IMG/VR virus record: IMGVR_UViG_3300045988_001523
DNA length: 5,721 nt
Origin: a virus
Direction: 5' to 3' (one strand)
Shown: one piece after another, positions 1 through 5,721 of the stretch
How positions within the stretch are numbered: the first letter of the stretch is position 1
How the letters are laid out: every line of letters begins with the position of its first letter
Notes under the pieces: model-generated
The model's input: the letters and a program-made list of their open reading frames with translations, nothing else
Databases searched by the model: none
Told to the model about the DNA's origin: nothing
Translations under genes and position numbers: made by a program

Positions 1-55
1 GTGCTGCTCCCGCGGTCTGTCCGTGCTATATCTTCTACGGTTCTTGCACTGCTTG
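1..55. repeat. Terminal direct repeat, copy A (circular-genome assembly overlap)
   Basis: Bases 1..55 (gtgctgctcccgcggtctgtccgtgctatatcttctacggttcttgcactgcttg) match 5667..5721 base for base. An ORF reads through both copies in the same frame. Confidence 0.95.
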
Positions 56-851
56 TCGTCACGTTCTTCATGATCTGTTCCATTTGTTCTGCCTGCTCCC
101 ATTTTCCGTATTCTTTTGCCGTGTTTATGGTCTGCATGGCGTTGTTCAAAAATTGGCTTGTGTTGTTTCCGTAGTCGTACATGCTTTGCATGGTCGCCGT
201 GTGTGCTGCCGGAATGCTTTGTGCTTGCGTGTGGCTGTATGTCTGGCTGCTGATGCTTCCATAGCCGCCGTTTGGCGTGCTCGCTCCGTAGCCGTTATAG
301 GCTGTTAACACCGGGTTTAAGCCTGCTGCTTTCAGATCTGCCACGCCACGCTGGTAACTGGTATTGCTCATTTTTTCTTCCCAGTTCCGTTGTGCTGCTG
401 CTTCCTGTGAGTTGTACTTTCTTGCGCTTGCCTGACTTGCCGCGTTCATGGCATTTGCAAAAAGGTTGCTCCCAAGATTCAGCAGATTTCCAAGGCTCCA
501 TTGTCCGGTTTGCAGGTTGTTTGCTGTCGCTGCCTGACCTGCGTTGAAGTTTGCTGCCTCACCTGCGTTGTTTCCGGTCGGTGTTCCCAGTGCATCTTTC
601 AGGATTCCTGCAATTCCGCCGATGCTTCCCATGTTCATGCTGCTGCCACTGCTCGTGGTGCTGCCTGTCGTGGTTGTTCCACTGGTCGTTGTGCCGGTTG
701 TTCCTGTGGTAGTCGTGCCGGTTGTTTGGTTCATGCTTCCTTGGTTGAATGCGCTGGAACTGTTGCCTATTTTATTGATTATGCTACTTCCTAGGCTTCC
801 AGCTGCGCTTATGCCTGCCGTGATGGCCGGTAGCCATTCCAAGAGTGCCAT
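1..851 (-). CDS. VP2: VP2 DNA pilot / minor capsid protein, N-terminal 283 codons (continues across the circular junction)
   Basis: ATG at 851..849 (minus) with GGGAGG at 865..860, 8 nt upstream, and 16 nt after the VP1 stop. I checked every codon of this frame from 851 down to position 1 and found no stop. The ORF is missing from the track because it leaves the window. It translates as [29 protein letters not shown]..., then a Thr/Gly/Ser tract, then ...[34 protein letters not shown]. That last stretch is the conserved core I recognise from gokushovirus VP2 proteins. Confidence 0.85.
639..725 (-). repeat. Low-complexity Thr/Gly/Ser-coding tract inside VP2
   Basis: VP2 residues ~43-71 read [29 protein letters not shown], encoded by reiterated ACN/GGN/AGY codons. 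The antisense of this tract produces the spurious hydrophobic plus-strand ORF 544..945. Confidence 0.8.
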
Positions 852-867
852 TCATTTGTCCTCCCGT

Positions 868-2553
868 TTAGATTGTATCGAGGCCCGGAATACTGTAGAT
901 CGGCATAGGACGTGTCCACGTCTGATCGTAGTACAGGTTTACTAAGAACTGATGGCTGTTCGAGCTCTGAACCGCAATTGTTCGGTCGATGTTCTCGGTA
1001 CCTTCCTGTATCCAGCTGCTGCTCAAGGTCGGAAGCTGTGTGTACTTGTCCGCATAGTGCCATGCGTCCAAGGTCTGAGCGTAGGTGCTCCGCATTTCGC
1101 CAGTGATCTGGTTCGTGCGGTACCTGTAGTCGGCCCACGCTTCCTGGTACCCAAAGACCTCTTCATCTTTGGCGTTCCCCTGTGCATAGATCTCTTGATT
1201 GAGTACTGCCTGTTCTCCCAGATTTGCAAGCATCGGGTCATAGTAACTGAATCTCGTGCTTCTGGTCCACAGTCGGCTGAGGCCCTGCTGATAGCTGTGA
1301 TCTACTCGGATTGCTGCCAGTCCGATGACATAGCCGTGCTCGGTTGCGCTGTAGGTGCACATGTTCCGGCTCATCGTCGTCATACTGTATGCACCGGTGT
1401 TGCCCTGCGGGCTCGTGCTGTCCGTTGCACTGGTCTGCACCACCTGATTGACGTTGATAGGCATCCTGTAGCCGCCGATGTACTCACTCCGGTCAAGTCG
1501 TGCGTCCGGACTGGTCACACCCCATGCACCCTGCAAGATTTCTTTGTACCGGGTGCCGGTTCTGGCGTCACGCTCGAAGATGTGTTGTACTGCGATCGCC
1601 TGCCGGAGTTCGTTGATCGTTGCCGCCGTTACGCTGCTGAGGTCTGCACCCATGTATGCCTTTTGACTGTAATTTCCGTTGTCGTAGTCGGTCTGCCCTG
1701 CCGTTTTGCTTGCCCAGAAATAGTTGCCTGTACTGTTGAACGGGTACCCTTCCAGCATTTTCGCGTTTTCGGCATCGGTTACCATGCTTCCGTATTCCCA
1801 CGCTCCGGCCTTTGCTCCTGATACTGTTCCGTAGCTTTTTGCTTCTTTTGTCAGTGCGGTGTCGATGAATGCTCGCACCGGTGCGTTGCCTCCAAGCGGG
1901 ATCGTCACCGGATCAACTGCTTTTTGCGGCGACGGCAAACAGCTTGTGAAGTAATCTTTGTACTTGCATACTTTCAGCGGCATGCCGCCTTTTTCGGCGT
2001 CGCTCAGGCTCGTGCCCGTGTTGCTGCCTGCGGTCGTTGCGTCGCTTTTGCTCATGGTCACCGGCTGTTGCAAGTTTTCATCCCGGAACCACTCGTTCCA
2101 CACTTTGCAGTATGCCCGGAACGGCATTGAGTTCACGCTCAGGTTTGGTACTCCGGTCGGAATGCCGAAATAGTCTGCCAGTGTGCCAACATTCCAGCCG
2201 CCGCTCGGTGCAGTCGTCTGCGGCGTGGTGTATTCCGTTGCTTCTGCCCAAAACGTTTTGTCGTTCTGGCCCATGAGATTTTCAAAGTGCTCCCACAGCA
2301 GGCGTGCCGGTACGAAGAAGAAATAGTAGTCCATATACGCATTATCCATGACCGGATAAAGCGGCGTGGACATTCGCGCCAATGCGTTCACGTTCACTTT
2401 GAAGGTATCTGCCGGTAACACCTCATCAAGATAAATGGGGACCAAATCGCCCTCGTTGATGGTCGTCAAAAGACTGTAGTCTCGTTTGAATCTTGCTCGC
2501 CGGATTTCTGCGTGTGGCACCTGACTATAGTGCTGCTCACTGTTTCTGTTCAT
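868..2553 (-). CDS. VP1: Major capsid protein VP1 (Microviridae F-protein family)
   Basis: 561-aa ORF with ATG at 2553 and GAGGTG 7 nt upstream. The N-terminus (...SQVPHAEIRRARFKRDYSLLTTINEGDLVPIYLDEVLPADTF...MSTPLYPVMDNAYMDYYFFFVPARLLW) has the typical gokushovirus VP1 pattern. Size and position (after the scaffold gene, before VP2) fit. Confidence 0.95.
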   Translation of the reverse strand: MNRNSEQHYSQVPHAEIRRARFKRDYSLLTTINEGDLVPIYLDEVLPADTFKVNVNALARMSTPLYPVMDNAYMDYYFFFVPARLLWEHFENLMGQNDKTFWAEATEYTTPQTTAPSGGWNVGTLADYFGIPTGVPNLSVNSMPFRAYCKVWNEWFRDENLQQPVTMSKSDATTAGSNTGTSLSDAEKGGMPLKVCKYKDYFTSCLPSPQKAVDPVTIPLGGNAPVRAFIDTALTKEAKSYGTVSGAKAGAWEYGSMVTDAENAKMLEGYPFNSTGNYFWASKTAGQTDYDNGNYSQKAYMGADLSSVTAATINELRQAIAVQHIFERDARTGTRYKEILQGAWGVTSPDARLDRSEYIGGYRMPINVNQVVQTSATDSTSPQGNTGAYSMTTMSRNMCTYSATEHGYVIGLAAIRVDHSYQQGLSRLWTRSTRFSYYDPMLANLGEQAVLNQEIYAQGNAKDEEVFGYQEAWADYRYRTNQITGEMRSTYAQTLDAWHYADKYTQLPTLSSSWIQEGTENIDRTIAVQSSNSHQFLVNLYYDQTWTRPMPIYSIPGLDTI

Positions 2554-3052
2554 CTGCTTTCACCTCGTTTTTTGTCTTTTTGACGGTTGCGTTGCTCTGA
2601 TCCGGCTGTGTTGCAGCATCGTTTTTCGTCAAAATGCCCATTTTTTCAAGCCACTCGTTTTCGCCTGCGGTCGCTGCCCACTGCTCAAAGTTCATGCCGA
2701 ATTTCTGCCGGATTTCCAGCGGCAGCTGGTTGAACTTCTCTCGCTGCTCGTTCATCATGTTGAGGTATTCCGTGTACGTCTGCGGCAGTTTGCTGGTGTC
2801 GATGTAATATCCCGGTGTTGCCAGTGCGGTGTCGTCGCCTGCTGCGTATCGGCTCAAGATCGCCATCACGTCACACTGTTCTCTGTAGCTCTGGATTTTC
2901 TCGTAAGTGTTTACATCACCTACTTTTTCCAGATATGCTTCACCCCGTTCATCGTACCTTTCCCGGTATTCCGGCTCGAGTATGTTTCCTGGACAGCTCG
3001 GTTTGCTCTCCGGCTTTTCGTCTCCGTATGGCTTAAAGATTTTTGCCGGCAT
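2537..3052 (-). CDS. VP3: Internal scaffolding protein VP3 (Chlamydia-phage scaffold-like)
   Basis: The track ORF starts at TTG 3070. I prefer ATG 3052, which has AGGAGGAG (3067..3060) 7 nt upstream and gives 171 aa. It is an acidic/helical protein (...YEKIQSYREQCDVMAILSRYAAGDDTAL...QLPLEIRQKFGMNFEQW...) resembling gokushovirus VP3. Its 3' end overlaps the VP1 start by 17 nt. Confidence 0.8.
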   Translation of the reverse strand: MPAKIFKPYGDEKPESKPSCPGNILEPEYRERYDERGEAYLEKVGDVNTYEKIQSYREQCDVMAILSRYAAGDDTALATPGYYIDTSKLPQTYTEYLNMMNEQREKFNQLPLEIRQKFGMNFEQWAATAGENEWLEKMGILTKNDAATQPDQSNATVKKTKNEVKADEQKQ

Positions 3053-3284
3053 GTTTCTTCTCCTCCTCAAGGTTATAGACCAGCTGCGGCACGCACGGAT
3101 TGATTGCGCCGGTTTCGTTGTCGTAGGTACCCATCAGATAGATGCGCTTGTCGTCGCAGTCTGCCGGTTCGTTCTCCTGCATCAGCCACTTAAAAGTGCG
3201 CTGGGCCACCTTTTCGTTTACCACCATTAGGTTTGCAAAGGTTCCTGCCAGTTCGTCCTTGATAGAATACAGATTGAAAGTCAT
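3033..3284 (-). CDS. Small non-structural protein, VP5-like by size, position and N-terminal pattern
   Basis: 83-aa ORF with ATG at 3284 and AAGGAG upstream (agaaaggagaacaacaATG). Its N-terminus (MTFNLYSIKDELAGTFANLMVVNEKVAQRTFKWL) resembles the M..F.I.D.K...F..P......A.R.F pattern of small gokushovirus proteins encoded just upstream of VP3. It overlaps the VP3 start by 20 nt. Confidence 0.55.
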   Translation of the reverse strand: MTFNLYSIKDELAGTFANLMVVNEKVAQRTFKWLMQENEPADCDDKRIYLMGTYDNETGAINPCVPQLVYNLEEEKKHAGKNL

Positions 3285-3299
3285 TGTTGTTCTCCTTTC

Positions 3300-3419
3300 T
3301 TACAGGCGGATGCCGCCCCGGCTCGGTTTCGGGCTGATGTTGATTTTTTTCGTTTTCTTTGCCGTGTTCGTGAAAACACGTTTGTCGGTTTTTGGATTTA
3401 CGGTGCTTCTGTGTGCCAT
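3300..3419 (-). CDS. 39-aa highly basic protein, probable DNA-binding/packaging protein (phiX174 J / gokushovirus ORF8 analogue)
   Basis: Hand translation gives MAHRSTVNPKTDKRVFTNTAKKTKKINISPKPSRGGIRL, with stop TAA at 3302..3300. GAGGT lies 6 nt upstream of the ATG at 3419. It has 11 Lys/Arg in 39 residues and sits tightly between flanking genes. It is below the ORF-track size cut-off. Confidence 0.6.
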   Translation of the reverse strand: MAHRSTVNPKTDKRVFTNTAKKTKKINISPKPSRGGIRL

Positions 3420-3428
3420 GTTCTTACC

Positions 3429-3515
3429 TCACTTGTCCACGGTTGCGTGATAGATCTCATCAAGGATTGCGAGAATCTTCTTCAGCATCTCCATAATCTG
3501 CTTGATATCTGCCAT
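3429..3515 (-). CDS. 28-aa micro-ORF, amphipathic helical peptide, function unknown
   Basis: Hand translation gives MADIKQIMEMLKKILAILDEIYHATVDK, with stop TGA at 3431..3429. The ATG at 3515 directly abuts the peptidase stop (TAAATG), and GGGGGTGGAG lies just upstream. The ORF fills the gap to the next gene exactly. Confidence 0.4.
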   Translation of the reverse strand: MADIKQIMEMLKKILAILDEIYHATVDK

Positions 3516-3926
3516 TTACTCCACCCCCTTTCTGTATCGTTCGGTGCTGCGCACGTCTACGTGCACAAAGTTGGTATATCTGATAACGCCGCCAGCATCT
3601 CCTAATGCTTTACTTGCGTATTCAGCCACTTCTTTGCTGGTATGGCCTTTGACCTGTATGTCTGCTGCCATGCCTTTCATGTGATAGCTCAGCGGTCGGC
3701 CGCCGACTGCTTTGTTGTGTGCCGGTGTTCTGTATGCGCTGGTGATCGTCACCGGTTCGTTGAAGTGTACACGGATGATCTCCAGCAGCTTTACCAGTGC
3801 TTTTGCAATGATGATAGGTTCGCTGCCGTCTTTGCAGGCATATTCCCTGTACTTAAAGTGCGTAGATACGTTGTTTTTACCATCTTCGGTTCTGGTTGTC
3901 ACAATCATCTCTCTGGTTTCTGCCAT
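3516..3926 (-). CDS. Zn-dependent peptidoglycan peptidase, Peptidase_M15 (M15_3 / D-Ala-D-Ala carboxypeptidase-like) family; candidate endolysin
   Basis: The track ORF starts at GTG 3935. I prefer ATG 3926, which has GAGGTG 6 nt upstream and gives 136 aa. Motifs include ITSAYRTPAHNKAVGGRPLSYHMKGMAADI, which carries the H-x6-D metal ligands (SYHMKGMAAD), and FVHVDVR, which carries the third His. These match the SxYR...N..vGG...S.H..G.A.D ... H.D signature of M15 peptidases. I see no N-terminal signal peptide or TM segment. Confidence 0.85.
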   Translation of the reverse strand: MAETREMIVTTRTEDGKNNVSTHFKYREYACKDGSEPIIIAKALVKLLEIIRVHFNEPVTITSAYRTPAHNKAVGGRPLSYHMKGMAADIQVKGHTSKEVAEYASKALGDAGGVIRYTNFVHVDVRSTERYRKGVE

Positions 3927-3945
3927 TTGTATCACCTCTGGTTGT

Positions 3946-3972
3946 ATTGTAGCATAAAAAAAAAAACGTCAA
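3946..3972 (-). promoter_or_regulatory. Candidate sigma70-type promoter for the peptidase/structural (late) gene block
   Basis: The minus strand reads TTGACG (3972..3967), a 15-nt spacer (T11 + ATGC), then TACAAT (3951..3946). The TG of TGCTACAAT sits in extended -10 position. The element lies ~20 nt upstream of the peptidase ATG. The spacer is short, so this is tentative. Confidence 0.4.
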
Positions 3973-3987
3973 GCTGTTCGCTTAACG
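3956..3987 (-). terminator. Rho-independent terminator downstream of VP4
   Basis: The minus-strand transcript reads CGUUAAGC-GAACA-GCUUGACG. This is an 8-bp stem including one U-G wobble, with a 5-nt loop (3987..3967). A run of 11 U follows immediately (3966..3956). Confidence 0.7.
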
Positions 3988-3999
3988 TTTTGGTGGGTA

Positions 4000-4073
4000 G
4001 GCCTGCTATTTAACTCCCCGCCGCAGCGGCTCATTAAATTTATTTAGCGCAGGCCGTCAGACTTTTCCGTCTG
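4000..4073. repeat. Nested inverted repeats in the VP4-peptidase non-coding region
   Basis: GGCCTGC (4000..4006) pairs with GCAGGCC (4049..4055). This pair encloses a GCCG-CAG-CGGC mini-hairpin (4020..4030) and AT-rich palindromic text (TAAATTTA). CAGAC-TTTTCC-GTCTG (4058..4073) follows. Confidence 0.55.
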
Positions 4074-4094
4074 CTGCTCCTATGCTTATTTAGT

Positions 4095-5192
4095 TTAAAT
4101 TTCTTCCCGAATCAGTTTCTTCATCCTGTCTTGCATTGCTTTGTCTTTTGCGGTATAGTATTCTTGCATGTTTAAGCCGGTCTGTTGTAGCTGTGCAAAG
4201 AGTGCATCATTTGCGATTCTTCGACGTTCTCGCTTGATGGCTCTCAGCTCTTCAGATTCGGCTTTTACTATTGTGTCTTCTATACCTGTTGTTTCTGCTT
4301 CGCTTAGTGGTGCGCTGTTGCTGTGTTCCAGATCAAACAGTTTATCAAAGTATCTTGGAGGTTTACACGTTTTTCCGTTTGCTAGTTGGATGCTATCTTT
4401 TGCATAGATTTCATCTTTGTGCTCAAAATAGTACCGCTGTCCGATTCCTTTACTCATCATGCAGCGTTCTGGTGTGATTCCTAGTTCTTGGTAATACTCT
4501 TGTCCCGCTTTGCCGTACACCTTTTTCGTGGTGTATCGTGCGGTGTATGCCATGTTTTTCCACTCTGCTGCTGCTATGACCACATGTCCCATGCCCCAGA
4601 GCTTTGTTATCCAATCTACATTGTAGTAAGTATATCCTTTCTCTTTTTTGTATGTTTTGAGTTCGTCTTGCTGTATTGGTAGGCTATACACGATCGCATG
4701 ATAGTGTGGTCTATGTGTTTTGCTGCCGTATTCGCCAGCTTGGAAATACATCAGTGCTTCCTGATTCCTCTTGTGGTATTCTAGCCAGCGTCTCAGCCTT
4801 TTCCAGAACTTCTGCATGTCCTCGTCGCACAGGCTCAGATTCTCGGTTATGACTTCTCCTGTTAGTTTGTCGTATGTGTATCGGTATGGAACGTGCTCGT
4901 TGTCGTAGGTGAGAGTTAAAAACCATGCGTTCTTGTGGTATGGCAGCTCCATTTCCATTCTGTTTGCCCAGCTGGAAGAGTTTTGCAGTTTGCACCCTGT
5001 GCACTGTCCGCATGGTATGAGCTGTGCTTCGTCTAATCTGAGCATGTTTAACAGTTCGCTTTCTTGGCTTACGATCTCTATACCGTCGATGATGATTCCA
5101 TTTTTCCGTGTATGTTCATCACTCCATAGGTATTTTTTCAGACTGGTTATCTGTCCGTTTTTGAACCGGACTAAAGGTTTTGTGCACCCCAT
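4095..5192 (-). CDS. VP4: Replication initiation protein VP4 (HUH rolling-circle endonuclease, phiX174 gpA-like)
   Basis: Motifs present are FLTLTY (RCR motif 1), RPHYHAIVY (HUH motif) and AYTARYTTKK (paired catalytic Tyr, Y-x3-Y). There is also the PCGQCTGCK cysteine cluster usual near the N-terminus of gokushovirus VP4. The track starts the ORF at TTG 5264. I prefer ATG 5192 (MGCTKPLVRF..., 365 aa), with GGAAGGAG ending 12 nt upstream. ATG 5228 is an alternative, but it lies inside the 16-bp hairpin. Confidence 0.93.
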   Translation of the reverse strand: MGCTKPLVRFKNGQITSLKKYLWSDEHTRKNGIIIDGIEIVSQESELLNMLRLDEAQLIPCGQCTGCKLQNSSSWANRMEMELPYHKNAWFLTLTYDNEHVPYRYTYDKLTGEVITENLSLCDEDMQKFWKRLRRWLEYHKRNQEALMYFQAGEYGSKTHRPHYHAIVYSLPIQQDELKTYKKEKGYTYYNVDWITKLWGMGHVVIAAAEWKNMAYTARYTTKKVYGKAGQEYYQELGITPERCMMSKGIGQRYYFEHKDEIYAKDSIQLANGKTCKPPRYFDKLFDLEHSNSAPLSEAETTGIEDTIVKAESEELRAIKRERRRIANDALFAQLQQTGLNMQEYYTAKDKAMQDRMKKLIREEI

Positions 5193-5216
5193 GGATGTTT
5201 CATTCTCCTTCCCTGC

Positions 5217-5258
5217 CAACTGGCCCATATACCCTTCTTGATGTATATGGGCCAGTTG
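5217..5258. repeat. Perfect 16-bp inverted repeat (42-nt stem-loop) between the RHH gene and the VP4 start
   Basis: CAACTGGCCCATATAC (5217..5232) and GTATATGGGCCAGTTG (5243..5258) are exact reverse complements, separated by a 10-nt loop (5233..5242). No U/T run follows on either strand. The VP4 Shine-Dalgarno begins a few nt after the stem on the minus strand. Confidence 0.9.
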
Positions 5259-5295
5259 ACACAAAATCGCTTGACCGTACTGTCAATTAGATGGA

Positions 5296-5490
5296 TTATT
5301 GTTTCTTCTGCCATTCATTTGTGAATGTGTACCCCGTCATCTTGTGGCAGTACGATACAATTGCTTCCCGGATGATGTCACTTTGGTTCATGTTCCATCC
5401 TCTGGTGCTCATTTCGTGTTGGAGTGCTTCAAGTGCCTTCTTTTCACGGTCGGTCAAATTGATGTTGATTCTTTTGGTCACGTTTTTCAT
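5296..5490 (-). CDS. Ribbon-helix-helix (Arc/MetJ/CopG-like) DNA-binding protein, putative transcriptional regulator
   Basis: 64-aa ORF with ATG at 5490 and AGGAGG 7 nt upstream. KRININL has the alternating pattern of an RHH beta-strand. TDREKKALEALQHEMS fits helix A, G-W-N-M-N-Q-S a turn, and DIIREAIVSY helix B. It is the first gene after a strong promoter and lies directly upstream of VP4. The fold assignment is by pattern only. Confidence 0.65.
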   Translation of the reverse strand: MKNVTKRININLTDREKKALEALQHEMSTRGWNMNQSDIIREAIVSYCHKMTGYTFTNEWQKKQ

Positions 5491-5508
5491 GTTTTGTCCT
5501 CCTACTTT

Positions 5509-5564
5509 AAGTGTGTGGTTGGTACACTCATAATATACACCTTCTTTCTACACTTTTCAAGTGT
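5509..5564 (-). promoter_or_regulatory. Array of GTGT-core repeats across the promoter (candidate operator)
   Basis: The minus strand has (A/G)GTGTA at 5554..5549, 5541..5536 and 5528..5523, an exact 13-nt period (plus strand TACAC at 5549, 5536, 5523). Inverted copies ACACTT sit at 5564..5559 and 5514..5509. The first pair forms the palindrome ACACTT-GAA-AAGTGT, centred on the -35 hexamer. Confidence 0.5.
5532..5560 (-). promoter_or_regulatory. Sigma70-type promoter for the RHH-VP4 (early) block
   Basis: The minus strand reads TTGAAA (5560..5555), a 17-nt spacer, then TATATT (5537..5532). It lies in the 73-nt gap between the VP2 stop and the RHH ATG. Confidence 0.65.
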
Positions 5565-5721
5565 TATTTTTTGCCTTTCTTTGTGCTGAAATCTCCGTGG
5601 ACTTTTCCACTGACGTTCGTGTTTTTGCCTGTTTCGGTGCTGCTGCTTCTTTCGGTTCCGGTTCCGGTGCTGCTCCCGCGGTCTGTCCGTGCTATATCTT
5701 CTACGGTTCTTGCACTGCTTG
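5564..5721 (-). CDS. VP2: VP2 C-terminal end (same gene as 1..851; 5667..5721 duplicates 1..55)
   Basis: The VP2 frame continues through the repeat as ...RGSSTGTGTERSSSTETGKNTNVSGKVHGDFSTKKGKK, with stop TAA at 5566..5564. On the 5,666-nt circle this gives a single 317-codon gene. Confidence 0.8.
   Translation of the reverse strand, partial: SSARTVEDIARTDRGSSTGTGTERSSSTETGKNTNVSGKVHGDFSTKKGKK
5667..5721. repeat. Terminal direct repeat, copy B (circular-genome assembly overlap)
   Basis: Exact 55-nt duplicate of 1..55. This implies a circular unit of 5,666 nt. Confidence 0.95.

Follow-up and report, generated by a model that had tools for sequence, protein, structure and literature searches.

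How does a cell-wall peptidase encoded by a microvirus reach the peptidoglycan when it carries no export signal and no holin stands beside it? The question is raised by a 136-aa protein encoded in the window, as we call the whole stretch of 5,721 nucleotides analysed here (IMG/VR record IMGVR_UViG_3300045988_001523), which represents a complete circular gokushovirus of 5,666 nt. In phiX174, protein E accomplishes lysis as a single gene product by inhibiting MraY. The window resembles that case in having a microvirus lysis function without a holin-endolysin pair, but E is a small overprinted transmembrane (TM) protein with no enzymatic activity, whereas the protein studied here is a soluble predicted hydrolase. 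The reading that we favour, to which we assign a probability of about 0.55, is that the peptidase is an accessory endolysin acting after a membrane-breaching step encoded by the viral backbone.

The earlier note on this DNA implied that an M15 peptidase in a microvirus was a novelty, which is not the case. Peptidases of the M15_3 family were reported in 2012 in Gokushovirinae and Alpavirinae of the human gut, where they were read as horizontally acquired endolysins and linked to Faecalibacterium and other Clostridiales (Roux et al., PLoS One; PMC3394797), and later papers have repeated the endolysin reading (PMC7062461; PMC9239249; PMC11499846). Pfam family, viral subfamily, habitat and proposed role are the same in the 2012 peptidases, and nothing essential differs, so that the window adds a further member to a group of microviral M15_3 endolysins already known. 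GenBank gokushoviruses carry proteins annotated 'peptidase M15' that are 47-59% identical to the peptidase of the window. What is examined here beyond the 2012 study is the clade-wide absence of a TM partner and the coupling of the gene to a micro-ORF.

The coordinates of the relevant features are given in Table 1. The ends of the peptidase gene are exact on the minus strand (ATG at 3926-3924, TAA at 3518-3516), and ATG 3926 is likely to be the true start, because the alternative GTG at 3935 falls within the Shine-Dalgarno sequence AGAGGTGA. The terminator-like hairpin with its T-run, its extent being read either as 3991-3963 or, as in Table 1, as 3953..3991, separates the rep gene (VP4) from the peptidase gene and could be the boundary of a transcription unit. 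This position fits the proposal of the earlier note that the peptidase is the first gene of a late block, and by gene order it belongs with the structural genes in one block, but when the region ahead of the peptidase was scanned for promoters, no sigma-70 consensus turned up. A TTGACG...TACAAT pair spotted by eye in the search for a promoter was rejected, its spacer being just 14 nt. For the 39-aa basic protein of the same block no match to a Pfam, PHROG or NCBIfam model is on record; its position and composition recall the small DNA-binding ORF8/J-like protein of gokushoviruses.

Table 1. Features of the peptidase locus and of VP2, with positions in the window
Feature	Position	Strand	Remarks
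M15_3 peptidase CDS, stand-alone catalytic domain	3516..3926	(-)	136 aa + stop; predicted M15A-type, LAS-fold, zinc
Shine-Dalgarno AGAGGTGA of peptidase	3932..3939	(-)	5 nt upstream of ATG 3926; read from sequence
Shine-Dalgarno AAGGGGGTGG of micro-ORF	3521..3530	(-)	within the last codons of the peptidase (YRKGVE)
28-aa micro-ORF MADIKQIMEMLKKILAILDEIYHATVDK	3429..3515	(-)	predicted amphipathic helix; ATG abuts peptidase stop; core L-D-x-I-Y-H
39-aa highly basic protein ending SRGGIRL	3300..3419	(-)	next gene in block; conserved in every related locus
Terminator-like hairpin (12-pair stem) + T-run	3953..3991	(-)	terminator scan and sequence; consensus match only
VP2 (pilot protein) N-terminal Gly/Ala-rich, weakly hydrophobic segment	765..851	(-)	mean Kyte-Doolittle 1.37 over 19 residues

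The assignment of the protein to the M15 family, made in the earlier note from its zinc-ligand signature, was borne out by profile searches. Pfam model PF08291 (Peptidase_M15_3) matches the protein with 87 bits (E=1.1e-24; cut-off 23.2), the match spanning residues 27-127 and profile positions 3-108 of 108, and there are further matches to PF05951 (E=1.7e-9) and to PHROG 894, 'endolysin' (E=1.1e-36). The motifs H82-x6-D89 (in SYHMKGMAAD) and H122-V-D124 (in FVHVDVR) are present, and their residues H82, D89, H122 and D124, putatively metal-binding or catalytic, are kept without exception in alignments of 21 and of 48 homologues. Judged by its sequence, then, the 136-aa protein is an M15 cell-wall peptidase with intact catalytic residues. 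The equivalog model of MepK, a peptidoglycan L,D-endopeptidase (NCBIfam NF053624), scores 42.8 bits against a cut-off of 185, and this sub-threshold score indicates a related catalytic core only. More than 1,600 clusters of homologues were found, mostly on contigs of about 5.6 kb; among the 120 closest, 119 are 125-169 aa long and one has 212 aa, and fusion to VP2 occurs in none of them.

A direct sequence search of the PDB with the peptidase gave no match, but the family profile reaches the M15A archetype 1LBU, the zinc D-Ala-D-Ala carboxypeptidase of Streptomyces albus G, with E=2e-8 across the H-x6-D region, and this stretch of the peptidase aligns with the corresponding stretch of 1LBU. 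The AF2 model, built from an alignment of database proteins only, without rows from GenBank loci, has a pLDDT of 89.5 and a pTM of 0.85, with pLDDT values below 50 for tail residues 132-136. In a Foldseek search of the PDB this model found 1LBU as its best match (E=2.5e-4), followed by the N-terminal domains of hedgehog proteins, likewise of the LAS fold, and by VanY, while neighbours in BFVD labelled 'Peptidase M15A' superpose on it with TM scores of 0.85-0.87. The predicted structure is confident and of the LAS-type alpha/beta fold. 1LBU, the best solved match by both profile and fold, is only about 20% identical and, with 213 residues, some 80 residues longer; this bacterial enzyme is secreted and has an additional domain at its N-terminus.

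The nearest homologues in tailed phages are the annotated endolysins of the Faecalibacterium phages FP_oengus, FP_Toutatis and Lelie, which are about 46% identical over the whole catalytic domain and, at 137-138 aa and without a signal peptide, are similar to the peptidase of the window. There are two differences. In FP_oengus and FP_Toutatis the endolysin is directly followed by genes with clear TM segments, of which one carries a holin annotation (mean Kyte-Doolittle 2.57-2.59), whereas the window has no such gene. In addition, the C-terminal tail, SRWKG or SRWVS in the tailed phages, is YRKGVE in the window, where it doubles as a ribosome-binding site. Tailed phages also carry larger versions: the BFVD neighbours with 46-47% identity are 'Peptidase' proteins of 341-349 aa, and the microviral protein matches only their catalytic domain.

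The missing export route was examined by Kyte-Doolittle hydropathy in windows of 19 residues, a mean of at least 1.5 being counted as TM-grade. The N-terminus of the peptidase, MAETREMIVTTRTEDGKNN, is charged, and hydropathy revealed no signal peptide or SAR segment on the protein; its most hydrophobic window (residues 40-58, mean 1.48) contains K, K, E and R and forms a core helix in the AF2 model. Stop-to-stop segments in all three coding-strand frames, with any start codon allowed, contained no TM-grade window, nor did any coding-strand frame hold a small overprinted TM protein of the phiX174 E type. Thus the statements of the earlier note that the enzyme has no signal peptide or SAR-like N-terminus and that no ORF has a convincing TM segment stood up, and the overprinted E-like gene that it named as a possible counterexample was not found. 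Measured against a canonical holin-endolysin system, the locus has the endolysin homology and lacks the holin and the signal or SAR sequence. Across the whole proteome, hydrophobicity is highest in the peptidase core helix and in the N-terminus of VP2, whose gene wraps across the end of the 5,666-nt circle. The earlier note had named this VP2 segment as a possible releasing partner, but with a mean of 1.37 its hydrophobicity is weak; in relatives the VP2 N-terminus reaches mean values of 1.3-1.7, and we regard this segment as a candidate membrane-active element.

It could be argued that a membrane partner exists and was overlooked, being encoded on the complementary strand or from a non-canonical start, or supplied by the host as a holin-like protein. 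There are some observations of this kind: one complementary-strand ORF beside a microviral peptidase has been described (PMC3394797), TM mini-ORFs occur after VP2 in Clostridia prophages, and stand-alone TM mini-ORFs occur in one of the 108 peptidase-bearing relatives (L011) and in relatives without a peptidase (L180, L166 and L123). Nevertheless, the three-frame scan was empty regardless of start codon, and the slot that the TM mini-ORFs of relatives occupy, between the basic protein and VP5, measures merely 15 nt in the window. Hydrophobic ORFs do appear on the opposite strand, where they arise from its T-richness, and as hidden holins they were rejected, given that stop codons interrupt their frames in most of 38 relatives. 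We consider an overlooked partner improbable. We also asked whether peptidase and TM mini-ORF exclude each other as alternative lysis modules, as the raw counts suggested (1/108 genomes with a peptidase versus 14/71 without; Fisher p=1e-5), but the effect was lost when genomes were clustered at 80% VP1 identity, with TM mini-ORFs in 1/25 clusters with a peptidase and 2/11 without.

If there is no partner at all, the peptidase could itself be the complete lysis system, working from within the cell. A cytoplasmic enzyme would destroy soluble precursors, either D-Ala-D-Ala or UDP-MurNAc-pentapeptide, transpeptidation would be starved and growing cells would burst, in functional parallel to phiX174 E although by a different mechanism. 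The absence of a signal peptide, SAR segment and TM partner here, and of a TM partner in 107 of the 108 peptidase-bearing relatives, would be accounted for, and the nearest solved homologue, 1LBU, was deposited as 'muramoyl-pentapeptide carboxypeptidase', an enzyme that takes the last D-Ala off the pentapeptide stem. A precedent for a zinc peptidase acting without export is VanX, which cleaves D-Ala-D-Ala in the cytoplasm and is of the same peptidase clan as the M15 enzyme, although it belongs to another subfamily and accepts only the dipeptide. According to a review (PMC11514776, citing Sohya et al. 2014), overexpressed soluble VanX lyses E. coli without a facilitating protein. On the other hand, the tailed-phage endolysins with 46% identity, which are accompanied by holins, must build up in the cytoplasm without premature lysis, the profiles that the family matches describe endolysins and murein endopeptidases (PHROG 894 and, weakly, the NCBIfam MepK model), and there is no sign in the sequence of a changed specificity. 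We consider lysis from within unlikely.

The micro-ORF immediately downstream of the peptidase deserves separate consideration, since the earlier note proposed it as a partner releasing the enzyme; among the peptidase genes of the 2012 study, 5 of 11 have an adjacent ORF with no assigned function (PMC3394797). In microviral relatives it starts 2-7 nt past the peptidase stop, and the nucleotides TACAGAAAGGGGGT(G/A) before that stop are kept in 18 of 19 of them, the exception being L005 with GGGGAAC. Its pN/pS of 0.39 points to purifying selection, and the codons of the invariant D, I, Y and H residues vary synonymously. Its hydrophobic moment is 0.64, a value reached by 0.3% of shuffled sequences, within a range of 0.62-0.70 for the peptide. 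By these features of sequence and position, the micro-ORF qualifies as a real gene translationally coupled to the peptidase. It was found in 19/19 loci selected for the peptidase and in 34/34 peptidase-bearing genomes of a set selected by VP1.

Such a peptide might serve the peptidase by taking over a holin's task of disturbing the membrane, or by escorting the enzyme, for which Gp1 of mycobacteriophage Ms6, a chaperone-like protein that helps LysA to reach the wall, would be the model. The abutting start, the Shine-Dalgarno sequence inside the last peptidase codons, the strict co-occurrence with the peptidase in the VP1-selected set, the purifying selection and the strong amphipathicity all fit this idea. 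However, the micro-ORF is also present in 24/39 related genomes that have no peptidase, and a motif scan found it without a peptidase at 39/116 loci, in a search whose pattern fixed Ala after His and therefore under-sampled variants with Ile at that position. In some genomes, moreover, the peptidase lies 80-420 nt from the micro-ORF or downstream of it. The peptides, acidic to neutral with net charges of -5 to +1 and no TM-grade hydrophobicity, are unlike known holins, disruptins and cationic lytic peptides, and their invariant D-x-I-Y-H core points more to contact with a particular protein than to a generic membrane activity. A search led by a 47-aa member of the family returned 1,735 clusters of homologues, all named 'hypothetical protein [Microviridae]' or without a name. 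Because it occurs in so many peptidase-less genomes, the micro-ORF appears from its distribution to be a backbone gene of a large microvirus family and not a dedicated endolysin partner; the co-occurrence counts rule out a peptidase-specific role, and a functional partnership of the broader kind is doubtful. The earlier proposal that this peptide releases the enzyme is accordingly not sustained.

The distribution of the peptidase itself is informative. With database cluster P0001 the window shares 94% identity, and with IMG/VR locus L001 97%. The peptidase is present in 108 of 179 sampled genomes, yet in only 7 of the 45 genomes that cluster with the window at a VP1 identity of at least 70%, and it is missing from the relatives whose VP1 is closest (75-78% identity). 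This comparison of genomes shows a sporadic distribution and marks the gene as accessory. As regards the host, contigs of 147-317 kb from Oscillibacter sp. PC13, Muriventricola aceti and Clostridia MAGs contain integrated relatives of VP1 with 49-51% identity, and the Oscillibacter prophage carries an M15 peptidase too; the hosts are therefore probably Clostridia.

Clostridia have a thick wall, and an enzyme packaged in a few copies with VP2 or on the virion might open it locally during DNA delivery. In tailed phages, M15A domains are indeed found within tail or baseplate proteins of very large size (510-1191 aa), and the gene shares its block with structural genes. There is also a microviral example in Ebor, a member of the 'Tainavirinae', whose Gp7, a wall hydrolase of about 146 aa with peptidoglycan activity verified by zymogram and plate assay, was detected in traces in virions (PMC11980548). 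Gp7 resembles the peptidase of the window in being a stand-alone wall hydrolase encoded by a microvirus, but Ebor belongs to a different subfamily, has an alphaproteobacterial host and encodes a predicted membrane protein of 45 aa (Gp1), of which the window has no counterpart (PMC11980548). Against an entry function, the peptidase is a stand-alone protein with no structural fusion, its closest homologues have 125-212 aa, outside the microviruses the nearest relatives are endolysins of lysis cassettes, and close relatives with the same capsid backbone lack the gene, which therefore is not essential for entry in this group. The suggestion of the earlier note that the enzyme is associated with entry found little in its favour beyond the M15A domains of the large tail-associated proteins, and we judge it highly improbable.

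The accessory endolysin reading is in line with the match to PHROG 894, with the homology to the Faecalibacterium phage endolysins, which in FP_oengus and FP_Toutatis lie next to holin-type genes, and with the patchy occurrence in the window's own cluster and among its closest VP1 relatives; the same reading was proposed for the 2012 peptidases (PMC3394797). In this scenario the gut gokushovirus lineage of the window would have captured a minimal M15A/LAS-fold peptidase, reduced to the catalytic domain, from tailed phages of Clostridia. The enzyme would be made together with the morphogenetic proteins, as suggested by the terminator-like hairpin ahead of the gene, its own Shine-Dalgarno sequence and the translational coupling to the following genes, and late in infection it would cut peptide stems or cross-links of the host peptidoglycan. 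It would be unable to cross the membrane alone and would have no canonical holin to help it. Since peptidase-less sister genomes with the same backbone presumably complete their cycle, the primary step that compromises membrane or wall is postulated to be supplied either by the shared backbone or by the host; after that step the peptidase would gain access to its substrate and make lysis faster or more complete.

Some observations do not sit easily with an accessory endolysin. The membrane-breaching step is postulated, and in relatives without the peptidase, L144 and L148 for example, neither a TM protein nor a known lysis gene is seen that might provide it. For a mere helper, retention in 108/179 genomes of tightly constrained size is surprising, and as the tailed-phage homologues have holins, the loss of the holin with the enzyme kept needs explaining. 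Furthermore, Ebor Gp7, the sole microvirus hydrolase verified biochemically, belongs to another subfamily (PMC11980548).

Gokushoviruses rank with the most abundant phages in the human gut, and no lysis gene has been identified in them (PMC7062461); in many of them the peptidase is the only recognisable lysis-related gene. Taken by itself, this genome does not go beyond the 2012 publication, but the comparative picture, in which the enzyme is retained in most sampled relatives, a membrane protein is almost never found alongside it, unlike in the holin-equipped tailed phages, the coupled micro-ORF always accompanies it and the hosts are probably Clostridia, turns the question of how the peptidase is delivered into a concrete and testable one. 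If lysis from within were true, it would explain how about 99% of the peptidase-bearing gokushoviruses do without a membrane protein and would represent a new enzymatic class of single-gene lysis, and if lysis proceeds without any partner, the gene would constitute a compact lysis module for Gram-positive anaerobes.

The gene at 3516-3926, which the earlier note had read as an M15 zinc-ligand protein, has exactly those limits (ATG 3926-3924, TAA 3518-3516; 136 aa), with a Shine-Dalgarno sequence (AGAGGTGA) 5 nt before the ATG; an alternative GTG at 3935 falls within that Shine-Dalgarno. The assignment was borne out by a profile search, in which the protein matched Pfam Peptidase_M15_3 with 87 bits (cut-off 23.2), and by the metal-ligand motifs H-x6-D (H82-D89) and H-x-D (H122, D124), which do not vary in either of two alignments (21 and 48 homologues). 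The protein also matches PHROG 894 'endolysin' (E=1e-36), the family profile matches 1LBU, the archetypal M15A zinc DD-peptidase of Streptomyces albus, over the H-x6-D stretch (E=2e-8), and the confident AlphaFold model (pLDDT 89.5) has 1LBU and hedgehog N-terminal domains as its best PDB matches, the classical LAS fold. To judge by sequence and model, the product is a zinc peptidase of the M15A type that descends from endolysins and appears to be intact; it is encoded in a block of morphogenetic genes and is very probably a lysis-related wall peptidase. It is unlikely that it works from within, on soluble precursors, a mode of action for which VanX offers a precedent (PMC11514776).

An M15 peptidase in a gut microvirus is already known and well documented, so that the novelty first attached to it has to be given up. 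Among viruses from human samples, Roux et al. 2012 (PMC3394797) found five gokushoviruses and six alpaviruses to encode M15_3 peptidases, showed that these were horizontally acquired, with closest homologues in Faecalibacterium beside holin genes, proposed an endolysin role, speculated on Gram-positive hosts and recorded an unknown ORF adjoining 5 of the 11 peptidase genes. The same view recurs in a later paper (PMC7062461). According to Kirchberger et al. 2022 (PMC9239249), microviruses have few types of accessory gene, and peptidases, which recombination moves between families, are one of them; M15 peptidases have been reported in marine Occultatumvirinae (PMC11499846), and the peptidoglycan hydrolase of microvirus Ebor, whose genome also encodes a 45-aa membrane protein, was verified biochemically by Bardy et al. 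2025 (PMC11980548). Our own searches agree with these reports: homologues form 1,658 clusters, most of the best 120 that have a complete contig lying on contigs of 5.2-6 kb, and 650 deposited phage records match, dozens of them Microviridae annotated 'peptidase M15'.

The observation that the peptidase has neither export signal nor holin was confirmed in full. Its N-terminus is charged and its most hydrophobic 19-residue stretch (mean Kyte-Doolittle 1.48) carries four charged residues and is a core helix in the model. A stop-to-stop scan of the three coding-strand frames yielded no 19-residue window with a mean Kyte-Doolittle of at least 1.5, and therefore neither a holin nor an overprinted E-like gene, whatever the start codon. 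The opposite strand holds many hydrophobic ORFs because it is T-rich, and stop codons interrupt them in most of 38 relatives. One antisense ORF, 544-945 (+), with 133 Val/Pro-rich and extremely hydrophobic residues, is mistakable for a membrane protein and was rejected as spurious; it lies opposite a Thr/Gly/Ser-rich low-complexity tract of VP2 (residues ~40-70, window ~640-730, minus strand). The peptidase is thus without a means of crossing the membrane and without a transmembrane (TM) partner; that a membrane partner is present and escaped these scans is quite unlikely.

An exact 55-nt terminal direct repeat (1-55 = 5667-5721) shows that the genome is circular and complete at 5,666 nt; all its genes lie on the A-rich minus strand in the usual gokushovirus order (Table). 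At the DNA level, the deposited phage sequence that matches it best is a fragment of VP1 that comes from human faeces (91% identity). A TTGACG...TACAAT pair around the terminator-like hairpin failed in a promoter scan, its spacer being only 14 nt. The 64-aa ORF, which may encode a small DNA-binding regulator, is conserved in the VP2-VP4 interval of relatives, among them L047, L144, L149 and L180. One related contig (L006/L070, IMGVR_UViG_3300045988_007462, 7,207 nt) is ~1.4 kb longer than the others, with an AT-rich insertion from L006 position 4354 onwards, by which the VP4 frame grows to 739 aa and in which several small hydrophobic ORFs occur; an insertion element or chimerism in the assembly could explain it.

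Table. Features of the window and of related loci (L) and protein clusters (P)
Source	Feature	Coordinates	Strand	Remark
Window	ribbon-helix-helix-like ORF	5490-5296	-	64 aa; Pfam RHH_1 E=0.024, below cut-off
Window	rep protein VP4	5264-4095	-	
Window	terminator-like hairpin	3953-3991	-	12-bp stem, then T run; between rep and peptidase
Window	M15 peptidase	3926-3516	-	136 aa
Window	28-aa ORF (micro-protein)	3515-3429	-	
Window	highly basic protein	3419-3300	-	39 aa
Window	VP5	3284-3033	-	
Window	scaffold protein VP3	3070-2537	-	
Window	capsid protein VP1	2553-868	-	
Window	pilot protein VP2	start 851	-	317 aa; spans circle junction
L004	micro-protein	534-650		
L014	micro-protein	431-535		
L047	micro-protein			without peptidase
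P0121-P0240	micro-protein			
L011	TM mini-ORF	3251-3340		29 aa; between basic protein and VP5
L180	TM mini-ORF	4576-4668		peptidase-less
L166	TM mini-ORF	2424-2507		peptidase-less
L123 (rotated)	TM mini-ORF	1889-1987		peptidase-less
L217	gokushovirus prophage	7765-12728		Oscillibacter sp. PC13, contig NZ_FOXE01000003.1
L217	M15 peptidase of prophage	8879-9262		
L224	gokushovirus prophage			Muriventricola aceti
L215, L216	gokushovirus prophages			Clostridia isolates/MAGs

In all 19 microvirus loci retrieved via the peptidase, its stop is followed after 2-7 nt by an ORF of 28-41 aa, with ATA replacing the canonical start codon in two (L011, L017), and in 18 of the 19 the final peptidase codons (YRKGV, TACAGAAAGGGGGTG) hold the Shine-Dalgarno of this ORF. 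Since this C-terminal tail is disordered in the model and different in tailed-phage homologues, it may be the nucleotide sequence that is conserved there, in the service of coupling. The micro-ORF has a pN/pS of 0.39, and its invariant D, I, Y and H are each encoded by both synonymous codons; it is a real gene, under purifying selection. Its acidic to neutral product is predicted to form a helix of strong amphipathicity (hydrophobic moment 0.62-0.70, a level that few shuffles attain), in which hydropathy detects no TM segment. The family (28-63 aa, microvirus-specific, invariant L-D-x-I-Y-H core) comprises at least 1,735 clusters, and among the best 120 almost all lie on contigs of ~6 kb or smaller and none has a Pfam domain or a name beyond 'hypothetical protein [Microviridae sp.]'.

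The proposal that this peptide is the partner of the peptidase held only in part: the gene is real and translationally coupled, but it is not peptidase-specific. In a set of 73 near-complete relatives selected solely on VP1, both genes occur in 34, the peptide without the peptidase in 24, neither gene in 15, and the peptidase without the peptide in none; likewise, a back-translated motif scan recovered 116 new micro-ORF loci, 39 of them without peptidase, all those listed being microvirus-sized. The micro-ORF is therefore a backbone gene of the lineage, directly before which the peptidase was inserted, and we consider it improbable that it is the true partner.

In 179 near-complete related genomes, a stand-alone TM mini-ORF occurs in 1 of the 108 with peptidase (L011) and in 14 of the 71 without. 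Such single-TM ORFs, which in some relatives measure 27-38 aa and separate the basic protein from VP5 (e.g. MSVLFAGITTAALASALVLVVIAIDIIKEWFK), are candidates for E-like or holin-like lysis genes in gokushoviruses; in the window this slot measures only 15 nt and holds no TM mini-ORF. Mutual exclusion of peptidase and TM mini-ORF is not claimed, as the raw contrast looks significant but vanishes on grouping at 80% VP1 identity. Of 45 genomes in the cluster to which the window belongs (VP1 identity of at least 70%), 7 have the peptidase, and the closest VP1 relatives lack peptidase, peptide and any TM protein; the peptidase is thus an accessory gene. The lack of a recognisable lysis gene characterises the group as a whole and is not peculiar to this genome.

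The nearest tailed-phage homologues are endolysins of Faecalibacterium phages FP_oengus, FP_Toutatis and Lelie (~46% identity). Predicted-structure neighbours at 46-47% identity are tailed-phage peptidases of 341-349 aa, and the microviral protein is therefore a bare catalytic domain. The genes that follow the endolysin in FP_oengus and FP_Toutatis have clear TM segments (mean Kyte-Doolittle 2.57-2.59), one being annotated as holin, whereas the window has no such gene. Long contigs of two isolates (Oscillibacter sp. PC13, Muriventricola aceti) and of several Clostridia MAGs contain integrated VP1 relatives (49-51% identity), so that Clostridia are likely hosts at the level of the clade. The Oscillibacter prophage, which a tyrosine-recombinase-like gene adjoins, carries an M15 peptidase and a 42-aa TM ORF after VP2, and several Clostridia prophages have a TM ORF of 31-50 aa beside VP2.

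We favour, with a probability of about 0.55, a reading in which the peptidase would degrade the host's wall as infection ends, once a prior step has breached or weakened the membrane. For this step, which would come from the backbone or from the host, the candidates are the Gly/Ala-rich N-terminus of VP2, the amphipathic micro-protein and factors of the host. Action of the peptidase in entry instead is very unlikely. What interest remains in this genome lies not in the presence of the peptidase but in the problem of its holin-less delivery and in the unnamed micro-protein family.

Follow-up and report, generated by a model that had tools for sequence, protein, structure and literature searches.

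Results

The window, by which we mean the whole 5,721-nt stretch of viral DNA analysed here (IMG/VR record IMGVR_UViG_3300045988_001523), is a complete circular gokushovirus genome. Its nucleotides 1-55 are identical to 5667-5721 and represent an assembly overlap, so the true length is 5666 nt. Every gene is encoded on the minus strand, and the plus strand is antisense to all of them. VP1 (868-2553), the scaffold protein (2537-3070), ORF5 (3033-3284), an M15 peptidase (3516-3935), VP4 (4095-5192) and a small RHH-like ORF of 64 aa that is specific to this clade (5296-5490) follow one another along the window, and VP2 spans the window ends at the circular junction. VP4 is an HUH rolling-circle Rep of 365 aa when read from ATG 5192 and was identified via Pfam (PF23343, 1.9e-15) and PHROGs (PHROG 942, replication initiation protein, 3.6e-95). 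An alignment with the VP4 proteins of Chp2 and phiMH2K shows no variation at its HUH histidines (H163 and H165) or at its two tyrosines (Y216 and Y220). The M15 peptidase gene matches Pfam PF08291 (1e-24) and PHROG 894, endolysin (1e-36); no such gene is annotated in the classical gokushoviruses Chp2, phiMH2K and SpV4.

Between the stop codon of the RHH-like ORF and the Shine-Dalgarno sequence of VP4 lies a perfect inverted repeat, at the position given by the first-pass annotation. The RHH-like ORF is located upstream of the repeat and forms part of its context, outside the candidate origin discussed below. The same holds for the best sigma-70-like promoter of the RHH-VP4 unit (TTGAAA-17-TATATT, 5532-5560, minus strand). 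A canonical intrinsic terminator (3963-3991, minus strand), consisting of a 12-bp stem followed by a T run, is found about 100 nt past the VP4 stop and probably ends the RHH-VP4 transcript. The Shine-Dalgarno sequence GGAAGGAGA (5205-5213, minus strand) directly follows the repeat on its 3' side in the mRNA and is unpaired there. Within 5190-5213 (minus strand), its distance to the VP4 start codon is unusually long (about 12-13 nt), with the spacer GAAACATCC being kept across the clade, and an out-of-frame ATG at 5203, 1-2 nt past the Shine-Dalgarno sequence, opens a 10-codon ORF. Long spacer and short ORF may serve VP4 translation as a leader or as a means of coupling.

On the plus strand, the 5' arm CAACTGGCCCATATAC (5217-5232) is complementary in 16 of 16 positions to the 3' arm GTATATGGGCCAGTTG (5243-5258). 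The arms enclose a 10-nt loop (5233-5242) reading CCTTCTTGAT on the plus strand and ATCAAGAAGG on the coding strand, with the core CTTGAT at 5237-5242. If one mismatch is allowed, the repeat extends to 19 nt (5214-5232 and 5243-5261). The 3' arm runs into a clade-invariant flank box at 5257-5264, which reads TGACACAA on the plus and TTGTGTCA on the coding strand, contains TGACAC and is a candidate Rep-binding or recognition element. The whole element on the plus strand thus reads CAACTGGCCCATATAC ccttCTTGAT GTATATGGGCCAGTTG ACAC. Scanning of both strands showed TGACAC in this flank box to be single-copy in the window, and a repeat search around the hairpin returned neither iterons nor any repeated flank motif, leaving the single TGACAC box.

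The likelihood of such a structure arising by chance was assessed using shuffled sequences. Sixteen pairs were not reached in any of 300 dinucleotide-preserving shuffles, whose maximum was 14, obtained once, and the hairpin is the sole perfect stem of at least 8 pairs with a loop of up to 40 nt in the window. Calculated folding energies of the single-stranded DNA were -17.2 kcal/mol for the plus and -19.1 kcal/mol for the minus strand (z of about -8), with none of 200 shuffles being as stable, and the RNA fold is very stable as well. The structural claims of the first-pass annotation, namely a perfect palindrome beyond chance expectation, the strongest structural element of the genome and a stable hairpin in single-stranded DNA, are thus confirmed. 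Its remark that the hairpin is not an intrinsic terminator also holds, as neither strand carries a T/U run after the stem and our terminator scan passed the hairpin over. In Rfam, no family was found at the gathering threshold; the sole match, mir-299, reached 25 bits compared with a threshold of 67 and is a chance match.

To follow the element through related genomes, IMG/VR was searched with VP4, yielding 41 relatives with 50-74% identity, 40 of which had upstream sequence available. A hairpin of 12-20 bp was present 18-32 nt upstream of the VP4 start in 39 of these 40. Contig L023 carries a G-rich tract (G runs with few other bases) upstream of VP4 at the contig end (1-73) and lacks the hairpin, probably owing to an assembly problem or a truncated contig. 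The stem sequences differ among relatives (for example GGGCCCCAATAAC, CCTAGCCCCTATAAC, GGGGGGAATAGAC and CTGGGGGGAAATGT), while the loop is constant, its coding-strand sequence being (A)TCAAGA(R)G. In an alignment of 31 sequences, 14 of the 18 stem pairs show compensatory changes with both sides altered, almost without G-U intermediates, and 94.6% of stem cells are paired, a value matched by none of 500 shuffles; pairing drops to 30-50% when partner columns are slid against each other. The search for compensatory changes proposed with the first-pass annotation showed that the stem is conserved and the arm sequences are not. Invariant columns among the 31 relatives are restricted to the loop (TCAAGA) and the 5' flank (TTGTGTCA, both on the coding strand), and the gene order VP2, RHH, hairpin, VP4 is kept within the clade.

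Searching IMG/VR for the exact 16-mer gave 13 matches, all of them in large unrelated contigs and thus attributable to chance. A scan with a combined flank and loop pattern likewise returned mostly chance hits among the matches listed; when these were checked with a covariance model, only microvirus contigs were confirmed and one locus was added. A prophage search using VP4 patterns, carried out as one scan of 185,579 genomes, returned no relative of the window VP4.

An HMM detected the RHH-like gene adjoining the hairpin throughout the clade (45 of 45 members) and in none of 67 further genomes that carry the hairpin. Its product has no match in Pfam or PHROGs, and in a PDB profile search ParD and NikR, both RHH proteins, came up with E-values of only about 1. 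A single-sequence AlphaFold model (pLDDT 77) shows a beta-alpha-alpha arrangement whose best fold matches are the RHH proteins ParD, AtaR and ParB-pCXC100, with E-values that are not significant. The sequence follows the pattern KRININLT...SDIIREAI. The promoter region of the gene (5495-5565) is highly conserved, with TTGACA-17-TATAAT in relatives and TTGAAA-17-TATATT here, and GGTGTA repeats conserved in the clade cover its -10 element and +1 position. These repeats are a candidate autoregulatory RHH operator.

The survey was then widened to 67 IMG/VR genomes with 33-44% VP4 identity and 74 Chp2-like environmental genomes, and a module hairpin was found in nearly all of them. The shared module consists of a stem arm, a loop ending in CTTG(A/T)T, the second stem arm and TGACAC, and no other hairpin is as strong in Chp2, phiMH2K, SpV4 and more than 170 metagenomic gokushoviruses. 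In Chp2 it reads CTAGCGTATAACAG tctaCTTGAT CTGTTATACGCTAG with 14 of 14 pairs and CTTGAT on the coding strand; the strongest hairpins of MT135272, PP511839 and phiMH2K share this loop design on the coding strand, and that of SpV4 has the loop ACTTGTT, also on the coding strand. Among 93 distinct hairpins anchored on CTTG, this tetranucleotide is invariant and is followed by A in 86 and by T in 90 of 93 cases; with few exceptions, the 3' arm leads into TGACAC irrespective of orientation. A covariance model built from the window clade alone detects the element in distant genomes. Across both orientations of the module (see below), 89.9% of cells are paired in the model-fitted alignment compared with about 35% for slid partner columns. 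Phages of unrelated hosts (Chlamydia, Bdellovibrio, Spiroplasma and gut bacteria) share the motif unchanged, which fits recognition by a conserved phage Rep rather than by host enzymes.

Several other palindromes were encountered during the survey. Genome L292 contains two copies of the hairpin module (666-704 and 5186-5224). One clade with an inverted module carries, in addition to the CTTGAT hairpin and at a distance of 20-65 nt from it, a GC-rich palindrome (CGCGCGTGCGCACG...; L239 3874-3916, L245 4416-4458, L249 3268-3310, L240 2131-2170), which could be a further cis element such as a complementary-strand origin. Long palindromes in the IMG/VR microvirus contigs L225 (5725-5797) and L280 (62 bp) consist of Nextera/Illumina adapter sequence (CTGTCTCTTATACACATCT...) and are assembly artefacts in public contigs.

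The module occurs in two orientations. We refer to genomes with CTTGAT on the coding strand as F class and to those with the inverted module, having CTTGAT on the non-coding strand, as R class. The coding-strand arrangement is found in about half of the genomes and the inverted one in the window clade and several others, with 87 F and 88 R genomes among the 175 classified. The covariance model agrees with this assignment, matching the VP4 strand in R genomes and the opposite strand in F genomes. In the R class, the site lies 8 nt upstream of VP4, 20-30 nt upstream in the window clade and the mink virus KT264785, or just downstream of VP4 in a large gut clade; the environmental pair L262/L266 belongs to the R class as well.

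Base composition at 4-fold degenerate sites changes with orientation. In the first survey, the coding strand of F genomes (n = 27) had means of 0.50 T and 0.12 A and that of R genomes (n = 85) means of 0.435 A and 0.116 T, so that the composition at synonymous sites is mirror-imaged between the classes. The virion strand of phiX174, which equals its coding strand, shows T 0.577, C 0.208, G 0.130 and A 0.086, and the same rank order is observed for the plus strand of the window (T 0.387, C 0.294, G 0.233, A 0.086). Of all 175 genomes, 158 have the strand carrying CTTG as the T-richer one at 4-fold sites (Mann-Whitney p = 2e-28), and GC skew shifts along with the orientation class. A bias towards T at third codon positions is a signature of ssDNA phages and has been attributed to C-to-T deamination of single-stranded DNA (PMC3278643).

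Exceptions to the composition rule exist, with the T-A skew being negative in 16 of 87 F genomes. phiMH2K is an exception with a T-A skew of -0.31, and L304, an F-class genome with a CTTGAT hairpin at 2089-2112 (8-bp stem), has an A-rich coding strand and a skew of -0.69. In case of L304, the mismatch may reflect a recent re-inversion. The pair L262/L266 shows skews of -0.70 and -0.75 while its nearest VP1 relatives are F class with skews of +0.28 to +0.79; it is an independent inverted lineage, as found by nearest-neighbour comparison only. In the VP1 tree, the inverted and coding-strand groups from the gut meet near one node, so a single ancient switch is possible for them, and only two orientation contrasts are securely independent. 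Mismatches were also used as an indicator of which strand folds; on the CTTG strand, G.T mismatches outnumbered A.C mismatches (17 vs 11), but not significantly (p = 0.34).

Discussion

We interpret the hairpin as the viral-strand, or rolling-circle, origin of the window gokushovirus and assign this reading a probability of roughly 0.65. A Rep nick site within the loop fits the freely covarying stem, the invariant asymmetric loop and the match to a mapped nick site, and further the conserved adjacent box, the position next to rep and the constancy of the motif across unrelated hosts. In the GenBank record of phiX174, the viral-strand origin is annotated (rep_origin) at 4306, within CAACTTG|ATATTAATAACAC. 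The first-pass annotation had listed an origin among its suggestions, and this suggestion is supported, more strongly than could be seen at that stage, by the covarying stem, the invariant loop and the match of the CTTGAT loop plus TGACAC to an origin of phiX174 type. Two of its details have to be revised. It had seen a faint likeness to phiX174 in the coding-strand arm (CAACTGG...), but the true resemblance lies in the loop on the other strand, where CTTGAT is followed by TGACAC; and it had taken the coding strand to be the relevant one, but the evidence points to the antisense strand.

A mechanism can be outlined by analogy with phiX174. In the supercoiled replicative form, the inverted repeat would extrude or melt and present the loop 5'-CCTTCTTGAT-3' in single-stranded form on the plus strand of the window. 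VP4, a two-tyrosine HUH endonuclease homologous to phiX174 protein A and the presumed trans-acting nickase for the hairpin, would recognise the loop together with the adjacent TGACAC box, whose role at the origin is suggested by the same analogy. It would then cleave the plus (antisense) strand at the predicted site between G5240 and A5241 and remain attached to the 5' end, and the 3'-OH would meanwhile be elongated by a polymerase of the host. Once a round is complete, VP4 would cut and reseal the regenerated hairpin, and a circle of the nicked strand would be released. The sequences themselves show the hairpin and its covariation, the constant loop and flank, the homology of the module in the subfamily, its two orientations and the mirrored synonymous composition; cleavage by VP4, the exact nick position and the packaged strand we infer by analogy.

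Since the module is inverted relative to the genes in the window clade, the displaced strand would be antisense to all mRNAs. The tracking of the T-rich strand by module orientation fits this indirectly, apart from the exceptions given above, and by analogy with phiX174 the antisense strand would also be the packaged one in the window clade. To our knowledge, all characterised members of the Microviridae have been described as positive-sense, which sets a low prior for an antisense virion strand. We advance only tentatively, and with a little less than even confidence, the broader proposal that the window clade, several large gut gokushovirus clades and at least one independent environmental lineage, all with an inverted origin, displace and encapsidate the strand complementary to their mRNAs.

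Other functions were weighed against an origin for the viral strand. The hairpin might instead act on the packaged single strand as an origin for the complementary strand (an sso or an entry site for primosome, primase or RNA polymerase), at which host enzymes prime conversion to the double-stranded replicative form, comparable to the ssi hairpin of phiX174 or oric of G4. Its stability as ssDNA and its orientation, which tracks the T-rich and presumably packaged strand as a strand-specific ssDNA signal should, are both in line with this, and the link between orientation and composition is explained equally well. Conserved Rep-adjacent hairpins of other microvirus clades have tentatively been read in this way (PMC9865509). 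However, signals for host enzymes should differ between hosts, and the core CTTG(A/T)T does not vary among phages infecting Chlamydia, Spiroplasma, Bdellovibrio and gut bacteria and coincides with the site nicked by the phiX174 Rep. Known sso and oric elements are also much larger than a single hairpin of 9-20 bp. We thus consider a complementary-strand origin unlikely as the sole function, and a dual role in the synthesis of both strands is possible.

An RNA structure governing the translation, processing (by RNase III, for instance) or stability of the VP4 mRNA was considered as well, since the hairpin falls within the probable RHH-VP4 transcript (promoter 5560-5532, terminator 3991-3963), folds very stably as RNA and presents in its mRNA loop a Shine-Dalgarno-like AAGAAGG followed by the in-frame ATG 5228. 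The first-pass annotation had pointed to this ATG as an alternative VP4 start; it is indeed in frame with VP4, but the arm contains no corresponding start in relatives. The Shine-Dalgarno sequence and start codon of VP4 itself remain outside the stem, and G-U intermediates are almost absent from it. Further, the element reads CUUGAU in the mRNAs of some clades and AUCAAG in those of others, and it is situated upstream, far upstream or downstream of VP4 depending on the clade. This variation in orientation and position excludes a shared RNA function, so the translational gate proposed earlier is not supported and control at the mRNA level is very unlikely, with a clade-specific side effect on the mRNA being possible. 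A protein operator was another earlier suggestion. Here a dimer such as the RHH-like protein would bind the double-stranded repeat symmetrically and regulate VP4, in line with the perfect palindrome next to a small RHH-like gene with a conserved DNA-reading strand (KRININLT). The same hairpin is carried by 67 genomes without the gene, its loop is asymmetric and invariant, and its arms change freely yet stay complementary, which is a pattern of base pairing and not of protein-contacted half-sites. With the GGTGTA repeats over the -10 and +1 positions of the clade's conserved promoter being the better operator candidate, we regard an operator at the hairpin as highly improbable. Least weight of all is given to intrinsic termination or attenuation ahead of VP4, in the interval that follows the RHH gene: a strong GC-containing stem does separate the two genes, but the missing T/U run, the canonical terminator after VP4 (3991-3963) and the constancy of the loop despite inversion between clades, which termination leaves unexplained, make this reading barely credible.

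Two additional candidates were rejected. An N-terminal extension of VP4 from ATG 5228 or TTG 5264 would make the hairpin coding, but neither these starts nor the frame are conserved, and we conclude that the hairpin does not encode protein. In dif sites, XerC and XerD bind conserved arms on either side of a 6-bp centre, and integrated copies would be expected in bacterial genomes; a dif/XerCD site or a folded attP like that of CTX phage was dismissed as the arm sequences are not conserved among relatives and the single scan of 185,579 genomes revealed no prophage related to the window VP4.

Hairpin origins whose loop holds the nick site are already well known, and CTTG|AT is the core of the phiX174 origin. 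Of particular interest here are the subfamily-wide origin module and its two polarities. In the openly searchable literature, we found no description of a gokushovirus origin hairpin, though an older one in the original Chp2 and phiMH2K papers is possible, and none of antisense packaging in the Microviridae. Among the ssDNA phages of gut and environmental viromes, gokushoviruses predominate, and the element provides a concrete origin candidate for them. As a simple rule finds the module in nearly every genome, it will be useful for annotation, for defining genome start points and for building replicons or phagemids. If the origin defines the packaged strand, many microviruses would be negative-sense, and the clades with an inverted origin would be the first negative-sense Microviridae, in which the flip of the origin would also have reversed the mutational skew of the whole genome. 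This would change the description of the family, the reading of ssDNA virome libraries and strand-specific reads, and the modelling of mutational bias and codon usage in ssDNA phages.

Among known systems, the hairpins of reekeekee- and roodoodoo-microviruses, described in one paper on other microvirus clades (PMC9865509), share an intergenic, Rep-adjacent position, a conserved loop and compensatory stem changes with the element. Their function was left open with a leaning towards negative-strand priming, and no link to the phiX174 nick motif or to strand polarity was reported (PMC9865509). The phiX174 origin itself has in common with the window element the CTTG|AT core with a downstream ...ACAC on the same strand, a cognate Rep that is a homologous HUH enzyme with two tyrosines, and the location of the motif on the T-rich strand. 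It differs in layout, as the 30-bp phiX174 origin lies inside gene A on the coding strand and has no hairpin, whereas the window has its core on the antisense strand, within the loop of an intergenic hairpin with 16 perfect pairs. For these reasons we regard the window element as a variant and not as a strict phiX174-type origin.

Rolling-circle plasmids of the pC194/pUB110 type have the nick consensus CTTG|ATA in their dso and thus share both this consensus and a Rep of the HUH superfamily. They differ in being plasmid replicons and in using a Rep of the Rep_1 family, unlike microvirus VP4. The copG-repB cassette of plasmid pMV158, with an RHH repressor gene directly upstream of rep, resembles the gene arrangement seen here: a small RHH gene precedes an HUH rep under one promoter with repeated candidate operator boxes. 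In pMV158, however, the origin is located upstream of the cassette and not between the genes, so the likeness concerns the context and not the hairpin.

Origins of CRESS-DNA viruses such as geminiviruses and circoviruses likewise combine a variable, covarying stem with an invariant nick-site loop next to rep, and all three features of such HUH hairpin-loop origins are present in the window element. Their loop nonanucleotide is NANTATTAC, compared with YYTCTTGAT here (CCTTCTTGAT in the window), their Rep has one tyrosine and a fused helicase, and in place of their iterons a single TGACAC box is seen in the window. Which strand enters the virion depends in these viruses on how the origin is oriented, and an antisense or ambisense arrangement of genes is common among them.

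Follow-up and report, generated by a model that had tools for sequence, protein, structure and literature searches.

A conserved small gene for a probable ribbon-helix-helix protein upstream of the replication initiator gene in a gokushovirus-type microvirus

Gene expression in microviruses is usually described as constitutive and driven by promoters and terminators, and these viruses are commonly portrayed as having almost no accessory genes. An earlier note on the DNA of one such virus (IMG/VR record IMGVR_UViG_3300045988_001523) placed a ribbon-helix-helix (RHH) type repressor at the head of the unit containing the replication initiator gene, which raises the question of whether a phage of this family regulates its own initiator. 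According to the note, the classical models of Microviridae are not known to encode a dedicated transcription factor. In the literature that we searched, neither an RHH protein nor a transcription factor was described for Microviridae. In a global survey of microviruses, peptidases and methyltransferases were the only accessory genes of assignable function, and few of the small proteins could be assigned (PMC9239249).

The whole stretch of DNA that was analysed, hereafter called the window (5,721 nucleotides), is a complete circular gokushovirus-type microvirus of 5666 nt, the minus strand of which carries every gene. The ORF listing and profile searches showed a gene set of the standard lytic type with an M15 endolysin-type peptidase. 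The elements of the unit considered here are arranged on the minus strand in the order of a sigma-70-type promoter, the putative RHH gene (a 64-amino-acid (aa) ORF), an origin-like hairpin, the replication initiator (Rep) and a terminator, and their positions are summarized in Table 1.

Table 1. Positions of the features of the regulator-Rep region in the window, listed in the order of the minus strand
Feature	Position	Strand	Evidence
Palindrome ACACTTGAAAAGTGT over the -35 element and AGTGTA copy in the spacer, lineage-specific	5549..5564	-	Comparison with relatives
sigma-70-type promoter TTGAAA-17-TATATT (-35, 5560..5555; -10, 5537..5532)	5532..5560	-	Best in the window, 10/12
Conserved block GGTGTATATTATGAGTGTA, candidate operator; its two direct copies of RGTGTA overlie the start of the -10 element and the predicted transcription start	5523..5541	-	57 cassettes
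Downstream inverted ACACTT, conserved as ACACYT; partner of RGTGT at 5528..5524	5509..5514	-	ACAC in 30/32, ACGC in 2/32
Shine-Dalgarno sequence AGGAGG, 7 nt 5' of the ATG of the ORF	5498..5503	-	AGGAG or GGGG-type sites likewise placed in relatives
64-aa ORF, probable RHH DNA-binding protein	5296..5490	-	Homologues, dN/dS, sub-threshold RHH matches, AF2 monomer
Large hairpin, 19-bp stem in the window, near-invariant loop motif ATCAAG	5214..5261	-	DNA fold -21.7 kcal/mol, z = -5.9
Rep (VP4), HUH replication initiator, 365 aa, start MGCTKPL	4095..5192	-	REP_ORF2-G2P, 1.9e-15; phrog_942, 1e-96
Intrinsic-terminator-like hairpin (12-bp stem, 11-T run) closing the regulator-Rep unit	3963..3991	-	Computed fold

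The 64-aa ORF is a real and conserved gene under purifying selection. The earlier note had regarded it as well supported by its AGGAGG and ATG and had proposed a survey of the same locus in related microviruses; the positions were confirmed. There were 28 close homologues (64-92% identity) on microvirus-sized contigs, and the contigs bearing homologues were all approximately 5.5 kb. In all related microvirus contigs examined (57 distinct promoter-gene cassettes), the ORF was located between the genes for VP2 and Rep, and the order VP2-ORF-Rep was the same in 45 of 45 loci, where the ORF was always upstream of Rep on the same strand with a gap of 60-154 nt before Rep. The ORF was present in all Rep relatives of at least 50% identity with enough upstream sequence, and two relatives, Dulem virus 202 (Rep 49% identical) and Chicken microvirus mg4_115, do not have it. 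In comparisons with close relatives, the ORF had dN/dS values of 0.07-0.37; no pair reached a value of 1, and the synonymous divergence was saturated for most relatives. The ORF is missing from the annotation of the three matching microvirus genomes in GenBank.

As for the layout of an RHH protein recognized in the earlier note, the order of strand, helix and helix fits, and the profile matches that recur are almost all to RHH families (RHH_1, ORF56, aCcr1, ParD and CopG), although none of the matches reaches its threshold. The strand KRININLT (K6-T13), in which polar and hydrophobic residues alternate, is followed by helix A (residues 14-29), helix B (residues 36-52) and a conserved tail, TGYTFxNEW. 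R7, N9, L12, T13 and R41 do not vary within the ORF family, and near its start helix B has the conserved residues S37-D38 and R41. The AF2 model of the monomer (pLDDT 78) has an extended N-terminus and helices at 14-29 and 36-52; its top fold match in PDB was NikR, and all E-values in the fold searches were 1 or more. Pfam RHH_1 was matched by the window's protein with 15 bits (curated cut-off, 20.5) and by 23 of 29 and 20 of 39 family members (best E = 1.1e-4), and the family further matched the RHH-type entries 56B_RHH, CcdA and RHH_3. In NCBIfam, 19 members matched aCcr1 and 5 members matched the ORF56 copy-control protein (best 1e-4); there were also matches to NikR, and all were below the cut-offs. 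The three best matches of the family profile in PDB were TTHA0139, ParD and ORF56; searches of the solved structures with the single sequence and with the close-family profile gave only noise. When the family was compared with CopG by hhalign, the match (P = 3.5e-4) was in a full-length register, with KRININL opposite KRLTITL and an inter-helix loop about five residues longer than that of CopG, and the same comparison with Arc gave no match. A natural homologue, which is a fused tandem, was predicted to have the strand-helix-helix twice, with both strands assigned by DSSP and a pLDDT of only 54; the fold search with this low-confidence model gave meaningless matches.

The RHH family was the sole assignment on which the weak profile matches repeatedly agreed, and judging from the sequence, the 64-aa protein probably has the RHH fold. 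If the ORF encoded instead a small conserved non-RHH protein (a scaffolding, lysis or host-interaction peptide) and the RHH-like matches were noise from a short helical protein, the failure of each single profile or fold match to reach significance and the longer loop between the helices would be expected. However, four independent libraries repeatedly gave weak matches to one and the same superfamily, the domain aligns in register over its whole length, and the invariant residues are those that RHH proteins use, namely the alternating strand and the Ser-Asp cap with the Arg that opens helix B. We consider a non-RHH protein very unlikely.

The promoter TTGAAA-17-TATATT claimed in the earlier note is in place and is conserved in the relatives, where its form is TTGACA-17-TATAWT; in 30 aligned relatives outside the closest subgroup of the window, the -35 element was TTGACA except for one case of TTGAAG, and the spacing was constant. 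The three direct (A/G)GTGTA copies were also located as the note had described, at 5554..5549, 5541..5536 and 5528..5523 on the minus strand with an exact 13-nt period, and the inverted ACACTT copies (in the sense of the minus strand) are at 5564..5559 and 5514..5509. The former of the inverted copies and AAGTGT at 5555..5550 form the palindrome across the -35 element. Six hexamer matches (five cores) are inside 56 nt, as compared with a maximum of four, reached in 2 of 1000 dinucleotide-preserving shuffles, the patterns having been chosen post hoc. Thus far the five-site array of the note holds, since all five hexamers are present in the window, but conservation is limited to three of them, namely those of GGTGTATAWTATGRGTGTA and the downstream ACACYT. 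The palindrome over the -35 element and the spacer copy were found only in the closest relatives, and the palindrome is intact in the window alone and degenerate in two relatives; in the other relatives, the sequence after TTGACA is variable and most often AACACAG.

Across the 57 distinct cassettes, 16 of the 19 positions of GGTGTATAWTATGRGTGTA were invariant. In the adjoining codons for KRININLT, Leu was encoded by all six codons, and no more than 57% of the synonymous codons matched those of the window. The promoter and the repeat block are under strong constraint at the nucleotide level, far above that of the adjacent synonymous sites, and recent horizontal spread was rejected as the cause of this conservation because the neighbouring codons are synonymously scrambled. 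GTGTA-type repeats are kept in every cassette. A distant subgroup has a differently arranged promoter with (G/A)TGTAT copies at the -10 element and across the ribosome site, and in one of its members a perfect 8-bp palindrome, ATACATCA-N5-TGATGTAT, extends across the spacer into the -35 element and the first base of the -10 element. The repeat block and the RHH gene are present together and absent together across the relatives; Dulem virus 202 and Chicken microvirus mg4_115, which do not have the gene, do not have the GTGTA promoter either and retain the hairpin. Two other readings of the promoter region were rejected. GGTG-TATAWT was not accepted as an extended -10 element, since its TG is shifted by one base. 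A mini-ORF (MSVPTTHLK, 9-13 codons) with a conserved ATG right after the -10 element and GAGGTG before it was not regarded as coding, because its third codon positions are invariant while the first and second positions vary and its stop shifts, and because its ATG is upstream of any likely start of the transcript from the ORF promoter.

According to the earlier note, the ORF immediately precedes Rep, but when the start of Rep was fixed from the relatives (ATG at 5192), a gap of 103 nt with a large conserved hairpin was found after the stop of the ORF. The loops of this hairpin on the two strands are ATCAAGAAGG and CCTTCTTGAT, and of its 15 pairs, 13 had compensatory changes and none was a G-U pair. 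The hairpin has no T run, and a search of Rfam gave no known RNA family, the only match being spurious and miRNA-like. Its conserved 5' flank, TTGTGTCA (5264..5257), contains a further GTGT core. A flank of this type and the hairpin are present in Dulem virus 202, which has no RHH gene, and a diverged form is present in Chicken microvirus mg4_115. The hairpin is probably an origin or a Rep-recognition element that is separate from the RHH module, and a likely origin-type hairpin would thus be indicated for gokushovirus-like phages; the literature that we found on an origin of replication and a hairpin in Gokushovirinae was limited to work on the evolution of Rep in single-stranded DNA viruses. 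Between the ORF promoter, the strongest match in the window, and Rep, which is followed by a strong terminator, the only promoter-like sequence was TTCACA-16-AACAAT (9/12) at 5325..5298, in the 3'-terminal part of the ORF. The opposite strand had only weak promoter-like matches (9/12) at 5048..5075 and 5271..5299. A cluster of RGTGTA at 4516..4547 within Rep was rejected as a regulatory site, as it reflects the codons of the catalytic motif Y-T-A-R-Y-T.

We take an autorepressed regulator-Rep unit, similar to that of CopG and RepB, as the best reading of this locus, with slightly more confidence than doubt. In this reading, the RHH gene would open a discrete unit that is transcribed early and would be co-transcribed with Rep, and its product would be a small dimeric DNA-binding protein. 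Upon infection, the strong promoter would fire and the RHH protein would build up until its beta-ribbon (R7, N9 and N11) reads the GTGTA-type repeats over the -10 element and the transcription start as cooperative dimers. The protein would then shut off its own promoter and hence the synthesis of Rep, resulting in a fast but capped burst of the initiator. Several points count against an operator at this position. The 13- and 12-bp spacings of the sites exceed those known from characterized RHH operators, part of the conserved block is promoter sequence, and the 19-mer occurs at ordinary bacterial promoters at approximately the chance rate. In addition, the conserved inverted pair RGTGT-N9-ACACY is wholly consistent with a small RNA hairpin in which G-U pairs are tolerated. 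There was no signal of covariation between protein and DNA, because a relative with N11 changed to F has an unchanged DNA block.

If the GTGTA block were a promoter core plus a stem-loop in the 5' transcript (RGUGU-N9-ACACY), which sets the stability or translation of the mRNA, there would be no operator, and the protein would act elsewhere or differently. In 32 of 32 sequences, pairing was possible at all six core positions of the stem. At one of them A-U, G-U and G-C occurred but never A-C, and U-G appeared twice at another; such tolerance of G-U is a signature of RNA. The 5' copy is also located at the predicted transcription start. However, this RNA hairpin is weak (-5.1 kcal/mol, z = 0.09 versus shuffles) and has a single truly covarying pair, for which a symmetric operator predicts the same change. 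A simple stabilizer hairpin would not need the invariance that is seen in the loop bases AATC and in the ATG that separates the copies, and the distant subgroup has the GTGTAT copies and the spacer palindrome without the hairpin. The presence of the exact 19-mer at unrelated bacterial promoters, such as that of a thioredoxin gene in Eubacteriales, would favour a role without an operator, but these matches were close to chance (about 17 expected and 25 found, 9 of which were one orthologous locus). On balance, we regard this explanation of the block as unlikely. We have similar reservations about an RHH protein that binds DNA sequence-specifically but mainly serves replication, in which case it would mark the viral DNA and attract replication factors of the host or the virus or set their position, like the oriT RHH accessories of HUH relaxases, and promoter binding would be secondary. 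The gene always adjoins Rep and the origin-like covarying hairpin, the flank of which holds another GTGT core, but this flank-hairpin element is intact in the relatives without the RHH gene; therefore, the hairpin neither needs nor co-occurs with the RHH protein. Moreover, the strongest nucleotide constraint is on the promoter and not on the hairpin flank. The C-terminal tails are modular in the family, in which the putative DNA-reading strand is fixed, and several members end with EEDLPF, DDLPF or DDDDLPY. These endings resemble the C-terminal tip DDDLPF of Gram-positive SSB, which mediates protein-protein interactions of SSB (PMC5531588), and in the members that have them, they point to a role in replication or host recruitment instead. 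The window's protein does not have a DLPF tail, and since an LPF terminus has also been reported to direct degradation by ClpXP in Streptococcus mutans (PMC5143411), such a tail need not signal recruitment.

The earlier note further suggested that regulated replication would mean a lysogeny-like or plasmid-like persistence, which our results did not support. A repressor upstream of Rep could silence replication and block superinfecting relatives sharing the conserved operator, and it could in principle provide immunity or act as repressors of lysogenic phages do, keeping the phage as a prophage or in a carrier or plasmid-like state. On the other hand, neither the ORF listing nor the profile searches gave an integrase or a recombinase in the window, the gene set is of the lytic type, and the contigs with homologues are all of the size given above. 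No integrated copy was found in 185,579 species-representative genomes with the protein patterns or the promoter 19-mer, the matches of the latter being at chance level and without the gene, and therefore there is no support for lysogeny. We consider such a repressor highly improbable. A broader proposal, which is speculative and quite unlikely in our judgement, is a plasmid-style module for copy control and immunity acquired by this gokushovirus clade, in which the RHH protein would cap Rep, silence superinfecting relatives and permit a low-level carrier or pseudolysogenic state without integration, while in sister lineages the DLPF mimic of the SSB tip on the same domain would tether host replication or repair proteins to the viral DNA. 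The silencing of superinfecting relatives is included because the operator hardly varies within the clade. If this proposal is true, the family of this protein would be a modular adaptor through which the smallest DNA phages connect the control of transcription with the recruitment of the replisome. If the autorepressed regulator-Rep unit is the correct reading, a conserved DNA-binding regulator would head the Rep unit, and at least one abundant gut clade would actively regulate its initiator. The cassette is present in some and absent from others among equally distant relatives, and therefore they offer a natural comparison of what regulation buys a small phage.

Several known systems are comparable to this locus. 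TraY, TrwA and NikA are RHH accessories of conjugative relaxosomes and work together with an HUH nuclease close to a nick region of the hairpin type. Unlike in these systems, the hairpin and its flank here survive in relatives without the RHH gene, and therefore the hairpin does not require the RHH protein as its partner. Arc and Mnt of phage P22 and omega of plasmid pSM19035 are RHH repressors that act cooperatively on short repeats overlapping promoters. The mixture of direct and inverted repeats is shared with omega, whereas the sites of omega are contiguous heptads at 7-bp spacing and those found here are 12-13 bp apart; there is no detectable sequence relation to Arc, and none of the three repressors is known to regulate the HUH initiator of a single-stranded DNA virus. 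ORF56 of the Sulfolobus plasmid pRN1 (NF041793; PDB 2k9i/3ft7) is likewise a small RHH copy-control factor, to which the family repeatedly gave sub-threshold matches. However, pRN1 is archaeal and its replication protein is unrelated, and the matches, below the cut-off, were mainly in helix B. In the rolling-circle plasmid pMV158, CopG (RepA) is a very small RHH protein encoded directly upstream of the HUH protein RepB, and one strong promoter bearing repeats is under negative autoregulation. The locus of the window likewise has a small putative RHH gene upstream of an HUH initiator on the same strand, behind one strong promoter with repeats, where negative autoregulation would cap the initiator, and the family aligns with CopG as described above. 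The sequence similarity to CopG is marginal, however, and in addition to the longer loop, the tail TGYTFxNEW is added at the C-terminus. The repeats are over the -10 element and the transcription start, whereas the operator of CopG is a 13-bp pseudo-palindrome at the -35 element; the invariant-loop hairpin is between the two genes and not upstream of the promoter; and there was no antisense-RNA partner seen here, where the replicon is an encapsidated virus. The logic of a regulator joined to Rep is already familiar from rolling-circle plasmids, and its occurrence in a clade of gut microviruses would be new.

The first and last 55 nt of the window are identical (1..55 = 5667..5721, with the cut point inside VP2), indicating a circular genome, 5666 nt in length. 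Every gene is encoded on the minus strand, and the virus is a gokushovirus-type microvirus, whose closest GenBank records are from human and pig faeces. The M15 peptidase gene is an accessory lysis gene, carried by the related loci L001 and L015 and absent from L002 and L003. The 159 non-coding nucleotides after Rep (3936..4094, minus strand) fold strongly as DNA (-25.1 kcal/mol, z = -3.1) and may contain a complementary-strand origin; the 11-T-run terminator after Rep overlaps a possible late promoter, TTGACG-15-TACAAT.

Features of the genome (positions in the window unless another record is named)
Feature	Position	Strand	Remarks
Major capsid VP1	2553..868	-	Phage_F, 2e-164
Scaffold VP3	3070..2537	-	Chlamy_scaf
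ORF5-type protein	3284..3033	-	
Basic protein, 39 aa		-	
M15 peptidase	3935..3516	-	Peptidase_M15_3, 1e-24; PHROG endolysin
Terminator	3991..3963	-	12-bp stem and 11-T run; after Rep
Rep, HUH initiator	start ATG 5192	-	REP_ORF2-G2P; phrog_942, 1e-96
Large hairpin	5261..5214 (with flank 5214..5264)	-	between RHH gene and Rep
Mini-ORF MSVPTTHLK	5488..5531	-	9 codons; invariant ATG directly after the -10
VP2	wraps window ends, stop 5566..5564	-	identified by position
Unannotated ORF copy in L046 (KX513873)	5285..5452		

A 64-aa ORF lies at 5490..5296 with AGGAGG 7 nt ahead of its ATG, both where an earlier sequence-only note had placed them, and it is a real gene. A search of 5.8 billion proteins recovered 28 homologues (64-92% identity), none of them on a contig larger than microvirus size; among 1.84 billion cluster representatives, scanned in full with HMMER, only 34 clusters matched, nearly all of 55-125 aa. 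The ORF is conserved at the same locus in related microviruses (45 loci): the gene order VP1, VP2, ORF, Rep was constant in 15 contigs recovered through exact protein look-up and in 30 IMG/VR loci, with 60-154 nt between ORF and Rep. A search starting from Rep gave 41 loci (Rep 50-74% identical), with the ORF in every locus that had enough upstream sequence. Compared with the window ORF, its three nearest relatives had dN/dS values of 0.07, 0.16 and 0.37, and no comparison reached 1; synonymous sites were saturated in most pairs. Copies of 55-57% identity occur in GenBank KX513873, MG945186 and MG945797, with no feature annotated over any of them. The earlier note had the ORF immediately preceding Rep, but the true start of Rep leaves 103 nt between the two genes; its N-terminus reads MGCTKPL, and relatives begin M-x-C-T-K/R-P-L. 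In one locus (L071) the small gene is tandemly duplicated, with two adjacent RHH-like ORFs upstream of Rep, and in one homologous protein (P0037, 125 aa) two small-gene repeats are fused; both arrangements are consistent with a dimeric module.

The encoded protein is probably a ribbon-helix-helix (RHH) protein, as had been proposed. The window protein itself gave no significant profile match (RHH_1, E = 0.024, 15 bits, below the 20.5-bit cut-off), and no single test was significant for it, but weak signals agreed across independent libraries. Pfam RHH_1 was matched by 23 of the 29 close members and by 20 of the 39 diverse ones (best 1.1e-4), and sporadic further matches were to 56B_RHH, CcdA, RHH_3 and DUF6290; the NCBIfam matches were aCcr1 in 19 members, the ORF56 copy-control protein in five (best 1e-4) and also NikR. 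The top three matches of the family profile in the PDB were TTHA0139 (E = 0.023, full length), a ParD antitoxin and ORF56, all of which we take to be RHH proteins. Aligned with CopG by hhalign, the family matched in full register across 40 columns (P = 3.5e-4), and a PHROGs 'transcriptional repressor' family was matched at E = 0.04. In the AF2 monomer (pLDDT 78), the N-terminus is extended and the two helices span residues 14-29 and 36-52, the look expected of an RHH monomer that lacks its partner strand; the closest PDB fold, NikR, was not a significant match (E = 1.1). The model of the natural fused tandem P0037 shows two successive strand-helix-helix units, each with its strand called, at a pLDDT of only 54. 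Among the 39 diverse members, R7, N9, L12, T13 and R41 are invariant and N11, D38, I40, A43 and I44 nearly so. These residues make up the alternating strand K-R-I-N-I-N-L-T and the cap and first turn of helix B, the positions that RHH proteins use for base and backbone contacts. It appears quite improbable that the small protein is not RHH at all.

The promoter was located as in the earlier note: TTGAAA-17-TATATT at 5560..5532 (minus strand) is the top promoter-like site of the window (10/12), three RGTGTA copies on this strand start at 5554, 5541 and 5528, exactly 13 nt apart, and ACACTT copies lie at 5564..5559 and 5514..5509, the first making ACACTTGAAAAGTGT over the -35. Six hexamer matches fall inside 56 nt, against a maximum of four in 1000 dinucleotide-preserving shuffles, the patterns having been picked post hoc. 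In 32 non-redundant upstream regions, aligned almost gap-free, the -35 (mostly TTGACA), the 17-nt spacing and the -10 (TATAWT) were universal, as was a longer block from about -22 to +25, GAAAAGRGGTGTATAWTATGRGTGTA-N2-AATC-N2-ACACYT. Three of the five half-sites claimed are kept (over the -10, at the start, and the inverted one downstream), but the -35 palindrome and the spacer AGTGTA are not conserved, being found only in the window and, in degenerate form, in two near relatives; after TTGACA, other relatives read AACACAG, AGTGGAG, TGAGCAA and so on. Across 57 distinct cassettes, GGTGTATAWTATGRGTGTA is unchanged at 16 of its 19 positions. A few dozen bases further downstream, the eight KRININLT codons draw on all six Leu and four Thr codons and only 57% of synonymous codons agree with the window, indicating that nucleotide-level selection maintains the block; recent spread as the cause of its conservation is ruled out by these scrambled codons. 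A distant subgroup (strand RRINVNLT) differs in layout and has the theme in common: GTGTATAAT lies at the -10, GGTGTATGTT covers the ribosome site together with the start codon, and ATACA follows the -35. One of its members has a perfect palindrome, ATACATCA-N5-TGATGTAT, spanning the spacer and reaching into the -35 and the first -10 base. A second cluster of three RGTGTA/TACACC hexamers, inside Rep at 4516..4547 on the catalytic Y-T-A-R-Y-T codons, is probably a coding by-product.

The large hairpin between the RHH gene and Rep folds as DNA at -21.7 kcal/mol (z = -5.9). In 19 diverse relatives, 13 of its 15 pairs show compensatory double changes with no G-U, which fits a structure at the DNA level better than one at the RNA level, and since no T run follows, it is not a canonical terminator. 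On the 5' side it is flanked by TTGTGTCA, and its loop holds the near-invariant motif ATCAAG (ATCAAGA in most relatives, GTCAAGA in the locus L020). Neither an ORF between VP2 and Rep nor the TTGACA/GTGTA promoter is present in Dulem virus 202 (Rep 49% identical) or Chicken microvirus mg4_115 (36%), but both keep the hairpin, the former with the ATCAAG loop and TTGTGTCA flank, the latter in diverged form (loop ACAAGTA, flank CTGTCA). The hairpin therefore goes with Rep and is likely an origin or a Rep-recognition element of this gokushovirus-like group. Promoter, repeat block and RHH gene make up a cassette of their own, which comes and goes as a whole; genomes with the RHH gene also occur at 50% Rep identity (L080-L083), about the same distance as RHH-less Dulem virus 202. 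Note that the loop complement CTTGAT (within 5233..5242, on the strand antisense to the genes) is identical to the six bases that straddle the gene-A nick of phiX174, CAACTTG^ATATT (L118, 4299..4312); this may be accidental or may point to the nick site and the packaged strand.

An RNA stem-loop, RGUGU-N9-ACACY, is an unlikely explanation of the conserved block: pairing is possible in every sequence, and one pair varies as A-U (18), G-U (6) and G-C (8), with a second U-G twice, but the hairpin is weak (-5.1 kcal/mol, z = 0.09), and covariation is seen at one pair only, where a symmetric operator would be expected to change likewise. The mini-ORF has a Shine-Dalgarno-like GAGGTG before its ATG and a stop overlapping the RHH ribosome site; it is probably not coding, as its variation avoids third codon positions and is not codon-like. 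The exact 19-mer GGTGTATAATATGRGTGTA was found in 25 bacterial contigs, about equal to the chance prediction (estimated at about 17 in 1.2e12 positions), and none of the 25 has the RHH gene. Nine of them are one orthologous thioredoxin promoter of Eubacteriales with the 19-mer as core (L093, 5041..5059; L096, L102, L105, L107, L108, L111, L113 and L114), adjoining a Crp/Fnr-type site. These matches show that the sequence is able to act as a plain promoter core, a role that leaves the invariance of the block in microviruses unexplained.

The rivals are not all mutually exclusive with autorepression by the RHH protein. A replication-adaptor role of the small protein, for which its gene neighbourhood was counted, seems doubtful. 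Several homologues end in EEDLPF, DDLPF or DDDDLPY, like the Gram-positive SSB tip DDDLPF, which mediates SSB protein-protein interactions (PMC5531588), but the window protein ends in TGYTFTNEW, and the hairpin before Rep is independent of the small protein. Acidic LPF-type tails occur in L027-L031 and L033 (EEDLPF), L057 (DDDDLPY), the second ORF of L071 (NDDLPF) and the homologues P0041, P0045, P0048, P0050 and P0053; in Streptococcus mutans, an LPF terminus reportedly serves as a ClpXP degradation motif (PMC5143411), and the tails are a hint of a Firmicutes host and of roles in recruitment or turnover. The lysogeny-like state suggested in the earlier note, or immunity, is highly improbable: the window has no recombinase, no integrated copies were found in 185,579 species-representative genomes, and every homologue is on a phage-sized contig.

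No paper that connects Microviridae to RHH, CopG or a transcription factor turned up in full-text literature searches, and in a global microvirus survey the accessory genes of assignable function are peptidases and methyltransferases only, beside small proteins of which few have an assignable function (PMC9239249). By analogy, we lean slightly towards a CopG-RepB-like unit in which the RHH protein represses its own transcription and that of Rep. The strong consensus promoter would drive the RHH gene and then, by read-through of the hairpin, Rep, the unit being closed by the terminator; RHH dimers would occupy the GTGTA-type copies over the -10 and start site and shut the promoter, giving a fast, self-limited pulse of initiator. 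The comparisons establish the gene, its synteny, the promoter and the nucleotide constraint, to which we add DNA binding, repression and co-transcription with Rep as what we infer. In mechanism, the device would be well known, and the replicon that hosts it new. In the rolling-circle plasmid pMV158, CopG-RepB follows the same logic, with an RHH protein limiting initiator supply; the likeness lies in self-limiting control of the initiator, which in the window is a proposed one.
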